Source of the DNA: Escherichia phage finno
Strand: one strand, 5' to 3'
DNA: 64,000 bases
Sequence record: MN850619.1
Shown: one piece after another, positions 1-64,000 of the stretch
Layout of the letters: every line of letters begins with the position of its first letter
How positions within the stretch are numbered: position 1 is the stretch's first letter
Notes under the pieces: generated by a model
What the model saw: only the letters and a program-made list of their open reading frames with translations
Databases searched by the model: none
Told to the model about the DNA's origin: nothing
Position numbers and translations under genes: made by a program

Positions 1-1377
1 AGCAGAAAACCCCGCAAATCGGGTAACTTTATCTTTATTTGTTGGTTTAGCTCTTGCACGATAGCCTTTCTCGGCAAGTTTCCTGATGAGGGATGTTGCG
101 TAGGATTTACCAGCAGCGCCTGGGTCTTGAGGGATAAAAATACCAGTTCGCTTACCGTCACTTTCAGCAGTCAAATTAATTTGTGTTTCGACTCCAGAGG
201 GTCTATCTCTAAATCTTACTACATCAATGATATAATAGCAACCGTCTTTTTTAGATTTACCCATCTTAACACCTGCTGTCCAGTCTGGATTAGGGTTAAT
301 TTCAGATGGTAAAGTTGCTGCTAAGTCCCATGCTCTAACATCAAATACATCCTCTGGGAGTGAATCAACAATTTCACACCATTGTCTTTGCCAGTAGTTT
401 GAACCTTCTGCACGAGCCTTCCAGTTACCGAAACGAAGTCTTGCAACGTTTACAGGGGTGTTGTTTTCCAACTTACCACGGTACTTAGGTTCTAAGAAGT
501 CAAGAATTGGGTTATCATCAATCGTACCAGAGATGAAGGTATATGTTTGAGGAATCTCAAGAGGGAACATTTCAAGAATCTTGTCTCTCTCCCAATCAGA
601 AACCATCACACCATCATTCATTACATACCAACGAATACGACCACACTTTTCAGGGTCTGGATAACCTTCTTCATCTAAGAATGGTTCTACCCAATCATAA
701 ATAAAGTGGTCTCTGTCTGGGTTCATGGAAATCTTCATGTATGAATCGCCTTCAGCACCAGAACGTAAACGGGTTTGTAGGTATGAAATCTGTGAAGCAG
801 AGAAGTGTGTACCTTCGTCAAAGTAAATAGCTGAGTATTCAATACCCTGATGACCTTCAGCGTGCTTTTCAAGTTCTAGATAGGTAAACTTGATAGTCGC
901 CCCAGAAGGGAATGTGATAGTCATTTTCTGCTCGTGAGGAATCCCACCAAACTTACCAAATAGTTTCTTTGCAGCAGGCCATAAACCACCTTGTAACTGT
1001 GTTGTGTTTCGACGGAAATACACAGCATTATAGTTAGGGTCTTCAATAAATCTTAAAGAGTCCATTAACAATGCAGCAGTCTTACCAGCACCAGCAGCAC
1101 CACCATAGAGAACCAAGTCAGCATTAGTGTTTAAAAAGACCTCTTGAGAACCCGGCTGAGGGGCTACATAGTTCTTATCAGTCATCAACTTAAAGATGAG
1201 GCGAACTTGGTCTGGTGTGTATCTTAATAAAGTCAGAATTTGAGTTGGAAGGAATTTAGAGGGGTCTTTACCGAATGATTTGATAATTTCTTTTACTTCA
1301 TCAGAAAGCCCCAACTCTCCAGCTAGGACTTTCCTAACATCTTCCACTCGCTTCTGCTTAACAGCATTTAAGTCCAT
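1..1377 (-). CDS. terL: Terminase large subunit (C-terminus runs off window start)
   Basis: Minus-strand ORF with ATG at 1375-1377 and GGAGG RBS upstream; translation MDLNAVKQKR...LVLYGGAAGAGKTAALL has a Walker A P-loop and typical terminase ATPase/nuclease layout; open to position 1. Confidence 0.8.
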   Translation of the reverse strand, partial: MDLNAVKQKRVEDVRKVLAGELGLSDEVKEIIKSFGKDPSKFLPTQILTLLRYTPDQVRLIFKLMTDKNYVAPQPGSQEVFLNTNADLVLYGGAAGAGKTAALLMDSLRFIEDPNYNAVYFRRNTTQLQGGLWPAAKKLFGKFGGIPHEQKMTITFPSGATIKFTYLELEKHAEGHQGIEYSAIYFDEGTHFSASQISYLQTRLRSGAEGDSYMKISMNPDRDHFIYDWVEPFLDEEGYPDPEKCGRIRWYVMNDGVMVSDWERDKILEMFPLEIPQTYTFISGTIDDNPILDFLEPKYRGKLENNTPVNVARLRFGNWKARAEGSNYWQRQWCEIVDSLPEDVFDVRAWDLAATLPSEINPNPDWTAGVKMGKSKKDGCYYIIDVVRFRDRPSGVETQINLTAESDGKRTGIFIPQDPGAAGKSYATSLIRKLAEKGYRARAKPTNKDKVTRFAGFSA

Positions 1378-1398
1378 TAAGCGCCTCCGCAAATAGAA

Positions 1399-1599
1399 TT
1401 ATTCAGAGTCTGTAGCAGTCTCTTCTTTCTTAACTTCGAACTTTGCATCAACAGCATCCAGAAGTGCATCCATAGATGCTTCTTTAATATCAATACCTGT
1501 TGCTACAGATAATCTATCTGCAATTGCCATGATAGTGTTCTGCATAAATTCTAGCTTTTTATTAGCTTCATAAAGTTCTTTATAAACGGTCTCGCTCAT
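1399..1599 (-). CDS. Hypothetical small protein immediately upstream of terminase
   Basis: 66 aa ORF, same strand, ends 22 nt before terL start; acidic C-terminus; no recognisable motif. Confidence 0.4.
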   Translation of the reverse strand: MSETVYKELYEANKKLEFMQNTIMAIADRLSVATGIDIKEASMDALLDAVDAKFEVKKEETATDSE

Positions 1600-1821
1600 T
1601 ATGTTTTCTCCAAATAATTAACCATGTTTCCCCTTAAAAAAGACGGCACAGAGACCGTCAAGGAGAAACCACAATGTACGTCAGAGACATACTGTATAAG
1701 TCTTCCTATAAAGTATAACTCTGTAAAAAAGCCCTGTCTAAAAATACTCTTCGGTAGCGAAAGGAAGAATACTTATAGCAGGGCATTATTATTATTTTAA
1801 TTGAGAGAGAGTAAAATAACT

Positions 1822-1897
1822 TGGAGAATCCGAAGGGACTTGAACCCTTATAAACCTGTTTTGCAGACAGGCACATATCCATTTCTGTCACGGATTC
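1822..1897 (-). tRNA. tRNA-Cys (anticodon GCA), CCA encoded
   Basis: Reverse-complement T-arm AAGGG-ACTTGAA-CCCTT, acceptor GAATCCG/CGGATTC, anticodon stem CCTGT/ACAGG with loop giving GCA. Confidence 0.8.
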
Positions 1898-1901
1898 AAA
1901 T

Positions 1902-1994
1902 TGGAGGAAGATACCAGACTTGAACTGGTACACCGATTTCTCAGCTACTGGCAGTTTAGCAAACTGCTCCCTTACCTTTTAGGGTTAATCTTCC
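1902..1994 (-). tRNA. tRNA-Ser (anticodon GCU), class II with long variable arm
   Basis: T-arm ACCAG-ACTTGAA-CTGGT, acceptor GGAAGAT/ATCTTCC, anticodon stem GCAGT/ACTGC, 21-nt variable region, 93 nt with CCA. Confidence 0.8.
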
Positions 1995-1995
1995 A

Positions 1996-2730
1996 TTATT
2001 TCTGCAATGCGTTCTTCATTTCTGGTGTTGCAATAGTGTCGATTACACCAGTTTTACAAGCATCATCAAACCAGTCTGGTAAGATACCTGCTAAGAACCC
2101 ATTGATATTCGTTTTAAGGTACTCTGCAATAAGGGCGGCTTCTTCTTCAATCATCTGCACAACTTCATCTGCATAAGCTGTAATCTTTGAGATACCTTCA
2201 TTAATCTTACTAACAGCCTGATTAGCTAAATCAGAAACAGTATCAAGACCCTTATCAATAGCGTCTTGTAAGTCACTTAACACACCGTTAACACTGTCTA
2301 GTGTGCTGTTAATCATGTCAATAGCTTTTTGACCATACTCTGTAGCAACACCCATAATACCACTGAATGGTGTACAACCAACTTGTTCTCCTGCTGCACC
2401 CATAACATTGGAGTATCCCTTTGCTACCTGCATACGTGATGAAAACTCATCAATAGACTTTTGACCATAGTCTGTTAGGGTCTTAGTAGTTGCTGTAGTG
2501 CTTGTCAGGCTTGTTGTAAAGCTGTTTAGAAGGACTGTTGTAAGTCCAGCAGCAACAAGCTTCTCCTTCATTGTAGGGTCTGTTACAGAGCTAATAGAGC
2601 TTACAAGTGATGTAGAGGCAGCTACGGTTCCACCGAGAACTGCTGCACCAGTAATAAGTGGGTTAGAAAACCCTTTACCGGTTTTTAAGAGATTAAAAAT
2701 CTCCTTACCTTGTTCTGTCATCTCTTTCAT
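1996..2730 (-). CDS. Hypothetical Ala/Thr/Ser/Gly-rich protein inside the tRNA cluster
   Basis: ORF track 1996..2793; start trimmed to internal Met (MKEMTEQ...) because the annotated N-terminus overlaps tRNA-Phe; low-complexity T/S/A-rich core. Confidence 0.5.
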   Translation of the reverse strand: MKEMTEQGKEIFNLLKTGKGFSNPLITGAAVLGGTVAASTSLVSSISSVTDPTMKEKLVAAGLTTVLLNSFTTSLTSTTATTKTLTDYGQKSIDEFSSRMQVAKGYSNVMGAAGEQVGCTPFSGIMGVATEYGQKAIDMINSTLDSVNGVLSDLQDAIDKGLDTVSDLANQAVSKINEGISKITAYADEVVQMIEEEAALIAEYLKTNINGFLAGILPDWFDDACKTGVIDTIATPEMKNALQK

Positions 2731-2748
2731 TAAGCACCTTTGAAATTG

Positions 2749-2823
2749 GTAGTCCAGTGGGATTTGAACCCTCTTCTCATGTTTTTCAGACACGCGCTTT
2801 AACCATATAAGCTACTTGGACTA
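2749..2823 (-). tRNA. tRNA-Phe (anticodon GAA), tentative
   Basis: T-loop ATTTGAA, acceptor TAGTCCA/TGGACTA, anticodon loop gives CUGAAAA. Confidence 0.65.
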
Positions 2824-2828
2824 TAAAT

Positions 2829-2905
2829 TGGGGTGACCTACGGGATTTGAACCCGTATAGACCATGTTCACAGCATGGGTCATTACCATTTATGATAAGG
2901 CCACA
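2829..2905 (-). tRNA. tRNA-His (anticodon GUG) with extra 5' G(-1)
   Basis: T-arm ACGGG-ATTTGAA-CCCGT, anticodon stem CCATG/CATGG, loop gives GUG; extra 5' nucleotide consistent with His G-1. Confidence 0.8.
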
Positions 2906-2935
2906 TTTAAGGACTCTCGTAAGAACCCTTAGAAG

Positions 2936-3011
2936 TGGCAGCGGCATAAGGATTTGAACCTTAATAGGACAGCTTCAGAGACTGCTGCATTGCCAGTTAT
3001 GCTATACCGCT
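2936..3011 (-). tRNA. tRNA-Gln (anticodon CUG), tentative
   Basis: T-arm TAAGG-ATTTGAA-CCTTA, D-stem 4/4 pairs, U8/A14/G18G19/A21 present, anticodon loop CUCUGAA. Confidence 0.7.
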
Positions 3012-3016
3012 AAAAT

Positions 3017-3095
3017 TGGTGCTCCATATCGGATTCGAACCGATACATAACACAGATTTTAAGTCTGGCCTCTCTGCCAATTGGAGTAATGGAGC
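3017..3095 (-). tRNA. tRNA, anticodon region reads UAA (Leu-type) but class I length; assignment tentative
   Basis: T-arm ATCGG-ATTCGAA-CCGAT, perfect acceptor GCTCCAT/ATGGAGC, CCA encoded; anticodon loop CUUAAAA; short variable loop. Confidence 0.6.
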
Positions 3096-3097
3096 AT

Positions 3098-3173
3098 TGG
3101 CGGGGGATGTTGGAATTGAACCAACTTCTTCGATTTCAAAGACCGAGGTTTTAACCTTGTAAACTAATCCCCT
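3098..3173 (-). tRNA. tRNA-Gln (anticodon UUG)
   Basis: T-arm GTTGG-AATTGAA-CCAAC, D-stem 4/4, anticodon stem 5/5, loop CUUUGAA. Confidence 0.75.
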
Positions 3174-3181
3174 TTAAATCT

Positions 3182-3739
3182 TTACTTTCTCAGTGGATGA
3201 ATAAAGAATGCCAACATAACTCTTTCCCTTGAGAATGCTCTTTCTTCTGGGACAACACTTTTAAGTTTCCATCCAACATAAATTCTCCAGTAAAACTGTT
3301 TACCAAAGACTTTAATTGATGGGATAAAAGCGAATAATCCCCAAGCATTACTGTTCCACATTAGGAGATAACCAGTCTGATTATCTTCAGGGTTAGAACT
3401 TACGTTGATATTACCTTTCCACTTAGTAACATCTTTTACATCTCTTCCTAATACATGGTAAGAGAAGTTATAAGCTTTGTTTCTCCAGAGCCATCCAACT
3501 CTCTGCATGTAGACACCCAGCTTACCAATCTTTCTAATCTTAGCCCATCTTTTAACGTGGCCTTCATCACCATCAATCTGGTTGTCATAGGTCTCCATCC
3601 ATCTGAATCCAAAAGGTAAGTGTCCTTTCTTTTCACTGTAGAATGGAACTACGAAAGGTGCTAAGATGACTGCTAGGGTTGCTGCAAATGGTTCTAGTAA
3701 AGCTAGGAAAATCCATGAAGCATACTTCAAATATCTCAT
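3182..3739 (-). CDS. Hypothetical membrane protein embedded in tRNA cluster
   Basis: 185 aa ORF with hydrophobic N-terminus (WIFLALLEPFAATLAVILAPFVVPF), flanked by tRNAs without overlap. Confidence 0.5.
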   Translation of the reverse strand: MRYLKYASWIFLALLEPFAATLAVILAPFVVPFYSEKKGHLPFGFRWMETYDNQIDGDEGHVKRWAKIRKIGKLGVYMQRVGWLWRNKAYNFSYHVLGRDVKDVTKWKGNINVSSNPEDNQTGYLLMWNSNAWGLFAFIPSIKVFGKQFYWRIYVGWKLKSVVPEERAFSRERVMLAFFIHPLRK

Positions 3740-3758
3740 CTAAATAGCCTCTTAAAAT

Positions 3759-3836
3759 TGGTGTTCCAAGACGGATTCGAACCGTCACTAATACAAGGTT
3801 TGAGCTTGCATCCTCTGCCAATTGGGATACTGGAAC
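3759..3836 (-). tRNA. tRNA, anticodon region reads CAA (Leu-type) but class I length; tentative
   Basis: T-arm GACGG-ATTCGAA-CCGTC, acceptor GTTCCAA/CTGGAAC, anticodon loop CUCAAAC, 6-nt variable loop. Confidence 0.6.
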
Positions 3837-3837
3837 A

Positions 3838-3912
3838 TGGTACTCACTAAAGGACTTGAACCTTTTTCTTCATCTTGTAAGGGTGATGTTTTACCATATA
3901 AACTAAGCGAGT
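3838..3912 (-). tRNA. tRNA-Val (anticodon UAC), tentative
   Basis: T-arm AAAGG-ACTTGAA-CCTTT, acceptor pairs 7/7 with one G-U, anticodon loop CUUACAA. Confidence 0.65.
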
Positions 3913-4007
3913 GTGAAAGAGGTCTGAAGTTGTGCCGCTAACTCAACTCCGTGGAATTTGTTACGGTCTTCAGTTGACACCAGCGGTCTTTCACTTGACC
4001 TCTGAAT

Positions 4008-4084
4008 TGGTGCTGCTCACAGGACTCGAACCTGCATTTCCATCCTTACAAGGGATGTGTAATAGCCAATTATACGAAAGCAGC
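4008..4084 (-). tRNA. tRNA-Thr (anticodon UGU)
   Basis: T-arm ACAGG-ACTCGAA-CCTGC, perfect anticodon stem CATCC/GGATG, loop CUUGUAA. Confidence 0.8.
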
Positions 4085-4090
4085 ATTGTT

Positions 4091-4165
4091 TGGAGCATCC
4101 AGAGGGAATCGAACCCTCAACCTCAGTTTGGAAGACTGTAATTTTCCCGTTTAAACTATGGATGC
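4091..4165 (-). tRNA. tRNA-Gly (anticodon UCC)
   Basis: T-arm GAGGG-AATCGAA-CCCTC, perfect acceptor GCATCCA/TGGATGC, loop CUUCCAA. Confidence 0.75.
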
Positions 4166-4171
4166 GCTAAT

Positions 4172-4247
4172 TGGTGGAGTCACTGAGAATTGAACTCAGT
4201 TCCCAAGTTTGCAAAACTCGAATTTTAACCATATAAACTATGACCCC
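4172..4247 (-). tRNA. tRNA-Ala (anticodon UGC)
   Basis: T-arm CTGAG-AATTGAA-CTCAG, anticodon stem CAAGT/ACTCG, loop UUUGCAA. Confidence 0.8.
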
Positions 4248-4253
4248 AATGTC

Positions 4254-4329
4254 TGGTACAGGTGGAGGGAATTGAACCCGTCGTCTTACTGATTAAGAGT
4301 CAGCCGCATAACCATTTTGCTACACCTGC
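4254..4329 (-). tRNA. tRNA-Lys (anticodon CUU), tentative
   Basis: T-loop AATTGAA, acceptor ACAGGTG/CACCTGC, anticodon loop CUCUUAA; close paralog of the tRNA at 5569-5644. Confidence 0.65.
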
Positions 4330-4336
4330 ATTAATT

Positions 4337-4414
4337 TGGTAGGAGACAAGGGATTCGAACCCTCAAACATCTCGTTCTAAGCGAGATAGGTTTACCAATT
4401 ACCGTCAACCTCCC
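4337..4414 (-). tRNA. tRNA, anticodon region reads UAG (Leu-type) but class I length; tentative
   Basis: T-arm AAGGG-ATTCGAA-CCCTC, perfect anticodon stem TCTCG/CGAGA with loop CUUAGAA, acceptor pairs with three G-U. Confidence 0.6.
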
Positions 4415-4668
4415 ATTAAGTCTTTTTAGAGAACTTCTAAGAACCTAAGCAACAAGGTTCCACAACAAGCTGTAATAACCTTAGAAGCCCTCTAAAAAGA
4501 CCTAAAAAGGTCTTTGCATAGTCTTGTTTAATCCGGTGACTAGAACCTTTGGAGAGCTTGATATTATCTCTTCTCCGTGACACCTACTAGGTGCTTTATC
4601 AGTGTGTACGACAATACACGAGGGATACCAAAGCAACATCCGAATGAAGCTTGGCTTTAAATCTTATT

Positions 4669-4759
4669 AGGCGGTAAGTAAAGGAGTCGAACCCTCACCG
4701 TATCTCTACAGTGGCAACAGTTTTCAAGACTGTTTGGCTGCCATTAGCCGCTACCTACC
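4669..4759 (-). tRNA. tRNA-Ser (anticodon UGA), class II
   Basis: T-loop AGTCGAA, perfect anticodon stem ACAGT/ACTGT, loop CUUGAAA, about 20-nt variable arm; CCA apparently not encoded. Confidence 0.75.
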
Positions 4760-4772
4760 CCTAATAAGACTT

Positions 4773-4855
4773 TGGCATGGGACGGAGGAGTTGAACCCCT
4801 TTGAAACGGTTTTGGAGGCCGTTGCTCATGCCTTAGAGTCTTAACATCGTCCCAC
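4773..4855 (-). tRNA. tRNA (83 nt with CCA; anticodon not resolved)
   Basis: T-arm GGAGG-AGTTGAA-CCCCT and complementary acceptor ATGGGAC/GTCCCAC; the internal fold could not be resolved by eye. Confidence 0.5.
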
Positions 4856-4997
4856 ACTATAATTCGAAGCTCACCGTATTATCTCAACACTGTAAAGCCC
4901 CTTCTCAGATTATTTACATGTTCTGGAAAACATGAGATACAGACCACCTCCCTACAGGAAGACCCGCTTAGGTCGTCTAAGTAATCTGCTAACTAAT

Positions 4998-5074
4998 TGG
5001 CACACCCTACAGGATTCGAACCTGTAACTAACGATTTAGAAGACCGTTGCTCTATCCAATTGAACTAAGGGTGC
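4998..5074 (-). tRNA. tRNA-Arg (anticodon UCU)
   Basis: T-arm ACAGG-ATTCGAA-CCTGT, anticodon stem ACGAT/ACCGT, loop CUUCUAA. Confidence 0.8.
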
Positions 5075-5410
5075 ATTAATCTTTAAAAACTCTCTTAGAA
5101 AGCCCTTAAAGATGCCCACCTTATTAATCATACCGTGGGCGAGTACGCCAAATTCTTTGATGAGGGATTGGAAGACCTCACTGGTGTTTAGCCTATCAAG
5201 CTACTGCCAGAAAAACATTGTCGTTTGCATTTATTTTAAATTTGCAAAATAGACGCTACGCAACGAAAACTATTCAGAATATGTACAACAAATTTCCCCA
5301 CATTGTGTTACGTCTAACGCTCATGTATTGGTGTTTGAATTATACATATTATGAAGTATTTTAGTTACTATAAAGTAGTCACATCTCAATGTCAACAACT
5401 TTATTGAAAT

Positions 5411-5486
5411 TGGTACTGGTAGGTGGAATCGAACCACCGATGTTCCCTTATCAGGGGAGTGTTATAACCTTCTTAACTATACCAGC
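5411..5486 (-). tRNA. tRNA-Ile (anticodon GAU), tentative
   Basis: T-arm GGTGG-AATCGAA-CCACC, acceptor ACTGGTA/TACCAGC, loop CUGAUAA. Confidence 0.7.
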
Positions 5487-5487
5487 T

Positions 5488-5564
5488 TGGAGGTTCAGAT
5501 GGGAATCGAACCCACATTCATAGGGCTTATGAGACCCTTGCATTACCTTATCTGCGACTGAACC
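5488..5564 (-). tRNA. tRNA with CAU anticodon (Met, initiator or lysidine-Ile not distinguished)
   Basis: T-arm ATGGG-AATCGAA-CCCAC, perfect acceptor GGTTCAG/CTGAACC, loop CUCAUAA. Confidence 0.7.
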
Positions 5565-5568
5565 ATTT

Positions 5569-5644
5569 TGGTAGAAGTGGAGGGATTCGAACCCATCGCC
5601 TGTCAGATTAAAAGTCTGCCGCATCACCATTCTGCTACACTTCC
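5569..5644 (-). tRNA. tRNA-Lys (anticodon UUU), tentative
   Basis: Paralog of the tRNA at 4254-4329; loop CUUUUAA; acceptor AGAAGTG/CACTTCC. Confidence 0.7.
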
Positions 5645-5844
5645 ATTAAATTATCTTTGTAGATAAGCTACCCAGACTTGCTTAAGGTCTGTAGCGATGT
5701 GCCTTTTTGGGTTTAAATCTAGAATTTACCCTTTCACCCTTTGTGGTCGCATACTCACAGGTAAGCTTAATAACTTATCTACAAAGATAATTACCAGACC
5801 GTTGTTTATCATCTTAAGTGCTACCATTACACCAACTCGACCTC

Positions 5845-5920
5845 TGCCGAGTGAAGGAATCGAACCTTCCCATTTTCTTTACCGAGAAATAGATTGTTTA
5901 AGTTTTGCTGTAAACGGTCT
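5845..5920 (-). tRNA. tRNA-like element (canonical T-arm only); possibly degenerate
   Basis: T-arm GAAGG-AATCGAA-CCTTC is present but no complementary 5' acceptor or clean anticodon arm was found. Confidence 0.3.
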
Positions 5921-6075
5921 TCTGTAAATTTGTTGAGCCAGACCAAGTTTTAAATTTTTTCAAAATTGAATTGGCTTGAAAATATCATACGTACTTGCTG
6001 TATTTGGTCTTCTGCTCCTTTAAAGAATACTCGTAAGAACTCTTTAAGGGAGGGGCTAAATAGCCCTCTCAAAAT

Positions 6076-6154
6076 TGGCGGTTACGAAGGGATTTGAACC
6101 CTCATCATCTCCCGTGACAGGGGAGTATTTTAACCAAAATTAAACTACATAACC
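6076..6154 (-). tRNA. tRNA-Asp (anticodon GUC)
   Basis: T-arm AAGGG-ATTTGAA-CCCTC, perfect anticodon stem CTCCC/GGGAG, loop CUGUCAC. Confidence 0.8.
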
Positions 6155-6159
6155 TTTAT

Positions 6160-6247
6160 TGGTGTGCCGTGTAGGAGTCGAACCTACCGAGTCTCAATGA
6201 CAAGGGATTTACAGTCCCCACCGCTACCATCTACGGGATAACGACAC
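6160..6247 (-). tRNA. tRNA-Tyr (anticodon GUA), class II
   Basis: T-arm GTAGG-AGTCGAA-CCTAC, 15-nt variable arm, anticodon stem AGGGA/TCCCC, loop CUGUAAA. Confidence 0.75.
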
Positions 6248-6316
6248 ATTTAATTTCTATTCAGGCTAAGGACTTGCACCTTACAAATCGGTGAGCAATC
6301 GCTTCTCTCCTAAATT

Positions 6317-6393
6317 TGGCGGTTAGTCAGGGATTCGAACCCTGTGCCATTCGCTTAACAGGCGACCGCACATACCTTATGTGCTTCCTAACC
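6317..6393 (-). tRNA. tRNA-Asn (anticodon GUU)
   Basis: T-arm CAGGG-ATTCGAA-CCCTG, loop CUGUUAA. Confidence 0.75.
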
Positions 6394-6476
6394 ATGTTTA
6401 GTATTACCAGACCGTATCTTTCAATTTTTCCGCTAAAAATTTAATAAATATTGCTGTAAACGGTCTTCTGTAAATT

Positions 6477-6553
6477 TGGAGGCGGGTGCAGGAGTCGAAC
6501 CTGCCGATACCATGCTAATGAGACATGTGAGACGCCCTTTCTCTATACCCGCA
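6477..6553 (-). tRNA. Second tRNA with CAU anticodon (Met/fMet/Ile2 not distinguished)
   Basis: T-arm GCAGG-AGTCGAA-CCTGC, anticodon stem CATGC/ACATG, loop CUCAUUA; apparent U1-C72 mismatch. Confidence 0.6.
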
Positions 6554-6644
6554 ATTCTTAATGACCAGACCAAATCTCTTCTTTGTCCGATTTACCTTCA
6601 GATGAATAAGATTAAGTTTGCTGTAATTGGTCTTCTGTCAAAAC

Positions 6645-6722
6645 TGGCGTTCCAGAAGGGATTTGAACCCTCAGATATCCACTTTGAAAGAGTGGTGACT
6701 TTACCATTTTGTCTACTGGAAC
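6645..6722 (-). tRNA. tRNA-Glu (anticodon UUC)
   Basis: T-arm AAGGG-ATTTGAA-CCCTC, perfect acceptor GTTCCAG/CTGGAAC, perfect anticodon stem CCACT/AGTGG, loop CUUUCAA. Confidence 0.8.
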
Positions 6723-6729
6723 ATTAATT

Positions 6730-6806
6730 TGGTCTCTGTTGGAGGACTTGAACCTCCGGCCTTACCGCCCCAAACGGAACGCTCTACCAAGCTGAGCTAA
6801 ACAGAG
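6730..6806 (-). tRNA. tRNA-Pro (anticodon UGG)
   Basis: T-arm GGAGG-ACTTGAA-CCTCC, perfect acceptor and D-stem, loop UUUGGGG with G37. Confidence 0.8.
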
Positions 6807-6971
6807 ATAAACTTTTCAAACTCTATGTAACCACTTTAACATTATTTTTTAGTGATTGTCAAGAACTTTTTTAAAATATTTTTCAGTATCTTAGAAAAGC
6901 TCTCGTTTCGTTTCTATGTAGAACATATTAAAGGGTATCAAACACATTGTCAATACCCTTTTTAAAACTTT

Positions 6972-8387
6972 TTACCAGATATAACGGTCAATCATTACTG
7001 CTTTGAGCATTACGCTGATTGGGTCAAACTTCTCACCACCAAGTAGAGCTTTTAAAGTGGCTGGAGAGAAACCAGATACCATTGCTACACCGTTATCCTT
7101 AACAGATACTTCGCAAGTGCCATTACGGTTTGCTAAGTACCAGAATACCAATTGTGGCATCTCATATCCAGCTTTTTTGTACTTGCTCTGAATTGCTTCA
7201 AAGTTTGTACGACCGTTAGCTCCATCAACCTGATTGAACTCCATATCAGAGAAGATGATAAGCTTACTTGGCATATCTTTCTGAGTCAAGTTGTTTCTTT
7301 TACCTGTCTCAAGAATGCGGTCAAAAGCTGCTTGTAAGTTAGTTGAGCCATATTCAACGTGTCGCATCACCTGACGATGACGGTTTCGTAAATCACCACT
7401 CAGTTCGATGAAGTGAGGGTTTGTTGAATAAACCATTAACTCGTTCTTAAAGCAACCTGTATTGCGTTCTGCTACATACAATGCAAGTGATACACCAATA
7501 TCAAGAGCAGTAATTGAACCAAAATTCACCCAAGACATTGAGCTTGAAACATCAGTCATACACAAGATGTTTTCACCTTCTGCCATCCAGTTTGGTAGTG
7601 CTTTCCACTGCTCATTGGCAACATCTGCATTACCATGCTTGATAGACTTAATCACATCGTATGGGTAAACAGCACCAGCGTTAATCTTAGTCTCACCTTT
7701 TGATAAGGACTCAATGTAAGCTTTGTAGCGTTCTCCATCTTTACGGTTAAACAGTTTTTGGTAACGTGCAGCAGCAAGTGAAGGAATCTTACTGTAGTCA
7801 ATCTTACCAAACTCATTAGCAGAGATTTTTTGCTCAACTGTATCAGATAGTGCAGACAACAGTGTGCGGTACTCTTTCTCACTCAAGTTGGCAAACTTGC
7901 AGAAACGTTTTACAAACTGTTTGTGACGTGGTTTGACTCGTGGTAACCACTTAGCTGCCAAACCTGCTGTTGCAGGGTCTAGTAATGCTGCTTCTAAATG
8001 TTTGAAGGCATCTGTCTCGAAGCGAGTGCCTACGAAGATTTTGAAGTCATCAAAACGACCAAGTTCTGCAATCTTATCCATAATGCGAAGAACCTGTGTA
8101 GGCTCTAAAACTTTATCTTCAATTGCCTGAAGCAAAACAGTTCTGAAGGCTTTACGCTCACCCATACCCTCTCGTACATCTCGCATATGCAGTAAAATAC
8201 GAACTGCAACATCAACATCCTCACGCAAAGCTTTGTAGAACAGGTCTGGTAAGATTTCTACGTTGCTACGGCTTGAACCAGCAGCTTTGTAAAAGTCCAC
8301 AAGAGCAGACATTGATGAAGTATGGTTTACAGCACCATTTTCAGTTCGACCTGCATGAAGGTGCGCATGTTTAAATAATTCGCTCAT
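6972..8387 (-). CDS. vWA-domain protein (MIDAS-like DVSSSMS); possibly DUF2828/TROVE (Ro60)-like
   Basis: 471 aa ORF; N-terminal TENGA...SALVDFYKAAGS stretch and a central DxSxS metal-site motif followed by a vWA-like region; family assignment from motif recollection only. Confidence 0.5.
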   Translation of the reverse strand: MSELFKHAHLHAGRTENGAVNHTSSMSALVDFYKAAGSSRSNVEILPDLFYKALREDVDVAVRILLHMRDVREGMGERKAFRTVLLQAIEDKVLEPTQVLRIMDKIAELGRFDDFKIFVGTRFETDAFKHLEAALLDPATAGLAAKWLPRVKPRHKQFVKRFCKFANLSEKEYRTLLSALSDTVEQKISANEFGKIDYSKIPSLAAARYQKLFNRKDGERYKAYIESLSKGETKINAGAVYPYDVIKSIKHGNADVANEQWKALPNWMAEGENILCMTDVSSSMSWVNFGSITALDIGVSLALYVAERNTGCFKNELMVYSTNPHFIELSGDLRNRHRQVMRHVEYGSTNLQAAFDRILETGKRNNLTQKDMPSKLIIFSDMEFNQVDGANGRTNFEAIQSKYKKAGYEMPQLVFWYLANRNGTCEVSVKDNGVAMVSGFSPATLKALLGGEKFDPISVMLKAVMIDRYIW

Positions 8388-8468
8388 ATTTTACTCTCTT
8401 CTCTCATTTGTTGTTTGATGTGACAGACTTTAGAGCAACTTTGTAGAGTCTGTCAACACCTTTTAAAA

Positions 8469-8840
8469 TTATTTTTTGAGAGTCGCTACAGCAGAGAACG
8501 TTGGTTTGTTATCTGTCTGTGGCTGACCACCATTATCAGGGGTTTTCTTAGTGTCTGCTGCAAGTGCTTTCATCTCACCTGCTGAGTGAGTAAAGATGGT
8601 TTTACCGACCTCAATCATACTCTTGATGGTTACGTCGTCTGTGTTTAACCCGAACTCTGCAAGCTTAGCAGCGTCCCTTGTAACAATCGCCTCAAACAGT
8701 TTTGCAGCAAACTCAGCAGAATTATCAATGGTCAGTTGAGCTTTTACAAGTGAGCTTTTGTTACGAGAGCCTTTTGGTCTTCCAGATGGGTTTCCAGATT
8801 GGCCTTTTTTAAACTGGCCTTTGTTTGTTCTGTTTTTCAT
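8469..8840 (-). CDS. Hypothetical protein with basic GNPSGRPKGSRNK motif (putative DNA-binding)
   Basis: 123 aa ORF; N-terminal KGQSGNPSGRPKG motif; last gene before the strand switch. Confidence 0.45.
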   Translation of the reverse strand: MKNRTNKGQFKKGQSGNPSGRPKGSRNKSSLVKAQLTIDNSAEFAAKLFEAIVTRDAAKLAEFGLNTDDVTIKSMIEVGKTIFTHSAGEMKALAADTKKTPDNGGQPQTDNKPTFSAVATLKK

Positions 8841-8954
8841 TGGTATGCCTCTTATAAGACCTCTTAAAAGGCTTTTAAGATAAAAGATAGATATCCAGAA
8901 AGATATCTGTTTAAATAGCCTTTTTAGAGGAACCTTTTAAGTTATCTTCTAAGT

Positions 8955-9050
8955 ATTTATAAGCCTACACCTTGTCAAGTACTTTGTCAACAACTTTTTA
9001 ACTTGCAATAGTTCTTGACTTGTTGTATGGATTACTGTACCATCTTACTT
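8955..9050. promoter_or_regulatory. Divergent promoter region with tandem TTGTCAA motif (CACCTTGTCAAGTACTTTGTCAAC)
   Basis: On the minus strand this reads TTGACA-N17-TAGGCT with a second TTGACA; on the plus strand TTGACT-N17-TACCAT sits upstream of the 9089 start; same 25-nt motif recurs at 56170-56195. Confidence 0.45.
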
Positions 9051-9088
9051 AAAGCTGTAGGTCTGCCTTGTTCTACAAAGGAGACTTA

Positions 9089-9250
9089 ATGAGAAAATCA
9101 AATAAACCGAAGAAAGGTAAGAATACCAATCACTGTAAGGAATCAAAAAGGGTAGAATTAATCTACTATTCATCCTCTGAAATTGGTCTGTACCTGTTCT
9201 TTCAAAATTACAGAAGACAAGAGGATTATCTATGTGTAGTTCCCAATTAG
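9089..9250 (+). CDS. Hypothetical small basic protein
   Basis: ORF track 9068..9250; start moved to the ATG preceded by a GGAGA RBS. Confidence 0.4.
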   Translation: MRKSNKPKKGKNTNHCKESKRVELIYYSSSEIGLYLFFQNYRRQEDYLCVVPN

Positions 9251-9465
9251 AAATCGCAGATATTATAGATTTATATCAAACTGCAAAGAGTCATGGCTAT
9301 ATAACCTCAATTGGAAAGAATAGTCACTATGATGCTTTGACTGGAATGTATTTCAGGGCAATGGCTCAATCTAGTGAACAACACTTAGTGGTTTCTTCCA
9401 GTGAGTTTACTTCGTTTCTCTATTGCAGCAAAATTATAAATCGCAGGAGAACTGAAAAATGTTAA
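9232..9465 (+). CDS. Hypothetical protein
   Basis: 77 aa ORF in the plus-strand operon, overlapping neighbours by a few nt. Confidence 0.4.
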   Translation: MCSSQLEIADIIDLYQTAKSHGYITSIGKNSHYDALTGMYFRAMAQSSEQHLVVSSSEFTSFLYCSKIINRRRTEKC

Positions 9466-10049
9466 CAGTAAGTTTTAATTACAATAGTGATGGCTCTGTA
9501 TCAATTAACTCACCATATGCAAATGACCTACTTAAAGAGCTAGTCAATCAGTGTGAGAGGGGTCTTCACTATGTTCAAAATTCTTTTAAACAGAAGACTA
9601 TTGCTAATAACTTGATGCGTGTAACAGTGACGGCATCAAATCCAAATTATGACTTTGATAGTGAAAGTCCGTACTCATTAGTTGCGCTTGGAGAGAGCAG
9701 CCAATTCAAACTTGTTTGCCACGACTCAGAAACATTCCTTAAGGTATTTTCCAACCTTATCCATAATAATAAGTACAGCTACGTTGATGGTAGTGTAAAC
9801 TTCTATCCAGCAAACTATACATGTTTGTTGACTGATAATATGAGAAAAAGTAAGCAAGAGCCTACAGAAATCTCATTTGATGTGAACTCTAGTCCAGACG
9901 CAGAAACAAGTAAGAACTTTGATATGAGTTATGCGTTGTCACTCAGTAAGAAATCCGAGTTCATTGATTATGTCAATGGATTTGGTTTTAAGTTTGATGA
10001 GAGTATGAATCTTAAAAAACTTAAGAACCTACTTAAGACCAAAGCTTAA
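9459..10049 (+). CDS. Hypothetical protein
   Basis: 196 aa ORF with start overlapping the upstream stop. Confidence 0.5.
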   Translation: MLTVSFNYNSDGSVSINSPYANDLLKELVNQCERGLHYVQNSFKQKTIANNLMRVTVTASNPNYDFDSESPYSLVALGESSQFKLVCHDSETFLKVFSNLIHNNKYSYVDGSVNFYPANYTCLLTDNMRKSKQEPTEISFDVNSSPDAETSKNFDMSYALSLSKKSEFIDYVNGFGFKFDESMNLKKLKNLLKTKA

Positions 10050-10096
10050 GTGTGAATAGGGGCTGATGCCCCTTTAACTATTTATAAGGATATTTA

Positions 10097-10468
10097 ATGA
10101 AAGCTAAGAGTGCAAAAGACTTTTATTGCTTCCTACAATCCTATATCAATTCCGTGCAAAATGGTGAAAGGTACAGCCTTAATGATGTTATCCCAACACC
10201 TTTGACATGGAGACTCAGCAAATGGCCTGAAGAAGATATTACACCAACAATCGAACAGCGCACCTACAAACCTGAAATCAATATTCCAGACTCTGAGAAT
10301 CTATTATATCCAATGTTCCATATTGTTGGTCTTGGAAGATTCCTTATGGATATCCAGTATGTAATTGGTAAAGGTTATAAGGTTAAAGGCATTGTTGTTG
10401 GTGATGTATCTCCACACCACAAAGGTTATTTTAGACTAAACGCACATTTAGAGGCTAAAAAGAAATGA
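10097..10468 (+). CDS. Hypothetical protein, paralog of the N-terminal module of the downstream Ig-like protein
   Basis: 123 aa; aligns by eye with residues 1-110 of the 10465..11598 product (shared FMDLQY motif). Confidence 0.55.
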   Translation: MKAKSAKDFYCFLQSYINSVQNGERYSLNDVIPTPLTWRLSKWPEEDITPTIEQRTYKPEINIPDSENLLYPMFHIVGLGRFLMDIQYVIGKGYKVKGIVVGDVSPHHKGYFRLNAHLEAKKK

Positions 10469-11598
10469 TTAAAGCAAAGACTTACCCAGACTTCAAAGAG
10501 TTTGTGAAGGGCTTCATTGCAAACGTAAAAGCTGGTAAGAGATATGATTTTAGAACATATCAAGAGGCTATTTTACCGCTTACCTACAGTTCGTATTGGC
10601 CTGAAGCTGATATTGCAGAAGTTGAGGAGTTTGACTACAAACCAGACTACAAAGTTCCATTTAGTGATGAGTTGCTTTACAGCATCGGTGCTCAAATGAG
10701 AACTTCTGACTTCTTCATGGACTTACAATATGCAATTATCAATGGTAAAGACGTTGATACAGTTTATTGTGAATGGCTGGCAAGAGTTAAACCATTCTCA
10801 ATGTTGAATGCTAAGTTGAAGGACGCTATCAAGCCACCATCAATTACTCAGCAACCAACCAATCAAACAGTAAATGAAGGTGGTACACTTACCCTAAGCA
10901 TTATTGCAACTAATGCCACTGGATATCAATGGAAAAAGGATGGTGAGGATATCACTAGCGCCACATCTGCAACCTACACAAAACAGTCTGTAGCACCTTC
11001 TGATGCTGGTTCATACACTTGTGTTGTATCTGGAGAGGCTGGGACAAGTGTTACCTCAGATGCGGCAACAGTCACTGTCAACGCACTACCTGTGATTACA
11101 CAACAACCTTCTAGCCAGACCATCAATGAGGGTGGAAACATCAACTTGGAAGTGACTGCAACAGGTGCAACAGGTTACCAATGGAAGAAAGATGGCTCTG
11201 ACATTCCTTCAGCTACAAATGCTACCTATAGCAAGTCTGGTGCGCTGCCAGCAGATGCAGGCTCATACACTTGCGTTGTAACAGGTGCGGGTGGTGCAGT
11301 GACATCTAATGCTGCTGTAGTAACTGTGAACGTACTTCCAGTAATTACTCAACAGCCAACCAATCAAGAAATCACTGAAGGTGAGACCTTAACGTTGAAT
11401 GTTGTGGCAACTGGTGCAACAGGCTACCAGTGGAAGAAAGGTGAGGAAGACATCCTCGATGCAACTACTGCAACTTACACCAAAGAAGGTGCAACCGCTG
11501 CTGATGCAGGAAGCTACACCTGTGTAGTTACTGGTGCAGGTGGCTCTGTCACATCTAACGCAGCAACAGTTACTGTTAACCCAGCAGGGGAGGCATAA
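10465..11598 (+). CDS. Ig-like repeat protein (three tandem Ig-like domains), possible virion decoration/adhesin
   Basis: 377 aa; three ~80-aa repeats each with ITQQP..N.GG.L.L...ATGATGYQWKKDG...AT...DAGSYTCVV.G..G.VTS.AA.VTVN. Confidence 0.6.
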   Translation: MIKAKTYPDFKEFVKGFIANVKAGKRYDFRTYQEAILPLTYSSYWPEADIAEVEEFDYKPDYKVPFSDELLYSIGAQMRTSDFFMDLQYAIINGKDVDTVYCEWLARVKPFSMLNAKLKDAIKPPSITQQPTNQTVNEGGTLTLSIIATNATGYQWKKDGEDITSATSATYTKQSVAPSDAGSYTCVVSGEAGTSVTSDAATVTVNALPVITQQPSSQTINEGGNINLEVTATGATGYQWKKDGSDIPSATNATYSKSGALPADAGSYTCVVTGAGGAVTSNAAVVTVNVLPVITQQPTNQEITEGETLTLNVVATGATGYQWKKGEEDILDATTATYTKEGATAADAGSYTCVVTGAGGSVTSNAATVTVNPAGEA

Positions 11599-12062
11599 TG
11601 CAACTCTCAAGAAAAGGCTTAGAAGCTATTAAGTTCTTTGAAGGTCTTAAGCTAGAGGCTTACGAAGATTCTGCTGGAATCCCTACAATTGGGTATGGGA
11701 CAATCCGTATTGCTGGTAAACCTGTTAAGATGGGTATGAGAATCACGGCTGAACAAGCTGAACAGTATCTTCTCGCAGATGTTGAAAAGTTCGTTGCAGC
11801 AGTGAACAAAGCCATCAAGGTTCCAACTTCTCAGAACGAGTTTGATGCACTTGTAAGTGAAACATACAACATTGGCATCATAGCTATGCAGGACTCTACA
11901 TTTATCAAGCGCCACAACGATGGTAATAAGGTCGGTTGTGCAGAAGCTATGCAATGGTGGAACAAGGTTACAGTCAAAGGTAAGAAGGTTACTTCAAACG
12001 GCCTGAAAAACAGACGTAGAATGGAAGCTGACATTTATCTTGACAGTGTATACCCAAAGTAA
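11598..12062 (+). CDS. Endolysin, GH24 lysozyme (lambda R / P22 gp19 type)
   Basis: 154 aa; EGLKLEAYEDSAGIPTIGYG...NEFDALVS..YNIG matches the GH24 phage lysozyme catalytic region. Confidence 0.8.
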   Translation: MQLSRKGLEAIKFFEGLKLEAYEDSAGIPTIGYGTIRIAGKPVKMGMRITAEQAEQYLLADVEKFVAAVNKAIKVPTSQNEFDALVSETYNIGIIAMQDSTFIKRHNDGNKVGCAEAMQWWNKVTVKGKKVTSNGLKNRRRMEADIYLDSVYPK

Positions 12063-12074
12063 TATCTTCATAGG

Positions 12075-12101
12075 CTCCTTCGGGAGCCTTTTTTATTTTC
12101 T
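12075..12101 (+). terminator. Rho-independent terminator (GGCTCCTTCGGGAGCC + T-run)
   Basis: Perfect GC hairpin with TTCG tetraloop followed by TTTTTTATTTT immediately after the endolysin stop. Confidence 0.7.
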
Positions 12102-12113
12102 AAGGAGAAAACT

Positions 12114-12512
12114 ATGAAACTTTGGGCTAGTGACTTTGGAACTTTTAAGTACACTCGTAATGGCTCGCTTGTACGTATTGTCGGAAACAATGTGGTTTCA
12201 AGAGGTGACAAGGTATATACACGGTTTACTGTAGAGCTTGTTGAGTTGTCACCTATTGAGTCTGTGAACAATGGCCTCTTCAAGTTTGAGACTTACAATG
12301 TTAATGAACATGGACAATTCAACCCTCTTGGTGAAAGTGGACTTGATATTATTTCAGAGCACCCATTGACAAAAGAGCAACTCGCAAGTTATTATAAAAC
12401 TGTTCTGGAAAGGCAGTTAGCAACACATGAACAAGAAGCTAACTATCATTTACAACATTGCGAAGCTTTAAGAGCAAAAATCGAACAAGCAGAGAGAGGT
12501 TTTTATGAATAA
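12114..12512 (+). CDS. Hypothetical protein
   Basis: 132 aa ORF with AAGGAGA RBS. Confidence 0.5.
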   Translation: MKLWASDFGTFKYTRNGSLVRIVGNNVVSRGDKVYTRFTVELVELSPIESVNNGLFKFETYNVNEHGQFNPLGESGLDIISEHPLTKEQLASYYKTVLERQLATHEQEANYHLQHCEALRAKIEQAERGFYE

Positions 12513-12900
12513 TATCAGTCAGATTAAAGTTAAAGTCGATGTTAGCCGTTACAGTGGAGATGAAGAATTAGACCTGCGAGATGCGATTCTCTATGAGAAG
12601 AATGGTAATCTTCATTTACATTTTGAAGACACAAACACATATCTACACAGATGTCGAGATGATGTAGATGGTTGTCCTGTTTTTGCTTGGTATAATTTAG
12701 AGTTACCTCTTTATGCAATCCACTATCCAGATGGTGGGGAAGACTGGACTACTCAATCAATCTTTGATGAGCTTAACGGTATTCCAGTTGAGCAAGAAGA
12801 GCAAGAACCCGTTGAACTTACCTTCACTTTTATCAAAGAAGAGAAAGTAGGTGACTTGTCAGTAACCGAAGCAATTCAAGTCTCACAGGTTATTCGTTAA
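12505..12900 (+). CDS. Hypothetical acidic protein
   Basis: 131 aa ORF, overlapping start/stop. Confidence 0.5.
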   Translation: MNNISQIKVKVDVSRYSGDEELDLRDAILYEKNGNLHLHFEDTNTYLHRCRDDVDGCPVFAWYNLELPLYAIHYPDGGEDWTTQSIFDELNGIPVEQEEQEPVELTFTFIKEEKVGDLSVTEAIQVSQVIR

Positions 12901-13193
12901 TGAGCAAAGTACAGGTTGTTTTCCCTATTTGTGACTTCTCACTAGAGCGTGAACTTGACCTGTACGAAGAAATTACTGACGAAATTATCTGGTCTGTTGT
13001 AGAAGAGGCTATCAAGAAACTATATGGTGGCCTCTTAAACCCATCAAGTAAAAAGCTCAATACTAAACAAGTAGCTGATACATACACTTCCTATGATGCC
13101 TACAACAAACCTTTTGAGAATACCTGCTTTGACCTTATGGTAGGCAATAACAAAGTCAACTATTTCTTCGTCAGAGAGTTTAACGATGAGTAA
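12900..13193 (+). CDS. Hypothetical protein
   Basis: 97 aa ORF, ATGA overlap with upstream stop. Confidence 0.45.
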   Translation: MSKVQVVFPICDFSLERELDLYEEITDEIIWSVVEEAIKKLYGGLLNPSSKKLNTKQVADTYTSYDAYNKPFENTCFDLMVGNNKVNYFFVREFNDE

Positions 13194-13530
13194 GCTCCAT
13201 GTCACAGTTTACAAAAACTTCGCAGATATCAAAGAGTCTTTAACAAATAAGCTTGACTTACAACGTAAAAGACTCTTTTTAATGTATGACATAGACAACT
13301 ACAACCATCCTAAAGAGTTTAACTACAAAGATGGTACAAAGGTCGTTGAATTTGAAGATTCTGTGACGGTGTATGTCAAATATGACTTACCAGCAAAGTA
13401 CATAGGGATGTTAGAGTATTACATATTCAAACATACAGGTATGCGTGGTGAAGCTGTCAAGATATCTTCTATAGAAGTTTTTGAGAAACCTAACACACAA
13501 CTTAAAAAGTATTTAATGAGGAAACTGTAA
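13186..13530 (+). CDS. Hypothetical protein
   Basis: 114 aa ORF. Confidence 0.45.
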   Translation: MSKLHVTVYKNFADIKESLTNKLDLQRKRLFLMYDIDNYNHPKEFNYKDGTKVVEFEDSVTVYVKYDLPAKYIGMLEYYIFKHTGMRGEAVKISSIEVFEKPNTQLKKYLMRKL

Positions 13531-14111
13531 TGTCCGAAGAGCAACAGGATATCATTCCACAAGTAACACTTGTACAACACTTTGGAAATATTGAAGGGTG
13601 TGTTGCACTTTTTCAACCGAGTATCAATTCCCCTGCAAAAGTTTGCAAGTTGACTATGAATGTTAATAACATTAGTGTCTGCCTTGTTGATGAAGTCCAG
13701 TACTTCAAGTTTAATGACAGAGAAGTTGATGCTGCACTTTTGAAGTATCGAGCTAGTCTCGAAAAAGATATTGACCACAAAGAACTTGTAACACTGTTTG
13801 GTGACCTTCACAAGCTTCTTGAAAAAGTTATGAAGCGCACATACTACATGAACAATGGCTCAATTATCACCACTTTGATTTCACCATGTATTTCAGAGCC
13901 AATTTTAACTGATGACGGTGGATACTACGTGGTAGCATCAGCAGACCCTGATTGGTGGATGAAGAACACAGCACTTAAGACGGTTATCGAGGCTATCCGT
14001 GAACATATCCCTTCATTCAGCCCGTGGAAAGGTAAAAGTGATGATTTTATCGCACTATTGAGTGAAGAGAGTAACAAGCGCAGTGCATTACTGCCTAAAA
14101 AATACTCTTGA
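13530..14111 (+). CDS. Hypothetical protein
   Basis: 193 aa ORF. Confidence 0.5.
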   Translation: MSEEQQDIIPQVTLVQHFGNIEGCVALFQPSINSPAKVCKLTMNVNNISVCLVDEVQYFKFNDREVDAALLKYRASLEKDIDHKELVTLFGDLHKLLEKVMKRTYYMNNGSIITTLISPCISEPILTDDGGYYVVASADPDWWMKNTALKTVIEAIREHIPSFSPWKGKSDDFIALLSEESNKRSALLPKKYS

Positions 14112-14183
14112 CCGAGTATACAAAACTGATTATGATGGGAGCTATCGAGAGGTAGTTCCCTTTTTAGTTTCTGGAGAATAGAT

Positions 14184-14729
14184 ATGGCTAAAGTGAAAGA
14201 ACACGATAAAATTATTTTGTATGTTAAGCAGAACCCTTCAAAGAGTGTTGAGGCTGTTGTAACACACATCTCACAAAATGGTACAGTTTATTTCCGACCA
14301 CTGAAGAACTTAGACTTTGACACAACACCAAACCACACATTCAGTACTTCTGCAAGACTGTGTGCAGGAACTGTATACTCAACTGCTGAGATTGATTCCT
14401 TATCTTTCACAGGTGCTTACAAAGACTTTATAGGGATTGCTTTAAAGGACTCTGAAGAATCTTTTAAATTTTTCATGGAGACTGATAAAGGTTGCTACAC
14501 ACATGTTATGCCAGTCTATAAGAAAGTTGACACAGAACTTACCAGTAAGTGCGAAGAGATTAGTAGTGACTTAATAGAACTTCAAGCATCTACTAAGAAT
14601 GCCATTTACATTATCGAGCGAGATTACTTAGAAGTTCTTTTTAGAGACATGTTAAAAGCTGGTTTTACTCCAAATGAAATTACAAAAGAAACTCAACGCC
14701 AGTTCAGAAATGCTATGGTGAAAGAATGA
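14184..14729 (+). CDS. Hypothetical protein
   Basis: 181 aa ORF. Confidence 0.5.
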   Translation: MAKVKEHDKIILYVKQNPSKSVEAVVTHISQNGTVYFRPLKNLDFDTTPNHTFSTSARLCAGTVYSTAEIDSLSFTGAYKDFIGIALKDSEESFKFFMETDKGCYTHVMPVYKKVDTELTSKCEEISSDLIELQASTKNAIYIIERDYLEVLFRDMLKAGFTPNEITKETQRQFRNAMVKE

Positions 14730-14944
14730 AAAAACTAACTACAGTTGAAGATTACTACAAACTTTCCCTGTTAGAACAGTATCGTAGAAGCCAGAATATC
14801 AGAAAATGCTATGGTAAGCACGCTGAAGGTGACTTTTACCGTTGCTATGATGCAGATTTAAAAGGCGTAACACCTAGAGGGAAAGTCCTGCAAAGACTTG
14901 TTGACCTTGAGTGGAACAAACGATTGAGAGGGGTTGGAAAATGA
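14726..14944 (+). CDS. Hypothetical small protein
   Basis: 72 aa ORF, overlapping start. Confidence 0.4.
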   Translation: MKKLTTVEDYYKLSLLEQYRRSQNIRKCYGKHAEGDFYRCYDADLKGVTPRGKVLQRLVDLEWNKRLRGVGK

Positions 14945-15444
14945 TTTACGAAGAAAGATACAAGATAGATTTTCAGGATACTTGCCATCATACTTCTTTA
15001 AGAGTGACGAAACCAAATGGAGAGGTTGGTATCATAGCACATTTTGGTGGTGATTATTGGTATGGTACAGGTTGCTTTGAAGGCTACACACAAGAATACC
15101 TGAAAGCTTTCTACAGAGACTTTGCAAATGACTACAACAGAGTTGTTGACGAAAAGAATAAGTGTATTAAGCATGAACACCATGCCAGAGGTTGCCTAAG
15201 TATTGTTATGGTACTGGCGTTCTTCTTAGCAATGCTACTGGCAGTATCAGCAATTAGCTGCATAGCTCAAGATTTGACCATTACACAGATTACTACAAAG
15301 ATACATGATATCTGGTACTTGTATGCTGTTCCTTTAGCTGGTATTATCATCTCACTAATAAGGTTCAGAGTTCATAAGAAACGACTTAAGGACTCTGAGG
15401 TTAAACTTGAAGAGGTAAGTAAAGAATGCAACCTACAATTATAG
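14911..15444 (+). CDS. Hypothetical protein with two C-terminal transmembrane helices
   Basis: 177 aa; hydrophobic segments LSIVMVLAFFLAMLLAVSAISCIAQ and YLYAVPLAGIIISLI. Confidence 0.5.
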   Translation: MEQTIERGWKMIYEERYKIDFQDTCHHTSLRVTKPNGEVGIIAHFGGDYWYGTGCFEGYTQEYLKAFYRDFANDYNRVVDEKNKCIKHEHHARGCLSIVMVLAFFLAMLLAVSAISCIAQDLTITQITTKIHDIWYLYAVPLAGIIISLIRFRVHKKRLKDSEVKLEEVSKECNLQL

Positions 15445-15520
15445 CTGTATGTGTTCGTTTTGCAATCGCTGAAATGATTAACAAGGCAATCTTAAAAGAT
15501 GCCTATGGAGAGACTAAGTA

Positions 15521-15745
15521 ATGATTAAGACACCTGTACCAATTTTTGGATTTCCTTCTATAGAAGAGTTTAAAGTTTATCTTGACAAAAACTTCTACAA
15601 TGAGCAGCCTGTTACTTTGCTGAAGAGTGACTTATCAGAGCTTCTTGATATGGTTATCAAGTCAACCCCTGAGAAGGAACCTGAACAGAAAGCTGAGAAG
15701 AAGACTAGTAAGAAATCCGATAAGAAGACTGAAAAGTCTGAGTAA
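15521..15745 (+). CDS. Hypothetical small protein with lysine/glutamate-rich tail
   Basis: 74 aa ORF. Confidence 0.4.
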   Translation: MIKTPVPIFGFPSIEEFKVYLDKNFYNEQPVTLLKSDLSELLDMVIKSTPEKEPEQKAEKKTSKKSDKKTEKSE

Positions 15746-15797
15746 TAGCTTAGGGGTTACTTGATAGCCCCTTTGTATAAACTTAGAAGGTAGCGAA

Positions 15798-16262
15798 ATG
15801 AAAATTAAAGAAGTCGTTCAAAAAGCAATGCTTGACAACTCAACTAAAGATGAAATGTACAAAGAGATTTGTGATAAGTTGAATTGTTCAAGACATGCTG
15901 CTAAGGCTCTTGTACATTGTTTTATCTGGGAATGCTCAGAGGCTTATATGCAATATGTAGCTTTTGAAAGTTCTCACTTGCTAGGTGATGTAGAAGCTGG
16001 TGATAAGCTAAAAGAGCCTGAGATGAAAACAGTCCCTAGAGTCGGTAATACATACCCTCTTAAAGATTTCAAGACTGGAAAGATTGTTGCAAAAGGTGTA
16101 GTAGAATCTGTCTATCATGATGGTAAATACTTACTTAAAATATTTGAGTATGACAGCCACTATACGCACTTATGTGGGATTACATTCTTAGTAACAGAAG
16201 AAGACCTTATTAAGAACAACAGCAACAAGTTTGCAGTACCAGCCTACCAAGTTTTACGATAA
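15798..16262 (+). CDS. Hypothetical protein
   Basis: 154 aa ORF. Confidence 0.5.
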   Translation: MKIKEVVQKAMLDNSTKDEMYKEICDKLNCSRHAAKALVHCFIWECSEAYMQYVAFESSHLLGDVEAGDKLKEPEMKTVPRVGNTYPLKDFKTGKIVAKGVVESVYHDGKYLLKIFEYDSHYTHLCGITFLVTEEDLIKNNSNKFAVPAYQVLR

Positions 16263-16275
16263 TGGTGTGATAGCT

Positions 16276-16824
16276 ATGGAAAAAGATAACTTAAAAGAAG
16301 TTGAAGGTAACTACCTAGTACTTGACTGGAGCGATGTTCGAGAAGCACTCTCCGAAGAAAATCTTGACTGGTTCGAACAAATTATCTTTGCAGTACGGCA
16401 TAACAGAGAAGTTGAAAATGGTAAAGAGCCATTAGAAGGAATCTTTGTAGAGAAGTCTTATCCATTCTATGAAGATACTTTACAGAAAGTTAAGATGTAC
16501 TTTAAACAGAAGAACCGTAAAGTGGTCACTATGGTATCTCTTGGTGGACAGAGTATGTCTGTGATGGAAGATATCAACCCTAAGAGACCAAGTAAAGGTG
16601 TCTGTATAAAAATCACAGGTCATGAAGAGTATATCTCAGTGGATGATTTTAGTGTATTCTGCAATGGTTCTGCTGTCTTTAATGGTTTTCACTATGATAT
16701 CCGAGTGTATCCAATCAAGGGAGATGCTGTCATGATGCAGATATTTGATAACAATAATGGATTCACTCATTTTTATCAGACAACTAAGTCATCACTGAAA
16801 ACAGTTCTGGAAACACTGATTTAA
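16276..16824 (+). CDS. Hypothetical protein
   Basis: ORF track 16231..16824; start placed at the first internal Met after the upstream stop. Confidence 0.45.
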   Translation: MEKDNLKEVEGNYLVLDWSDVREALSEENLDWFEQIIFAVRHNREVENGKEPLEGIFVEKSYPFYEDTLQKVKMYFKQKNRKVVTMVSLGGQSMSVMEDINPKRPSKGVCIKITGHEEYISVDDFSVFCNGSAVFNGFHYDIRVYPIKGDAVMMQIFDNNNGFTHFYQTTKSSLKTVLETLI

Positions 16825-16835
16825 AATATCTTAAG

Positions 16836-16866
16836 AGCCTCCTTAATTGGGGGCTTTTTAATTTTT
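16836..16866 (+). terminator. Putative rho-independent terminator ending the plus-strand block
   Basis: AGCCTCC-ttaatt-GGGGGCT hairpin followed by TTTTTAATTTTT. Confidence 0.55.
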
Positions 16867-16869
16867 ATA

Positions 16870-18380
16870 AAATTTTATCGGTTGTCCCAACCTCTGGGTC
16901 ACCATCATATGTGAACAAAATATCTATCCTTCTTAACAACCTTCTTAATCTTACTCTCTATATAGTTATATAGTACTATATAGTATCTTAGTAACTATCT
17001 AGTGGTCTTAATAGCCCTCTGTATAACCCTTCTAACAAGCCCTCTAACAAGCCTTCTTAACAACCTATACAATCACCTTAACCATCCCTCTATACCCTCT
17101 TAGAAGCTCCTATACACCTCTTAATCTCTATGTCAGCTATGACACTCTCTATAGGTGTTCACTAGGTATTACTAAGCCTCTATATAGACTGTTTTAACAA
17201 ACTTAACAGGAATATCTTCACAGACCTTATCTCACAAGGTCTAACACGGTACTAACAAGGTATCTTATAAGCCTGTTTCTACCTGTATTTTTAAAAGACT
17301 GTCTAGGTAATTATTCAGAATTTTAAAATTTTTATAAAATAGGACTATCAAGTCATTTTTTAGGGTCTTTGAAGGAACTGAAAAATATCTGATTAGGATG
17401 TATATCTGCTTGGTAGCCCTTAACATCCCTGTAACATCCCCTTTGCAGAATTTTAAAATATCATTAACAATCTCTTAACAGTTATTACATCTTCTTAACA
17501 TCTCTTCAGAGGTCTTAACAGTTTATTAACAGAACTAACAAGGGTTTAACAGTTTTCTAACAAGTGCTGGATAGTCTTTACAGATGCTTAACAGATGACT
17601 AACAAGAGCTAACAAGTTAATTTTAAAGGGTTATTTTGTTAAGATAATTAACAAGTTTCTAACAAGTGTTTAATCTTTTTAACAAGCTATTAACATGGTC
17701 ACTACTCTTTTCTTATCGTTCCCTCCCCTTTCTTAGTGATTCTTTAAACATACCTCTTAAAAGCTCTGTATAGCTCTGTATAGCCCCTTTTAAGTTTCTT
17801 CCTAGTAACTACAGCCCAACTGTACAGATAGCTCTTTATAGGGCTTTACAGGGGCTTTAAAGGCTATGTCAAAGGTTCTTACAAGGCTTTTACATGGTTG
17901 TAACAGAGATTTAACAAGGGGCTAACAAGTTGCTAACAAGCATAACTATGTAGGATTTGTTAAGAAATTGTTAAGAAAATGTTAAGGGGGCTAGCATTTA
18001 CGTAACTTTTAAGCTACTTCAAAGTAACTTTTAAGCCCCTATAACATGCTTTTAAGACACTAACAAGCCCTTTTTAGTTATTCACAAGATAGCTAACGAG
18101 ATAATAAAGCTTACACCCTTATAAGATTCTTTTAAGGCTCTGAGAAGCTTTATAAAGGGCTTTTAAGGGTGAGGTAATGCAATCCCTTAAGTTAGGTTGA
18201 TAAGGCTGTTATAGGGCGTTATAGAGCGTTTAAGCGGTTACCCTTCCCTCTCGGGTTATGGGCTTATATTTAAGTTGATTTGATAAAAGGCTATAGAGTA
18301 GACTATAGAGTTATTGCTTTTTAAGGTCTGATAAGATTCTGGAAAGGAAAGGGAAAGGGTTGTATAAGGGATTTGATAGA
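16870..18380. repeat. ORF-free region packed with about 30 YTAACA(R)G motifs plus CTATAG/TATAG repeats; candidate origin or protein-binding array
   Basis: Examples: CTAACAAGCCCTCTAACAAGCCTTCTTAACAACC at ~17030; eight copies within 17460-17570; no ORF of 60 aa or more in 1.5 kb. Confidence 0.6.
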
Positions 18381-18386
18381 CGTAAA

Positions 18387-18436
18387 AAAGCCCCTATGGG
18401 AAAGGGGCTGTAAAGGTATCTGGGGCTAAATAGCCC
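18387..18436 (-). terminator. Terminator hairpins ending the minus-strand small-gene array
   Basis: Minus-sense AGCCCCTTTCCCATAGGGGCT followed by TTTTTT, plus a second GGGGCT-aaat-AGCCCC hairpin. Confidence 0.55.
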
Positions 18437-18447
18437 CGCTGCGTCGA

Positions 18448-18696
18448 TTAGTTGCAACCTTGTTTGTTGTAGTACAGGGAGACAATTTTTTCTCCCCAAT
18501 AGTGATAAGTATAACCATCCTTAAGAACTTCCTGTTTTGTTTCCTCCCAGAACTCCTCCGAAGGATTATATCCTTTGATAGTCTGACTGATAAGACCTTT
18601 CACCATTTCAAAGGCGTTATCAGTGCCTACGATGTCAAATTTAACATCCAGAGAGGAAAAACCGAACTCGTTAACAGTAGCGCGGATAGTTGCCAT
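18448..18696 (-). CDS. Hypothetical small early protein
   Basis: 82 aa ORF preceded by a conserved leader with AGGAGA RBS. Confidence 0.55.
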   Translation of the reverse strand: MATIRATVNEFGFSSLDVKFDIVGTDNAFEMVKGLISQTIKGYNPSEEFWEETKQEVLKDGYTYHYWGEKIVSLYYNKQGCN

Positions 18697-18790
18697 TTTT
18701 GAATCTCCTAGTTTAAGGGTTTTATTTAGTGGGGAGGTTGTCGCCTCCCGTTGATTAGTAATTTACTGCATGTTGGCGTATGTTGCAAGC
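18697..18790 (-). promoter_or_regulatory. Repeated promoter/leader element, type 1 (TTGCAA-N17-TAAATT, GGGAGG..CCTCCC hairpin, SD)
   Basis: Minus sense: TTGCAAcatacgccaacatgcagTAAATTACTAATCAACGGGAGGcgacaaCCTCCCCACTAAATAAAACCCTTAAACTAGGAGATTCAAAAATG. Confidence 0.55.
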
Positions 18791-19026
18791 CTTTTTTCGT
18801 TGTATTTTGTAAGAATCTCACAAGATAAAACATCATATTTTGCAACCGCGTTGCCTTTGTCGAGGTCAAAAAAGCCAAACGCTTTACCATCTTTGAATCC
18901 GACAACTTCGTAAGACTCTTTGATGATTTCACCATTGAACAAATCGCTTTCGATACGGTGGAATAATGCTACATCTTCTTTGTCGGTTGCAATTTGTAAA
19001 AGTTTGGTTAATTCTACGTTTTCCAT
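18763..19026 (-). CDS. Hypothetical small early protein
   Basis: 87 aa ORF. Confidence 0.55.
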   Translation of the reverse strand: MENVELTKLLQIATDKEDVALFHRIESDLFNGEIIKESYEVVGFKDGKAFGFFDLDKGNAVAKYDVLSCEILTKYNEKRLATYANMQ

Positions 19027-19110
19027 CTTGATGCCCCTAGTTTAAGGATTTTATTGAGTGGGGGAGGTCATCCCCCGTTAATGAGTAATTTACAGATTTT
19101 TGATTGTCTC
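19027..19110 (-). promoter_or_regulatory. Repeated promoter/leader element, type 1 variant
   Basis: CCCTAGTTTAAGGATTTTATTGAGTGGGGGAGGTCATCCCCCGTTAATGAGTAATTTACAG on the plus strand. Confidence 0.5.
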
Positions 19111-19620
19111 GTCAATGTCTTTTTCAATATCTTTTAAAGTTTTTTCTAAGTTCTTGATATTGAAAGATAAGCCCTCTCCCAATGTTTTGCTGTAACCACT
19201 AGGGCGCAAGTCATGCAGTTCGATTTCTTCCACTTCGAAGAGACTAACCAACTCACCGCTTACACTGTAAGCCATTGAAACAGTATTTGCAGGGGCTTTA
19301 TAGAACTTGTTTAAGGACTTGATAGAACGCTCATAAGCCATTTTATAACCGTTTAAAAGGTCTTTAACGTGGTTGCGAACGTTTTTACACTCATCTAAGT
19401 AAATCCCTAAGAATAGCGGTAATAACTCTGCTACAGCTTGCATAAAGTGAGAGACTACAACGGTTGCAACATTACGACGATGAACGTAATAAGCCCCGTT
19501 TTCTGATTTAGTGATGGTTGCAAAGTGTACCCCATTGCAGCGAAATTCATAGGTATCTTTAACAGGCTTAGACATTACAGCATTTGAGCGAATGTAGTTG
19601 ATAGCTTGAAATTTGTTCAT
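19090..19620 (-). CDS. Hypothetical early protein
   Basis: 176 aa ORF. Confidence 0.55.
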   Translation of the reverse strand: MNKFQAINYIRSNAVMSKPVKDTYEFRCNGVHFATITKSENGAYYVHRRNVATVVVSHFMQAVAELLPLFLGIYLDECKNVRNHVKDLLNGYKMAYERSIKSLNKFYKAPANTVSMAYSVSGELVSLFEVEEIELHDLRPSGYSKTLGEGLSFNIKNLEKTLKDIEKDIDETIKNL

Positions 19621-19805
19621 TTTGACTCTCCTAGTTTAAGGATTTTATTTAGTGGGGAGGTCATTACCTCCCGTTGATTAGTAATTTACTTGTTTTGATA
19701 GCTGATTGCAAGTAATTTTTTAAGTTTATCTTTAAAGAATCTTTTAAGTTAATCCCTTTAAGATAAACCCCCTCGAACAACATTACCAATGTCAAGGGGT
19801 ATTGT
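19621..19805 (-). promoter_or_regulatory. Type 1 leader plus upstream promoter (TTGACA-N17-TAATGT) with tandem TTGACA motif
   Basis: Leader at 19621-19700; ACCAATGTCAAGGGGTATTGTCAACAC at ~19775-19800. Confidence 0.5.
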
Positions 19806-19840
19806 CAACACTTTTTTAAAAGTTTTTTGTAAGTTATTGA

Positions 19841-20227
19841 TTAACTGATGAATATTTTTTCAGGCTTTACGTAGCTGATGCGTTGGTTTTTTAGCAGGTC
19901 ATCCCAGATTAACGCGGCGATATGGGAATAACCGGATTCACGTAATAACTTCATCGTTTTACATCTCGTTTCAAATCGGGTTGCGTAGTACTCGCTATTT
20001 AAAACCGTTTTAGTCCCTTCGTTATCTGTATGGATAATCTGCATCACTTGGAAGGGGCTTACATCCTCACCTTTATTCCATTGCTCAAAGTATTTTAGAC
20101 AATGCATAGGTGTCATCTTATCACTTACTTGAGTTGACCAAGATGAATCCGGTTTATTGGTAATTACAGTTACATAAGCCATTTTTTGAATCTCCAGTTT
20201 AGGATTTTGTTTAGTGGGGAAGGTCAT
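19841..20227 (-). CDS. Hypothetical early protein
   Basis: 128 aa ORF. Confidence 0.55.
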   Translation of the reverse strand: MTFPTKQNPKLEIQKMAYVTVITNKPDSSWSTQVSDKMTPMHCLKYFEQWNKGEDVSPFQVMQIIHTDNEGTKTVLNSEYYATRFETRCKTMKLLRESGYSHIAALIWDDLLKNQRISYVKPEKIFIS

Positions 20228-20300
20228 TCCCTCCCCGTTGATTAGTAATTTACAGATTTTTATCAGGCTTGTCTAGTCTTTTTCTATAATTATTTCATAT
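20228..20300 (-). promoter_or_regulatory. Repeated promoter/leader element, type 1
   Basis: TTGAATCTCCAGTTTAGGATTTTGTTTAGTGGGGAAGGTCATTCCCTCCCCGTTGATTAGTAATTTACAG. Confidence 0.5.
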
Positions 20301-20506
20301 TGACCGTCTACACTATCGAAATAGATACCATCTTCATCTTCTGTCTTAAAGTAACATTGTATGTCATCACTGGCGGGGTAGTCTTGCCTTGCTATCTGAC
20401 AGACCTGAACAGCATTTTCTTTACTTCCTGTAAACTCCTCAAGCCCTTTAAAATCGCATGAATGACCATTACAAATAGAAAGGATAAGATAAACGGTTGT
20501 AAGCAT
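20273..20506 (-). CDS. Hypothetical small protein with N-terminal signal/lipobox-like sequence
   Basis: 77 aa; N-terminus MLTTVYLILSICNGHSC. Confidence 0.45.
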   Translation of the reverse strand: MLTTVYLILSICNGHSCDFKGLEEFTGSKENAVQVCQIARQDYPASDDIQCYFKTEDEDGIYFDSVDGQYEIIIEKD

Positions 20507-20572
20507 GATTTAAGCCTCTTAAAAGCCCCTGTAAGGGGCTGATTAGTGTTTATAAGGTGATTGTATAGGTTT

Positions 20573-21115
20573 TCAGAAAAAGCTCTTTAAATCCTCTTCT
20601 GCGATGTTTCCCGCTAGTGTGTCCATGATGTCACAAAAAACCTGAATACTGTCCGACTGTTGAACACTTTTAGCAAGAAGCTCCAGAGACTCATCAAGAT
20701 AATTTAAATTTGGGTTATCCAATGAAGGAAGACAAAAAGGCGAAAACATCGCATTAAACTCGGTTACGTAAACCTTTTTAATCCAATTTAAATCGAAGTA
20801 TTCTGTAAAACTTGCTACGCCAGCCATATTATCACAAGAATAATCATCATTCAGCTCATCCTCTGGAATATCGAGTTCTAAGATAACAATATTTTGAGTC
20901 TTCATCTGAAAAGCTGCGGTGATAGTGGCATTGCCTAGAGCTTGCTGGATACCTTCAGAGATTATCTCTTCCTCATCGTCGCCATAGATTTTATTTTCTG
21001 GGTACACGTAAAAATTGCCGTCCATATCCGAACAATTCCATGCGCCTGATGGTTTATCACCGTTATTAATCAGGTTGAGGAAATTTTCTTGAGTAGTACC
21101 GTGAAAGCATTTCAT
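20573..21115 (-). CDS. Hypothetical acidic protein
   Basis: 180 aa ORF. Confidence 0.55.
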   Translation of the reverse strand: MKCFHGTTQENFLNLINNGDKPSGAWNCSDMDGNFYVYPENKIYGDDEEEIISEGIQQALGNATITAAFQMKTQNIVILELDIPEDELNDDYSCDNMAGVASFTEYFDLNWIKKVYVTEFNAMFSPFCLPSLDNPNLNYLDESLELLAKSVQQSDSIQVFCDIMDTLAGNIAEEDLKSFF

Positions 21116-21200
21116 TTTAGAATCTCCAGTTTAGGATTTAGTGGTAAAGCTCTTTATCTGGGGCTTAAGATATCAACTTTTAAGCCCCATGTAAAGCACT
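21116..21200 (-). promoter_or_regulatory. Repeated promoter/leader element, type 2 (TTTACA-N17-TATCTT with palindromic GGGGCTTAA..TTAAGCCCC spacer)
   Basis: Plus strand: AAAGCTCTTTATCTGGGGCTTAAGATATCAACTTTTAAGCCCCATGTAAAGCAC. Confidence 0.5.
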
Positions 21201-21404
21201 TTATTTGTTATTTTTTACAACTTTTAAAACTGCACGATAGCCTAAGCAATAAGAATCACCGAAGAGCGACCGACCCATGAAAGAATCCTCTTTTATATCC
21301 TTTGCAGTGACAGTTTTTTCTACGCCGTGAAAGAGAACTACATCACCAACTTTAATATCTTTGATGTGTGTAGTTTCAATGGTTAAACCGTTAATAATAG
21401 CCAT
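21201..21404 (-). CDS. Hypothetical small protein
   Basis: 67 aa ORF. Confidence 0.5.
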   Translation of the reverse strand: MAIINGLTIETTHIKDIKVGDVVLFHGVEKTVTAKDIKEDSFMGRSLFGDSYCLGYRAVLKVVKNNK

Positions 21405-21505
21405 TTTTGAATCTCCAGTTTAGGACTTTATTTAGTGGGGAAGGTCATTCCCGCCCCGTTGATGTGTAATTTACTCTATCTAAAAACCAGTGTCAACAAA
21501 AATTT
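21405..21505 (-). promoter_or_regulatory. Repeated promoter/leader element, type 1 (TTGACA-N17-TAAATT); identical copy at 22454-22542
   Basis: About 95 nt identical to the 22454-22542 copy, including AACCAGTGTCAACA. Confidence 0.55.
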
Positions 21506-21910
21506 TTAGAGTTCTGCATAAATTGCATCACAGACATCACGAAAATCGTGATTTGTCAAATTACGTTGTAACCAAGTGGCAAAGAAATCAGCGATTGCAA
21601 AATTAGCGTCATACTCGACGGATAGCCATACTTTAACAGCAAACCGAAACATTTTCAAATCAAGCTCTTTATTCATTACCTTAGATTTGCCTAACATGTC
21701 GGACATTTCATATTGTGCACCGTCTAGCGTGATACCTGCTGCAACGTCAGCCAATGAGTTTTTTACGTTTTCAACGTCTAAGATAACGCTTTGAATCTTC
21801 CCAATAATGTTGTGCAATGTCTCATCAGGCGCTGATGATGTCAGAACATTAATCCGGTTAACGGTCAAACGCGCTTTTAAGATTGATAACTCACGGTTAT
21901 TAATAGCCAT
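21506..21910 (-). CDS. Hypothetical protein
   Basis: ORF track 21506..21925; start trimmed to MAINN because the first residues lie in the repeat element and the RBS GGAGAACTTAAAA precedes this ATG. Confidence 0.5.
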   Translation of the reverse strand: MAINNRELSILKARLTVNRINVLTSSAPDETLHNIIGKIQSVILDVENVKNSLADVAAGITLDGAQYEMSDMLGKSKVMNKELDLKMFRFAVKVWLSVEYDANFAIADFFATWLQRNLTNHDFRDVCDAIYAEL

Positions 21911-21996
21911 TTTTAAGTTCTCCAATTTAGGATTTAGGGGTAAAGCTCTTTATCTGGGGCTTACTTTATCGAACTATAAGCCCCCTGTAAAGTACT
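21911..21996 (-). promoter_or_regulatory. Repeated promoter/leader element, type 2
   Basis: AAAGCTCTTTATCTGGGGCTTACTTTATCGAACTATAAGCCCCCTGTAAAGTAC. Confidence 0.5.
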
Positions 21997-22269
21997 TTAT
22001 ACTAAATGCAGCTTTTTACCTTTTACTATGATGTAACTCGATGCGCTATTGCTTTGCACATCCTGATAAATTCTGCGCAAACGGCCTTCGTAGTATACTT
22101 TCCAACTGGTTGGAATCTTTTTCCCGTATCCTGTAGCAGTTTTTTGTAGTCCTGCAAGTTGCCAATCTAAGATATGTTGTTCGGCTTGTAAATCCTCGAA
22201 GTGCATTACACCGTTCACATAGTGACGAAGGGTTACGTTTAAGGTGCGACCGTTGTTAGTAGTATACAT
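21997..22269 (-). CDS. Hypothetical protein
   Basis: ORF track 21997..22311; start trimmed to MYTTNNG (ATG at 22267-22269). Confidence 0.5.
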   Translation of the reverse strand: MYTTNNGRTLNVTLRHYVNGVMHFEDLQAEQHILDWQLAGLQKTATGYGKKIPTSWKVYYEGRLRRIYQDVQSNSASSYIIVKGKKLHLV

Positions 22270-22294
22270 TTTAAAAGCTCCTAGTTTAAGGATT

Positions 22295-22453
22295 TTATTT
22301 TGACAGTTCACTAATTAAGACATCAAAGACTATATCATTATCTGCTACAGTTGCAACACCAGTGATATAATCAATTTCTAAGATAACAACAACTTTCGTA
22401 CATAAACCGTCATCTATATCATTCCATACAACTTTATCACCTGCACAAAACAT
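22295..22453 (-). CDS. Hypothetical small protein (52 aa, below the ORF-track cutoff)
   Basis: Hand translation MFCAGDKVVWNDIDDGLCTKVVVILEIDYITGVATVADNDIVFDVLISELSK, preceded by the type 1 leader and RBS. Confidence 0.4.
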   Translation of the reverse strand: MFCAGDKVVWNDIDDGLCTKVVVILEIDYITGVATVADNDIVFDVLISELSK

Positions 22454-22542
22454 TTTTTGAATCTCCAGTTTAGGACTTTATTTAGTGGGGAAGGTCATTC
22501 CCGCCCCGTTGATGTGTAATTTACTCTATCTAAAAACCAGTG
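22454..22542 (-). promoter_or_regulatory. Repeated promoter/leader element, type 1 (duplicate of 21405-21505)
   Basis: Identical sequence TTGAATCTCCAGTTTAGGACTTTATTTAGTGGGGAAGGTCATTCCCGCCCCGTTGATGTGTAATTTACTCTATCTAAAAACCAGTGTCAACA. Confidence 0.55.
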
Positions 22543-22875
22543 TCAACAGTTTTGTTTTCGTTTGTTCAATTCTTGGACAATTACAGCGTAATAGTCTTTT
22601 AAGTCACTGATATTTAAAGCATTTATCAGAGAGTTATAATCATCGACTAACTGAAAATCATCTTTGAAGATGTCACTTATCTGATAGGTTTTCGCTTTAT
22701 ATCTGAAGCTCATCTCTAGCCGCTTTATTTGCTCATCACTGAGGCGCCCTAGAAAGCTTTCTACAAGGTTATTTCTAACCTGCTGTGTGATTGCCTTATT
22801 TGCTAGATTATAGGCTTTATATGCCTTATAAAGCGCGAGAATGGCAATGATTGCAGTGATGCCAGTCATTAACAT
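22543..22875 (-). CDS. Hypothetical membrane-anchored protein
   Basis: 110 aa; N-terminal TM helix MLMTGITAIIAILALYKAY. Confidence 0.55.
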   Translation of the reverse strand: MLMTGITAIIAILALYKAYKAYNLANKAITQQVRNNLVESFLGRLSDEQIKRLEMSFRYKAKTYQISDIFKDDFQLVDDYNSLINALNISDLKDYYAVIVQELNKRKQNC

Positions 22876-23165
22876 GGTGTTTCCTCTTTACGTGATACTT
22901 TGCCACTTACAGTTATCTCATAAGATTCTAATAAATCGCTTTTAGACTTTACAGGGATTTTAAAAGTATCATCATAAATATTGACCTGCAATACAGGTTT
23001 TTTATACTCCCTGCAACTATTCCATAAGCAAATCACTACACGACGGCCTTTTATTTTTCCGTGTAACCATTCCATAACATCATGGCTATTCCTTGATGTC
23101 TCAATAAAATCAATTTTGTTAAGTAACTTGCTTAGATTTTCACGGACTTTATTTGATAATTTCAT
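22869..23165 (-). CDS. Hypothetical protein, translationally coupled to the downstream gene
   Basis: 98 aa ORF overlapping the next start by 7 nt. Confidence 0.5.
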   Translation of the reverse strand: MKLSNKVRENLSKLLNKIDFIETSRNSHDVMEWLHGKIKGRRVVICLWNSCREYKKPVLQVNIYDDTFKIPVKSKSDLLESYEITVSGKVSRKEETPC

Positions 23166-23256
23166 TTTAGAGTCTCCTAGTTTAAGGGTTAATTTGATAA
23201 AGCTCTTTATCTGGGGCTATCATATCAGCTTGTTAGCCCCGTGTAAAGAGGTCTAT
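23166..23256 (-). promoter_or_regulatory. Repeated promoter/leader element, type 2 variant
   Basis: AAAGCTCTTTATCTGGGGCTATCATATCAGCTTGTTAGCCCCGTGTAAAGAGG. Confidence 0.45.
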
Positions 23257-23769
23257 TTAGTTCTTAAAGATATTCATCACTGAATCTTTTAATGCTTCCA
23301 AACGTTCTAATACTTCAGCCTCTGCGTCTGAATTGCTCACCTCTTCTTTTAATCTATCTTCTAAATCCTCACCGTCACTATAGCACCAATCAAAGGCATA
23401 TCCTAGATAAAAACTCTCTAAAACCGTGTTGTCATTTGCATCGATAACTTTCGCGGCAAGGTTGTATTCTGAAGCTTCTAAATCTCTTTCTAGTTCTTTC
23501 TGTAAGCTGATGTAAGCCTGTTTTGATGGGTTTTCCCGGCCTTGTTTTGCATAGTCACTAGAAAGCTGCTTAAGGCTATAATTTAAAGGGATTGCATATT
23601 TAAAATCGTTACGCTGACAGTTAGGGTTTTTAATAGTCACGCCGCCTTGATGGTCATCTGTAAACTTCCAATTATCAAGATTATGGCTTGCTTCGTAGCA
23701 ATTTACCGCTTCATAGATAATGGTGAATTTTTCTTTTACAACTTCAAAGGTAGCGTCTACAGTTTTCAT
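23257..23769 (-). CDS. Hypothetical acidic protein
   Basis: 170 aa ORF. Confidence 0.55.
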   Translation of the reverse strand: MKTVDATFEVVKEKFTIIYEAVNCYEASHNLDNWKFTDDHQGGVTIKNPNCQRNDFKYAIPLNYSLKQLSSDYAKQGRENPSKQAYISLQKELERDLEASEYNLAAKVIDANDNTVLESFYLGYAFDWCYSDGEDLEDRLKEEVSNSDAEAEVLERLEALKDSVMNIFKN

Positions 23770-23854
23770 TTTTGAATCTCCAATTTAGGATTTAGTGGTA
23801 AAGCTCTTTATCTGGGGCTTAAGATATCAACTTTTAAGCCCCTTGTAAAGTACT
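23770..23854 (-). promoter_or_regulatory. Repeated promoter/leader element, type 2
   Basis: Near-identical to the 21116-21200 copy. Confidence 0.5.
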
Positions 23855-24148
23855 TTATTTGTTATTTTTCAGCTTTGCATAACTTCTCATTGTACGAATG
23901 GGGGATGTTAAGGCTATGCGTCTAATATATGCCTTTTTCGTGTATACATTTGTCTTCCCGATAGTGCTTACACATGTAAAAAGGTTTATCGGTGAATTTT
24001 TTAGCTTCAACTGTTTATCAGCCTTCACGCCCCACCTTACAGCAGATTGTTTTCCGTTGTCAACCACTTTCCCGCATAACTTTTTAGCCATAGCGCGAGC
24101 GTCATCACGAGTTTTTGCAGTAATTACAACGTTTTTGATAATAGCCAT
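23855..24148 (-). CDS. Hypothetical basic protein
   Basis: ORF track 23855..24163; start trimmed to MAIIKN after the repeat/RBS. Confidence 0.5.
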   Translation of the reverse strand: MAIIKNVVITAKTRDDARAMAKKLCGKVVDNGKQSAVRWGVKADKQLKLKNSPINLFTCVSTIGKTNVYTKKAYIRRIALTSPIRTMRSYAKLKNNK

Positions 24149-24234
24149 TTTTAAGTTCTCCAATTTAGGATTTAGTGGTAAAGCTCTTTATCTGGGGCTT
24201 ACTTTATCGAACTATAAGCCCCTTGTAAAGTACT
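24149..24234 (-). promoter_or_regulatory. Repeated promoter/leader element, type 2
   Basis: Minus-sense TTTACA-aggggcttatagttcga-TAAAGT with palindromic GGGGCTTA..TAAGCCCC. Confidence 0.5.
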
Positions 24235-24618
24235 TTATTCGTTAATTTTGAAGATTGTTACATAACCATCGCTCCCGATGATTTGCGATACCCCAGCTTT
24301 TTCTACTTTATAGCCCATATTTTCAAGATGATAAACAGCATCATCATAACCATATGCGCCACCCTGATAACGTCGCTTATCGCATTTTATCAGGTTTTTA
24401 CCACGTCCAGCAAGTGCATTCAGTACAGCTTTTTCACTTGATAGCGTACCATCTAACATGGTTGCCGTGTAATGGTTGATTCTATTCCCGTTTACATCAT
24501 ACTTAAAATTGAATGCGTGAACAACAATAATGTTGCCTTTAAAATTCTCATCAAGTGACTTCTCCAGTACTTTGCGAAAGTTGTCTTTGTTGATGAATTT
24601 CGGTGCACGATAAGCCAT
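24235..24618 (-). CDS. Hypothetical protein
   Basis: 127 aa ORF. Confidence 0.55.
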   Translation of the reverse strand: MAYRAPKFINKDNFRKVLEKSLDENFKGNIIVVHAFNFKYDVNGNRINHYTATMLDGTLSSEKAVLNALAGRGKNLIKCDKRRYQGGAYGYDDAVYHLENMGYKVEKAGVSQIIGSDGYVTIFKINE

Positions 24619-24704
24619 TTTTGAATCTCCTAGTTTAAGGTTAGTTAGTAAAGCTCTTTATCTGGGGCTTACTTTATCGAACTATAAGCCCCTTGTAAAG
24701 TACT
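24619..24704 (-). promoter_or_regulatory. Repeated promoter/leader element, type 2
   Basis: Near-identical to the 24149-24234 copy. Confidence 0.5.
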
Positions 24705-24911
24705 TTATTTATCGTAGTAATAAATTGCTGTCTGTCTTGTAAACTTCTTAGTATTTCTTGTCAGATAGCAATTAGAATTAATAGCCGTTTCTACATAGTT
24801 GCAATAGTCAGCTTCTGATATTCTGGACCACACGCCACAGATTTGCATGTAAAAACGTTTTGCCTTTGTGTTAATGTTAGTTGTAACCATCAATTCGCGA
24901 CTGTACAGCAT
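24705..24911 (-). CDS. Hypothetical small Cys-containing protein (first gene of the array)
   Basis: 68 aa ORF. Confidence 0.5.
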   Translation of the reverse strand: MLYSRELMVTTNINTKAKRFYMQICGVWSRISEADYCNYVETAINSNCYLTRNTKKFTRQTAIYYYDK

Positions 24912-25317
24912 TTTTAGATTCTCCAGTTTAGGAAGTGGGCTTGATTGCCCGTCTGATGCAAATATTAGATAACCATACTCAAAGAGTCAATAGAAATTTT
25001 AAAAATATTTTTTTTTTTTTGCAAAATTGTAATGAAACGGGTGCGCGCGACTACCACAAAACAGAACTACAATCAAGAATTATTTTTCAATCCGCTACAA
25101 ATTTTTCTGTTGACTTTTATTTCCAGATGTGGTAGCCTTGTGAGAAATAGCGACATCCCCACCTACACCCACCTACCTGCACAATTCTAAAATGATTTTT
25201 CTTGCCCGACCTGATTTTTCTCTGCACGTTTTGAAAATGATTTTTCTATCCGGCGATGAGATTTTTTGGGATATCTGTACAGACCCCTCCAGATACCTGC
25301 ACAAATTGAAAATGAAA
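24912..25317 (-). promoter_or_regulatory. Upstream control region of the small-gene array (16-nt poly-T tract, direct GAAAATGATTTTTCT repeats)
   Basis: About 400 nt without ORFs; T16 at ~25005-25020; two copies of GAAAATGATTTTTCT plus a related GAAAATGAAAAAGG. Confidence 0.4.
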
Positions 25318-25372
25318 AAGGCCGCCTTACCTTAAATTTTTCAATGGGTTAGGCAGCCTTCTTAGATGATTT
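25318..25372 (-). terminator. Putative terminator after the macro-domain gene (imperfect 12-bp stem + T-run)
   Basis: Minus-sense GGCTGCCTAACC...GGTAAGGCGGCC followed by TTTTTCATTTTC. Confidence 0.4.
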
Positions 25373-25393
25373 GTAGATACTGTGAAGTACTAA

Positions 25394-26173
25394 TCAGCTT
25401 ATGAATTTGAACTTTTTAGAATACATCAAGTAGTGAACTTCATCCTGATTTGTTGTGTAGATGTACGCTGCTGGGTAGTTATCAAAGAACACCCCTTCAT
25501 ATCTTCCAAACGGGTCAACTGGGAACATTTCACTGTTACACATACCCATCTCACTAACCAGAGGGTAACTAACCTCAACCTTGCCATCAACAAGCTGATA
25601 GAGGGTAACTTGATTAGTCTTCCCGTCACTTAGCACGACACCATCATAGAATTGTGGTGCTGAGGTAGCATACTTAGGGGTAACTACACTTGCCATTGCT
25701 TCATCATAGACGTATAGGTACACATCAACGTTATACATAACACTATTAATGAGGCTTTTCACAGCTTGTGCATCTAAACCACCTATACCTGCCCCAATCA
25801 TGGGTAAACCAATCTTACGAATGTTGTGCAGCCAGCAAAATTTACGGAGTTTTTCTAGTGACTCCACTAAGTATCGGTATGATGCACACTTCCCAACATC
25901 CAACTGTGTATATAGGTTAAAAATGTAACCATACTCCGTTCGAGCATGTGACACCTCACCAACCATCTGGTATCCGATATCATGAGCACTGTAGCCAAAC
26001 TTTTTATGGAATTTCCGGTCAGCTTCTTCAGCTTTTGGGAAAATCTTAGCAATTTTTTGAGCGATTCCAGCACCCATGAGGTTACGACAGTTGCAACCAT
26101 GAGCAATTAACTCAATATCTGTGTTTTTGAAGGCAGCCAGTAAGTTACCTTTCACAACTTTTACAATACCCAT
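25394..26173 (-). CDS. Macro-domain protein (ADP-ribose binding/processing), with C-terminal extension of unknown function
   Basis: 259 aa; ELIAHGCNCRNLMGAGIAQKIAKIFP and IGLPMIGAGIGGLD resemble the two macro-domain glycine-rich motifs. Confidence 0.5.
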   Translation of the reverse strand: MGIVKVVKGNLLAAFKNTDIELIAHGCNCRNLMGAGIAQKIAKIFPKAEEADRKFHKKFGYSAHDIGYQMVGEVSHARTEYGYIFNLYTQLDVGKCASYRYLVESLEKLRKFCWLHNIRKIGLPMIGAGIGGLDAQAVKSLINSVMYNVDVYLYVYDEAMASVVTPKYATSAPQFYDGVVLSDGKTNQVTLYQLVDGKVEVSYPLVSEMGMCNSEMFPVDPFGRYEGVFFDNYPAAYIYTTNQDEVHYLMYSKKFKFIS

Positions 26174-26374
26174 TTAACATCTCTCCCAAGATTCTTTATC
26201 TTCTGAAGGTTTTACACGTTGCCCCTCATGGTCTACCCAGATGCACCCACAACCTTCACAGATTACTGGCATTGCATAGCCAGCTTTAAAGTCATCTTCA
26301 GTGATAAGACCTTTTAAGTCACCTGTATCACGTCCGAACATTTCGATAGAACAGTCTTTACAGAAGTCAGCCAT
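26174..26374 (-). CDS. Hypothetical small Cys-rich (zinc-ribbon-like) protein
   Basis: Start trimmed to MADFCKDCS; CxxC...CEGCGC. Confidence 0.4.
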   Translation of the reverse strand: MADFCKDCSIEMFGRDTGDLKGLITEDDFKAGYAMPVICEGCGCIWVDHEGQRVKPSEDKESWERC

Positions 26375-26594
26375 GAATAATTGCCTCTTGAATGATGATA
26401 CCTTTACCACAACGGCTTTTAAAGCCTTCCAATGGTTCAGAGATGAAGCCACGTAAGCAGTCAGTGAATACTAAGTTCTTCCTGTAAGCTATCACATCAT
26501 TTGCTGTAAATGGGATGACCTCATTTCGTCCAATGAACACTGCTGACCTGATAAGTTTTCGTGTCTTTTTATCTCTGGCTAGTATTACTTTCAT
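26367..26594 (-). CDS. Hypothetical small protein
   Basis: 75 aa ORF overlapping the next start by 8 nt. Confidence 0.4.
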   Translation of the reverse strand: MKVILARDKKTRKLIRSAVFIGRNEVIPFTANDVIAYRKNLVFTDCLRGFISEPLEGFKSRCGKGIIIQEAIIHG

Positions 26595-26895
26595 AGTTTA
26601 CCTTCTCAGTTAGCTCATATAAGTCAACATGCTCAATACTGTCAATGTTGATATCAATCTTTTTGAAACGCTCCATCACTTCGTTATCAGTCATCCATAT
26701 CAGACACCAATGATTCTGGATGGATTCTTCAAGAAGGTCAACACAATCTTTAAAAGTTTTTGTATCACTTCTTGTTCCTACTACTGCGATTGTTCCATAT
26801 AGCCACTTACCATTGCCATAAGATACTTGTGCTACGCCAACTTCTTTACCTTTCTCATAGTAAACGGCTACAAAGTCTCTTCCATTAATCTGCAT
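26569..26895 (-). CDS. Hypothetical protein
   Basis: 108 aa ORF. Confidence 0.5.
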   Translation of the reverse strand: MQINGRDFVAVYYEKGKEVGVAQVSYGNGKWLYGTIAVVGTRSDTKTFKDCVDLLEESIQNHWCLIWMTDNEVMERFKKIDINIDSIEHVDLYELTEKVNYESNTSQR

Positions 26896-26897
26896 AG

Positions 26898-27167
26898 TTA
26901 CTTCCTCGTTTTAAGAATTGCTAAGATTTCTTTAGAGTCTGGTAAGAACCATGTGTAGTGATTCTCTTTGATTTCTGGATGAGTGTCAACCTTTATTTTG
27001 CAGTCTTTACCAACATGCTTAAGTTGTGCTGTGACACCTTGCATAAGGATATGACACATCACATTATCCATAATGGTTGGTATGAAGTCAATTCGCATAT
27101 AAGTTTCTTTTGGTCGCGGTAACAGTAAGTACCCCTCTACATAGAAAGTATCTTGATTCTCTGTCAT
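26898..27167 (-). CDS. Hypothetical protein
   Basis: 89 aa ORF. Confidence 0.5.
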   Translation of the reverse strand: MTENQDTFYVEGYLLLPRPKETYMRIDFIPTIMDNVMCHILMQGVTAQLKHVGKDCKIKVDTHPEIKENHYTWFLPDSKEILAILKTRK

Positions 27168-27433
27168 TGCTGCTTATTCCCTAATAAAATCATGTCAATA
27201 AGGTTGTTAGCTTTGATTGTGCACTGGTAAAAGCCGTCACGATAGAACTCAAGGGCTGCTGCTACATCACTGCCTGTGTTGCCTTTGATGATATACCGTG
27301 ATTCTTCTTGAGTGTACTTATCACTCTCACTTACTTGGGAGTTTTTGAATGTACTGCTCACTTTGTTCGTTGAACACCCTGACATAGTTATCAGTAACAC
27401 AAACATTATAAAACTCTGGCTTAGTTTTTTCAT
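27164..27433 (-). CDS. Putative lipoprotein; candidate o-spanin overlapping the upstream gene
   Basis: Signal peptide with lipobox (LLITMSGC); start lies inside the 27327..27674 gene in another frame. Confidence 0.35.
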   Translation of the reverse strand: MKKLSQSFIMFVLLITMSGCSTNKVSSTFKNSQVSESDKYTQEESRYIIKGNTGSDVAAALEFYRDGFYQCTIKANNLIDMILLGNKQQ

Positions 27434-27674
27434 ATGTTAGTACCTCTTTTGTATGCTTATTCTTAGCAAGCACATCTTTCAAATCATTTTTGTAATTGGT
27501 GCTCAGTGTGACTAATCCTTCCTGATAAGCATCTTTAGCAACACTTATGAGCTTTTGATTATTTAGCTCAGTTTCAGCAACTTGATAGTCTCTGTAAGAG
27601 TATCCTCCCCAGACACCTGCCCCAACTAAGAAAACAATTATGAAAGTAGCTTGACAGAACTCTTTAAATGTCAT
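27327..27674 (-). CDS. Membrane-anchored protein; candidate i-spanin
   Basis: 115 aa; N-terminal TM helix (ATFIIVFLVGAGVWGGY) followed by a charged, probably helical region. Confidence 0.35.
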   Translation of the reverse strand: MTFKEFCQATFIIVFLVGAGVWGGYSYRDYQVAETELNNQKLISVAKDAYQEGLVTLSTNYKNDLKDVLAKNKHTKEVLTYEKTKPEFYNVCVTDNYVRVFNEQSEQYIQKLPSK

Positions 27675-27687
27675 TTAACAATCTCCT

Positions 27688-27718
27688 GAAAATGAAAAAG
27701 GCTCCCGAAGGAGCCTGT
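27688..27718 (-). terminator. Rho-independent terminator (GGCTCCTTCGGGAGCC + T-run), minus strand
   Basis: Same hairpin sequence as the plus-strand terminator at 12075, followed by TTTTTCATTTTC. Confidence 0.65.
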
Positions 27719-27727
27719 ATCTTAACC

Positions 27728-28192
27728 TTAACCGAGGACTTTAGCAAGGACATTTGCAGCCATCGAAGAAGCTTTTGCAGCAGCAGCTACCCCAGCTTTG
27801 ACAGTGCTATCCTTGATAGCAGATACCGTTGCAGCATCAGTAAAGAGATAAGTAGTTGTTTTAGAACCACTTGTAAAGGAAAGCATGAGAGCAGTTTCCA
27901 GATTGAAAGAGCGATACGGAGCACCTTCTTTAACGATACCTTCAGCACCTAATTCTGAAGCCATCCCCATATCATAGATGGTCATCAGGTTTTCTTTGTG
28001 TGCTGTCGTTGAGCCAGAACCTTTTACGTGTTTCTTAACATTCAAAAGAGCACGATACTCTCGGATGTTGCCGTCTGCTTTTACATTGACAGCACGGAAG
28101 ATTTTACCCTCAAAGTTGCTCTTGATAATGTTACGAACTACTTCAGATTTGTTTGCCGTAACGTCCAGTGCTACCGTAATGATATTGTTCAT
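27728..28192 (-). CDS. Hypothetical protein
   Basis: 154 aa ORF, Ala/Ser-rich C-terminus; no motif recognised. Confidence 0.55.
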   Translation of the reverse strand: MNNIITVALDVTANKSEVVRNIIKSNFEGKIFRAVNVKADGNIREYRALLNVKKHVKGSGSTTAHKENLMTIYDMGMASELGAEGIVKEGAPYRSFNLETALMLSFTSGSKTTTYLFTDAATVSAIKDSTVKAGVAAAAKASSMAANVLAKVLG

Positions 28193-28201
28193 AAGTTTCT
28201 C

Positions 28202-28897
28202 TCAATGTTTAACTAACATGGTTTTGATGTGTGGAAGGATTCTGTTCACCTTCTGCACATTCTTCTCTGTATCTTCTATAAAACATACTATATTAAAGTA
28301 AGGCAGAATGCAAGACTGAATCATCCTCACTTTCAAACTTTCTGCACTTATAGAGTTAGTACCAAAACCACGCATAAAAAGCATGTAGTCATGCTCTGTG
28401 TTATGTCTTAAAAACATCTCAGTAGGTATTCTCTGAGATTCGCCTCTCGCTGTCAAGAGTCCAACAGCAGCATGATTAGCAATTGCATCAATGATATTGA
28501 AAACATACGTTGGTTTTGCTCTTACAGAGTCAAGAAGATTAGTGTACTGCGAAAATGAACCATCAGTCAATTCCGTTGAACAATCTTCGTGATTAAAATT
28601 TGTAAGAACTCCATCAATATCTGCTAAGATAAGATTACCTTTCTCTACAAGGTCTTTATTGACTATGACTAAACTATCACGTTTTACACCTATGGATTGT
28701 CCAGTCTCTTTGTCCACAACGTTCACAATTGGTTCTGATGTGTGGAACTCTTCAAGTGAACATACAACTTCTCTTGCGGTGTCTTCAAAATCCCTGCACT
28801 GTTCTGGAGTCCATACACAGGAATCAAGACCTAGCTCATGAGGGTGCAAGTCATAAGCATGGCACAATACTTCATCAGACTTTCTTAATTTTTTCAT
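28202..28897 (-). CDS. HAD-like hydrolase domain protein (possible 5'-nucleotidase/phosphatase)
   Basis: 231 aa; LILADIDGVLT matches HAD motif I (DxDGV/T); N-terminal ~90 aa extra domain. Confidence 0.4.
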   Translation of the reverse strand: MKKLRKSDEVLCHAYDLHPHELGLDSCVWTPEQCRDFEDTAREVVCSLEEFHTSEPIVNVVDKETGQSIGVKRDSLVIVNKDLVEKGNLILADIDGVLTNFNHEDCSTELTDGSFSQYTNLLDSVRAKPTYVFNIIDAIANHAAVGLLTARGESQRIPTEMFLRHNTEHDYMLFMRGFGTNSISAESLKVRMIQSCILPYFNIVCFIEDTEKNVQKVNRILPHIKTMLVKH

Positions 28898-29423
28898 GGT
28901 TTACCTTAGAAATGTTTGTTGCAAATTCACATTGAGCGATTACTTTCATATTGTTATAGACATCTTGAGAATATTTCTTAGCTTTAGGGATTCTGTACGA
29001 ATACCCAGCATTATATGATGCTAAAACTTTTTGTAAAGTCTTCTTTGACTTTGGCTGACCATGCACCTTTGTCCAAAACTCAAGCTCTTTGTGAGTTTCC
29101 TTAGCAGCATAGTCAAAGTCTTTTAAGAGTTTCTTTTTAGCCACATTAGGACTGATTTTGTTACGCTTTACAACAGTCTTCAAGTGATTCTGGAAAATAC
29201 CATAATCATGCGTCTTTTTATTCTCTACCTTCAGACCTAACTCTGACTCTTGTAAGGCTATAGCAGCTAGAGTGATACCCCAACCTTTACCCATGTTATT
29301 CTCACCATACTGGTAAGCTTTTAACATGTTTACTTTTTGGCTAATTGATAGCTCTGGGCAGTCAACTGCATAAGATAAGTGTGCTGTAAACATTAAGCAC
29401 AAACCTAGAATCAATTTCTTCAT
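28875..29423 (-). CDS. Secreted protein with signal peptide; possible lytic transglycosylase/lysozyme-like domain
   Basis: 182 aa; N-terminus MKKLILGLCLMFTAHLSYA; QESELG...YGIFQ resembles the SLT ES...GLMQ motif. Confidence 0.35.
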   Translation of the reverse strand: MKKLILGLCLMFTAHLSYAVDCPELSISQKVNMLKAYQYGENNMGKGWGITLAAIALQESELGLKVENKKTHDYGIFQNHLKTVVKRNKISPNVAKKKLLKDFDYAAKETHKELEFWTKVHGQPKSKKTLQKVLASYNAGYSYRIPKAKKYSQDVYNNMKVIAQCEFATNISKVNHEKIKKV

Positions 29424-29469
29424 TGGTTCTCCTGTTTAGTTTATCGTGACAACAATTATACAGCACTCT

Positions 29470-29505
29470 GCACAAAATACAAATAAAAAAGGCCGCCGAA
29501 GCAGC
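29470..29505 (-). terminator. Rho-independent terminator after rIIB
   Basis: Minus-sense AAGGCTGCTTCGGCGGCCTT followed by TTTTTTATT. Confidence 0.55.
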
Positions 29506-29523
29506 CTTTTAAGAAATTACTTA

Positions 29524-30633
29524 TTAGATTTCACGTTTACGTTGGGAGATAAGTTCTCCAGCAGTGCCAACGATGACATGCAAAGCTTCAGTCTTACCAT
29601 CCCATTCTTTCAGCACTTTACGTTGATTATCAACGATTGCTGCAACTTCATAACGAGACGAACGCATCTTCATATCGTTGTAATCAGTTGGAACAGATAC
29701 AACATCTCGTGGATGGACACGAACCTTCAGGATTGTATCACCTGAGAAGCAACGAACGTAATCCCAAGCACCAACATGAAGACCTTGAGAGCAAGTTACG
29801 TTACGGTTATTATCAACCATCCAACGTGGCATCTCTACAATGTTACCCAAATCATTAGGTACTCTGTATGTGTGGGAGTCAACCAGCTTACCTTCACGAG
29901 TAGATACTTTCTTCCAACCAATGATGTAGCCTTCTTCATCGATTTCAACATCAAGGTGGGATACGAAGCCCCAAAGTTGTTCTACAGAGTCTTTAGATGG
30001 GTTTTCCATCAGTTTTTCGAAGAACATTACAAGGCGTTCAAAACCCTTATCTCCAGTCTTCATCATGTGAAGAATACGGTCAACCAGAGTAGAACGCATC
30101 TCAACAGCACCGTAGAATAACTTATCCCCTTTGATGGTGATAGCGCCCTGAGTGAAGTTTTCGATAGACTTACGAATGTTCATCAGTTCGAAAGCTTTCT
30201 TATACTCACCGGATACAACAGCCATCACGATTTCTTTGTAGTTCGGATGGGTAGATTCAACGATTTCAGAATCTGCACCGAAAGTCATGATAACAGAGTC
30301 ACCAGTAATCATGTACTCAATCTGGTTGCCATTCTGCATAGCTTCATGCAGTTTATTTACCGGAGCTTTCTGTACATCCTCTTTAACAGCCTTTTTAACT
30401 GGCTTGTCAGCTTTCTTCTTAAAGGTCTTAGCAACTTGCTTTAAAGTCTTCGTAGCCGGTGTAGAAGTTGCCTTTTTATTCCCTTTTAAGGTTGCTTCAT
30501 GACGCTCTACAGCACGACCGACTGAACGGGTTGAGGTGTTAAATTTCTGTGCAATAGCTGTTTTAGTCAGCTTGCCCTCTTTAACCAGTTTGTAAATTTC
30601 TGCGTCAATCTGTGCTTTAGTTTTAGTAGTCAT
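29524..30633 (-). CDS. rIIB: rIIB-like protein
   Basis: 369 aa; C-terminal TCSQGLHVGAWDYVRCF...KVRVHPRDVVSVPTDYNDMKMRSSRYEV closely matches the conserved T4 rIIB C-terminus. Confidence 0.8.
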   Translation of the reverse strand: MTTKTKAQIDAEIYKLVKEGKLTKTAIAQKFNTSTRSVGRAVERHEATLKGNKKATSTPATKTLKQVAKTFKKKADKPVKKAVKEDVQKAPVNKLHEAMQNGNQIEYMITGDSVIMTFGADSEIVESTHPNYKEIVMAVVSGEYKKAFELMNIRKSIENFTQGAITIKGDKLFYGAVEMRSTLVDRILHMMKTGDKGFERLVMFFEKLMENPSKDSVEQLWGFVSHLDVEIDEEGYIIGWKKVSTREGKLVDSHTYRVPNDLGNIVEMPRWMVDNNRNVTCSQGLHVGAWDYVRCFSGDTILKVRVHPRDVVSVPTDYNDMKMRSSRYEVAAIVDNQRKVLKEWDGKTEALHVIVGTAGELISQRKREI

Positions 30634-30659
30634 CTTATTACTCTCTCTTTTTAGTTAAT

Positions 30660-30705
30660 AACTCATTTTGTGAGGCTATTATAAGGGGCTTCAAAGCCCC
30701 TTGTC
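30660..30705 (-). promoter_or_regulatory. Consensus sigma70-type promoter for rIIB with palindromic spacer
   Basis: Minus-sense TTGACA-AGGGGCTTTGAAGCCCC(17)-TTATAAT; the spacer is a perfect hairpin GGGGCTT/AAGCCCC. Confidence 0.6.
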
Positions 30706-30712
30706 AAGCACT

Positions 30713-33079
30713 TTAATCGTAAACTGTAGTCCCTTCTGGAACACATTTTACATCAAAGCCTAAGAACTTACTCACTTCAATAGGTGACACTTTATTCCAA
30801 TCTAAATGGGAAAGCAAGAAGTTTTCTTGTTTTCTTTTTGAAAGGTAGTTTGTCACCTTGATAACCATACGGTCACCAGCTTTCTTAATTTTCTTGTACA
30901 GTTTTGTATCATTGTCAAGGCATTCTTTCAAAGTTTGCAATCTACTAATAGTGTAAGTATATGCAAATGGTGCAGCAACATACTGGATTTTACCGAAAAT
31001 TGCCTCTACAGCCTCTTCGTTACCTTCTAGGAAGATAGTTTTGCTAGTATCTCGTGAGTAGCAATAACCACGAGAAATCTTCCTGTTATTGAATGTAAAG
31101 TTTCTGGCAATAATCCAACTGCTTGTAAGGTCAAGAACACCATTCATGTAGGTGCGTGTCATGTACCTGTTATGATTAATCCAATGAACATCAGTTAAGC
31201 TGTCGTTCAAGAGCTTCTCATCTACTTCAATCCAGTCTTCTGGTATCTTTTTCCAATTTGCTTTTCGGAAAACATAGACTGTCTTTCCAATAACATTAGC
31301 AACTGACTTAGCTACATCTTCTGGAGATGAGCAAAAGCATTCGCCATCAACTGTGTCACCTACTGCCTTAATGTAAAGCTGGGGTTCTTCAATTGTGTCT
31401 AAGTCTTCTGACACCTCTTTGTAGGAGGCTACACCTTCTGCTGGAACAGCTTTCCAGAGTTTTACAACACCTCTTACAGCTTCTTTACGCTGGTAATGGT
31501 GTTCCTTATCAGACATTTTCACAATCTTTAACAAGCTTTTATCAAGTTTGTGTAGATTGATTAAATCATCTAAATCTTTTTCAGTCGAGAATACAAACAC
31601 AATGCCATTGTATCTGTGAAACAGGCTTGACTCGTTGGCGTAGTCTCGACATGCACCACGCAGAATCTGATTGCGGCCTACAGTCTTCTCAGTACCGTTT
31701 TTATTGCGACGGTCATTAATAACAAACAAAAACTGTTCAATTTGGCTTTTACGCATTGCGCCAAAGATATTGAACATACTTGCCTCTTGAGTGTAGGAAA
31801 GTGCTGTTGCACGAATCTTACTCTCTAAAGAGTTGAACTTGACATAAGCAACTGGATTATAAAGATAATCTACTTTAGGGATATTGTTCCCGTTTCTATC
31901 AACCTTAATATTACCTTTGCCGTCACGTTCATAAATGACTGAGCCGTCTTCTGCGTAGATAATCCCACGACGAATGTTTAGTAATTCTTCTTCCAGAGTA
32001 TCAAGTTTAACACCACCCCACTCTAGCTTTGGACACACAGCATTAAACATTTCTCGTGAGTTCAAACGTAACTCTGCATAAGCCTGTGCAGCATCCATGA
32101 GTGTAGGTTGGCTATTAACTTTCTTGATAACATCCTTTGTAATTGCTTCAGTTATCTTTTTAGTAGCCTCAATGATAACATTTTTTGTCGTATCATTCAT
32201 CTGCAATGCTTCACGAGAAGCTGCAATAGCAACTGAACCAATAGGCATGTAAATGTTTACAAGGTCTACGCTCCTACGGAAAAACTCTGGCAAGACTTTG
32301 AAGAAATCATCACCAAGTAATGCTTCCATATTAACTGGATAGGCAATATTACCCATCACCACATTAAACTCTGTCCTGTTGCCACTAGAACGCCAGCTTT
32401 GCTTATGAATCATAGCATCATAAACACCCTCTTCACGGGCAATGACGTTCATATCTGCTAACACATCATCATATACAATATTGCTTTCTGGTTTTACAGC
32501 AAAGTATGAATATACGTGACCAGCCTCTTCAAAGAACTTTGAAATACGGTGGTCAGCAACTGCTACACGTACAGCTAAACCATTGGGTTCATTTGTTGGG
32601 TTAGTAGTAAGTTTAGTTACTTGAGGGATACCATTCTCAAGGTAAACAGAGTACTTATTAACAACACCATCAACATAACTAGATACTGTGAATGACTGAG
32701 CAATTGCAAATGGGGATTTTGAGCCGATACCCATTGCACCAATGTAATCATTAGAGTCATTCTTCGTAGAAGCCCCATAGTTCAGATACAAACTCATTAC
32801 TTTGTCATGGGTTAAACCAGTTCCAAAGTCACGGACTTCAAAGTAAGGCTCAAATCGAGTAGGTAAATGCACATGGAACGGGATGTTCTCTTTTCCAGCT
32901 TCTTTCTGAGCATCTACTGCATTACATGACAGTTCACGAATCACTGCCCTTTCTTTAAATGTGTATACACCAGAACTCAAAAGGCTGAACATTTCAGGTG
33001 TCATTGTAATCTGTGCTTGAGATGTCTCCAAAGAAGTTGAACTCTTAATCACTTCTGCGTGGTCATTTACCATGCGCAT
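30713..33079 (-). CDS. rIIA: rIIA-like protein (N-terminal GHKL-type ATPase fold)
   Basis: 788 aa; FKERAVIRELSCNAVDA...VRDFGTGL...NDYIGAMGIGSKSPF aligns by eye with the T4 rIIA N-terminus. Confidence 0.85.
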   Translation of the reverse strand: MRMVNDHAEVIKSSTSLETSQAQITMTPEMFSLLSSGVYTFKERAVIRELSCNAVDAQKEAGKENIPFHVHLPTRFEPYFEVRDFGTGLTHDKVMSLYLNYGASTKNDSNDYIGAMGIGSKSPFAIAQSFTVSSYVDGVVNKYSVYLENGIPQVTKLTTNPTNEPNGLAVRVAVADHRISKFFEEAGHVYSYFAVKPESNIVYDDVLADMNVIAREEGVYDAMIHKQSWRSSGNRTEFNVVMGNIAYPVNMEALLGDDFFKVLPEFFRRSVDLVNIYMPIGSVAIAASREALQMNDTTKNVIIEATKKITEAITKDVIKKVNSQPTLMDAAQAYAELRLNSREMFNAVCPKLEWGGVKLDTLEEELLNIRRGIIYAEDGSVIYERDGKGNIKVDRNGNNIPKVDYLYNPVAYVKFNSLESKIRATALSYTQEASMFNIFGAMRKSQIEQFLFVINDRRNKNGTEKTVGRNQILRGACRDYANESSLFHRYNGIVFVFSTEKDLDDLINLHKLDKSLLKIVKMSDKEHHYQRKEAVRGVVKLWKAVPAEGVASYKEVSEDLDTIEEPQLYIKAVGDTVDGECFCSSPEDVAKSVANVIGKTVYVFRKANWKKIPEDWIEVDEKLLNDSLTDVHWINHNRYMTRTYMNGVLDLTSSWIIARNFTFNNRKISRGYCYSRDTSKTIFLEGNEEAVEAIFGKIQYVAAPFAYTYTISRLQTLKECLDNDTKLYKKIKKAGDRMVIKVTNYLSKRKQENFLLSHLDWNKVSPIEVSKFLGFDVKCVPEGTTVYD

Positions 33080-33107
33080 AATACTTTCCTCTTAGTTTAC
33101 TGTTAAA

Positions 33108-33284
33108 TTACTTATTAAACATTTTACCAGAACCACCACAAATAGGGCAACAGCCTGCTCTTGTATACCCTTCCCCGTTGCAGTAATCACACTTCTTGCA
33201 CTCTGCATAGTACTTGCAAAGAAGGTAAACAAATACTGCTACACTACCAAGTGACAGTAAAATTTCTATCCAATATGCTTGCAT
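33108..33284 (-). CDS. Hypothetical small membrane protein with zinc-ribbon C-terminus (58 aa)
   Basis: Hand translation MQAYWIEILLSLGSVAVFVYLLCKYYAECKKCDYCNGEGYTRAGCCPICGGSGKMFNK. Confidence 0.4.
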   Translation of the reverse strand: MQAYWIEILLSLGSVAVFVYLLCKYYAECKKCDYCNGEGYTRAGCCPICGGSGKMFNK

Positions 33285-33601
33285 GACTCACCTCTCATAT
33301 TTTTGTAAAGGATAAAGCTTCTGTCATGAACGATACTTGTAGATACTGCAAAGTTACTTTCAAGCATCTGTTTATTTGGATTGTAGAAGCTTTCTTTAAA
33401 CTCGTCAAGAGCAAACTGGTGATGTTGTGGAAGACCTTTTACGCAAACCTTTATTGTAATTGCTGCTGCAACCTTACCCGTCAGTTCTTCTTTAGCTGCT
33501 ACTAAAATTTTGTTAAGGAACTTTTTACCATCTTCAGGTTTCTTAATATTCTCCCAACGTTCTTCTAGGACAACGTTAATGTTCATTTCTTTGATTTTCA
33601 T
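33266..33601 (-). CDS. Hypothetical protein
   Basis: 111 aa ORF. Confidence 0.5.
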   Translation of the reverse strand: MKIKEMNINVVLEERWENIKKPEDGKKFLNKILVAAKEELTGKVAAAITIKVCVKGLPQHHQFALDEFKESFYNPNKQMLESNFAVSTSIVHDRSFILYKNMRGESCKHIG

Positions 33602-33611
33602 AATCTTCTCC

Positions 33612-33640
33612 AGAAATTAAAAAGGCTCCCGTAGGAGCCT
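33612..33640 (-). terminator. Rho-independent terminator after the NAMPT-like gene
   Basis: Minus-sense AGGCTCCTACGGGAGCCT followed by TTTTAATTTCT. Confidence 0.6.
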
Positions 33641-33654
33641 CTTATCATATACTT

Positions 33655-35436
33655 TTAAAGCTGCTTGTCAATATTATTTCGAATATCACCAAGAGTTGTG
33701 TAACCGAACTGCTCAGAGTCACTAAAGACTAAACGTAAAGCACAAGCTGGGTGGTCAAGTACATCTGCAAAACTCTGGAATCCATAGCCATCTACAGCTT
33801 TCAGCTTATCACCATCCCACATAGGTGCTACACCACCAAAGGCAGATTTCTTAACACCACTATCTGTTTTAGGGTCTTTTGCAAGCATAATCTCTTTACC
33901 ACCAATGCTTGCAAGAGTTGCTTTGACAGCAAATGCAAAGGTGTCACGAGTCATGTACTGGTAAGTGTAAGAACCTACGCCAAACACCACGTTAGAGCTT
34001 GCAAAACCCATTTCATACAGACGCTTCAGGATTTCGTTTGCACGTTCCAGTGTGATAGAGTCACCATAGATAAGGCCGATATGCTCGTCCAGTACCTTAA
34101 ATCCTTTAGAGTTAATAGTTCCCCCAAAGATGTTGTACAGTGTCTTAATAGCTCCATCAATCTCAGCTACAGGACGTGTTACAACGTTTGCAGAGCCAAC
34201 CATATAAGCATTTTTCAACATCACTGTATCAGCAACTTCAAAGTCTTCTCGGTCAACAACCATTTCGTAGCCTTCTGACAGTAGCCATCCAGCAATACCA
34301 TAGCTGATGTTTTCAAGCTTCATGTTCAGAACAGCATTCAGCATTGTGTCACTGGCTTCCAGCTTGCTTAGGTGCTCGTAATAAGCCTTTTTAGCACACT
34401 CTAAGTGGATTGCTTTATAACCTGTGACAATATGTACAGGGTCTCCAGAGTCAGGACGAATTACCAGTTTACCGTCACGTTCCATAATTTCTTTACGAAG
34501 TGCTGGTAAGATTTCTGACACAGTTCTCCAGAAGTTATAAGTGTCTGAAACAATACTTGCAATACCAGTTGGGTAAGTTTCTGTTAAGAAACGACGGAAG
34601 GTTTGTAACTCACCTTTAAATCGTCTTTCTTCTTCAACCAACTCGTTACCACCTTCCCAAGCAATGTTTGCACACATTACAGAGTGTTCAGTGGCTGGTA
34701 CAGAGCTTCCAATATCAGAGATTGGATAGGTCTGCCCATAGATACGTTTAGCCGTGTATACAGCAGGGAAGCTATCAGTCCCTTTAAAGCTGGTTAAGTG
34801 TCCTACAGCGTTGAATGCGTCATCAGTAAAGCCGGACATACCACGCATAGCAAAGTCATGGCACTGATAAGGTAAATGCAAGTCGTTGTCGCAAGTGAGG
34901 TCAGCCCACTTCTTACAGATACGTTTGTAGTGCAATGCAATAGTTGCAATGGTGCAAGCCTTCCAAATCTCAGCAGAGAAAGCGTCTTCTAGATAACCTG
35001 CTACCCAATGGAAACCTGAAACAGTGTTCTGGAAGACAATCATTGGAACACGCATAGGAACAACTGTACCTTCTTCTACAGCGTATACTTCAACTGGTAG
35101 ATAGCCTAAATCGTGAAGTGCTTCCCAATGCTCTCGACCGATAGCATCTTTACCCAGAACACCATTCATGACTTCTAAGATTTCGTCAACTGCTCCTTTT
35201 TTATCACGTTCAAAGAAAGTGGCGTTCCAGTGGTCTATCAAGTAATCTTTAACAAAACGTTGAATACCAAAAGCTACTACACCATCAATTGCTAAGGGGC
35301 TGTTAAACCATTTGTCGCTACGTGGTGTCAGGTTGAACATCAAGTAATCTGTTGCACTGGGGTATTGGTAAACATGGCCAGATTTGTAAGCGTCCGCGTT
35401 TAAACCTGCTGGTACTGCATAAAGTGATTTAGTCAT
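33655..35436 (-). CDS. nadV: Nicotinamide phosphoribosyltransferase family protein (NadV/NAMPT-like; possibly the Namat-type nicotinamide ADPR transferase of a NAD+ reconstitution pathway)
   Basis: 593 aa; NADAYKSGH, VPATEHSVM, VSDTYN, IRPDSGDP, GDSI and FGVGSYTYQYMTRDT match conserved NAMPT motifs; ~100-aa insertion relative to canonical NAMPT. Confidence 0.8.
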   Translation of the reverse strand: MTKSLYAVPAGLNADAYKSGHVYQYPSATDYLMFNLTPRSDKWFNSPLAIDGVVAFGIQRFVKDYLIDHWNATFFERDKKGAVDEILEVMNGVLGKDAIGREHWEALHDLGYLPVEVYAVEEGTVVPMRVPMIVFQNTVSGFHWVAGYLEDAFSAEIWKACTIATIALHYKRICKKWADLTCDNDLHLPYQCHDFAMRGMSGFTDDAFNAVGHLTSFKGTDSFPAVYTAKRIYGQTYPISDIGSSVPATEHSVMCANIAWEGGNELVEEERRFKGELQTFRRFLTETYPTGIASIVSDTYNFWRTVSEILPALRKEIMERDGKLVIRPDSGDPVHIVTGYKAIHLECAKKAYYEHLSKLEASDTMLNAVLNMKLENISYGIAGWLLSEGYEMVVDREDFEVADTVMLKNAYMVGSANVVTRPVAEIDGAIKTLYNIFGGTINSKGFKVLDEHIGLIYGDSITLERANEILKRLYEMGFASSNVVFGVGSYTYQYMTRDTFAFAVKATLASIGGKEIMLAKDPKTDSGVKKSAFGGVAPMWDGDKLKAVDGYGFQSFADVLDHPACALRLVFSDSEQFGYTTLGDIRNNIDKQL

Positions 35437-35481
35437 CTTTTAATCTCTCTCAAAATGGGGCTTTCAAGCCCCTATAAAGTT

Positions 35482-36363
35482 TCAATCAATGGTTGCTACA
35501 GTAACTTGGGCGTAATGTGTTAAGCCACGGTCTTTAGCTTCACCTAAAGAGTTTGTAGTGTAGATATGGTCAATACCATTGTCAAGTAAGTTTTCAACAC
35601 CTTTAGAGAAAATACCATGAGTTACATAGAGTTCCACACGTTTTGCACCTGCTTCACGGAGATGTTTCGCTGCTTCTATGAAGGTTCGACCACCATCACA
35701 GATATCATCCAGAATCATGACGGTTTTATCTGTCAAATCAGCATCGTCAAGGATTCGCATACCAGTGATTTCTCCCGTCTTAAGATTGCGCACTTTAGAC
35801 ATTGTGATGTATGGTTTATCCACCTCTTTAGCAGTCTCTGCAATCTTCTTAGCAGCACCTGCATCTGGGGCTACTAAGTAATCAATTAGAGGGTCATTTG
35901 CATAGTGAACTGCAATTTCCTTTTGAGGAATACTCTGGAAGCAGTTAAACAGGTTATCTGGTACATAGCTGTGAGGGTCAACTGCACAGACTGCATCAAA
36001 ACCCATTGCATTAACCTGTTGTGCAAACACTTTCAAAGCTGCTGCATCACCTTTAAACATGTGACGGTCGTAACGTGCATTTGGCAAATAGTAAAAGATA
36101 GCAGTCTTCATAGCAAACTTATGGGGTACTAAATCGTCAATTGCTTCTTTAGCAAGTGCCACAGCAAATAATGTGTCTTTGTCATAACCCTTTACAATCA
36201 TAATCACGTTGTTGATGGATGATGCTGCATAAGCAGTAAAATCAACAAGCTCTTGTGAAAAGTGTCCACCAATCTCACCAGAAGGGAACTGGATGATGTT
36301 AAACTCTTCTTCATGAGACCCTTTTGTCGGTGAATGAATTATAACACGAATAGATGTTTTCAT
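35482..36363 (-). CDS. prs: Ribose-phosphate pyrophosphokinase (PRPP synthetase) family protein (Prs-like; possibly the Adps-type ADPR-pyrophosphate synthetase)
   Basis: Start trimmed to the ATG at 36361-36363 (track start is TTG); FPSGE, YLPNARYDR, VDPHS and ILDDICDGGRT match Prs motifs. Confidence 0.75.
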   Translation of the reverse strand: MKTSIRVIIHSPTKGSHEEEFNIIQFPSGEIGGHFSQELVDFTAYAASSINNVIMIVKGYDKDTLFAVALAKEAIDDLVPHKFAMKTAIFYYLPNARYDRHMFKGDAAALKVFAQQVNAMGFDAVCAVDPHSYVPDNLFNCFQSIPQKEIAVHYANDPLIDYLVAPDAGAAKKIAETAKEVDKPYITMSKVRNLKTGEITGMRILDDADLTDKTVMILDDICDGGRTFIEAAKHLREAGAKRVELYVTHGIFSKGVENLLDNGIDHIYTTNSLGEAKDRGLTHYAQVTVATID

Positions 36364-36377
36364 AGTTTTCTCTCTCT

Positions 36378-36785
36378 TTATTCCCAAATAACCTTTCTAC
36401 GCTTTATCTGGATAATGTTCTTTTTACAATATTCGATAGCTTCATCTATTGACCCAAAACTTTCCTTCTCCACAAAGAAGCGAACTTCACCATCTTGTAT
36501 CTTTTGTTCTTCGGCTGTTGGCTCTTCAAGTATTTTACTTGATACTTCTCTGTTAATCTGCATTACATACTCGAAAGAGTTCTTCTTGTATCCAACTATT
36601 TTAATGTAACCCCTCTGGCGAAGACGATTGAACCGAGTTGACTTGTTTGTCTTGGATACATCTGGAAATTCCTTGTCATGGATACTACGTATCTGTGAGC
36701 AAGTAAATGTTTTATCATAGCCAAACTCATTATACAGGACTTTTAACAGTTCAATCATAACATCACTCCCAAATAACTTTTGCAT
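36378..36785 (-). CDS. Hypothetical protein, paralog family A (copy 2)
   Basis: Start trimmed to MQKLFGS by homology with 37249..37671; shared C-terminus EAIEYCKKNIIQIKRRKVIWE. Confidence 0.55.
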   Translation of the reverse strand: MQKLFGSDVMIELLKVLYNEFGYDKTFTCSQIRSIHDKEFPDVSKTNKSTRFNRLRQRGYIKIVGYKKNSFEYVMQINREVSSKILEEPTAEEQKIQDGEVRFFVEKESFGSIDEAIEYCKKNIIQIKRRKVIWE

Positions 36786-37227
36786 GTTTAACTTTAATAA
36801 GATGCTCTTTGCAGTGCTCAATAGCTTCATCTAGTGTTTTAAACATAACATCCGCGATAAAGTATCTTACGTCAGGTTGTACATCAACATCTTTAACCTC
36901 AGATAAGTTTGATTTTTGTGAACTCCCCAACTCTTCACGCGTGTTATCTAGCATCCTTGACAGTTGTATGTGCTTCTCCATAAAGGCTCGATTTAATTGA
37001 TTAATACTTAGTCTACCTTTGCTTTTTACCTGCCCTACAGTCAGTAGTACACCAGACTGTCTTAACATTGTTAGATACCCACGGGTATTACTGATTGACT
37101 GGCCTCGTATAAAAAGGCTATTCTCTCTTAATGCGTCAATTGCTTCGTTAGAGTCAAAAGTGTTTTCTGTCCCGAAGGTTTTGTATAAAATCTCTATTAC
37201 GTGCTTCTGTAAATTGCAAAAAATCAT
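36763..37227 (-). CDS. Hypothetical protein, paralog family B (copy 2)
   Basis: 154 aa; MIFCNLQKHVIEILYKTFGTENTFDSNEAI...EHCKEHLIKVKHAKVIWE; overlaps the downstream A-type start by 23 nt. Confidence 0.55.
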   Translation of the reverse strand: MIFCNLQKHVIEILYKTFGTENTFDSNEAIDALRENSLFIRGQSISNTRGYLTMLRQSGVLLTVGQVKSKGRLSINQLNRAFMEKHIQLSRMLDNTREELGSSQKSNLSEVKDVDVQPDVRYFIADVMFKTLDEAIEHCKEHLIKVKHAKVIWE

Positions 37228-37248
37228 AGTGTATTCCTAATCAAATGT

Positions 37249-37671
37249 TTAAACTTCTTCCCAAACAATACGCTTTCTTTTTGTTTGGATAACCGTCCTC
37301 TTACAATGCTCAACTGCTGCCTCCATACTGGTAAAGTGTATGTCACCTATGAAGTACCCTACTTCACCTACACTGACCTCTTCATCCTTTTGTTGATAGT
37401 CATTACAATTTAAAAGCACATTTTTAGCTTTGCTTTCATTGATTCTCATAAGATACTCATTATTAAATCCTGTCGCTCCAACAACACTAATGTACCCACT
37501 TTTACGTAATCTGTGAGACCAATTAGCTTTATCCCTGATTGAAGCATGTGGTAGATATTTATTAAAAACCTTAGTTAGTTGTGAGCCAGAAAATGTTTTA
37601 TCATAGCCAAAATTTATATACAGAACCTTCAGAAGCTCAAACATGTTATTACTCCCAAATAATTTTTGCAC
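37249..37671 (-). CDS. Hypothetical protein, paralog family A (copy 1)
   Basis: 140 aa; MQKLFGSNNMFELLKVLYINFGYDKTF...VEHCKRTVIQTKRKRIVWE. Confidence 0.55.
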   Translation of the reverse strand: MQKLFGSNNMFELLKVLYINFGYDKTFSGSQLTKVFNKYLPHASIRDKANWSHRLRKSGYISVVGATGFNNEYLMRINESKAKNVLLNCNDYQQKDEEVSVGEVGYFIGDIHFTSMEAAVEHCKRTVIQTKRKRIVWEEV

Positions 37672-38104
37672 GTTTTACTTTGATAATATACTTTTTGCAG
37701 TGTTCAACAGCATCTTGGAGTGTATCAAACATCAACTCACCAATAAAGAATTTTATGTCTGGAGACACACCTACACCACCACTTAAGTCTTTTTGCTGCT
37801 CTTCACGTTGGTTTCGTGGCTCTTTAAGTAAATAGTCTAGCTGAATGTGCTTCTCAATAAAACCTCTATTTAATTGGTTGATGAGCATCCTCCCTTGTTG
37901 CTTAATCTGTCCTACCACGATGAGCACACCCCACTTTCTCATCTGAGTCAAGTAGTACCTGATGTTTGCTATTGGCTGTTTTTTGATGTAATCACTTCCT
38001 TCTTGTAGGGCTTCAATAGCTTCATTTGAGTCAAATGTGTTATCTGTCCCAAACTTATTGTATAGAATCTCAATAATTCTTTTTTGGAAGCTGCAAAAAA
38101 TCAT
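37649..38104 (-). CDS. Hypothetical protein, paralog family B (copy 1)
   Basis: 151 aa; MIFCSFQKRIIEILYNKFGTDNTFDSNEAI...EHCKKYIIKVKRAKIIWE; overlaps the downstream A-type start by 23 nt. Confidence 0.55.
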   Translation of the reverse strand: MIFCSFQKRIIEILYNKFGTDNTFDSNEAIEALQEGSDYIKKQPIANIRYYLTQMRKWGVLIVVGQIKQQGRMLINQLNRGFIEKHIQLDYLLKEPRNQREEQQKDLSGGVGVSPDIKFFIGELMFDTLQDAVEHCKKYIIKVKRAKIIWE

Positions 38105-38113
38105 AATTTTCTC

Positions 38114-38392
38114 TCAATCAAAAGTTACGTTTGTTACTGCCATTGCAGATTTGCATTTTACAGGGTCTACAACGTGATAAAGTACACTACAGTTACCTGT
38201 GCTGTCTGGTACAGGCTTTACCCATTGCTGCTTTATAGTTGGCTCCCCTAAGTCTTTGTAAGAGCCATCTGTAAAGTTGTTTACCATCTCAAGTGCAATT
38301 GGTTCTGGAACATGACCACGTATCATGTACATTTCACAACCATTACCACCTTCACTGACTAATGGTAAAATCTCCCACTTCTCTTTAGCCAT
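38114..38392 (-). CDS. Hypothetical protein
   Basis: 92 aa ORF. Confidence 0.5.
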   Translation of the reverse strand: MAKEKWEILPLVSEGGNGCEMYMIRGHVPEPIALEMVNNFTDGSYKDLGEPTIKQQWVKPVPDSTGNCSVLYHVVDPVKCKSAMAVTNVTFD

Positions 38393-38900
38393 TGTAAGTC
38401 GCCCTATAAACTGTCTCGAACTTCAACAGGAGAGATATTGCCAAATCTGTATAGTTGTTGTCAAGCACATCTGGCATATTATTTTTGATATATTTCTCTT
38501 GCTCTTCATAGGTCATCTTAGGAGTGCTTAGAAGGTTATCTCCTTGCTTCTGGTTATCAAGTTTAGTCTGGATAAACCAGTTTGCACAGTGATGCTCACC
38601 ACCCTTTGTAACAGGTTTGTGGTGGCCTAATGTAAATGTTTGCTTACCTGTATACCTGCAAAGATTGTTCAGTGTTGCAATAGTGTTCTTCACAACACAC
38701 CATTCATATAGGTTATCTATTGTGTAGTGTGGGTAATAACGGACAAGTGCTCTTTCACGGAAGTTATCACGATTCCAAAGAACCATGTGATTCGAGTTAG
38801 AAGGGTCGTATTGGTGGGAGTCAATGAACTCTTGACGCTCCTCAAAGCTGAGTCTTAGAACTGACATTGCAGCCGAACGTTTCAGGTTTGACAGATACAT
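38385..38900 (-). CDS. HNH endonuclease (homing-endonuclease-like)
   Basis: 171 aa; LGHHKPVTKGGEHHCANW is a clear HNH motif. Confidence 0.6.
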   Translation of the reverse strand: MYLSNLKRSAAMSVLRLSFEERQEFIDSHQYDPSNSNHMVLWNRDNFRERALVRYYPHYTIDNLYEWCVVKNTIATLNNLCRYTGKQTFTLGHHKPVTKGGEHHCANWFIQTKLDNQKQGDNLLSTPKMTYEEQEKYIKNNMPDVLDNNYTDLAISLLLKFETVYRATYNG

Positions 38901-38951
38901 ATCATCTCCAAAATAAAAAGGGAACCTTTACAGTTCCCTTATAGTATCTGT

Positions 38952-39272
38952 TTACTGAGCTACTTTCAAGATGCTTGTGAATGAAATCTCACTCTCATCC
39001 ATAAACTCTTTTGCTTCTCCAGTAACTTTTACAAAGTTATCTAGGCAGATAATCTTCTTATCTTTCTTGCTATAGGTTAGCTTGACCTTTTCGATATCTT
39101 TCTTAGAGTTTTTCTCTTCATTAAAGAGCTTCACAGCTTCTTTAAATGGTAGGTATGAACCATCATCATCGCTAATAAAACCTGTGCCACAATAGTAGAA
39201 GTTGTATTCTTTAGCCATAAACTGACACAGTACGAAAATCTGTAATTTGCGAGTGTTATAGACTTTGCTCAT
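38952..39272 (-). CDS. Hypothetical protein
   Basis: 106 aa ORF. Confidence 0.5.
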   Translation of the reverse strand: MSKVYNTRKLQIFVLCQFMAKEYNFYYCGTGFISDDDGSYLPFKEAVKLFNEEKNSKKDIEKVKLTYSKKDKKIICLDNFVKVTGEAKEFMDESEISFTSILKVAQ

Positions 39273-39274
39273 GA

Positions 39275-39532
39275 TTATTTAGCCTTCTTATTACGTTTAC
39301 GGTTACGAGCTTTCTTAGCTGCTCGTTTAATAGCTGCTGCACCAGACGGACGATGGGCTTGTTTCTTACCACCTTTGCCACGGCCTACATAGATACTTTT
39401 CATAATCTCATTGGCCAGCTTCTCATCCATCTTGAAGTTCTGCATAAGATGAGTCACATCAACTCCAGTGAGCATACCTAATGAAGCTAGTGCTGCTTTT
39501 ACTTTTGATTTAAAACTATTCCAGATTCCCAT
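39275..39532 (-). CDS. Hypothetical small protein with highly basic C-terminal tail
   Basis: 85 aa; C-terminus KRAAKKARNRKRNKKAK. Confidence 0.5.
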   Translation of the reverse strand: MGIWNSFKSKVKAALASLGMLTGVDVTHLMQNFKMDEKLANEIMKSIYVGRGKGGKKQAHRPSGAAAIKRAAKKARNRKRNKKAK

Positions 39533-39657
39533 TTCGTATCTCTCTCAATCTTTTCACAAAATGTTTTAAGTTCTTCTTCAGTGACACCAAACGGTTAAGT
39601 TTGTTCTGTAGAACATTGTAAAGTGGCCTTTACCGATAACCTACTTTACGACGAAAC

Positions 39658-40143
39658 TTACTCGGCTCTCCACTGACAATCACCTTGCCACCCATACTCT
39701 TTTCTCCATAGGTTTTGGTTATCAGAACCACGATACGGTTTAACTGTTGGTTTAGATGAATCATACTTACCATCAATCACCACGTCAACATATTTCATTA
39801 CATCTAGGTGAATTTTTTCGTGTAACTGAAAACCTGTCCAGAGCCAGATAGACTTCTCTGGGTAAACAGTTTTAATACGTTTACATATATTGGTAACCTC
39901 TTGAATATTTCTATCATCCAGAGGTTCTCCACCAAGTATTGACAAACCACTGACAGCATTATCACCCATTAGTTGGATGATTCCGTAGAGGTTTGCATAA
40001 GTAAATGCTTTACCAGCATTAAACTTCCAAGACTCCCTGTTAAAGCAGCCTTCACAGTGATGTTTACAGCCAGCTACGAAGAGGCTTACACGAACCCCTT
40101 CACCATTAGCTGTATCGAATGGTCTAATCTCCATGTAATTCAT
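39658..40143 (-). CDS. nrdG: Anaerobic ribonucleotide reductase activating protein (radical SAM)
   Basis: 161 aa; CKHHCEGCFN cysteine cluster near the N-terminus; immediately downstream of nrdD. Confidence 0.8.
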   Translation of the reverse strand: MNYMEIRPFDTANGEGVRVSLFVAGCKHHCEGCFNRESWKFNAGKAFTYANLYGIIQLMGDNAVSGLSILGGEPLDDRNIQEVTNICKRIKTVYPEKSIWLWTGFQLHEKIHLDVMKYVDVVIDGKYDSSKPTVKPYRGSDNQNLWRKEYGWQGDCQWRAE

Positions 40144-40177
40144 CTAGTTACCTCACCAATTTATTTAATTGCTTTAC

Positions 40178-40573
40178 TCATTCAAACACTACCTGACAGG
40201 GAACCTGTTTAGTAATAAACTCTTCACAGTGCTCTTTAATGAAGTTTTGTAATGGCACACAGTCTTGTGCACAAGTCATTAGCATAATGTACTCTGGATT
40301 CATAATATTTTCAAGACTGTAGAAGACAACATTGTCAGATAATTCATGACCGTCTTCTTCAGACCAAGTTCCAGTGACTACAGCTAATTTGTCAAGCAAT
40401 TCATTAGGCAACGGTACACCATCTTCTACGGAATCACTTAGAACGTTGTCGCTGATGTACAATGTGAAGGTCGTATGGAATGTTGAGTATTTTACGTGAT
40501 TCTTTTCGCAAGAGCCACACTCTGAGGCGTAATCTTTAAGCCACTCTAACTGTTTTTGATTTAACTTAATCAT
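40178..40573 (-). CDS. Hypothetical acidic Cys-containing protein
   Basis: 131 aa ORF. Confidence 0.5.
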   Translation of the reverse strand: MIKLNQKQLEWLKDYASECGSCEKNHVKYSTFHTTFTLYISDNVLSDSVEDGVPLPNELLDKLAVVTGTWSEEDGHELSDNVVFYSLENIMNPEYIMLMTCAQDCVPLQNFIKEHCEEFITKQVPCQVVFE

Positions 40574-40770
40574 AATTTCACCTTAGTTGGTAATGCACTG
40601 AATGCTATAGCTAACCCTAAAAATGGTTTGAAGCATGACCATAAATCCATCTGACCATTATATGATAAATTCCATTGTGGGTCTGAAAAACCCCATACCA
40701 TAGCACTAACCCCAAAGAAGAAGATTATAGTGCGGAGTATGTATATCATCGTTTTTGATATCTTAAACAT
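40570..40770 (-). CDS. Hypothetical small membrane protein
   Basis: 66 aa; two hydrophobic segments. Confidence 0.45.
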   Translation of the reverse strand: MFKISKTMIYILRTIIFFFGVSAMVWGFSDPQWNLSYNGQMDLWSCFKPFLGLAIAFSALPTKVKL

Positions 40771-40882
40771 TTTAACTTATCTCTCAATTCACAATAAGAG
40801 AGTCCTAAAAAGAACCCTAGTAAGACAGAACCGATGAACAACCCAATAATACTATCTGCCATATCTAACATCCAAAGAAAAA

Positions 40883-40920
40883 GGTGATGTAAGCCTATCA
40901 AGACCCACATCACCTTGTCA
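40883..40920 (-). terminator. Rho-independent terminator after nrdD
   Basis: Minus-sense AAGGTGATGT-loop-ACATCACCTT followed by TTTTCTTTGG. Confidence 0.55.
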
Positions 40921-40924
40921 AGTT

Positions 40925-43069
40925 TTACATAGAAATCCTGTCACGAATCTCAGCGATTTTTGCATCGTTCATTCGGGATTCACCTTTAATCTTAGTCCAT
41001 CCCAGATATCCGCACACCCTGTTAATCACAGAGATATCATGTGAATGACAAACCTCACATTCTTCGACATCAGCCTTTGGTCTGTTACCACAATGTTCAC
41101 AGATTGCTAAGTCAAAGTTAAGACCTTGATAGAAACCTTTCAACATCCCTCTTGTAATACAACTCTTAAGTGCTGATAAGTTTTCTGGATTAGCCACCCT
41201 TACATACTGGATTCTGCCGCCTCTACAGATATGGAAGAAGGGTTCTTCTAAGTCCTGCTTCTCAAATGGTGTAATGTCTGCTGCAACATTCATATGGAAG
41301 CTGTTTGTAAAGTATTCCTTATCAGAAACACCTTTGATAACGCCAAACATATCTCTGAACTGTTTTAGCTGAGTTCCACAAAGTGATTCTGCTGGAGTGC
41401 CATAGACTGCATATAAGAAGCCATCTTCATTTTTAAACTCTTCAGTCTTCATGTTGATATATTCCAGAACATCATATGCAAAACTACAGCTTCCAACTTC
41501 ATGAAGTCGTTTACCTTCAGCAAGAACAGATAGCTCATCAAGCGCAGTAACCCCAAAAGAAGCTGTGAAGGACTTCACGATATCCCAGCCAACCTTGTCA
41601 GTAGGCTTCTTATTCCCTTTGTACAGACCACCTTGTGTGAATGCAAGAGGGTTAGAACTTGCTGGCATATTAGCAATCATTTCGTAGCGTTTCTTGTGGA
41701 AGCTGCGAATCATTTCTAGGTACTTATCAAGCTCTTTCCAGAAATCTAAACCATTCTCTTTAGAATACTGGTAAATCATTGGCAAGTTCAAAGATACAGC
41801 ACCAATGTTAGCACGACCAACGTAGAACTCTTCCCCATCCTCATTAAGATATGGAGATAAGAAGGCTCTACAACCCATCGGCGAAATTACCTTGCCAGAA
41901 CGCTCAAAAGCTTCTGCTACAGCACCATGACCAGATACACTTAAGAAATCTGGATACATTGCTTTAGAGCAACACTCTATAGCTTTACTGTACAGGTGGC
42001 CTTGACAGATATTCTCATTATGTCTCTTCTGGTCATAAATATAAACCAGTTTAGGGAATACAACAGGTTTCTTGCTCTTACCTTGTCCATTCATACGAAC
42101 ATCTAGGAGAGTACTTGCAATCATATATTGCAGTCGGTTATCTTCATTGGACATATCTGAGTCAAGTAACCCGAATGTCAAAGTTGTGAATGCAAAATCC
42201 CCACGGCTACAAGGTACAGTATTTAGCTTCATTTCAAGTGACTGGAAACCTTGAGTTAGTTCAATCTGTAGCTGCTCCATGACATAATTATGGTAATGTT
42301 CTTTAGGAATACCATACGATGCTGCTTTCTCAGCATGATAGCGTAGAGACTTCTTAGCATACGGTACAAGTACCTTATCAATCTCTGCTAAAGTAAAGCC
42401 ACCAAATTGCTGTGCAGTTGCTGAAAGAACTACGTCACCAATAACCTGTAAGGCCGACAGCACAGACTTTGGTTCACAATATTCGATGCCAGACATTTCA
42501 AAGCCACCTTTCAGGACTTTACCAATGTCAAACAGGCAACAGTTGATACCACCAAAAATTAGGTCTCTTAAATCATGGATATAGATAAACCCTTTTTCAA
42601 TGGCTTCAAGTTCCTCTGGTGTTAAATGGTACTGTTTAAAGATTTCTTTAGTCAGATAACCACGAATAATTGAGCCTTTTGTAGAAATTAAACTGCTGTC
42701 AAAATTAGCGTTTTCTCGGTCACCTAAGAAGAGTGTATCCTTGGTCTTCTGGTAGAGTTCATCCCAATTTTGAGCAACCTCTTTACGGTAATTTCTATAT
42801 GTTGAGTAAGACTCATAAATCTCGTGATTGACTTCTGCCAAAGCACCCTCAACAATACTGTGAATATCATTTACAGAAATTAGCAAATTATTCTGCTTAG
42901 TGGACTTTACCAGAATCCTCATAAATGCTGACTCAAGAGCTTGGGTAACATCTGGTGGGAGTTCTTTATACCCAACCCTATTAGCTGACTTTGTGACTGC
43001 TGCTAAAACTTTTTTGATATCAGGTTCTTCGAGTGAGCCATTCTTTTTAATAATCTGTACTTTGTTCAT
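40925..43069 (-). CDS. nrdD: Anaerobic ribonucleoside-triphosphate reductase (class III RNR)
   Basis: 714 aa; C-terminal CEHCGNRPK...CEVCHSHD zinc site and RVCGYLG glycyl-radical motif. Confidence 0.9.
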   Translation of the reverse strand: MNKVQIIKKNGSLEEPDIKKVLAAVTKSANRVGYKELPPDVTQALESAFMRILVKSTKQNNLLISVNDIHSIVEGALAEVNHEIYESYSTYRNYRKEVAQNWDELYQKTKDTLFLGDRENANFDSSLISTKGSIIRGYLTKEIFKQYHLTPEELEAIEKGFIYIHDLRDLIFGGINCCLFDIGKVLKGGFEMSGIEYCEPKSVLSALQVIGDVVLSATAQQFGGFTLAEIDKVLVPYAKKSLRYHAEKAASYGIPKEHYHNYVMEQLQIELTQGFQSLEMKLNTVPCSRGDFAFTTLTFGLLDSDMSNEDNRLQYMIASTLLDVRMNGQGKSKKPVVFPKLVYIYDQKRHNENICQGHLYSKAIECCSKAMYPDFLSVSGHGAVAEAFERSGKVISPMGCRAFLSPYLNEDGEEFYVGRANIGAVSLNLPMIYQYSKENGLDFWKELDKYLEMIRSFHKKRYEMIANMPASSNPLAFTQGGLYKGNKKPTDKVGWDIVKSFTASFGVTALDELSVLAEGKRLHEVGSCSFAYDVLEYINMKTEEFKNEDGFLYAVYGTPAESLCGTQLKQFRDMFGVIKGVSDKEYFTNSFHMNVAADITPFEKQDLEEPFFHICRGGRIQYVRVANPENLSALKSCITRGMLKGFYQGLNFDLAICEHCGNRPKADVEECEVCHSHDISVINRVCGYLGWTKIKGESRMNDAKIAEIRDRISM

Positions 43070-43084
43070 TATTGCCCCTTTACA

Positions 43085-43115
43085 TGCTAAAAAGGTCTCC
43101 GAAGAGACCCTTTCA
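43085..43115 (-). terminator. Rho-independent terminator upstream of nrdD
   Basis: Minus-sense GGTCTCTTCGGAGACC followed by TTTTTTAGC. Confidence 0.6.
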
Positions 43116-43117
43116 TT

Positions 43118-43324
43118 TTAAATCTTTTTAGAAAACTTCGCAAAGAGTTCTCTTAGTTTTTCAGTGATACCTAACTGTATCTCTAATATTTCAAAGATAA
43201 CCCATAGTAACATGGCTCCAAACAATGAACCTTGTTCAAAGTCAGTAAATAGGTTAACAATAAGCATACCAATCACAATAGCTGGTGCATCAACAACCAA
43301 ACCTTCCCAAAGGCGTTTAAGCAT
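43118..43324 (-). CDS. Hypothetical small membrane protein
   Basis: 68 aa; hydrophobic core. Confidence 0.45.
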   Translation of the reverse strand: MLKRLWEGLVVDAPAIVIGMLIVNLFTDFEQGSLFGAMLLWVIFEILEIQLGITEKLRELFAKFSKKI

Positions 43325-43559
43325 TATTCACCTCTGCCATAAAATTCTGTAGCGTACCAACAGGTTTTAGGTTTTGTCCATCAGTTTTCATGATGAATGG
43401 CATCTGACGAACTGGCATCTGTGCAATATCCATCAGGTCTGATAGCTCATAGTCCTGCCCTAACATTCTCACAACATGGTCAATACCACGAGCTTTTGCA
43501 AAATTCTTTGCAGTCTCACACTGAGGGCATCCAGTTTTGGAGTAAATTACATAAGTCAT
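43317..43559 (-). CDS. Glutaredoxin/thioredoxin-like redoxin (CPQC active site)
   Basis: 80 aa; YSKTGCPQCETAK is a glutaredoxin-type CxxC motif; adjacent to the RNR genes. Confidence 0.8.
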   Translation of the reverse strand: MTYVIYSKTGCPQCETAKNFAKARGIDHVVRMLGQDYELSDLMDIAQMPVRQMPFIMKTDGQNLKPVGTLQNFMAEVNNA

Positions 43560-44632
43560 TAAGGAACCTCTAAAAATCCACTATTCAAATCATCTACAAC
43601 AGTATTCAATAGGTACGCACCGTTCTGTTGCTCCTGATTAGCATTCTGCTCTTTATCAATTTCCATCTTCTTAATCATGTACTTCAAAGGTGGTTCTTTA
43701 GGAGCTACAAAATCTCTGGGAATGCCAAACATATCATACAATGGGGCGGCATTATAGTAAACCCACTCATGAAGAAGCTTTGTATTTAGGCCAACTACAG
43801 CACGTCCTTCGGAGAAGATATAATACGACCATTTCTCTTCACTTTCAACTACTTCATCTAAGATTACTTTAATCTCTGGAAGAATTTGTTGAAAAGCTTT
43901 CTGCCACTCATCATCTCTTAAAGTTTCTTTTAAAACTTCAATATCAATTTTAGTGTGAAGGATTTCGTCAAGCATAATTTTCTGTACCGCTTGAGCAATA
44001 CCCTGAAATTTATCTTGAGCATCAAGTGCAAAAGTACATGCAAAAGATGCCATAAAAGATATACCTTCAAGTGCAGTCACTGCAAACAGCCCTTTCAGAA
44101 TCACTTTATGGAAGTGTAAAGGGTCTTTGTCCAGAAGTGAATCACGAACATAACTCAGACGATAGTTTATACCTTCATCCAGTAATTCTTCAAGAACACG
44201 ATTCACAGTTTTTAATCGGTCTTGCACAGCAACATTCTGGTTAATCTCATCTAAGATTGTTTCAGGGTTTTTAATACATTGCCTTACAATCTCTGAGTAA
44301 GTAAGAGCATGTAGGTTTTCAATCTCAGATTGCTTCATAATTGCAGTTGCATATATGTCATCAGAGATAAAAGGTGCAAAGGCAAATGCCAAGCTCTTAG
44401 CAACTTGAGTGTCTGCTTCCCATTGCCACTTAAGAATCTCAAGCATTACACCTGACATTGATGCTGGGACACTCTCAAAATCAAGACGTGATTGTTCAAA
44501 AGGGAACTCATCTTCTGACCAGTCTTGTGCTTTTTGTTGTTTATAAAGTTCAAAGATTTTTGGGTAGTGTTTATTAAGTGAGTCAAAAGTTTTTCTCTCA
44601 CCACCTAAAAAGATTGGGTGCTGGTTAATCAT
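43559..44632 (-). CDS. nrdB: Ribonucleotide reductase class Ia small (beta) subunit
   Basis: 357 aa; ferritin-like di-iron layout and position next to nrdA. Confidence 0.85.
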   Translation of the reverse strand: MINQHPIFLGGERKTFDSLNKHYPKIFELYKQQKAQDWSEDEFPFEQSRLDFESVPASMSGVMLEILKWQWEADTQVAKSLAFAFAPFISDDIYATAIMKQSEIENLHALTYSEIVRQCIKNPETILDEINQNVAVQDRLKTVNRVLEELLDEGINYRLSYVRDSLLDKDPLHFHKVILKGLFAVTALEGISFMASFACTFALDAQDKFQGIAQAVQKIMLDEILHTKIDIEVLKETLRDDEWQKAFQQILPEIKVILDEVVESEEKWSYYIFSEGRAVVGLNTKLLHEWVYYNAAPLYDMFGIPRDFVAPKEPPLKYMIKKMEIDKEQNANQEQQNGAYLLNTVVDDLNSGFLEVP

Positions 44633-44889
44633 AGCGTGATTTCTCCTTTCTTTATCATTTCTAGGGCTTGTTTTCTGTCTAAAACTTCCCAGTTTTCTTT
44701 GTTAAACATCTCATAAGGTCTTGCGTAGATTTTACCATCTGCTGTAGAGATGTAAGAGATACCAGCAACCCATGAGTCATCATTTTGTTTTATCATCATA
44801 TCTGTGCTACTCACATAGTACATCGTTTTCCGAGGCTTGTGGAGCAAGTATATAGGCCGCTCATGTTTTTCTATTAAGTCTTTCATGGT
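44629..44889 (-). CDS. Hypothetical protein inserted between nrdA and nrdB
   Basis: ORF track 44629..44970; start trimmed to MKDLIEK (RBS GGAGA), since the longer N-terminus overlaps the nrdA 3' end. Confidence 0.45.
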   Translation of the reverse strand, partial: TMKDLIEKHERPIYLLHKPRKTMYYVSSTDMMIKQNDDSWVAGISYISTADGKIYARPYEMFNKENWEVLDRKQALEMIKKGEITL

Positions 44890-44941
44890 CTCTCCAAAGT
44901 TATTTTTAGAGGGTCTTTTACGACCCTCATAGTTGTTAAAA

Positions 44942-47176
44942 CTAAACACCACAACCCTCGCAATAAGCATCTTGCAGTGCAGATTTACCTACACCAATGC
45001 GACTGTTAAGGTAGTACATGGTTTTCATACCTACCGAGTTGGCATAAATCATGTACTTCAAAGCTTGAGCTAATGATACCTTCTTAGACTTTGCATAGTC
45101 AACATAGAAGTCTGAAGAGATAGCTTGACCAGTGAACTTTTGAACAATTGCATAACAATCAATCATATCAAAGGTGTCGATACCCCAAGCAATTTCATAG
45201 ACATACTTCAGCTCTTCATAATCTGGAACAATAAAAAGTACGTTACCAGTTGCAGACTTTTTAGTTAAAATAAAGTCACGAATTGGGTACAAGCCGTTTG
45301 TCGTATTAGTTGCTAGTGAAGAACTCTCATTAGGCATGTAAGCTTCTAATACAGAGTTTCGGATTCCACCATTTTCTTTGATACGTTGTGATAAGTCATC
45401 CCAATCATATCGTAGTTTTGCATCATGCTTTTCATCAATCTTCTTGTTAGCTGTCTTTGGAGGAACCCAGCCTTCAGGATACTTAGTGAACTTCATGTAC
45501 TCTGGAACGCCACGCTCTTTAGCAAGTCTCAGAGAGGCTTCATGCAGATAGTAAGAGTGCATCTCTGCAAGTTCATGAAGTTTCGTTTTACCTGCTCGTG
45601 AAGAGTAGTTCACGTAGTTCTTCGCAAGGTAATGAGCCACATTTGTAAGGCCAATCCCAACAGAACGACGCTTCTGAACATGGTTACGCATCGACGGATA
45701 CGGATAATCCATAAGGTCAATAACGGAGTCAACCATTGCAAGAGCATAATAAGCAACGTCAGCGTATTCATCTTCTGAAATTCTCCCTGCAACCAAACTA
45801 GCTAGGAAGCAAAGAGCCACCTCACCATCCTCTTTCACAGCATCGTCTCTGTAAAGGTCTGTCTCTTTCTCAAAACCATACACTGGCAATACAATTTCCA
45901 TACAAAGATTTGACATCTTCAATGGTTCTTTAAATGGTGTATGTGTGTTCGCATTATTTGTGAAGAATGGATACACACGACCTGTAGCATAACGCTGTTG
46001 AATAAACAGCTTAGCAATTTCACGAGCCTTTACTCGTCTGTGCTTAACTCCTGAATGTACTGCATGACCAACTGCCATAGCAAACTCATCAGCAGATGCT
46101 GTGTAGAACATGTCATAGAGTTTTGGTGCATCTTTGTAAGAGAATAACAACCAATCTGTATCATACTGAACACACTGCCAGAAATAATCGTTTGTGCCGA
46201 ATGAGTAGTCCATCTCATTAATACGTTTAGAAGGAACCGTTGTAGGGTGCTTCAAACGCAGTAAATCTTCAATCTGCGGGTCTAGAGCAGTGTAGAAGTT
46301 ATTAGCTGAACCACCACGACTCTTCTGTTTATTTGCCTCTACAGATGAACGTACAAGCTTGTAATAAGGCAGTTTACCCATGTGCTCAATAGTATTTTGA
46401 CGGATACCATCACCAATAGTACGTGTCTCCATCAGCATACCAATACCAGCTTGCTTTGTGGTCATATCATAAGCAACCTTTGCAGCAATACCGAGAGACT
46501 CAGCAGTATCATTTGCCTTAATCAAACAGCATGACGCATAACCTGATTTAGTAGCTCTTAAACCGTTTAAATAAGGTGTAGGAGCATTAATCTTCAGGTC
46601 AGATAGATAAGTGTACAGCTTGATAACATCTTGCAGTCTACGGTGCTTTGGTTGCTTCTCAAAGGCTTTCATAGCCATACCCATAAACATAAATTGCGGT
46701 GACTCAAAAAGTCTTCCCGTTTTAATATCACGGATACCATACTTGTCTCTGAACTGTTTCAAGACTGCATAACCGTAAGAGATATCTTTTGAGTGTACGA
46801 TGTAACCTTGCAGGTATTCAAGCTCTTCCTGTGAATAGTCCATCTTCTCCCAAAGTCCCGCCCTCTCCATGTTTTTAACGAAGGTAACCAGCGTAGGAAC
46901 CTTAGTAAAGCCTCCAAAGGCTTCTTTGTAGATAATACCCAAAAGCAGTCGTCCAGCCATATCTGAGTACTCTTGAGTTTGTTTATCAACACAAACATCA
47001 ATCATGGCTTGGTGCATCTCTTTTGTAGTGCAACCCTCATAGACACGTTTCATGGCTTCCATAGTGACTTCTGACCAGATAATTCCACGCTTATCTGCCC
47101 ATGATGCCCATTTATTCAGTCTTTCTGGGTCAAAGCTTACTACTGTACCATTTGATTTTTTAATTGTCTTAATCAT
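44942..47176 (-). CDS. nrdA: Ribonucleotide reductase class Ia large (alpha) subunit
   Basis: 744 aa; C-terminal redox cysteine pair CEGCGV; size consistent with NrdA. Confidence 0.9.
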   Translation of the reverse strand: MIKTIKKSNGTVVSFDPERLNKWASWADKRGIIWSEVTMEAMKRVYEGCTTKEMHQAMIDVCVDKQTQEYSDMAGRLLLGIIYKEAFGGFTKVPTLVTFVKNMERAGLWEKMDYSQEELEYLQGYIVHSKDISYGYAVLKQFRDKYGIRDIKTGRLFESPQFMFMGMAMKAFEKQPKHRRLQDVIKLYTYLSDLKINAPTPYLNGLRATKSGYASCCLIKANDTAESLGIAAKVAYDMTTKQAGIGMLMETRTIGDGIRQNTIEHMGKLPYYKLVRSSVEANKQKSRGGSANNFYTALDPQIEDLLRLKHPTTVPSKRINEMDYSFGTNDYFWQCVQYDTDWLLFSYKDAPKLYDMFYTASADEFAMAVGHAVHSGVKHRRVKAREIAKLFIQQRYATGRVYPFFTNNANTHTPFKEPLKMSNLCMEIVLPVYGFEKETDLYRDDAVKEDGEVALCFLASLVAGRISEDEYADVAYYALAMVDSVIDLMDYPYPSMRNHVQKRRSVGIGLTNVAHYLAKNYVNYSSRAGKTKLHELAEMHSYYLHEASLRLAKERGVPEYMKFTKYPEGWVPPKTANKKIDEKHDAKLRYDWDDLSQRIKENGGIRNSVLEAYMPNESSSLATNTTNGLYPIRDFILTKKSATGNVLFIVPDYEELKYVYEIAWGIDTFDMIDCYAIVQKFTGQAISSDFYVDYAKSKKVSLAQALKYMIYANSVGMKTMYYLNSRIGVGKSALQDAYCEGCGV

Positions 47177-47185
47177 TTTTGAATC

Positions 47186-47218
47186 CTACAGATGAAAAGA
47201 GCCTCCGAAGAGGCTCCC
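47186..47218 (-). terminator. Hairpin/terminator upstream of nrdA
   Basis: Minus-sense AGAGCCTCTTCGGAGGCTCT followed by TTTCATC. Confidence 0.45.
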
Positions 47219-47222
47219 TAGT

Positions 47223-47561
47223 TTAAATCTTGAAAATTTGCTCATTCTGCCACATATCATAAAACTTATCACTTACCTTTGTGACTGAAGAAGTGTGCAT
47301 ACAATTCAGGGAGAACCATGATGATGTATTATCATCCATAATTGTTTCAAGTTTTTGTGTAACGTTCACATCCATGTCTGCAACAACGTAATTACCTCGC
47401 ATCTTGCAAACAACTCTTCCAAACAAGATTGCACTTCTACCTCTTCGGTCATCACAGTACATAACTGTGTCTCCGTGCTTAACGTCTTGTCCGATGCTGT
47501 CAACACCTAGCTTAACACCTGAGATAATGTCATCATAAGATAGCTTTTTTGCTTTAGACAC
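47223..47561 (-). CDS. Hypothetical protein
   Basis: 112 aa ORF. Confidence 0.5.
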   Translation of the reverse strand: MSKAKKLSYDDIISGVKLGVDSIGQDVKHGDTVMYCDDRRGRSAILFGRVVCKMRGNYVVADMDVNVTQKLETIMDDNTSSWFSLNCMHTSSVTKVSDKFYDMWQNEQIFKI

Positions 47562-47886
47562 GGTATTTCTCCAAGTTTCTTTTTAGATACAACCAACCAT
47601 AGTCAGTCCTTTCTACACCCATAAAGAGTGGAGCCATCACAACTTTACCGAAAGTATTCCTGTGTTGGCAGATTTCAAAGGAATACTCTTTCTCAATATC
47701 AATCCCGTATTTGTACAGGACTGCTTTTAAAACTTGTTCATTGTCCAGAAGTGTATCTGGAGTCTCACCATATTTTTCTAGTAACGGGTCATTCATAAAC
47801 ACCGTCATAGAAATATTGTAGTTTGAGAAGTGGCTCTTCTGAGCCACACCTTCTTTATTAATGTTCTGTGAATCCATTATAACCAA
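47554..47886 (-). CDS. Hypothetical protein
   Basis: 110 aa ORF. Confidence 0.5.
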   Translation of the reverse strand: MVIMDSQNINKEGVAQKSHFSNYNISMTVFMNDPLLEKYGETPDTLLDNEQVLKAVLYKYGIDIEKEYSFEICQHRNTFGKVVMAPLFMGVERTDYGWLYLKRNLEKYRV

Positions 47887-48613
47887 CCCCTTTTAACCAG
47901 CACTTCAGGTTATTAGCATCATAATTCAGTTTCGGGTATGAGGTTACATGGAACTGCTCACCATCATAGTAGACAATATCTGCAATCCATAGTCCGTTCT
48001 CTTTACAGAAGTCTTTATCTGCTTTAGAGGTAATTGGATTAACTTCTACAAAACCATCTACACCCAAATCCTTTAAGCTACCTACAATACCTTTGCAGAT
48101 AACGCATGTCTCAGATACTACCACAAAAAGTTCTTGGCTTTCAAGCTCTACAATGTATTCACCAAGCTGTACTTTAGGGAGATTTGATTGCTTCATAATC
48201 TTCCCATCGGCTGCACGAACAATCGCATACCACTCTTTACCATCAACTACTGACATTCTGATAATACACTCTTGACCAGTACGCTTTTCAATGTCTGCAA
48301 GACGTTTTAAAGCTTCTTCATAGTCATCTGTGTACTTCAGGTCATTATTATGGCAAACAGCTTTCATAGCACCGTTATGGTCATGTTGTGACAGATAAAT
48401 CAATCCGTCAAGAACATATTGCAAATCCGCCTGAGCATCCAGTGTCTCAATGGGGTCTTTCTCTTCAATTGCTTTTACAAGCTCTTTTGCTTCTTCAAGC
48501 ATACACAGAGATTGAGATTTTAAAGATTCCCAATACTCATCACTGTAAGGTTGCTTTTGAGTGTTTCCACAACGAAGGTTCCAGTTTTTTACTGATTCTC
48601 TTGAGTTAAACAT
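47858..48613 (-). CDS. Putative nucleotide pyrophosphohydrolase (MazG-like N-terminal domain) with C-terminal Cys-containing domain
   Basis: 251 aa; EEAKELVKAIEE...DAQADLQYVLDGLIYL resembles the MazG/HisE all-alpha NTP-PPase motif. Confidence 0.35.
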   Translation of the reverse strand: MFNSRESVKNWNLRCGNTQKQPYSDEYWESLKSQSLCMLEEAKELVKAIEEKDPIETLDAQADLQYVLDGLIYLSQHDHNGAMKAVCHNNDLKYTDDYEEALKRLADIEKRTGQECIIRMSVVDGKEWYAIVRAADGKIMKQSNLPKVQLGEYIVELESQELFVVVSETCVICKGIVGSLKDLGVDGFVEVNPITSKADKDFCKENGLWIADIVYYDGEQFHVTSYPKLNYDANNLKCWLKGVGYNGFTEH

Positions 48614-48852
48614 TCGGACTCCTTAAAATATTTGTTAACCTTTAGCTCTCGTGTTTCAATATATTCTAGATGCTCACGTAGCTCTTGACGTTTAAGCATT
48701 AGGTGCTGCATTTGAGATTCAACAGCTTCAACTTCTTTGAGTATTGACTCTCTAGCATTTGCAAGGATGCGCTCAAGTTCTTCAATCTTGCTGTCAACTT
48801 TTGCTACATGACTCACAGCTTTACTTTTGTTAAACATTTTATTCTCTCTCAA
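48589..48852 (-). CDS. Hypothetical small coiled-coil protein
   Basis: 87 aa; heptad-like charged sequence. Confidence 0.45.
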   Translation of the reverse strand: MRENKMFNKSKAVSHVAKVDSKIEELERILANARESILKEVEAVESQMQHLMLKRQELREHLEYIETRELKVNKYFKESECLTQENQ

Positions 48853-48858
48853 TAGTTA

Positions 48859-49356
48859 TCAAGCACAATTTGCTTTCATTACCTTATGGATTCTTTTTTC
48901 AGCATCTTCATAAGTTTCTTTAGTAATAAACTTAATTGCTGCAATATTGGCATTGTAGAAGAGTCTGAGCTTCGAGTCAATCCTTTTTGTCATTACATCG
49001 AACTTATGTTGAAGGTTTGCTTCACCATAAACTAGACCACCTTTTGTGTAGTAGGTTTGGATAATGTAAAAGTCAAAAGACTCTTTTCCAAAACTCTCAA
49101 TATCTTTTTTAATATACTCAGAAGATGTTTCGTAAGTCATCCAATCACTCTCCTTAGTGACTACCTTCTTCCGAGTCTTCCCAGCAACTTTTCTTTTTGT
49201 CACACTGTTAAGTTGTTTCTTTCCGATATAATATTGTCCGGTCTTCTTACAGTGTACTAAATAGACAAAGCCAAAATGTTTAGTGGGGTCAACTTCCCCA
49301 CATAAAGATACCCAATGACCATAGGTGGGGCAATTGCCAAATCCTTTAATCTTCAT
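48859..49356 (-). CDS. GIY-YIG endonuclease (homing-endonuclease-like)
   Basis: 165 aa; FGFVYLVHCKKTGQYYIGKK matches the GIY-(10-11)-YIG motif. Confidence 0.55.
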   Translation of the reverse strand: MKIKGFGNCPTYGHWVSLCGEVDPTKHFGFVYLVHCKKTGQYYIGKKQLNSVTKRKVAGKTRKKVVTKESDWMTYETSSEYIKKDIESFGKESFDFYIIQTYYTKGGLVYGEANLQHKFDVMTKRIDSKLRLFYNANIAAIKFITKETYEDAEKRIHKVMKANCA

Positions 49357-50386
49357 TCATACACGGCTCCCAATTATATTTCTTAAAAGAGAAATTATCT
49401 TTTGGATTTCTCTCTTGATATGCCACCCAGAAATGCTGTTCCATTAACTCTAACGGTGTCTTTGTAACAGTCTGTCCATCCCATGATACATAGGTGTAAG
49501 ACTCTTTTTTAGCATAGAGTTCATAGATAGCATCAAGACACTCTTTGTAGGTCTCTTTACCCTCTAAAGCGTTCATCACAGCTACTTTACCAGCACCTTT
49601 AAGACCAAAGTAGTTGTCTGCATTATCCCCAGCAACAGCCTGATAACACAAGAATTTAAAACCTACACCAACTGTTTTTGCAGCTTTTGGTTTTGATTTG
49701 ATAGGGCAATCCCAGATATCACCAACATTATTGTCAGCGATAAAAATTAGTGGTGACTTTTCATAAGTCATATCAATACAATACGTCCCTTCAGCTTGTC
49801 GAAGGTCTTTGTCAATACTCATAAGAGCAGCTTTCTTACCCATCTTTTCAGCTTTAGCAATTACGATTGAATCGGCTTCGAAGCCACCCTTTAAGAGCTT
49901 GAACTCTGGTCTGGATAAAAGATATTCACGACAAGCGACTAAGTGTGTTGGTGTGACAGCATCTTTACGGTTACCTTGATATTGGTGCTCAAGACCTTTA
50001 ATGTCTTTATGTTTATGCACACCTTTCTCTGTTAAATAACCTACCCAAGTTCTCTCTTTACCAACAACCTTAAGCCATTCCTGAAGAACCTGTTGAGTAG
50101 CCATGATAGCTTCTTTTTCACTCTTAGCTTCTTTCCAAGTCTGTCTTTCCCATTCATCTTCATCAAATGTCAGGCCAAGTTCTTCCACAAGGATTCTCTG
50201 GTCTGCTAACCATCTTGCAGCATCTTTCGCATTATCAAATGGTTCAGATTCTTCTGCTGTGAGTTTATTGACATATTTATATTTTGCTTTCTCAACTACA
50301 CAAGCACCTTTATAGGCAATACTGTCAGAGTCAATAAAAACATGTGTAACTGAATCGGGAAGTTTTGTTAATGTGTACTTCTCCAT
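49346..50386 (-). CDS. 5'-3' exonuclease / flap endonuclease (RNase H-like)
   Basis: 346 aa; N-terminal VFIDSDSIAY (PIN-like) and AGDNADNYFGLKGAGKVA (H3TH-like) motifs. Confidence 0.6.
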   Translation of the reverse strand: MEKYTLTKLPDSVTHVFIDSDSIAYKGACVVEKAKYKYVNKLTAEESEPFDNAKDAARWLADQRILVEELGLTFDEDEWERQTWKEAKSEKEAIMATQQVLQEWLKVVGKERTWVGYLTEKGVHKHKDIKGLEHQYQGNRKDAVTPTHLVACREYLLSRPEFKLLKGGFEADSIVIAKAEKMGKKAALMSIDKDLRQAEGTYCIDMTYEKSPLIFIADNNVGDIWDCPIKSKPKAAKTVGVGFKFLCYQAVAGDNADNYFGLKGAGKVAVMNALEGKETYKECLDAIYELYAKKESYTYVSWDGQTVTKTPLELMEQHFWVAYQERNPKDNFSFKKYNWEPCMNED

Positions 50387-50448
50387 TATGGCTCTCCATA
50401 TGAAAAAGCCCCATACTAAGTACAGGGCTTTAAAGTAACTTTTAGAGA

Positions 50449-51306
50449 TTAGTCTTCTGTATCGAAGTCTTCATCTTCTTCGTCATCTGGGTCTGGCAAA
50501 TCTTCATCATCACCATCATCAGAAGCATTCGAAGATTTATGGTCTGTTGCGTCTTCTTCAGTGATTTCACCGTTATCTTCAACACCATCAAGACCAAGCA
50601 TAGCCAGTTCATCTTCATCAAGTTCAGGTTCACCATTAGCACCGTTACCACCAGTGTAAGGTACAAGAGTATCAATGATAAACTGTTCCTGAATAGGTTT
50701 TGTCAGAACATTGTTCTCAAAAGTGTAGAAGTGAGTAGAAAGAATCACACTACCAAAAGAACCGTTACCAACTGCGATATCTGGATGAATTACGTCATAG
50801 TTCTTGTCATCTTCATGTTTATCAGATGCTTGAGCTTTGATTTTCTTCATCGGCTGCTTAACAGCTACACGCTTACCATTTACTTCTTCAATCAGCATTA
50901 TAGGGAATGACTGTTTAGCTGTCCATACAGCACCATCTTTATAAGCTGCTGCACGACTTACTTTCAAGATGTAGTAAGTGTCTGCTTCAAAAGGTGGTTT
51001 ACAACCAAACTTCTCTTCGAAGTCATCTGCATCAACTGCTTCAGTAGTAACTTTATCCCAGCCTTCTGGATTTTTCTTAGACTTAGTAAACTCTTTAAAC
51101 AGTTTGTTACCGTCTTCTGCCAGAATTGATACGCTGTAGTTACAATCTTTTCCTGGGAATTTCTTATCAATAGATTTACCTTTTCCCGGACGTGGTGAAG
51201 TGTTCAGGTAATAAAACCAGACATCTTTCAGCAGGTAACGCAGAGTTTGACGTTCAGTACCATTGTACTTCTCTACCGGAGCTTTCATTTTAACAACTTT
51301 AGACAT
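50449..51306 (-). CDS. Putative single-stranded DNA-binding protein with acidic C-terminal tail
   Basis: 285 aa; C-terminal DDGDDEDLPDPDDEEDEDFDTED tail typical of phage SSBs; position in the replication module. Confidence 0.45.
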   Translation of the reverse strand: MSKVVKMKAPVEKYNGTERQTLRYLLKDVWFYYLNTSPRPGKGKSIDKKFPGKDCNYSVSILAEDGNKLFKEFTKSKKNPEGWDKVTTEAVDADDFEEKFGCKPPFEADTYYILKVSRAAAYKDGAVWTAKQSFPIMLIEEVNGKRVAVKQPMKKIKAQASDKHEDDKNYDVIHPDIAVGNGSFGSVILSTHFYTFENNVLTKPIQEQFIIDTLVPYTGGNGANGEPELDEDELAMLGLDGVEDNGEITEEDATDHKSSNASDDGDDEDLPDPDDEEDEDFDTED

Positions 51307-51378
51307 TATTTAAACCTCTATCTCAATTTATGAAGAGTACCAATTCTAATTTGTTGATACTCTATTGTCAAATACTAA

Positions 51379-51528
51379 TTACTGGAAGTTGTGCTTATCT
51401 TTAGAAGCTGCTTTACGTGCAGTTTTTCCAGTTCTTACACGTTTTTCTTCATAGTATTTTGCTGGTTTTCCAGCAGTGGCTTTTAAGGAATCCCCAAAAA
51501 CTTTTTCAAATGCTTTAGAGTGTTTCAT
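51379..51528 (-). CDS. Hypothetical small basic protein (49 aa, below the ORF-track cutoff)
   Basis: Hand translation MKHSKAFEKVFGDSLKATAGKPAKYYEEKRVRTGKTARKAASKDKHNFQ. Confidence 0.35.
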   Translation of the reverse strand: MKHSKAFEKVFGDSLKATAGKPAKYYEEKRVRTGKTARKAASKDKHNFQ

Positions 51529-51780
51529 GATATTCTCCGATATACTTGATATTCAAACACATTTTCTTTAATTATAAACAGCCAGCTAATATTATGCTGA
51601 GGCAGCGCAATGATGACTGTAATCATGCTCTGGTGGAAATCTTCTTTTATCTCAACTTCCCCATCGCATTTCATGAGGAGCATTCTATAGAACCTATCAA
51701 TCTTTGTCAAACACTCTTCCTGAAATTTATTTAAACTTTTTCCTTCAAAGAAGGGTGTGAACCCCTCTCTTTTATAACTA

Positions 51781-53772
51781 TCACTCAGTTTCGAATGGGC
51801 AGTCATCTGCATCCTCACTTAATACAGGTGGAATCGTTGAGCTTTGACGCTGCTCTTCAGTATAGACTTCACCAGTCTCACGGTCAAACACTTCATCCTC
51901 ATAATGTGGCAAAGAGTCATCGTAATGGTCTTCAGCTTCACCAATGCCAAACTGTTGGCGAATATTTTCTGCTGCACCATCAATGTCAACTCCACAACCA
52001 GATGCTTTAATGAGACGTCCTGTATCTGGATTGTACCAAGTATGACCAGCAATACCCGTTGACTTACCGTGACGACGACATTTAGTTAACTTGATTTTTG
52101 TCAAGTTTTTCTTAACAGGGTCTGGGTCAACCTTGTTACGCATTAACAGAATGTTGTTCATAGAAATCTGGAAATACGCACCAGAGCCTTTAATATCCTC
52201 TTCAGAGATATCCCCACCTTCAGAGTTAGCCTTCTGACCACCTGCACTCTTACGAACGTGACAGACGTTCACTTGTGCATACTGGTAGCGTTTGCAACGA
52301 CGCAATAGCTCAGACAAAACTTCCTCTTCATCCGTATCTGAACGTGACAGAGCCAACGTAATAGGGTCAAGAATAATAATCTTACAGTCTAAGCTGTTAA
52401 CAAGATAGTCAACAAACTCCAGCAAGTTATCTTGGTCAATTGCCCCTTGATGGTCTACGATGTGGATACGACGACCTTTAGACAGTTCTGCGTGTGCTTC
52501 CTTCAATTCATCCCAATCGCGTTCGTCATAAGGAATCTCAGAAATCTGCTTGCTCAGGTGGATTGCACAGAGCATCTCCATCAACTCTTCATAGGTATCC
52601 TCTACAGGAATTACACCAATATTGTAATCTGTATCTTTCCAAGCTGTGTAAATCATTTCACGAGTGTATGCTGATTTACCCACTGAAGATGGTGCTGCCA
52701 GAGTTGTAATCTCACCTAGACCATAACCACCATAAGTCAGTCTGTTCAAATCTCCGAAAGATTCTGGGAAAGGAATCAATGGAATCTGACCACGATTCTT
52801 CATTGCCTCAAAACCATCTGCGAAGTTCTTGATACCAGCAGGACAGTAACGAGGTGCATTGTAGATACGCTGCTTAAATCCTTCCAGAACTGTATCTTTC
52901 TCTTTATAGAACTTTGTCCACCATTCGTTAAGGTCTTTTACACCCTCTGGATACTGGAATAAACGAACCTTCTCAATCGGAAGGATACCAGCAGCCTCTT
53001 TGGTAGCTTTAGCACCTGCTTCATCATTATCAAAGCACAAGTAAATCTCATCAAATGATGTGATGTACTGATAGTTGTCTTTGATAGACTTAATGTTTGC
53101 ACCCGATGGAACAGATACGTGACAGTAATTCTTACGACGAGACTTGTCCTTAATCGCAAGAGAAGTCATATAGATTGCTGTCGCACATTCCATCTCACCT
53201 TCCCAGATGAATAGACGGTTACCACCTTCTGGAGCAATCCATGAACCGAACATTGCCAGTTCACCTTTAATGTCTCCAACACCACCTGAGAAGTCTTTTA
53301 GCTTACCTCGTAGGTGTTCTTTTGGATGGTCTTCTGGGTAACGGTGACGAACACGGTAGCCAACATGTTCTAGCTTACCATCTTCATTACGTTTGTAAGT
53401 TGGGTAGAAGTGCGCATCAATTTCACCATCACTGTCAATGTCAACCTTTATACCTAAGCGTTCAAGGACTTTTGCAGGAATCTTCCTGTCTTTCAAGTCC
53501 ATTGCTTCTAGGTTTTCTTTTACATCGTCTAAATCCATTCCACGGAAAGTACGGTTTTTATTGTCTGAACCAGTAGAATAAGTGCTCACGATTTGTCCTT
53601 TATCAAAATCCCACTCTGGGAAACCTTTGTTACAACTAAAGCAAGTCATCGAATAAGAGTCATCGTCATGATGATAGATTGAACCAGCATCTGATGAACC
53701 ACAACGTGGACATGCACAATGACCAATAAACTGACCAGCCTCTTTCAATTTACGACCTTTAGACATTAGCAC
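51781..53772 (-). CDS. DNA primase/helicase (zinc-finger primase + DnaB-family helicase)
   Basis: 663 aa; N-terminal CxxC...CxxC zinc ribbon, central primase region, C-terminal Walker A (AAPSSVGKSAYT) helicase domain. Confidence 0.8.
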   Translation of the reverse strand: MLMSKGRKLKEAGQFIGHCACPRCGSSDAGSIYHHDDDSYSMTCFSCNKGFPEWDFDKGQIVSTYSTGSDNKNRTFRGMDLDDVKENLEAMDLKDRKIPAKVLERLGIKVDIDSDGEIDAHFYPTYKRNEDGKLEHVGYRVRHRYPEDHPKEHLRGKLKDFSGGVGDIKGELAMFGSWIAPEGGNRLFIWEGEMECATAIYMTSLAIKDKSRRKNYCHVSVPSGANIKSIKDNYQYITSFDEIYLCFDNDEAGAKATKEAAGILPIEKVRLFQYPEGVKDLNEWWTKFYKEKDTVLEGFKQRIYNAPRYCPAGIKNFADGFEAMKNRGQIPLIPFPESFGDLNRLTYGGYGLGEITTLAAPSSVGKSAYTREMIYTAWKDTDYNIGVIPVEDTYEELMEMLCAIHLSKQISEIPYDERDWDELKEAHAELSKGRRIHIVDHQGAIDQDNLLEFVDYLVNSLDCKIIILDPITLALSRSDTDEEEVLSELLRRCKRYQYAQVNVCHVRKSAGGQKANSEGGDISEEDIKGSGAYFQISMNNILLMRNKVDPDPVKKNLTKIKLTKCRRHGKSTGIAGHTWYNPDTGRLIKASGCGVDIDGAAENIRQQFGIGEAEDHYDDSLPHYEDEVFDRETGEVYTEEQRQSSTIPPVLSEDADDCPFETE

Positions 53773-53959
53773 CTCTTCGTTGTAGTTCTGCCTTCAATCC
53801 ATTTTCAATCTTGTCCAGTTCATGAATTTCATCTGCAATCTCTTTCCTTCGTGATTCAACTCTCTTAAGACGTTCAATCATTACCTCATTGGAAAGAGAT
53901 GAGAGTTCCACTAAACGGTGGTCAATAACTTTAAAATTGTCTTTTACTCTCATCTTCAT
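53759..53959 (-). CDS. Hypothetical small coiled-coil protein
   Basis: 66 aa ORF overlapping the primase-helicase start. Confidence 0.4.
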   Translation of the reverse strand: MKMRVKDNFKVIDHRLVELSSLSNEVMIERLKRVESRRKEIADEIHELDKIENGLKAELQRRGANV

Positions 53960-53967
53960 TCTCTCTT

Positions 53968-54711
53968 TTAAATCTTCAGGATAGCTCTTAGTTTGCTCTC
54001 AAGGTCTTCAAGAGTACCATTATTATGAATAATGTCACGCTCATATTTTGTAGAAATGCCATTTTCTGAAACATGTGATGAAACTTTGTCCACATTGTCT
54101 CTTTTTACTTCAATAGTTTGGTGTGCAAATCTACTCAGCCACTCAGCTTCAGAGTCAAATCTTAAATCACTGATTAAAACAACACCTTCTTGATTTCTAA
54201 GTGAGCAAACATCAAAGAAATTTACCATTCGTTTTTCGAGGTCTTTAGACCAGAACTTGTCACCCATAACTTTACGGATAACTTCAGTGCCCCAAATCTG
54301 TTGAATTTGCCTTGATGAGAATCTATACTTTTTGCTAAATCCCAGACGTGTTAATAGAGTCGGTTTAGCAACCTTCTTAAGCTCCATGATTAATCGTCCG
54401 GTTAACTCTGACATAAGCTTAAAATCCATATGGTAACGTTCACCTTTGAAGGTGAACTCCATAGCTTCAGTAACTTTGACCATTAGTTCAGGATATGATA
54501 AGTCAAAAACCTGTGGAGTCTCTTTAGTTTCACCATACAGGTCATTCCAAGTTAGGTCAAATATCCTTGATGCAGATAGCTTAAGGTTGTCTGCATAGGC
54601 CATCACTGCAACATTGTAGCCGTACTCATCCTCTAAGATGTTCTTCACAATAGAACATGAGGTGTCTTTTCCAGAACGTGCCTTTCCAGTAAATGCGATA
54701 ATATTACTCAT
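53968..54711 (-). CDS. Deoxynucleoside monophosphate kinase
   Basis: 247 aa; N-terminal P-loop IIAFTGKARSGKDT resembles the T4 gp1 dNMP kinase P-loop. Confidence 0.6.
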   Translation of the reverse strand: MSNIIAFTGKARSGKDTSCSIVKNILEDEYGYNVAVMAYADNLKLSASRIFDLTWNDLYGETKETPQVFDLSYPELMVKVTEAMEFTFKGERYHMDFKLMSELTGRLIMELKKVAKPTLLTRLGFSKKYRFSSRQIQQIWGTEVIRKVMGDKFWSKDLEKRMVNFFDVCSLRNQEGVVLISDLRFDSEAEWLSRFAHQTIEVKRDNVDKVSSHVSENGISTKYERDIIHNNGTLEDLESKLRAILKI

Positions 54712-54772
54712 TTTATCTCCCTTAATTACTAAAAAGCCCCCAACTAAGGAGGCTTGTAAGATTTATAAAGAT

Positions 54773-55573
54773 TTAGTGCAGTTGCTCAGCAGACTCTTTT
54801 TCAGCCATAGCTGAGAGTTGCTTAACAAAATCATCACCGAAGTTAATGCGTAGTTTCTCTTCAATGATTGAAGCACCAATGTTCACCAAAACATCATTGA
54901 TTGCTTGCATACTGACACCGCCAGTCATCTCCTCAATGAACTCAATACTCATACCCATCATCTGTGAAAGTTGGATTAGTGCAACGATATTCATCATCGT
55001 AGAGATAGCTGGAATCATCAGTGCAACTTTCACCTGAAGTGGTTCTATATCAGCTACAGAGTCATTTTCAACAGCTTCTTCCAAAGACTCTTTAGTTTGC
55101 TGGATAATCTCCTTGATTCGTGGGTTTAGTTCTTCTACGCCCCAATCAAGTTTTTCATATCGTGAAAGTTTCTCTTCCATACGCTTCTCAAGAGCAGCCA
55201 TAACAGCACTTGTTGATGAGATAAGCGTATCAATAATGAAATCAGTGTCCTTAGTCAGCAACAGTTCCTTATCTTCGTCTGACATCCTGATATAGTCATT
55301 CTTTTGCATTTCATAAAAGATGAACTCAGCAAGTGCATCAACACCAACCGCAATAGATGCCAGAGCAAGTGTAGTGTCTGTCAACATCATGTTAACCTGT
55401 TCTGCAAAAGCACCGTTATCAGACTTGTCTTCAGGCAAGTTATAGCTTGAAGGCATAAACTGTTCTGTGTAGTTGTTCCCACGAAGAATCATAGCCATAC
55501 TTTCTACGGCATTGATTAAAAATGCTTCGTCAATACCTTTTTCTTCAAGCATCTTTTCTACATCGATATTCAT
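54773..55573 (-). CDS. Hypothetical acidic protein
   Basis: 266 aa ORF. Confidence 0.55.
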   Translation of the reverse strand: MNIDVEKMLEEKGIDEAFLINAVESMAMILRGNNYTEQFMPSSYNLPEDKSDNGAFAEQVNMMLTDTTLALASIAVGVDALAEFIFYEMQKNDYIRMSDEDKELLLTKDTDFIIDTLISSTSAVMAALEKRMEEKLSRYEKLDWGVEELNPRIKEIIQQTKESLEEAVENDSVADIEPLQVKVALMIPAISTMMNIVALIQLSQMMGMSIEFIEEMTGGVSMQAINDVLVNIGASIIEEKLRINFGDDFVKQLSAMAEKESAEQLH

Positions 55574-55574
55574 A

Positions 55575-55997
55575 TTATTTCTCTCTCAGTTGGTTAAGTT
55601 TCTTTCTAGAACATTTTAAGTTTTCTGATGAAGAAAAGTCAAGTGTCTTTTCAGAACGTGGATAATAGTGCCTATCCCAAGAAGTTTCAACATCGTTAAT
55701 CAGTGATGCTAGATTACACAGGTCTGTACCACTTTGCAACCTCTTTTTAAGAGAATCTAGTAAAGCAACTGTGTCTTTAGCTTTACGTCTCGCTGTAGCA
55801 ACATCTTTCATATGCTCAAACACAGAGCATTTTAAGTCATCTTCATAGTTTTCAGATAACTCTATTTCATGTTGTATATCAACCATTCTCCTGTGATGGT
55901 GAGCATATTCCCGTTGAGCAGCAATGTCAAGTTCTTCCAACTTCTGCAAAGCTCTAACAAAGTCAGCTATGTCTGGGTGAACAAACATTTTCTGCAT
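55575..55997 (-). CDS. Hypothetical protein
   Basis: 140 aa ORF, first gene of the minus-strand block. Confidence 0.55.
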   Translation of the reverse strand: MQKMFVHPDIADFVRALQKLEELDIAAQREYAHHHRRMVDIQHEIELSENYEDDLKCSVFEHMKDVATARRKAKDTVALLDSLKKRLQSGTDLCNLASLINDVETSWDRHYYPRSEKTLDFSSSENLKCSRKKLNQLREK

Positions 55998-56149
55998 GTA
56001 AGCCTCTTTTAAGTAACTATTAAGTTTTAATCTTTTATCTTAACGTATTCTATACGTTATACTTTAAAGCTTTTTAAAAGCTATTAAATAATCTTTTAAG
56101 AGTTTTAAAGTATCTGTATAGTTAAACTGTTAAGTAACCTTTTAAGTAA

Positions 56150-56220
56150 AAACCCACTTCGCAAAGATTAACACCTTGTCAAGTGCATTGTCAACTTGCT
56201 TTTTATAATTTTTTGCAGTA
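56150..56220. promoter_or_regulatory. Divergent promoter region with tandem TTGTCAA motif and TATAAT box
   Basis: CACCTTGTCAAGTGCATTGTCAAC (minus-sense TTGACA-N17-TTAATC); plus-strand TATAAT at ~56204-56209 upstream of the polymerase gene. Confidence 0.45.
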
Positions 56221-56254
56221 ATGTATGAGGTTAATGATTTTAGAGGGAGTAAAA

Positions 56255-58954
56255 ATGGAAAACGTAGATTTTAAAAACTTACATTTGGTTGGTGATACAG
56301 AAACTGATGGTTTACTCCTTGAGTTCACTAAAGTGCACGTAATGGCTTTCGCAGACTATAAATCTGACGATGAAGAGCCACCTGTATGGGTCTTTACAGA
56401 TGAACCTATCCTCGGTCACAAGTATACCAAGTACATTAAGGGTGGCTTACGTGAAGGTATTGAGTTTGCGTTAAAGGCAAAACGTCTTTGCATCCACAAC
56501 GGTCTCGGTTATGACTGGTGGGTTTTCAATCACATTGCACCTGATTTATGGAACTTTGATAATCCAAAGTGTAAACCGTGGAGTAATTTCTTTCAGGATT
56601 CTCTTATCCAGTCTCGTGTTCAGTGGATGGATAGACCAACTCCAAAGGGTTATAAAGGTGCTCATGGTTTGGCTGCATGGGGTGCTCGTGTTGGTGTTCG
56701 TAAACCAGAGATTGAGCATTGGGGTGTGTGGAATGCAGAAATCTTCACTCGTGTTGTAGAAGATATCCGTATTAACGCCAAAACTAAACGGGCACTTGAT
56801 AACGAGTATCTCAAGCTTAAGAAGTGTGGTATAGATACTTATGAAACCTACATGCGAGCTAAAGAAACATCTTTCTGGATGAGTCAACAAGCTATCAATG
56901 GCTGGAAAGCTGATAAAGAGCTTATGGAGTTCCATGTAAAGGAACTTGACAAGTTGACTAATGAGCTTGCTTCAGAGGTTGAACCACACCTACCTCCAAC
57001 TATTAAGACCAAAGGTAAAGTCACTGGAGAAGAGTTTGCAAAAGCTTGGAATGAGTATGTTGAAACATTTGGTCATGCAGATGGACTGAAAAGAATTACC
57101 AAGTACCCTAAGACAAAGTATCGTCAGCAGGTACGTAATGGCGAGATGCAGACATACGAAATCAAACCATTTGGTAAGCCAACTACAAAGATTTTTAACA
57201 TTGAAAAGAGAAATTGCTATACACCAACCAACTCTGTAACTGGTGAAGAGTACAAAGAGGGTTTTGTAGCGATGAAGGATGCTCGTGCAATCTGCAACGA
57301 GTTGAATGCAAAGATTGGCAAAAAATGCAAAGACTGGAAACCAGTAAAAACAGTCAAGACTGTGAAGTACTATAACAGCCACGTTGTCAATCACTTTGAA
57401 CTTGAGTCAAGTCGCTACACAGGTTTGATTGATGCACCATATACACCAATTGAGTTCGAAGTTTCTCGTATGACTCAGGTAGCAGTTGTTAAAGACTACT
57501 TGAAATCAGTTGGTTGGATTCCAGATGACTGGAACTACAAGAAAGACTCAGATGGTCGTCCTGTTAAGGTTTGTCGTTTCAAAGACAATAAAAAGATGAT
57601 TACAAAGCATCCTAAGTGGCAGGAAATGGTTGAGCGGTGTGGTTTGAGTTATGTTGAGCATGAAGGTGTACAGTACATTGAGCATAACTGGTCTGTGAAG
57701 AAGTACACAGATTTGCTTGAGCCTTGCTTAATCCGTACTTCGCCAAAACTTACTGAATCATCTTATGATACGATTGAAGGTGAGCTTGGACAGAAGATTG
57801 CGAAATACTACACTTTGATGCACCGACGCAGAACTATTGAGAACTCAAAGGATGATGAGAAAGGTTGGTTGAACCAGATTCGTCCTGATGGTCGCCTTAG
57901 TGCTGGTGCAATGGTGTTTGGTACTTCAACTGGACGTATGACACAGTATGGTATTGTAAACGTACCGTCTGGTGCTGCTGTCTATGGGGAACCAATGAGG
58001 GCAGTGTGGATTTGTGAGGAAGGTACTAACGTTGTCTCTGTCGATATGAACTCAGCCCAGCTAGTTCTGCTTTGTAACTTTATGGGTGATAAAGACTTCA
58101 CCAAAGCGGTAACGCAAGGTAAAGAAGAGATTGAGTTCATTCGTCAAGAAGATGGACGCTATTACTGCAAACACTTTGATGAGTACCTCAACCCAGAGAT
58201 TGATAAGTACCTTCGCTATGACTCTGAGAATGACCTGTACGTTGTCTATTCAGGGACTGATGCACATACATTGAACAGTATTTACTTTAGCTTGAATGAT
58301 GAGCAGGATATCTTGACTTGTCGAGCCACTCAGGATGAGAATCTCCTCCATGAGATTAGTAAGGGTCGTAAGAAAGCTAAGAATGGTATCTATGCACTGC
58401 TGTTCGGTGCAGGTGATGAGAAGTTTGCTAAGACGATTAAGGCTGCAACTACTCAGGAAGGTGCGCTGACTAAACAGACTTACTTTATCCGTTTGCCTAA
58501 AATTAAAAAGCTGCTAGATGACTTGGAAGCTGACTACAAAGCAACTAAAAAGGCACTTGAAGAGGTGTTTGGTAAGACTGCTGCAATCTCTAAAGGGGGT
58601 TTTGTAAAGGTTGCTGGAGCTTGGTTGTGGTGTAAATCTCCACATAAGTTATTGAATTATTTGCTCATGGGTTCAGAGGCTCAGATTCAAAATGAGGCAA
58701 TTAACCTTGCTTGCCGTCGTATGATTGACGAAGGCTTAATGAAGTTAAATGGGCGTAAACCAGCTATTGGTGCTCGTTTACTCTGCGCATATCATGACGA
58801 GACGAGTTGGGAATGTCCAGAAAGTATGACGGCAGAGGTGAAAGCAGTTACTGACTGGTATTATGGACAAGCTTCTAAGAACTTAGGTCTTAAGAAAGAA
58901 ACACTTGTTACAGGTACTGGTAAGGTTGGTAAAAGCTGGCTTGAAGTACACTAA
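56255..58954 (+). CDS. DNA polymerase, family A, with 3'-5' exonuclease domain
   Basis: Start at the ATG preceded by a GGGAG RBS; N-terminal Exo I motif LVGDTETDGL; ~900 aa. Confidence 0.85.
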   Translation: MENVDFKNLHLVGDTETDGLLLEFTKVHVMAFADYKSDDEEPPVWVFTDEPILGHKYTKYIKGGLREGIEFALKAKRLCIHNGLGYDWWVFNHIAPDLWNFDNPKCKPWSNFFQDSLIQSRVQWMDRPTPKGYKGAHGLAAWGARVGVRKPEIEHWGVWNAEIFTRVVEDIRINAKTKRALDNEYLKLKKCGIDTYETYMRAKETSFWMSQQAINGWKADKELMEFHVKELDKLTNELASEVEPHLPPTIKTKGKVTGEEFAKAWNEYVETFGHADGLKRITKYPKTKYRQQVRNGEMQTYEIKPFGKPTTKIFNIEKRNCYTPTNSVTGEEYKEGFVAMKDARAICNELNAKIGKKCKDWKPVKTVKTVKYYNSHVVNHFELESSRYTGLIDAPYTPIEFEVSRMTQVAVVKDYLKSVGWIPDDWNYKKDSDGRPVKVCRFKDNKKMITKHPKWQEMVERCGLSYVEHEGVQYIEHNWSVKKYTDLLEPCLIRTSPKLTESSYDTIEGELGQKIAKYYTLMHRRRTIENSKDDEKGWLNQIRPDGRLSAGAMVFGTSTGRMTQYGIVNVPSGAAVYGEPMRAVWICEEGTNVVSVDMNSAQLVLLCNFMGDKDFTKAVTQGKEEIEFIRQEDGRYYCKHFDEYLNPEIDKYLRYDSENDLYVVYSGTDAHTLNSIYFSLNDEQDILTCRATQDENLLHEISKGRKKAKNGIYALLFGAGDEKFAKTIKAATTQEGALTKQTYFIRLPKIKKLLDDLEADYKATKKALEEVFGKTAAISKGGFVKVAGAWLWCKSPHKLLNYLLMGSEAQIQNEAINLACRRMIDEGLMKLNGRKPAIGARLLCAYHDETSWECPESMTAEVKAVTDWYYGQASKNLGLKKETLVTGTGKVGKSWLEVH

Positions 58955-59015
58955 TTAGTATTGACAAGGTGCTCAGGGAAGAGTACCTTATACTATATCT
59001 TGTATAGGAGGGCTT

Positions 59016-59225
59016 ATGAGCCACCGTGGAAGAACCCATGCAGCGATGATGAAAGGTGCTTCAAAGGAAACTATCAAGAACCGTAAGCAGAAGTTGTTTG
59101 AGAGAATGAACAGGTTAATTGACAATTCATCTCTTTCAGGTTCTGAGAAGGTTTTCTTGAAAGGTAATCTGAAAAGTATTGCACAAGAACTTATTGATAT
59201 TGAGTATTGGAGACATCAAAAATGA
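59016..59225 (+). CDS. Hypothetical small protein
   Basis: 69 aa ORF. Confidence 0.45.
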   Translation: MSHRGRTHAAMMKGASKETIKNRKQKLFERMNRLIDNSSLSGSEKVFLKGNLKSIAQELIDIEYWRHQK

Positions 59226-59440
59226 CACTTGCAGACGTTATTCAGCAACTTCACGACAATTGCTATACTCCAGAGTTGATTCAGGAGATGTCCATTGTAG
59301 TGATGCCTAGCAAGTTCGTAAAAGGTTTTAATGGTGACTCTTTAAAGGTCGCGCATATCCTTATCGTTGATGGTAAGATTGCAAGAGACCGTACAGGTGT
59401 TCTTAAGGGTGAACGTATTGATATTCTGGAGTTGCTATGA
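59207..59440 (+). CDS. Hypothetical small protein
   Basis: 77 aa ORF. Confidence 0.45.
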   Translation: METSKMTLADVIQQLHDNCYTPELIQEMSIVVMPSKFVKGFNGDSLKVAHILIVDGKIARDRTGVLKGERIDILELL

Positions 59441-59572
59441 AGAAAATGTACAGTCTCTGGGGAAGGGTTGGTAAAGGTTTTGACTGGACACTTCTTCGTT
59501 CAAACGTTAAACGTAGTGAATTACCAGAACTCATCACTCACTATTTAAAAACATACAGAGAGGTAGACTATC

Positions 59573-59830
59573 GTGAACAATAAGGTTAAGAGTTGTGTGA
59601 AAGCAATGGTTGCACTTGGAGTAATTTTTCTATCTGGCTGCAACCCCTCTTATGAAGATAAAAATGCTTCTTACAGCCTCCCACCAGAGATGCAAGATTG
59701 CAGAGTATACAAGTTACATGGTGATGCTATAAGCAGAGATATTGTTGTTGTCAGATGCCCAAACTCTCAAACAACAACATCTTACAGCTATGGCAAAAAT
59801 GGGGAATCACATACTACGGTTATTGAGTGA
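59573..59830 (+). CDS. Putative lipoprotein
   Basis: 85 aa; signal peptide with lipobox (VIFLSGC). Confidence 0.5.
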   Translation: MNNKVKSCVKAMVALGVIFLSGCNPSYEDKNASYSLPPEMQDCRVYKLHGDAISRDIVVVRCPNSQTTTSYSYGKNGESHTTVIE

Positions 59831-59840
59831 GGTTTTCACG

Positions 59841-60047
59841 ATGGAAGTCCTAGTAAACTACATCTACTGTTATGATGTTGTTCACTCCACTACAACCGTA
59901 GCTCAACGTAATCCAATAGTTCCACGAGAAGGTGAGCTGGTTCGCATTGATGGTTGGATTTACACTGTGGAAAGCATCATTCATAAGTTTGATGTTGCTG
60001 GTGATGTTCAAGTTATTGACGTAGAGATTGGCGGTAAGAGAAAATGA
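59841..60047 (+). CDS. Hypothetical small protein
   Basis: ORF track 59742..60047 begins at a TTG inside the upstream gene; trimmed to the first ATG (MEVLVNY). Confidence 0.4.
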   Translation: MEVLVNYIYCYDVVHSTTTVAQRNPIVPREGELVRIDGWIYTVESIIHKFDVAGDVQVIDVEIGGKRK

Positions 60048-60262
60048 CTGTAGAAGATAAATTTAAGAACGCAGTTCTTACAGAAGATGGTGAGCTTGAA
60101 ACATTCATTCTTCGTGTTGATGGTAAGCTATTCCGGTGTCGTTGTGGGTCAAACTGTTTCCATAAACCAGATAAAAATGACTTAGAGCTTTACGCATGTA
60201 ATGCTTGCAATACTTGGTATCACTCAGAGGTTAAAAATGACAATTCTGTACAAACAAAATAA
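60044..60262 (+). CDS. Hypothetical small zinc-binding protein
   Basis: 72 aa; CRCGSNC...CNACNTW cysteine pairs. Confidence 0.45.
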   Translation: MTVEDKFKNAVLTEDGELETFILRVDGKLFRCRCGSNCFHKPDKNDLELYACNACNTWYHSEVKNDNSVQTK

Positions 60263-61337
60263 AGATGGTTCCTTCAACGTCTGGTCATGCGTTGCTGTAG
60301 GTGACAAAGTTATTACAACCTATGGTAAAGAAAATGGCAAAATGATGTTTGAAGAGTATACAGCAGAACCTAAAAACATCGGTAAAAAGAATGAGCGTAA
60401 TGCTGAACAGCAAGCTCTCTTTGAAGTTGCTGCTAAGTATAAAAAGCAAGTTGACCGTAAAGGTTATGCTTACACAAAAGAGTCTGCACAGAATACTGAG
60501 AAGGTAGGTGTACAGCTTGCTCATGATGCTGCAAAGGTTAGCCATGCAAAGTATCTGAAGTTCCCTGCTGATGCTCAACCAAAACTGGATGGTGTACGTT
60601 GTAGAATTTCAAGAGATGCTGATTCAGTTAGCTTCACGGCTTATTCTCGTGAGAATACTGTTTACAACGTTCCAGCAGAACTAATCCCAGATTTGCTTTT
60701 GTTGCTTAAATTACATCCACAAGTTGAAGACTTTGATGGTGAGATTTATGCTCATGGTTGGGACTTAGAAGATATTGTATCTATGATTAAGAATGCTGAC
60801 AATCCAGACCGTCACCTTCTTAAATTCTACTGGTATGATATCTGTGACAATTCAAAATCTTGGCCTGAGCGTCGTGAAGTTATTGATAACTCACCTATTG
60901 TTGAGCTTGGGGATACCTGTAGAGTTGTTCCTGTGCAGACTATCCGTGTAAATTCTTGGGAAGAGTTTGATGAAGCTCATGATAAGTGGGTTGAAGCTAA
61001 GTTTGAAGGTGCAATGTACCGTTCAATCTCTGAAGACTCCCTCTATGAGTGTTGTCACCGTTCATACTTCTTGATTAAGCACAAGAAGATGCACACTGAA
61101 GAGTTTAAAGTGACTGGTGTAAAGACTGATAAACGTGGGCATGGTAAGTTCGTTGTAGAGACTCTTCCTAACGTCTTTGTAGATGTCTCATGGAAGACCA
61201 CTCATGAGAAGAAACAGTATCTTGCTGAGCATCCTGAAGAGTTTATCGGGAAACCTTTGACGGTTCAGTTCCAGAAGATGACTCGTAAGGGTTCTTTACA
61301 GTTCCCTGTCGGGCTAGTTATTAGGGATTATGAGTAA
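60237..61337 (+). CDS. ATP-dependent DNA ligase
   Basis: Start trimmed to MTILYKQ (ATG with AGAGG RBS); adenylation motif I KLDGVRC, later EGAMY. Confidence 0.65.
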   Translation: MTILYKQNKDGSFNVWSCVAVGDKVITTYGKENGKMMFEEYTAEPKNIGKKNERNAEQQALFEVAAKYKKQVDRKGYAYTKESAQNTEKVGVQLAHDAAKVSHAKYLKFPADAQPKLDGVRCRISRDADSVSFTAYSRENTVYNVPAELIPDLLLLLKLHPQVEDFDGEIYAHGWDLEDIVSMIKNADNPDRHLLKFYWYDICDNSKSWPERREVIDNSPIVELGDTCRVVPVQTIRVNSWEEFDEAHDKWVEAKFEGAMYRSISEDSLYECCHRSYFLIKHKKMHTEEFKVTGVKTDKRGHGKFVVETLPNVFVDVSWKTTHEKKQYLAEHPEEFIGKPLTVQFQKMTRKGSLQFPVGLVIRDYE

Positions 61338-61339
61338 AC

Positions 61340-61486
61340 TATGTTAAGTACAATCATTCTGTTTGCATTAGTTATCTTTGTGTTGTCTTACATCACAAGT
61401 AAGCTTTTGAACACATCCTTTGCAATGGGTTTCTTGTTCACAATCTTCTGTTTTGCAACACATATAGCTATCAGGGCTTTTATATA
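61340..61486 (+). CDS. Hypothetical small membrane protein (48 aa, below the ORF-track cutoff)
   Basis: Hand translation MLSTIILFALVIFVLSYITSKLLNTSFAMGFLFTIFCFATHIAIRAFI. Confidence 0.35.
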
Positions 61487-61493
61487 AAAGTTG

Positions 61494-61521
61494 TTGACAT
61501 AGAAAATATGGTGAGTATACT
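61494..61521 (+). promoter_or_regulatory. Sigma70-like promoter (TTGACA-N16-TATACT)
   Basis: GTTGACATAGAAAATATGGTGAGTATACTGAGC; a second TTGACA at ~61697. Confidence 0.5.
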
Positions 61522-61769
61522 GAGCAGCATAAACCAACGGGTACTCACCAGCATCACTTAAGAGTCTTCTAAAAGGGTTTTTAAGTCATGTATTGCACGG
61601 TAAGGTGATGTGAAGTCTGGTCTGGCATGGTGTAGTCTGGTATGGAAGGATGGCAGTAGCCTTATAAAAAATCTGCCAAATAAGCTATAAAATCTGTTGA
61701 CAAGTCAGGTGTTATAGCTTATTTTTATACTCAATGTAATACAAAATTTAATATAGCTTTGAGGTCATT

Positions 61770-62153
61770 ATGAAAAAGATTTTATTAGCTGCTGCAATGG
61801 TTATGGCAATGAATTTACCAGTCAATGCAACAGAACTTCCAAATGTGGACTTATCAGGTGTTCCAGAAGATACTTGCCAGATTGTAAAAGGTGTTGCTCT
61901 AGCTAATGGTGAGCTACTTAAACCAATCTCTGAAGAATCTTTGACAGAGATGACTGATAAGGTGACTGACTACCAGTATCGTGTTCTTGCAGAGTATTTC
62001 CTGCAATCTGCAAATATTAAAGAGAAGCACCATGATGATATTGATGTACAGGCGATGCTCAACCACCGTATCCAGTTTAAAGAAGATTTGATGCAAAAAG
62101 CTATGTATGGTGTTGAGTATTTCTTAGAAAACAGAAGCTGCACAGGTATTTGA
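61770..62153 (+). CDS. Secreted/periplasmic protein with N-terminal signal peptide
   Basis: 127 aa; N-terminus MKKILLAAAMVMAMNLPVNA. Confidence 0.55.
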   Translation: MKKILLAAAMVMAMNLPVNATELPNVDLSGVPEDTCQIVKGVALANGELLKPISEESLTEMTDKVTDYQYRVLAEYFLQSANIKEKHHDDIDVQAMLNHRIQFKEDLMQKAMYGVEYFLENRSCTGI

Positions 62154-62154
62154 T

Positions 62155-62367
62155 ATGGCTCTTAAAAAGTTACATCCCAGAAGCGGTTATGGTAAGATAA
62201 TTGATGATACAGACGGCTTTACAGTCTTTACAGTCATCTGTCAAGATGATTCACAGATTGAAAAGGCTCTTGATGATTATCTTAACGATGAACGTGAAAA
62301 GGTTAGGGCTACAAACATAGATTCATTGATTGACACTTCACGCAAACGGAAGAAGAAAGATGAATGA
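62155..62367 (+). CDS. Hypothetical small protein
   Basis: 70 aa ORF. Confidence 0.45.
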   Translation: MALKKLHPRSGYGKIIDDTDGFTVFTVICQDDSQIEKALDDYLNDEREKVRATNIDSLIDTSRKRKKKDE

Positions 62368-62659
62368 GGTTTTTGACCCTTATGCCCCACAAGATGATTG
62401 GGAGGCTGATAGAGAGGCTGAAATGGAGAGTTATATTTGTCCAATGGATGTAGACGAGATGAGAGATTTCGTTGCACATCGTTTTAAGAGAGAGATTAAA
62501 TCCAGAGGTCTTTCTCAAGAGCAAGTTGCTAAAATTTGTGGTATCTCTCAAGCTCGTGTATCCAACATAATCCACCTCACTGGGAATGTCTCTCTTGAGT
62601 ATATGTTGGGAGTCTGTGAAAAATTTGGTGTTAATTTTAATTTAAGGTTGGCAGATTAA
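62330..62659 (+). CDS. Putative helix-turn-helix DNA-binding protein
   Basis: 109 aa; LSQEQVAKICGISQARVSNI resembles an XRE-type HTH. Confidence 0.45.
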   Translation: MTLHANGRRKMNEVFDPYAPQDDWEADREAEMESYICPMDVDEMRDFVAHRFKREIKSRGLSQEQVAKICGISQARVSNIIHLTGNVSLEYMLGVCEKFGVNFNLRLAD

Positions 62660-62660
62660 T

Positions 62661-63020
62661 ATGAAACGTGAAAACATTATCCACTCTGAAAACTTTGCAT
62701 TAGGCTTTTATGGTGTGCCTACTCACCTTGAGAAGTATTATGGTGTAAAGATTCTTTCCAATCTCATTATGGCTTACAAAGATGGTAAGATTAAGCATAC
62801 TGAGAAGAAACGTGTCATGGGCTATATGGCTGTAGGTTCAGCAATCTCGAACATTAAGTTGGAAACAACTAGCAGTCAGATTGTAAAAGACCACTTCATC
62901 AAAGAGCTTTACCAAAATCTTGATGGTGTAGATGTTCAGGCTGTTTGGCTGGATGTTGATGGTCACAACTACACAAGTTTTGTTTTCAAAAACGATGACA
63001 TTAAGTGCTTGTTCCCATAA
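62661..63020 (+). CDS. Hypothetical protein
   Basis: 119 aa ORF. Confidence 0.5.
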   Translation: MKRENIIHSENFALGFYGVPTHLEKYYGVKILSNLIMAYKDGKIKHTEKKRVMGYMAVGSAISNIKLETTSSQIVKDHFIKELYQNLDGVDVQAVWLDVDGHNYTSFVFKNDDIKCLFP

Positions 63021-63033
63021 TAGGTGATTAACT

Positions 63034-63549
63034 ATGATTGATATCTTCTTACAAGATGCTCATGCAGATTTCCTTAAAGAGATACTTAAAAAGTTTATGG
63101 CTTCACAGTATGAGAATGAAGCATCTTTTAAAATAGTTATATGTGGCGATGAAGCTGGTTTTGTTGAGATTGAGCATGAAGGTACTGGAAAGACTGTTTG
63201 TAAGTTACCTGATAGTATGTTCTCTAAAACGTTCTTAACAAAGACTAGTATAAATGTTAAGCTTGTACCGCAGATTGAAACATACTCTGGTACAGATTAC
63301 CCTAAAGGTTTCAAGTCACTAATGAAGTATTTCTTAGATGACTTTGTGAGTAATCTTCTGAGGGAGGTAAAAGAAAGTCGTACAGTGTTAACTGTAGAGA
63401 ATACAGGAGGCACTATAAGGGTTACTTCTGACTGTTTTGTTATGAGCCTCTTCGACTTCGTTCCTAAGAACTTTGATGGTATTCTGGATGAAGAAGATGA
63501 CTGTGTAGACTTTATATTGGTTCTTGAGCCAGTTTTTGAGGTTAAGTAA
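63034..63549 (+). CDS. Hypothetical protein
   Basis: 171 aa ORF. Confidence 0.5.
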   Translation: MIDIFLQDAHADFLKEILKKFMASQYENEASFKIVICGDEAGFVEIEHEGTGKTVCKLPDSMFSKTFLTKTSINVKLVPQIETYSGTDYPKGFKSLMKYFLDDFVSNLLREVKESRTVLTVENTGGTIRVTSDCFVMSLFDFVPKNFDGILDEEDDCVDFILVLEPVFEVK

Positions 63550-63810
63550 ATGAAAATTGAACACTGCTATGAGTCTGATGGAACACCTATCCGATGTCCA
63601 CATTGTGGATGTACAGACTTGCAAGGTGAAGTTCATGTGATTGTTAATGGTCATATAGCTGAAGAGAGTACGACATGTGTTGGTTGTGGTGAGCATATAT
63701 CATTCTGGGCTTATGGTTCATACCAACCCACACCACACTTAATCTACCATAGCAATAAAGCTGTGAAGAATGTTATCAACTGGTTTATTAAGAAAGGATT
63801 TACAAAATGA
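63550..63810 (+). CDS. Hypothetical zinc-ribbon protein
   Basis: 86 aa; CPHCGC...CVGCGEH. Confidence 0.45.
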   Translation: MKIEHCYESDGTPIRCPHCGCTDLQGEVHVIVNGHIAEESTTCVGCGEHISFWAYGSYQPTPHLIYHSNKAVKNVINWFIKKGFTK

Positions 63811-64000
63811 TTAAATTAATCTTTGCAAGTGGTGAAAATGGGGAGTTTGGTACTCCAACTGGTATGCCGTGGCCTCAACATAAGGAAGACATGCAAGAGT
63901 TTAAGAGACTCACTAAAGACAACTTAGTAGTAATGGGTAACGAGACTTTCAAGACTCTGGGAAGTAAACCTTTACCTGAACGTGAAAACCTTATCTTAAC
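63808..64000 (+). CDS. frd: Dihydrofolate reductase (N-terminal part; continues past window end)
   Basis: MIKLIFASGENGEFGTPTGMPWPQHKEDMQEFKRLTKDNLVVMGNETFKTL matches the DHFR N-terminal NADPH/folate-binding region. Confidence 0.8.

What the first reader, a model, noticed from the sequence alone, without database searches (positions are those of the whole stretch)
1822..6806. Large tRNA cluster (~27 genes) interleaved with ORFs and repeated GGTCTTCTG / CCAGACC elements
About 26 minus-strand tRNAs with canonical T-arms were placed by hand, many separated by only 1-10 nt and most with CCA encoded. Two protein ORFs (1996-2730, 3182-3739) sit inside the cluster. At least four copies of TTGCTGTAAW-GGTCTTCTG (5903-5929, 5988-6015, 6453-6479, 6611-6647) and related GGTCTTCAG/GGTCTTTCAC repeats (3917-4003) lie 3' of tRNAs and may be processing signals, promoters or small RNA genes.
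Basis: partly seen in the sequence, partly recalled or inferred. Interest (0 to 1): 0.45.

Follow-up and report, generated by a model that had tools for sequence, protein, structure and literature searches.

The report
Y-like RNAs beside phage Ro60 gene
The repeated motifs between the tRNA genes of this FelixO1-like phage are the conserved stems of four small structured RNAs, which in hundreds of unrelated phages and bacteria sit beside a Ro60-like RNA-binding protein gene and are most likely its undescribed partner ("Y-like") RNAs.

Summary
The minus strand carries 25 canonical tRNAs (ARAGORN), one non-canonical tRNA-Trp-like gene, two ORFs, and four exact copies of TTGCTGT-N4-GGTCTTCTG, each with a CCAGACC partner. 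The window is a Felixounavirus, so the tRNA cluster itself is already known.

The repeats are not tRNA trailers or promoters. On the transcribed strand they form a stem (AGACCNN/NNGGUCU-G) followed by single-stranded ACAGCAA and a variable loop. One copy encloses a circularly permuted tRNA.

The same scaffold (AGR-N4 / N4-YCU-G plus CAGCAA), with free covariation, lies on the same strand next to homologues of the upstream gene (6972-8387). This holds in Vibrio-type, Campylobacter, Listeria, Staphylococcus and Mycobacterium phages and in bacterial assemblies. That protein (DUF2828+DUF7788) models as a full-length Ro60 fold.

Best reading: four Y-RNA-like partner RNAs of a divergent phage Ro60, co-transcribed with the tRNAs.

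Already published: this gene's Ro60 likeness (Bas63 gp130, a counter to the Ppl defence) and the guess that Y RNAs lie nearby. I did not find the RNAs themselves, their motif or their breadth in Rfam 15 or in the searchable papers. Binding and expression are untested.

The parts
6972..8387 (-). Gene for a 471-aa Ro60-fold protein (Pfam DUF2828 + DUF7788; PHROG 850 'RNA-binding protein'); ortholog of Bas63 gp130
   Evidence: Pfam; PHROG. C-terminal vWA domain, with 5 of 34 relatives hitting vWA_Ro60. AF2 model pLDDT 84.5, pTM 0.85. The top 11 Foldseek PDB hits are all full-length Ro60 (E 5e-7 to 1e-5, TM up to 0.65); the next hits are isolated vWA domains at E>4e-3. MIDAS residues D279, S281, S283, T349 and D381 are invariant. 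bas63_0130 has the same length and position.
6562..6640 (-). Unit A: P1 UGAC/GUCA, loop AGA/G, stem AGACCAA/UUGGUCU, ss UUA-CAGCAA (CAGCAA at 6623-6618), 44-nt loop. Lies between tRNA-Glu and tRNA-Met
   Evidence: Fold; CM hit 6561-6639, 41.4 bits, E 4e-8
6404..6473 (-). Unit B: P1 UUAC/GUAA, AGA/G, stem AGACCGU/ACGGUCU, CAGCAA at 6456-6451. Lies between tRNA-Met and tRNA-Asn
   Evidence: Fold; CM hit 6403-6472, 51 bits, E 2e-10. Orthologs in L004 and L007 keep P1 through a compensatory change (UUGC/GCAA) while the loop sequence is replaced.
5935..6017 (-). Unit C: P1 GAGC/GCUC, AGA/G, stem AGACCAA/UUGGUCU, CAGCAA at 6000-5995
   Evidence: Fold; CM hit 5934-6016, 39.2 bits, E 1e-7
5791..5927 (-). 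Unit D: P1 UUAC/GUAA, AGA/G, stem AGACCGUU/AACGGUCU, CAGCAA at 5910-5905, enclosing a tRNA-like module
   Evidence: Fold -35.2 kcal/mol, z -2.6, 0 of 200 shuffles as good. The CM matches only the 5' half because the insert is long. The perfect 8-bp stem was found by scan.
5813..5892 (-). Permuted tRNA-like module of unit D: V hairpin; T arm GAAGG-UUCGAUU-CCUUC (5869-5853); closed 7-bp acceptor hairpin ACUCGGC-agag-GUCGAGU (5852-5835); UG; D arm GUGU-AAUGGUA-GCAC (5832-5818)
   Evidence: MFE structure. Re-permutation test: 200 of 216 constructs called tRNA by ARAGORN, 0 of 4320 shuffled controls, native unit 0. The arm order V-T-AS-D is that described for YrlA (PMC4201824).
1822..6806 (-). tRNA cluster in which the units are embedded: 25 canonical tRNAs for 19 amino acids
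   Evidence: ARAGORN, Rfam; annotated in relatives
6833..6953 (-). Two tandem sigma-70-like promoters (6953-6925, TTGACA-17-TAATAT; 6862-6833, TTGACA-18-TAAAGT with TG) between the gene's stop codon and tRNA-Pro. Likely start of the tRNA/unit transcript
   Evidence: Consensus scan, 10 of 12 matches each. The total count of such sites in the region is not above chance, so this is inferred.
8427..8456 (-). Sigma-70-like promoter upstream of the Ro60-like gene (TTGACA-18-TAAAGT)
   Evidence: inferred
4773..4856 (-). Non-canonical tRNA-Trp-like gene (anticodon loop CUCCAAA, 7-bp acceptor, GCCA end, odd D arm)
   Evidence: Direct reading; tRNA-Sec-model hit of 23 bits, E 0.4; conserved with compensatory changes in L008 9985-10068. 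Not called by ARAGORN.
1996..2793 (-). ORF inside the cluster, DUF7217 family
3182..3739 (-). ORF inside the cluster, DUF7338 family (called 'holin' in phage Mushroom)

Best explanation
The GGTCTTCTG and CCAGACC repeats are the 5' and 3' strands, read on the opposite strand, of the basal stem of four paralogous small non-coding RNA genes (units A-D, 70-137 nt). These are the partner RNAs of the Ro60-fold protein encoded immediately upstream, that is, a divergent class of Y RNA.

Each unit has three parts:
1. A stem whose base is conserved (5'-AGR...YCU-G-3') and whose upper pairs vary freely.
2. A conserved single-stranded CAGCAA 2-3 nt after the 5' strand.
3. A variable effector part. In units A-C it is a G-poor, largely unstructured loop. 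In unit D it is a circularly permuted tRNA.

Felixounaviruses add a 4-bp outer helix and an AGA/G internal loop.

Inferred mechanism:
- The units are transcribed with the tRNAs from the tandem promoters downstream of the gene.
- They are freed by the enzymes that cut out the flanking tRNAs (RNase P at the 5' end of the next tRNA, then 3' trimming back to the stem).
- The ring-shaped protein binds the conserved stem base plus CAGCAA.
- The variable part gates the ring or tethers it to other factors. The tRNA mimic would engage tRNA-binding enzymes, as Y RNAs do for bacterial Rsr with PNPase.
- The recurrent linkage of the gene to tRNA clusters, tmRNA and RtcB points to surveillance, repair or protection of tRNA-like RNAs during infection.

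Shown here: structure conservation and covariation, gene linkage, protein fold, tRNA mimicry. Inferred: expression as discrete RNAs, processing, binding, function.
For: (1) Within the window, four units share one architecture, and both helices covary between copies. Orthologs in other Felixounaviruses keep the scaffold through a compensatory P1 change and a G-U change while the loop sequence is replaced.

(2) Unbiased test in 75 non-Felix phage loci. The 5' sequence anchor AGR-N4-N0-3-WW-CAGCAA occurs 87 times on the gene strand and 10 times on the other strand. 57 of the 87 have a perfect 7-nt complement 10-260 nt downstream, against about 1 expected. Those use 31 different NNNN, and 56 of 57 are followed by G.

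(3) Position: 55 same-strand units within 500 nt of the gene (78 kb) against 14 at 2-6 kb (519 kb), a 26-fold enrichment; the opposite strand has 2.

(4) The covariance model gives 85 of 85 hits on the gene strand in 935 kb. Pairing is 96.7% against 27-47% in slid controls, 6 of 6 pairs change on both sides, and 144 cells are compensatory against 45 +/- 8 in shuffles.

(5) Independent replication: 42 of 42 hits on the gene strand in 80 bacterial-assembly loci. Hits also lie next to the gene in Listeria, Staphylococcus, Campylobacter and Mycobacterium phages.

(6) The protein has a full-length Ro60 fold.

(7) Unit D and long units in 6 other loci are permuted tRNAs. In Mycobacterium phage Kingsolomon the middle unit's T, AS and D arms align to Rfam YrlA (37.9 bits) while the outer stems are the CAGCAA scaffold.

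(8) Context: same-strand tRNAs or tmRNA in 20 of 36 loci; RtcB directly downstream in about 20 of 80 bacterial loci and nearby in the Listeria phage.

(9) Literature: Y RNAs are encoded within 4 kb, on the same strand, of bacterial and phage Ro60 genes (PMC4201824). Bas63 gp130 is Ro60-like and its authors suspected nearby Y RNAs (PMC11482910). A similar suspicion was raised for Listeria phage CKA15 (PMC12282133).
Against: - No expression, end-mapping or binding data exist for these units.
- The abundant transcripts reported in Listeria phage CKA15 (CKA15_059-061) are not CAGCAA units.
- Bas63 gp130 alone, expressed from a plasmid or from T7, restores growth on a Ppl-defence host (PMC11482910). 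The one known phenotype of the protein therefore does not need the phage RNAs.
- The units lack the Ro-binding motifs of known Y RNAs (GGUCCGA; GNCGAAN0-1G/CGAA) and do not reach Rfam YrlA or Y_RNA thresholds.
- In about half of the distant loci no unit was detected with my model. Truncated flanks, long inserts and motif drift may explain part of this.
- In some Vibrio-phage-type loci a 33-36-nt mini unit abuts the gene's ribosome-binding site, which suits a cis-regulatory role.
- Scaffold variants do not track protein clades.
Confidence: 0.68

Rival explanations
1. The units are cis-acting RNA elements, not free RNAs. They would be operator or stability sites in the UTRs of the Ro60-like mRNA and in the pre-tRNA transcript, through which the protein autoregulates its synthesis or controls processing of the adjacent tRNAs.
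For: The units always lie on the gene's strand, often within its 5' or 3' UTR. Mini units of 33-36 nt end a few bases before the ribosome-binding site in L009, L014, L017, L027 and L030. In the Listeria phage three units lie between a promoter-like site and the start codon.
Against: There are up to six copies per locus, on either side of the gene. In this window the units lie behind separate promoters and are separated from the gene by tRNAs. Some units carry an elaborate tRNA mimic, which an operator has no obvious need for. By analogy, Y RNAs next to Ro60 genes are free RNAs (PMC4201824).
Confidence: 0.17
2. The repeats are tRNA-precursor processing or transcription signals (leaders, trailers, promoters or terminators) of the tRNA operon, unrelated to the neighbouring protein.
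For: Units A and B start 4-5 nt after a tRNA CCA end and finish about 10 nt before the next tRNA. TTTACA in the P1 region weakly resembles a -35 box.
Against: Only 4 of about 25 spacers have them. The same scaffold occurs beside the gene in loci without tRNAs. Conservation is of base pairing, not of sequence. Linkage to the gene holds in seven phage lineages and in bacteria.
Confidence: 0.05
3. They are DNA-level repeats: terminal inverted repeats of miniature mobile elements, recombination or homing-endonuclease sites that shuffle tRNA cassettes.
For: The short inverted repeats flank variable inserts. tRNA content and HNH endonuclease insertions vary among Felixounaviruses.
Against: The asymmetric CAGCAA motif has strict strand polarity relative to one gene (87 against 10 anchors; 85 of 85 and 42 of 42 CM hits). 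The stem sequence is different in every lineage while pairing is kept. G-U pairs are tolerated. There are no copies elsewhere in 64 kb.
Confidence: 0.03
4. They are decaying tRNA pseudogenes or chance similarity between spacers.
For: Unit D contains tRNA arms. The region at 3913-4007 looks like a decayed copy.
Against: Four exact copies against 0.53 expected. The scaffold is conserved across genomes whose proteins are 28-48% identical. The tRNA arms are in a precise permuted order shared with YrlA.
Confidence: 0.02

Closest known systems
YrlA/YrlB Y RNAs with the Ro60 ortholog Rsr of Salmonella and about 250 other bacteria, plus canonical-Ro60 phages (Chen et al. 2014, PMC4201824; Rfam RF02553)
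   Same: One long RNA with a tRNA-like domain in the order V, T, closed acceptor, D, plus shorter RNAs without it. They are encoded within a few kb on the same strand as a ring-plus-vWA Ro60 protein. There is a 5'/3' stem with a conserved purine-rich motif on the 5' side, and frequent linkage to RtcB.
   Different: The protein is a different sequence family (DUF2828/DUF7788, no Pfam TROVE hit). The binding module is AGR...YCUG plus CAGCAA instead of GNCGAAN0-1G. The Rfam YrlA model does not reach threshold. The RNAs are embedded in a phage tRNA operon, and there are up to six copies.
Thermus phage phiLo Ro60 with Yrl1 and Yrl2 (PMC12135203; PDB 9KOP, 9L5Y)
   Same: A phage-encoded Ro60-fold protein with two adjacent small RNAs having a terminal stem and a large internal loop that carries the binding motif. 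It is the best structural match to the model here.
   Different: phiLo Ro60 is a recognisable TROVE protein and its RNAs carry CGAA. Binding and PNPase recruitment are shown experimentally there, and nothing is shown here.
Bas63 (JohannRWettstein) gp130, a counter to the Ppl defence (PhageMaP preprint, PMC11482910)
   Same: It is the ortholog of the window's gene. Its authors noted the Ro60-like fold and its position upstream of the tRNAs.
   Different: They guessed that some annotated tRNA genes might be Y RNAs. The candidates found here are in the spacers, not the tRNAs, and are defined by a motif shared across phage lineages. gp130 works against Ppl without them.
Metazoan Y RNAs with Ro60 (Rfam RF00019; PDB 1YVP)
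   Same: A terminal stem formed by the 5' and 3' ends with a conserved protein-binding region, and a variable loop as effector.
   Different: No sequence or covariance-model similarity. They have a different motif (GGUCCGA with a bulged C) and are transcribed by RNA polymerase III.
Small stable RNAs in the phage T4 tRNA cluster (species 1 and 2, rnaC/rnaD). This item is from my own knowledge and was not checked here.
   Same: Non-tRNA structured RNAs co-transcribed and co-processed with phage tRNAs, with function still unknown.
   Different: T4 has no Ro60-like gene next to them as far as I know, and no similarity was tested.

Membership tests
Ro60 / TROVE-vWA proteins | Overall fold: helical-repeat ring followed by a vWA domain | tested here: met
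   AF2 model (pLDDT 84.5). The 11 best PDB matches are full-length Ro60 chains with about 530 aligned columns and TM 0.49-0.65.
Ro60 / TROVE-vWA proteins | Sequence match to Pfam TROVE (PF05731) | tested here: not met
   No TROVE hit for the protein or for any of 34 relatives even at E<=5; they hit DUF2828 and DUF7788 instead. A profile search against PDB sequences gives Ro60 only at E 0.7-1.4, on the vWA part.
Ro60 / TROVE-vWA proteins | MIDAS motif (DxSxS...T...D) in the vWA domain | tested here: met
   D279, S281, S283, T349 and D381 are invariant in 34 relatives. 5 of 34 hit Pfam vWA_Ro60.
Ro60 / TROVE-vWA proteins | Binds Y RNA or misfolded RNA | not testable with these tools
   Needs RIP/CLIP, gel shift or a structure.
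YrlA Y RNA (Rfam RF02553) | Reaches the Rfam gathering score (69 bits) | tested here: not met
   No YrlA hit on units A-D at E<=10. The best relative (Mycobacterium phage unit) scores 37.9 bits.
YrlA Y RNA (Rfam RF02553) | Encoded within 4 kb of, and on the same strand as, the Ro60 ortholog | tested here: met
   Units lie 332-1181 nt downstream of the stop codon on the same strand. The same holds in other lineages.
YrlA Y RNA (Rfam RF02553) | tRNA-like domain with V, T, closed acceptor and D arms | tested here: met
   Met by unit D only; units A-C lack it, as YrlB does.
YrlA Y RNA (Rfam RF02553) | GNCGAAN0-1G motif near the 5' end (proposed Rsr site) | tested here: not met
   The sequence shows (U)ACAGCAA at that place in all four units. 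The YrlA outer stems do not align.
CAGCAA-scaffold RNAs (family defined here) | Stem with an AGR/YCU base and a 3' G, CAGCAA 2-4 nt after the 5' strand, same strand as and near a DUF2828-vWA gene | tested here: met
   Units A-C score 39-51 bits (E 1e-7 to 2e-10) and unit D fits by scan.
tRNA | Cloverleaf called by ARAGORN or by the Rfam tRNA model | tested here: met
   25 genes by ARAGORN and 23 by Rfam. Units A-D are not called in their native form.

The most novel reading that the evidence does not exclude
A large, previously unrecognised branch of the Ro60/Y-RNA world. A divergent Ro60 family is present in about 1.4% of sequenced phage genomes (709 of 50,697 records) and in many Clostridia. 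It would use a modular RNA class, with one fixed binding scaffold and interchangeable effector loops that include permuted tRNAs. Phages would express these RNAs from within their tRNA operons as tethers, gates or decoys, to protect or repair tRNAs and to blunt host defences. Ro60 RNPs would then be a common phage counter-defence tool rather than a curiosity.
Probability: 0.3. Interest if true: 0.8.

Novelty: new variant of a known kind. Interest (0 to 1): 0.6.

Why it matters
Ro60/Y-RNA particles are conserved from bacteria to humans, yet their bacterial and viral roles are poorly understood. Partner RNAs have been found only for canonical TROVE proteins.

This work gives a concrete, testable RNA partner (motif, boundaries, structure) for a much more widespread Ro60-like family. 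One member, Bas63 gp130, already has a phenotype against the Ppl defence system.

It explains conserved 'spacers' and spurious small ORFs in the tRNA regions of FelixO1-like, KVP40-like, P100/A511-like, Campylobacter and cluster L mycobacteriophage genomes.

It also links phage tRNA clusters, tmRNA and RtcB repair genes to an RNP that includes a tRNA mimic.

The covariance model could seed an Rfam family and improve phage annotation.

Tried and rejected
1. An exact-motif search (AGAAGACC...ACAGCA) in 80 distant loci found only Felixounaviruses. Relaxing it to the architecture was necessary.
2. Known RNA families: no Rfam 15 family at gathering or at E<=10 explains the units. The only hits were chance-level Dicty_Class_I. 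No known self-cleaving ribozyme family in Rfam matched.
3. Sequence-only links from the protein to solved structures failed or were non-significant. The fold comparison was needed.
4. A conserved apical hairpin in the short units is rejected. Loop interiors fold no better than shuffles (median z -0.24).
5. Extra AGCAA copies in the loops show only weak enrichment (19 of 84 loops against 11.7 expected), so this is not a general feature.
6. Co-variation of scaffold type (AGR or UGG) with protein clade: 60 of 74 against about 77% expected, which is uninformative.
7. Expression evidence from the Listeria phage CKA15 study: the hyper-abundant CKA15_059-061 region is not a CAGCAA unit, so I do not use it as support.
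8. The 3913-4007 repeats are not members of the family.
9. The first re-permutation script mis-parsed ARAGORN output ('0 genes found' counted as a hit), so one search is invalid. crashed. One search is the valid run.
10. Two Wolin-lab reviews could not be read, and the supplement listing the 22 phages of Chen et al. is not held. I therefore cannot exclude that some DUF2828-type phages were in that list.

Full report
**1.

The region 1500-7100 is 95-98% identical to more than 200 FelixO1-like myoviruses (genus Felixounavirus; for example Salmonella phage Mushroom, 97%). ARAGORN finds 25 tRNA genes, all on the minus strand between 1822 and 6806. Rfam's tRNA model passes its curated threshold for 23 of them. 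They cover 19 amino acids, with Trp missing.

A non-canonical tRNA-like gene with anticodon CCA lies at about 4773-4856. It is seen only weakly by Rfam but is conserved, with compensatory changes, in a second genus. The two ORFs inside the cluster are real families: DUF7217 at 1996-2793 and DUF7338 at 3182-3739.

The repeat TTGCTGT-N4-GGTCTTCTG occurs exactly four times and nowhere else in the 64 kb (0.53 expected). Each copy is followed, on the transcribed strand, by one GGTCTGG. The tRNA cluster itself is an annotated, known feature of these phages.

**2. Anatomy of the repeats**

Read on the minus strand, each repeat is the start of a bounded unit:

- a 4-bp outer helix (UGAC/GUCA, UUAC/GUAA, GAGC/GCUC, UUAC/GUAA)
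- an AGA/G internal loop
- a 7-8-bp helix, AGACCNN/NNGGUCU
- a single-stranded (U)ACAGCAA
- a variable interior

All four fold this way as the minimum-free-energy structure. Both helices differ between copies while staying paired. In other Felixounaviruses the ortholog of unit B has UUGC/GCAA in the outer helix (a compensatory change) and an unrelated loop sequence. Unit A in L005 has a G-U in place of A-U.

The pairing is within a spacer, not across a tRNA. The extension pairs (AA/UU, GU/AC, GUU/AAC) match only within units.

Units A (6640-6562) and B (6473-6404) each fill a tRNA spacer. Units C (6017-5935) and D (5927-5791) follow tRNA-Asp.

Unit D encloses four hairpins. In order they are a variable-arm-like hairpin, a canonical T arm (GAAGG-UUCGAUU-CCUUC), a 7-bp hairpin stacked directly on it, then UG and a D arm with the GG loop (GUGU-AAUGGUA-GCAC).

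**3. The neighbouring gene**

The ORF at 8387-6972 ends 166 nt before the first tRNA. It is labelled 'RNA-binding protein' or 'vWFA protein' in some relatives. Pfam sees only DUF2828 and DUF7788, and PHROG 850 calls it 'RNA-binding protein'.

Its C-terminal half is a vWA domain with an invariant MIDAS motif. A few relatives hit Pfam's Ro60-specific vWA model. An AlphaFold2 model built on 34 relatives is confident (pLDDT 84.5, pTM 0.85).

Its 11 best Foldseek matches in the PDB are all full-length Ro60 chains: Thermus phage phiLo, Xenopus and human. They have E-values of 5e-7 to 1e-5, TM-scores up to 0.65, and about 530 aligned columns. The next matches are isolated vWA domains at E > 4e-3. The protein is therefore a divergent Ro60-fold protein that sequence profiles do not place in TROVE.

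**4. The units travel with the gene**

I fetched 80 viral contigs encoding relatives, 75 of them at 39-48% identity. The literal Felix motif is absent there. The nearest other genus (L008) shows the same architecture with different stems: AGAGCAC-AUUCAGCAA...GUGCUCU, AGAGCAG-UUUCAGCAA...CUGCUCU and AGGACAC-UUUCAGCAA...GUGUCCU.

A scan for 'stem + 0-4 nt + CAGCAA + 3' strand' found such units beside the gene in many loci. The consensus is A/U-AGR-N4 | N-W-W-CAGCAA | loop | N4-YCU-G. A minority variant has UGG...CCA-G.

Because that scan required a stem, I ran an unbiased test on the 75 non-Felix loci:

- The 5' sequence anchor alone occurs 87 times on the gene strand and 10 times on the other strand.
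- 57 of the 87 have a perfect 7-nt complement 10-260 nt downstream, against about 1 expected from scrambled 7-mers or shuffled downstream sequence.
- Those 57 use 31 different NNNN sequences.
- 56 of the 57 are followed by G.

Units are 26-fold denser within 500 nt of the gene than at 2-6 kb from it.

A covariance model built from 38 short units gave 85 hits at E <= 1 in 935 kb, all on the gene strand. In the window the only hits are the four units. On the model alignment:

- 96.7% of cells pair, against 27-47% when the partner is slid.
- All six pairs change on both sides.
- 144 cells are compensatory, against 45 +/- 8 in shuffles.

That alignment leans towards the structure by construction. 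The independent support is and the replications below.

**5. Replication outside the training set**

The gene is present in 709 of 50,697 phage records. These include Vibrio, Aeromonas, Campylobacter, Listeria, Staphylococcus, Enterococcus, Bacillus, cyanophage and Mycobacterium phages. The model finds units next to the gene, on its strand, in four further phages:

- Listeria phage LMTA-94: three units just upstream, E 1e-8, 7e-7 and 5e-3. The same three occur in phage CKA15.
- Staphylococcus phage S-CoN_Ph11: three units just downstream.
- Campylobacter phage NCTC12673: between three tRNAs and the gene.
- Mycobacterium phage Kingsolomon: three units just downstream.

In 80 bacterial-assembly loci, mostly Clostridia and possibly prophages, all 42 hits at E <= 0.1 are on the gene strand. 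Most are within 500 nt upstream.

**6. Relation to known Y RNAs**

Chen et al. (PMC4201824) defined bacterial YrlA RNAs by four features: they lie next to Ro60 genes on the same strand; they have a GNCGAAN0-1G motif near the 5' end; they carry a tRNA-like domain with arms in the order V, T, closed acceptor stem, D; and they are accompanied by a shorter YrlB without that domain. Unit D has exactly that arm order.

I tested the mimicry formally. Each module was cut in the acceptor hairpin loop and the scaffold was replaced by a generic anticodon arm. Results:

- ARAGORN-208 of 216 junction variants a tRNA for 7 of 8 long units, window unit D included.
- It-45 of 4320 variants when the D side and T arm are shuffled.
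- It never calls the native units.

In the mycobacteriophage the middle unit's T, AS and D arms align almost perfectly to Rfam's YrlA consensus (37.9 bits, below the 69-bit threshold). YrlA's outer Ro-binding stems fail to pair there and are replaced by UGGACCCC-c-ACAGCAA...GGGGUCCAG. So the effector module is shared with YrlA and the protein-binding module is different, as expected for a different Ro60 branch.

Units A-D do not match the Rfam YrlA or Y_RNA models.

**7. Genomic context and function**

- In 20 of 36 distant loci, tRNA genes or a tmRNA lie in the flanks, and every one is on the gene's strand.
- In the Listeria phage an RtcB ligase and an RNA ligase lie downstream.
- In about 20 of 80 bacterial loci RtcB follows the gene directly. 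This recalls the Salmonella rsr-yrlBA-rtcBA operon (PMC7790460, listed).
- In this window, strong sigma-70-like promoters lie upstream of the gene (8456-8427), between the gene and tRNA-Pro (6953-6925 and 6862-6833), and inside the cluster (5395-5367). The units are therefore probably made with the tRNAs and released by tRNA-processing enzymes. This step is inferred.

**8. Prior art**

- The PhageMaP preprint (PMC11482910) studied Bas63, whose bas63_0130 is the ortholog. It reports that gp130 resembles Ro60, lies upstream of the tRNAs, and counters the Ppl defence. [quoted passage not shown]
- The same preprint shows that gp130 alone protects T7 from Ppl. That activity therefore does not need the phage RNAs.
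- A Listeria phage study (PMC12282133) found the homolog by HHpred, detected it in virions, and speculated that nearby abundant transcripts are Y RNAs. Those transcripts (CKA15_059-061) are not CAGCAA units.
- Cluster L mycobacteriophage homologs are annotated 'Ro-like RNA binding protein'.
- I found no description of the RNA scaffold itself in Rfam 15 or in the papers I could search. Two reviews and one supplement could not be read.

**9. Verdict**

The finding is real. The interesting part is not the tRNA cluster but the repeats. They are four copies of a conserved, covarying, strand-specific RNA scaffold genetically linked to a Ro60-fold protein across very distant phages and bacteria, and one copy carries a permuted tRNA.

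The best-supported reading is a new class of Y-like partner RNAs (confidence 0.68). The main rival is a purely cis-regulatory role for the same protein-binding elements (0.17).

I rate it a new variant of a known kind. The Ro60/Y-RNA principle is known, and the likeness of this gene to Ro60 is published. The RNA class, its binding module, its placement inside phage tRNA operons and its breadth are not.

Expression, processing, binding and biological role remain untested.

Noticed in passing
window 5645-5793 (-): A 149-nt element between unit D and tRNA-Lys is closed by a roughly 24-bp perfect stem (AAUUAUCUUUGUAGAUAAGCUAC...) around a multi-branched interior. MFE is -48.3 kcal/mol, z = -7.2. 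There is no Rfam match. Its 5' end overlaps the outer helix of unit D. It may be another non-coding RNA.
   Followed up: partly
window 4773-4856 (-); L008 9985-10068: A non-canonical tRNA-Trp-like gene (anticodon loop CUCCAAA closed by a C-A mismatch, unusual D arm) is missed by ARAGORN and by most GenBank annotations. It is conserved in two genera with compensatory changes.
   Followed up: partly
window 3913-4007 (-): This hairpin (z = -3.0) contains GAAGACCGU-AACAAA, which looks like a decayed 5' half of a unit. It is not detected by the covariance model.
   Followed up: partly
window 5075-5410 (-): A strong promoter-like site (TTGACA-17-TATAGT, 5395-5367) is followed by about 290 nt without an ORF or tRNA before tRNA-Arg. 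There are weak tmRNA-model hits (E 0.008). Its function is unknown.
   Followed up: no
window 6248-6316 and 4415-4669 (-): Further unexplained spacers in the cluster. The first is a 69-nt hairpin (z = -2.6) between tRNA-Asn and tRNA-Tyr. The second is a 255-nt spacer with several hairpins.
   Followed up: no
L009 5954-5986, L014 1764-1795, L017 2859-2890, L027 5950-5985, L030 5903-5937: In Vibrio-phage-type (KVP40-like) loci a minimal 33-36-nt unit (AGAAUU-nnnn-CAGCAA-...-AAUUCU-G) ends a few bases before the ribosome-binding site of the Ro60-like gene. This suggests translational autoregulation.
   Followed up: no
L009 5276-5370, L010 3133-3232, L014 149-280, L017 1265-1373, L027 5734-5828: A second conserved effector module sits inside long units of the same loci (..AACCUUUCUGGAGGGGAAAGCAAAAACUCGCCAAAA..). 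It is unrelated to tRNA, and the scaffold stem shows compensatory changes between orthologs.
   Followed up: no
L101, L104, L113, L119, L126-L128, L136, L146-L148, L160, L165, L167 and others; L084 7807-9018: An RtcB RNA ligase gene lies directly downstream of the Ro60-like gene on the same strand in about 20 of 80 bacterial-assembly loci. It is also nearby in Listeria P100-like phages.
   Followed up: partly
L087 2415-2725 (Listeria phage CKA15): CKA15_059-061 are tiny ORFs reported to account for up to 67% of phage transcripts. They lie behind a strong promoter 1.2 kb upstream of the Ro60-like gene and are not CAGCAA units. They are probably a different abundant non-coding RNA.
   Followed up: partly
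L084 643-741; L026 11696-11922; L029, L031, L032, L041: Other RNA genes lie near the Ro60-like gene in relatives: a drum RNA (RF02958, 50 bits) in the Listeria phage tRNA region, a group I intron in L026, and phage-encoded tmRNAs in four loci.
   Followed up: no
window 5697-5927 (+); L169 3449-3723; L002 4887-5117: GenBank records annotate small opposite-strand 'hypothetical proteins' (bas63_0137/0138, pinkbiff_41) exactly over units C and D and the long hairpin. These are probably spurious ORFs.
   Followed up: partly
window 6930-6961 (-): A 12-bp hairpin right after the stop codon of the Ro60-like gene contains the -35 box of the first tRNA-cluster promoter in its loop, so a possible terminator and a promoter overlap.
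   Followed up: no

What the first reader, a model, noticed from the sequence alone, without database searches (positions are those of the whole stretch)
3017..4414. Three tRNAs with Leu-type anticodons (UAA, CAA, UAG) appear to fold as class I molecules
By hand folding, the tRNAs at 3017-3095, 3759-3836 and 4337-4414 have anticodon loops reading UAA, CAA and UAG but total lengths of 75-76 nt with 5-7-nt variable loops, whereas the Ser and Tyr tRNAs in the same cluster show the expected long variable arm. If real, these would be structurally unusual Leu decoders or tRNAs with altered identity; UAA and UAG anticodons are also one position away from suppressor-like readings. This may simply be a hand-folding error.
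Basis: inference. Interest (0 to 1): 0.4.

Follow-up and report, generated by a model that had tools for sequence, protein, structure and literature searches.

The report
Short-armed leucine tRNAs in a phage
Three leucine tRNA genes of this Felix O1-like phage do lack the long extra arm that their host's leucine tRNAs carry, but this is a common and little-noticed habit of phage tRNA sets, not a sign of altered or stop-codon decoding.

Summary
ARAGORN, the Rfam tRNA model and tRNAscan-SE annotations in GenBank all call tRNA-Leu(UAA), (CAA) and (UAG) at exactly the stated coordinates on the minus strand. Each is 75-76 nt plus an encoded CCA, with a variable loop of 5-7 nt. The Ser and Tyr tRNAs of the same array, and the host E. 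coli tRNA-Leu genes (85-87 nt), keep long arms.

The window is a Felixounavirus (~98% identical to Felix O1), whose three Leu genes have been listed since 2010. Apart from the missing arm they are typical bacterial tRNA-Leu: A73, A14, A15:U48, G18G19, A20a, and a 3-bp D stem with a 9-11-nt D loop. These are the features E. coli LeuRS is reported to use; the long arm is reported to be dispensable. The anticodons read UUR and CUN leucine codons, not stop codons.

The trait is not peculiar to this phage. It occurs across Ounavirinae and in unrelated phages of E. coli, Cronobacter, Vibrio, Enterococcus and Mycobacterium. It made up about 29% of tRNA-Leu-like matches in an IMG/VR sample, and it occurs in many Actinomycetota chromosomes.

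Best reading: ordinary leucine-decoding tRNAs of the "type I" kind, charged by host LeuRS. Charging is inferred, not shown.

The parts
3017..3095 (-). tRNA-Leu(UAA), 76 nt plus encoded CCA. Variable loop is 7 nt (GUUAUGU, U48). A73. D arm is CUC|CAAUUGGCAGA|GAG. There is a C27.U43 mismatch at the top of the anticodon stem.
   Evidence: ARAGORN; Rfam tRNA 49.8 bits; listed for Felix O1 as Leu(3) TAA, Cove score 57.88
3759..3836 (-). tRNA-Leu(CAA), 75 nt plus encoded CCA. Variable loop is 5-6 nt (AUUAGU, U48). A73. D arm is UCC|CAAUUGGCAGA|GGA. The anticodon loop is CUCAAAC.
   Evidence: ARAGORN; Rfam tRNA 44.0 bits; at least 99% identical in 159 phage records; Felix O1 Leu(2) CAA, Cove score 46.15
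4337..4414 (-). tRNA-Leu(UAG), 75 nt plus encoded CCA. Variable loop is 4-5 nt (UGUUU, U48). A73 and a G1.U72 pair. The D arm is GGU|AAUUGGUAA|ACC, with an irregular 3-4-nt junction between the acceptor and D stems. The anticodon loop is CUUAGAA, with A37 where the host has G37.
   Evidence: ARAGORN; Rfam tRNA 41.9 bits; compensatory anticodon-stem changes in phage Sf13; Felix O1 Leu TAG, Cove score 52.24
1822..6806 (-). The tRNA array that holds the three genes: 25 tRNA genes, all on the minus strand, interrupted by two small ORFs (1996-2730 DUF7217; 3182-3739 DUF7338).
1902..1994 (-). tRNA-Ser(GCU), 93 nt, with a long variable stem-loop. Class II comparator in the same array.
4670..4759 (-). 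tRNA-Ser(UGA), 90 nt, with a long variable stem-loop. Class II comparator.
6160..6247 (-). tRNA-Tyr(GUA), 88 nt, with a variable stem-loop. Class II comparator.

Best explanation
These are three genuine, functional leucine tRNAs of the short-variable-loop ('type I') kind, carried in the tRNA array of a Felix O1-like phage. They are transcribed with the array and matured by host enzymes; the CCA end is genome-encoded. They are leucylated by the host (Salmonella or E. coli) LeuRS. That enzyme is reported to recognise A73 and the D-loop/T-loop elbow (A14, A15:U48, G18G19, A20a) and not to need the long arm or the anticodon. They then read UUA/UUG, UUG and CUA/CUG (possibly CUU), codons that this 39%-GC phage uses much more than its host does. 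The long arm could be lost because bacterial LeuRS does not depend on it, whereas SerRS and TyrRS do depend on theirs, so Ser and Tyr tRNAs keep them. Shown here: gene presence, fold, conservation, covariation, retained identity nucleotides, phage codon usage, wide occurrence of the type, and no synthetase among the seven largest ORFs of the window. Inferred: expression, charging by host LeuRS, and the reason for arm loss.
For: Three detection methods agree on isotype and anticodon: ARAGORN, the Rfam covariance model, and tRNAscan-SE as recorded in GenBank and by Whichard 2010. All three genes have A73, U48, A14A15, G18G19 and A20a. Two have a 3-bp D stem with an 11-nt D loop of the same layout as E. 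coli leuZ/leuW/leuX; Leu(UAG) has a 9-nt loop. Review PMC9976931 states that for E. coli LeuRS neither the long arm nor the anticodon is crucial, that A73, A15-U48, G18G19 and A20a are, and that variants lacking the variable arm remain active. The genes are nearly invariant in more than 250 Ounavirinae records and show compensatory stem changes. Covariation across 148 unique phage type I tRNA-Leu gives 97.8% canonical pairing against 42-47% for shifted controls. Among 136 unique viral type I tRNA-Leu, U48 is present in 136, A73 in 128 and an encoded CCA in 99. Type I tRNA-Leu also occurs in other phages of enterobacteria and vibrios: 4MG, LPCS28 and Thalassa. Repeated maintenance in hosts with E. 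coli-type LeuRS argues that they are usable there. Leu codon shares in the window's ORFs are UUA 24%, UUG 15%, CUU 27%, CUA 11% and CUG 15%. From my own knowledge, E. coli uses about 50% CUG and about 4% CUA. Whichard 2010 names Leu[TTA] among the codons helped by phage tRNAs. None of the seven largest ORFs of the window (471-909 aa), the only ones near LeuRS size, has an aminoacyl-tRNA synthetase domain. Ser and Tyr tRNAs keep long arms both here and in the IMG/VR loci that carry type I Leu.
Against: I found no expression, modification or aminoacylation data for these tRNAs. Fan et al. 2019 (PMC6614811) report that E. coli LeuRS did not leucylate the natural type I tRNA-Leu(CAA) of Streptomyces coelicolor, and they describe EcLeuRS as charging only type II. 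That tRNA has C48 rather than U48, which may matter, but this is my inference. The folds are not strong: 3-bp A/U-containing D stems, a C27.U43 mismatch in Leu(UAA), an irregular 8-10 junction in Leu(UAG), and MFE z-scores of only -1.1 to -2.0. Codon compensation is correlative. CUU, the most-used Leu codon here, has no dedicated GAG or AAG tRNA. The window covers about 64 of about 86 kb, so a synthetase elsewhere in the genome is excluded only by the published annotation.
Confidence: 0.8

Rival explanations
1. Arm loss is adaptive counter-defence. Lacking the type II architecture, the phage tRNA-Leu species would escape a host, prophage or phage-encoded factor (tRNase or modifying toxin) that recognises long-armed tRNA-Leu. 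Leucine decoding would then continue when host tRNA-Leu is inactivated. This can coexist with the main explanation.
For: The trait recurs in unrelated phage families and made up about 29% of tRNA-Leu-like matches in an IMG/VR sample, while the E. coli host genes examined are all type II. Some viral type I genes have type II neighbours with 86-88% identical cores, which hints at repeated independent loss. Phage tRNAs are known to evade anticodon nucleases through loop changes (PMC10264068), and these Leu tRNAs also differ from host loops at positions 32, 37 and 38. Eukaryotic SLFN11 prefers type II tRNAs, and Schlafen nucleases act in bacterial defence.
Against: No bacterial nuclease that depends on the long arm of tRNA-Leu is known to me. 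The bacterial Schlafens characterised in the two 2026 papers cut the anticodon arm or the T loop of many tRNAs and are not reported as type II specific. Ser and Tyr tRNAs in the same arrays keep their arms. 38 IMG/VR loci carry both types of Leu. Relaxed constraint is a sufficient explanation.
Confidence: 0.12
2. The three genes are decaying or non-translational tRNA-like elements (for example processing signals or decoys) that are not aminoacylated. Their Leu anticodons would be relics.
For: E. coli LeuRS did not charge the one natural bacterial type I tRNA-Leu tested. The D stems are weak, there are mismatches, and thermodynamic z-scores are modest. tRNAscan-SE flagged other tRNAs of the Felix O1 array (Tyr, His) as 'pseudo'.
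Against: All three were called as normal tRNAs with Cove scores of 46-58 and 42-50 bits in Rfam. They keep every leucine identity nucleotide, an encoded CCA and intact T loops. They are nearly invariant across several genera, with compensatory changes in stems. The same architecture is a lone chromosomal tRNA-Leu in many Actinomycetota, and it is a working, chargeable tRNA in S. coelicolor.
Confidence: 0.05
3. The tRNAs have an altered identity (charged with another amino acid) or act as nonsense suppressors.
For: Only the atypical class I shape for a Leu anticodon supports this.
Against: Anticodons UAA, CAA and UAG pair with UUR and CUN sense codons, not with stop codons. A73 and a Leu-type D arm are present. 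There is no G3:U70 pair for AlaRS and no long arm for SerRS. Most other synthetases read the anticodon, and these anticodons do not match theirs (identity rules). ORFs in the window end at ordinary stop codons and give full-length Pfam domain matches under the standard code.
Confidence: 0.02

Closest known systems
Type I tRNA-Leu(CAA) of Streptomyces coelicolor (Fan et al., NAR 2019, PMC6614811)
   Same: It is a bacterial-type tRNA-Leu with a 5-nt variable loop that coexists with long-armed tRNA-Leu in the same cell and is charged by a bacterial LeuRS. Actinomycetota chromosomal type I tRNA-Leu genes found here share the D arm ..CCCAAUUGGCAGAGG.. with the phage Leu(CAA) and Leu(UAA). They are also among the nearest neighbours of phage Leu(UAA), with core identity of about 0.75.
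   Different: The phage genes sit in a phage tRNA array whose host has only type II tRNA-Leu in the genes examined. All three phage isoacceptors are type I. They have U48, whereas the paper gives C48 for the S. coelicolor tRNA. E. coli LeuRS failed on the S. coelicolor tRNA, so charging of the phage tRNAs cannot simply be transferred from that work.
E. coli type II tRNA-Leu (leuZ UAA, leuX CAA, leuW UAG)
   Same: Same anticodons. Same identity nucleotides: A73, A14, A15:U48, G18G19 and A20a. Same 3-bp D stem and encoded CCA, and for two of the three phage genes the same 11-nt D loop. leuZ also has a G1.U72 pair, like phage Leu(UAG).
   Different: The host genes are 85-87 nt with 12-15-nt variable regions, against 78-79 nt with 5-7-nt loops in the phage. 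Anticodon-loop positions 32, 37 and 38 differ; phage Leu(UAG) has A37 where leuW has G37. Core identity to any type II gene in my set is at most 0.64-0.72.
Engineered E. coli tRNA-Leu variants lacking the variable arm (Larkin et al. 2002, Asahara et al. 1993/1998 and Tocchini-Valentini et al. 2000, as summarised in PMC9976931)
   Same: They show that E. coli LeuRS can charge tRNA-Leu without the long arm, provided A73 and the D/T-loop tertiary contacts are intact. The phage tRNAs look like natural versions of such constructs.
   Different: Those are laboratory constructs derived from host tRNA. I could not read the primary papers. The kinetics of natural phage type I tRNAs are unknown.
Animal mitochondrial tRNA-Leu(UUR)
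   Same: It is a short-variable-loop tRNA-Leu whose identity rests on A73 and A14.
   Different: It has a reduced, floppy mitochondrial structure and a dedicated mitochondrial LeuRS, and it is unrelated in sequence. The phage tRNAs keep canonical D and T loops.
Long-armed phage tRNA-Leu, for example T5 tRNA-Leu(UAG)
   Same: It is a phage-encoded tRNA-Leu in a large tRNA array of an E. coli phage.
   Different: The T5 gene is 85 nt and type II. Arm loss is therefore frequent in phages but not universal.

Membership tests
tRNA (Rfam RF00005) | Score above the curated gathering threshold of the tRNA covariance model, with a full-length match. | tested here: met
   49.8, 44.0 and 41.9 bits against a gathering score of 29, covering model positions 1-71 of 71 (alignment). 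ARAGORN cloverleaves agree.
tRNA (Rfam RF00005) | The four helices of the cloverleaf are supported by covariation in related sequences. | tested here: met
   148 unique short-armed phage tRNA-Leu: 97.8% canonical cells and 5.0 canonical pair types per pair, against 42-47% for partners shifted by 1-2 columns. The alignment was made with MAFFT and was not fitted to the structure.
Bacterial (E. coli-type) tRNA-Leu identity | Anticodon NAA or NAG. | tested here: met
   UAA, CAA and UAG.
Bacterial (E. coli-type) tRNA-Leu identity | Discriminator A73. | tested here: met
   All three end in ACCA.
Bacterial (E. coli-type) tRNA-Leu identity | Elbow and core elements: U8:A14, A15:U48, G18G19 placement, A20a, and a T loop with U54, U55, C56 and A58. 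| tested here: met
   The D loops are CAAUUGGCAGA (two genes) and AAUUGGUAA. The last variable nucleotide is U in all three. The T loop is UUCGAAU. The element list comes from PMC9976931.
Bacterial (E. coli-type) tRNA-Leu identity | Leucylation by LeuRS. | not testable with these tools
   This needs an aminoacylation assay or charged-tRNA sequencing. The literature is split: arm-less E. coli constructs are active, but E. coli LeuRS is inactive on S. coelicolor type I Leu(CAA).
Type II (class II) tRNA | Variable region longer than 10 nt, forming an extra stem-loop. | tested here: not met
   The variable regions are 7, 5-6 and 4-5 nt, and total lengths through the discriminator are 75-76 nt. No extra hairpin appears with ARAGORN, Rfam or MFE folding.
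Type I tRNA-Leu (short-variable-loop Leu, as in S. coelicolor CAA) | A Leu anticodon together with a short variable loop (4-5 nt in the described case) in an otherwise canonical cloverleaf. | tested here: met
   Leu(UAA), at 7 nt, lies at the upper edge. In the 148-sequence set loop lengths are 5 nt (127), 6 nt (13), 7 nt (6) and 9 nt (2).
Nonsense-suppressor tRNA | Anticodon CUA, UUA or UCA, complementary to a stop codon. | tested here: not met
   The anticodons are UAA, CAA and UAG, read 5' to 3', and are complementary to UUA, UUG and CUA.

The most novel reading that the evidence does not exclude
Loss of the long variable arm from tRNA-Leu is a recurrent, selected phage strategy and not neutral decay. 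It would make phage tRNA-Leu invisible to some factor that acts on long-armed host tRNA-Leu, such as a defence or competitor tRNase or toxin, or the phage's own host-shutoff activity. Leucine codons of phage genes would then stay readable when host tRNA-Leu is disabled. As a corollary, enterobacterial LeuRS would efficiently charge natural type I tRNA-Leu, contrary to the published generalisation that it charges only type II.
Probability: 0.12. Interest if true: 0.7.

Novelty: new member of a known kind. Interest (0 to 1): 0.38.

Why it matters
Textbooks treat bacterial tRNA-Leu as long-armed (type II). The one biochemical study of a bacterial type I tRNA-Leu presents it as a Streptomyces peculiarity and reports that E. 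coli LeuRS cannot charge it.

Here an E. coli/Salmonella phage carries only type I tRNA-Leu. The same architecture turns up in several unrelated phage families and in many Actinomycetota chromosomes. That gives a simple, testable question: does enterobacterial LeuRS charge natural short-armed tRNA-Leu, and how well?

It also matters practically. Annotation pipelines and isotype models may score such genes lower or label them 'other'. One close relative (Salmonella phage ST11) annotates two tRNAs in this stretch as 'tRNA-OTHER' and only two as tRNA-Leu.

For this window alone, however, the finding is an already annotated trio of ordinary leucine tRNAs. There is no recoding.

Tried and rejected
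1. MFE folding of the three sequences gave cloverleaf-like folds for CAA and UAG but not for UAA, with z-scores of only -1.1 to -2.0. It is uninformative for unmodified tRNAs and I did not use it as positive evidence.

They therefore give proportions within a sample, not totals. They also see only tRNA-Leu with an AAUUGG D loop. I could not run a type II control scan on bacterial genomes because only one scan was allowed.

3. A second representative type I sequence (D arm GAC|AAAUUGGUAAA|GUC) found nothing in the named-phage collection.

4. Nearest-neighbour comparison of variable-arm-free cores weakly places Leu(UAA) and Leu(CAA) with other type I genes rather than with host-like type II genes. 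At about 70 nt it cannot resolve single versus multiple origins, and Leu(UAG) is ambiguous.

5. Five literature searches found no description of short-armed tRNA-Leu in phages. The library lacks most subscription journals, and Larkin 2002 could not be opened.

6. I considered bacterial Schlafen nucleases as possible arm-dependent effectors. The two 2026 papers report anticodon-arm or T-loop cleavage of many tRNAs, not type II specificity.

7. I looked for a phage-encoded LeuRS among the seven largest ORFs of the window; none has a synthetase domain.

8. The DUF2828 ORF next to the array has no sequence match in the PDB.
Full report
**What is there.** ARAGORN finds 25 tRNA genes between 1822 and 6806, all on the minus strand.
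- tRNA-Leu(UAA), 3017-3095
- tRNA-Leu(CAA), 3759-3836
- tRNA-Leu(UAG), 4337-4414

The Rfam tRNA covariance model matches all three full length at 49.8, 44.0 and 41.9 bits, against a gathering score of 29.

The ARAGORN cloverleaves show:
- 7-bp acceptor stems
- 3-bp D stems
- GGTTCGAATCC T arms
- discriminator A followed by an encoded CCA
- variable regions of 7, 5-6 and 4-5 nt

Lengths through the discriminator are 76, 75 and 75 nt, so a long arm cannot be hidden anywhere. MFE folding shows no extra hairpin either, although it is otherwise uninformative.

Other tRNAs give the contrast. In the same array, Ser(GCU) is 93 nt, Ser(UGA) 90 nt and Tyr(GUA) 88 nt, all with variable stem-loops. E. coli K-12 leuZ, leuW and leuX, which carry the same three anticodons, are 87, 85 and 85 nt with long arms.

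**Where the window comes from.** The region is about 98% identical to Salmonella phage Felix O1 and many relatives. 257 phage records match, mostly Escherichia, Salmonella, Shigella and Citrobacter phages. Whichard et al. 2010 already list the three genes as Leu TAG, CAA and TAA, with Cove scores of 52.2, 46.2 and 57.9. They do not comment on the short arm. GenBank records of relatives annotate them as tRNA-Leu by tRNAscan-SE.

The genes are almost invariant. For Leu(CAA), 159 records are at least 99% identical and 89 more are 95-99% identical. Where they do vary, stems change in a compensatory way. The anticodon stem of Leu(UAG) in phage Sf13 is an example.

**Are they leucine tRNAs?** Apart from the missing arm they have the architecture of bacterial tRNA-Leu:
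- Leu(UAA) and Leu(CAA) have a 3-bp D stem around an 11-nt D loop reading C13-A14-A15-U16-U17-G18-G19-C20-A20a-G21-A22. This is the same layout as the E. coli genes.
- Leu(UAG) has the same AAUUGGUAA core in a 9-nt loop.
- All three have A73, U at the last variable position (so A15:U48 can form) and a UUCGAAU T loop.

According to the identity review PMC9976931, E. coli LeuRS depends on A73, A15-U48, G18G19, A20a and the D/T-loop contacts. It does not depend on the anticodon or the long arm, and variants without the variable arm stay active.

Other synthetases are unlikely to take these tRNAs. None of the three has a G3:U70 pair for AlaRS or a long arm for SerRS. Synthetases that read the anticodon would not accept NAA or NAG.

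The anticodons pair with UUA/UUG, UUG and CUN. The 'suppressor-like' remark confuses anticodon with codon.

None of the seven largest ORFs in the window (471-909 aa), the only ones near LeuRS size, has a synthetase domain. The host enzyme must therefore do the charging.

Codon usage fits a supplementing role. In 50 ORFs of the window, the shares among leucine codons are UUA 24%, UUG 15%, CUU 27%, CUC 7%, CUA 11% and CUG 15%. From my own knowledge, E. coli uses about half CUG and only about 4% CUA. Whichard et al. single out Leu[TTA] as a codon helped by the phage tRNA.

**How unusual is it?** It is much less unusual than it looks from the host side.

Named phages with short-armed tRNA-Leu:

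| Phage | Group | tRNA-Leu |
|---|---|---|
| SUSP2 | Ounavirinae, Suspvirus | UAA, CAA, UAG, all short |
| Sf13 | Ounavirinae, Mooglevirus | UAA, CAA, UAG, all short |
| phiEa104 | Ounavirinae, Kolesnikvirus | CAA, AAG, UAA, all short |
| Yersinia phage P778 | unclassified in its record | UAA, UAG, both short |
| Escherichia phage 4MG | Vequintavirinae | 77 nt |
| Cronobacter phage LPCS28 | Straboviridae | 78 nt |
| Vibrio phage Thalassa | Demerecviridae | 77 nt |
| Enterococcus phage Bop | Herelleviridae | short UAG next to an 86-nt long-armed UAA |
| Mycobacterium prophage prophiGD54-2 | Vilmaviridae | UAG and CAA, both short |

T5 keeps an 85-nt type II gene.

Pattern scans of IMG/VR give a wider view:
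- I used a pattern for an AAUUGG D loop, a Leu anticodon loop and a T arm at type I spacing.
- ARAGORN calls these hits tRNA-Leu.
- With the spacing left open, 42 of 143 matches (29%) and 31 of 120 loci were type I.
- The loci are tRNA-rich and mostly 30-45% GC. Their Ser and Tyr tRNAs keep long arms. 75 loci carry only type I Leu and 38 carry both types.
- Across 136 unique viral type I genes, U48 is present in all, A73 in 128, and the 3-bp D stem in 114.
- Over 148 unique sequences the short-loop cloverleaf is 97.8% canonically paired, with 5 pair types per position. Shifted controls give 42-47%.

**Cellular genomes.** The same type I pattern hit at least 120 stretches of bacterial genomes. 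Of the 80 record titles shown, 61 are Actinomycetota, such as Nocardia, Mycobacterium, Rhodococcus, Gordonia, Corynebacterium, Arthrobacter and Bifidobacterium. Most are lone chromosomal tRNA-Leu genes in DNA of 65-70% GC. The anticodons seen are UAA (65), UAG (25), CAA, CAG and GAG. Many share the D arm GCC|CAAUUGGCAGA|GGC.

The published case is tRNA-Leu(CAA) of Streptomyces coelicolor (Fan et al. 2019). That paper presents it as exceptional. It reports that E. coli LeuRS did not charge it, and it calls ScoLeuRS the only prokaryotic LeuRS that charges both types. The S. coelicolor tRNA has C48; the phage tRNAs have U48. This could explain a difference in charging, but that is my inference.

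**Most likely mechanism.** The three genes are working leucine tRNAs of the type I kind. They are matured from the array transcript, charged by host LeuRS through A73 and the elbow, and used to read UUR and CUN codons that the AT-rich phage favours.

The arm is missing because bacterial LeuRS does not need it. SerRS does need the arm of tRNA-Ser: arm size is its main identity element. From my own knowledge of the T. thermophilus TyrRS-tRNA-Tyr complex, bacterial TyrRS contacts the arm of tRNA-Tyr. That accounts for why only Leu lost its arm.

The evidence falls into two groups:
- Shown: fold, conservation, covariation, identity nucleotides, codon usage, and recurrence in phages whose hosts have E. 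coli-type LeuRS.
- Not shown: expression and charging.

The Fan et al. result is the main reason for caution. I put this explanation at 0.8.

**Rivals.**
- Counter-defence (0.12, compatible with the main explanation). Arm loss might be selected because it hides phage tRNA-Leu from a factor that acts on long-armed tRNA-Leu. The recurrence across phage families, and type I genes whose cores are 86-88% identical to type II genes, fit repeated loss. But no arm-dependent bacterial tRNase is known to me. The bacterial Schlafens described in 2026 are not type II specific. Many arrays keep both types.
- Non-charged relics or decoys (0.05). This is hard to square with the intact identity set, the encoded CCA and strong conservation.
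- Altered identity or suppression (0.02). The anticodons and identity nucleotides contradict it.

**Novelty and verdict.** The genes are known and annotated, and type I tRNA-Leu is a known kind. What I could not find in five literature searches is any statement that phage tRNA arrays, including those of enterobacterial phages, often carry short-armed tRNA-Leu. I also found no statement that the type is widespread in Actinomycetota beyond Streptomyces CAA.

For this window the finding is a correct structural observation about ordinary leucine tRNAs, with no recoding. Its value is the testable question about E. coli LeuRS and the wider pattern it points to. I rate interest at 0.38 and classify it as a new member of a known kind.

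Noticed in passing
L220-L339 (bacterial genome loci): Short-armed (type I) tRNA-Leu genes are widespread as lone chromosomal genes in Actinomycetota, which account for 61 of the 80 listed titles. The anticodons are UAA, UAG, CAA, CAG and GAG, and many share the D arm GCC|CAAUUGGCAGA|GGC and variable loops such as CCAGU or ACAGU. The only paper I found treats this as a peculiarity of Streptomyces tRNA-Leu(CAA).
   Followed up: partly
window 6972-8387 (-): The ORF directly flanking the tRNA array (471 aa) matches DUF7788 (E = 2.3e-43) and DUF2828 (E = 1.7e-29). Relatives annotate it as 'RNA-binding protein', and it sits next to the array in Sf13 and Yersinia phage P778 too. It has no PDB sequence match. 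Its function and any link to the tRNAs are unknown.
   Followed up: partly
window 4415-4669, 4760-4997, 5075-5410, 5645-6075: These stretches of 240-430 nt lie inside the tRNA array and have no tRNA call and no ORF of 120 aa or more. Rfam gives only weak sub-threshold tRNA-like hits: tRNA-Sec-like at 4779-4853 (23 bits) and tmRNA-like at 5075-5264 (14.5 bits). They could hold degenerate tRNAs or other stable RNAs, as annotated in the T5 array.
   Followed up: no
window 3174-3758: Felix O1, SUSP2 and Sf13 have a tRNA-Arg(ACG) between Gln(UUG) and Leu(CAA). This window has none there, only the DUF7338 ORF at 3182-3739.
   Followed up: no
window 4337-4414 (-), anticodon loop: Phage tRNA-Leu(UAG) has the loop CUUAGAA (C32, A37, A38), where E. 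coli leuW has UUUAGGU (U32, G37, U38). It therefore lacks G37, which from my own knowledge is the m1G37 site of CUN-reading tRNA-Leu. The Sf14 study also notes three loop differences for this tRNA.
   Followed up: no
L005 5827-6070 and 6303-6650 (Enterococcus phage vB_OCPT_Bop): This phage carries a long-armed tRNA-Leu(UAA) (86 nt) and a short-armed tRNA-Leu(UAG) (76 nt) side by side, followed by an annotated phage-encoded tmRNA. The D arm of its short Leu (UCC|CAACUGGCAGA|GGA) is nearly the same as that of Felix O1 Leu(CAA).
   Followed up: no
window 10465-11598 (+): A 377-aa ORF is made of three immunoglobulin-like domains (Ig_3, E = 5.8e-34). It is possibly a capsid or tail decoration protein.
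   Followed up: no
IMG/VR and other phage type I tRNA-Leu set and window 4337-4414: About half of the short-armed phage tRNA-Leu (68 of 148) have a G1.U72 wobble as the first acceptor pair. Window Leu(UAG) and E. coli leuZ have it too.
   Followed up: no
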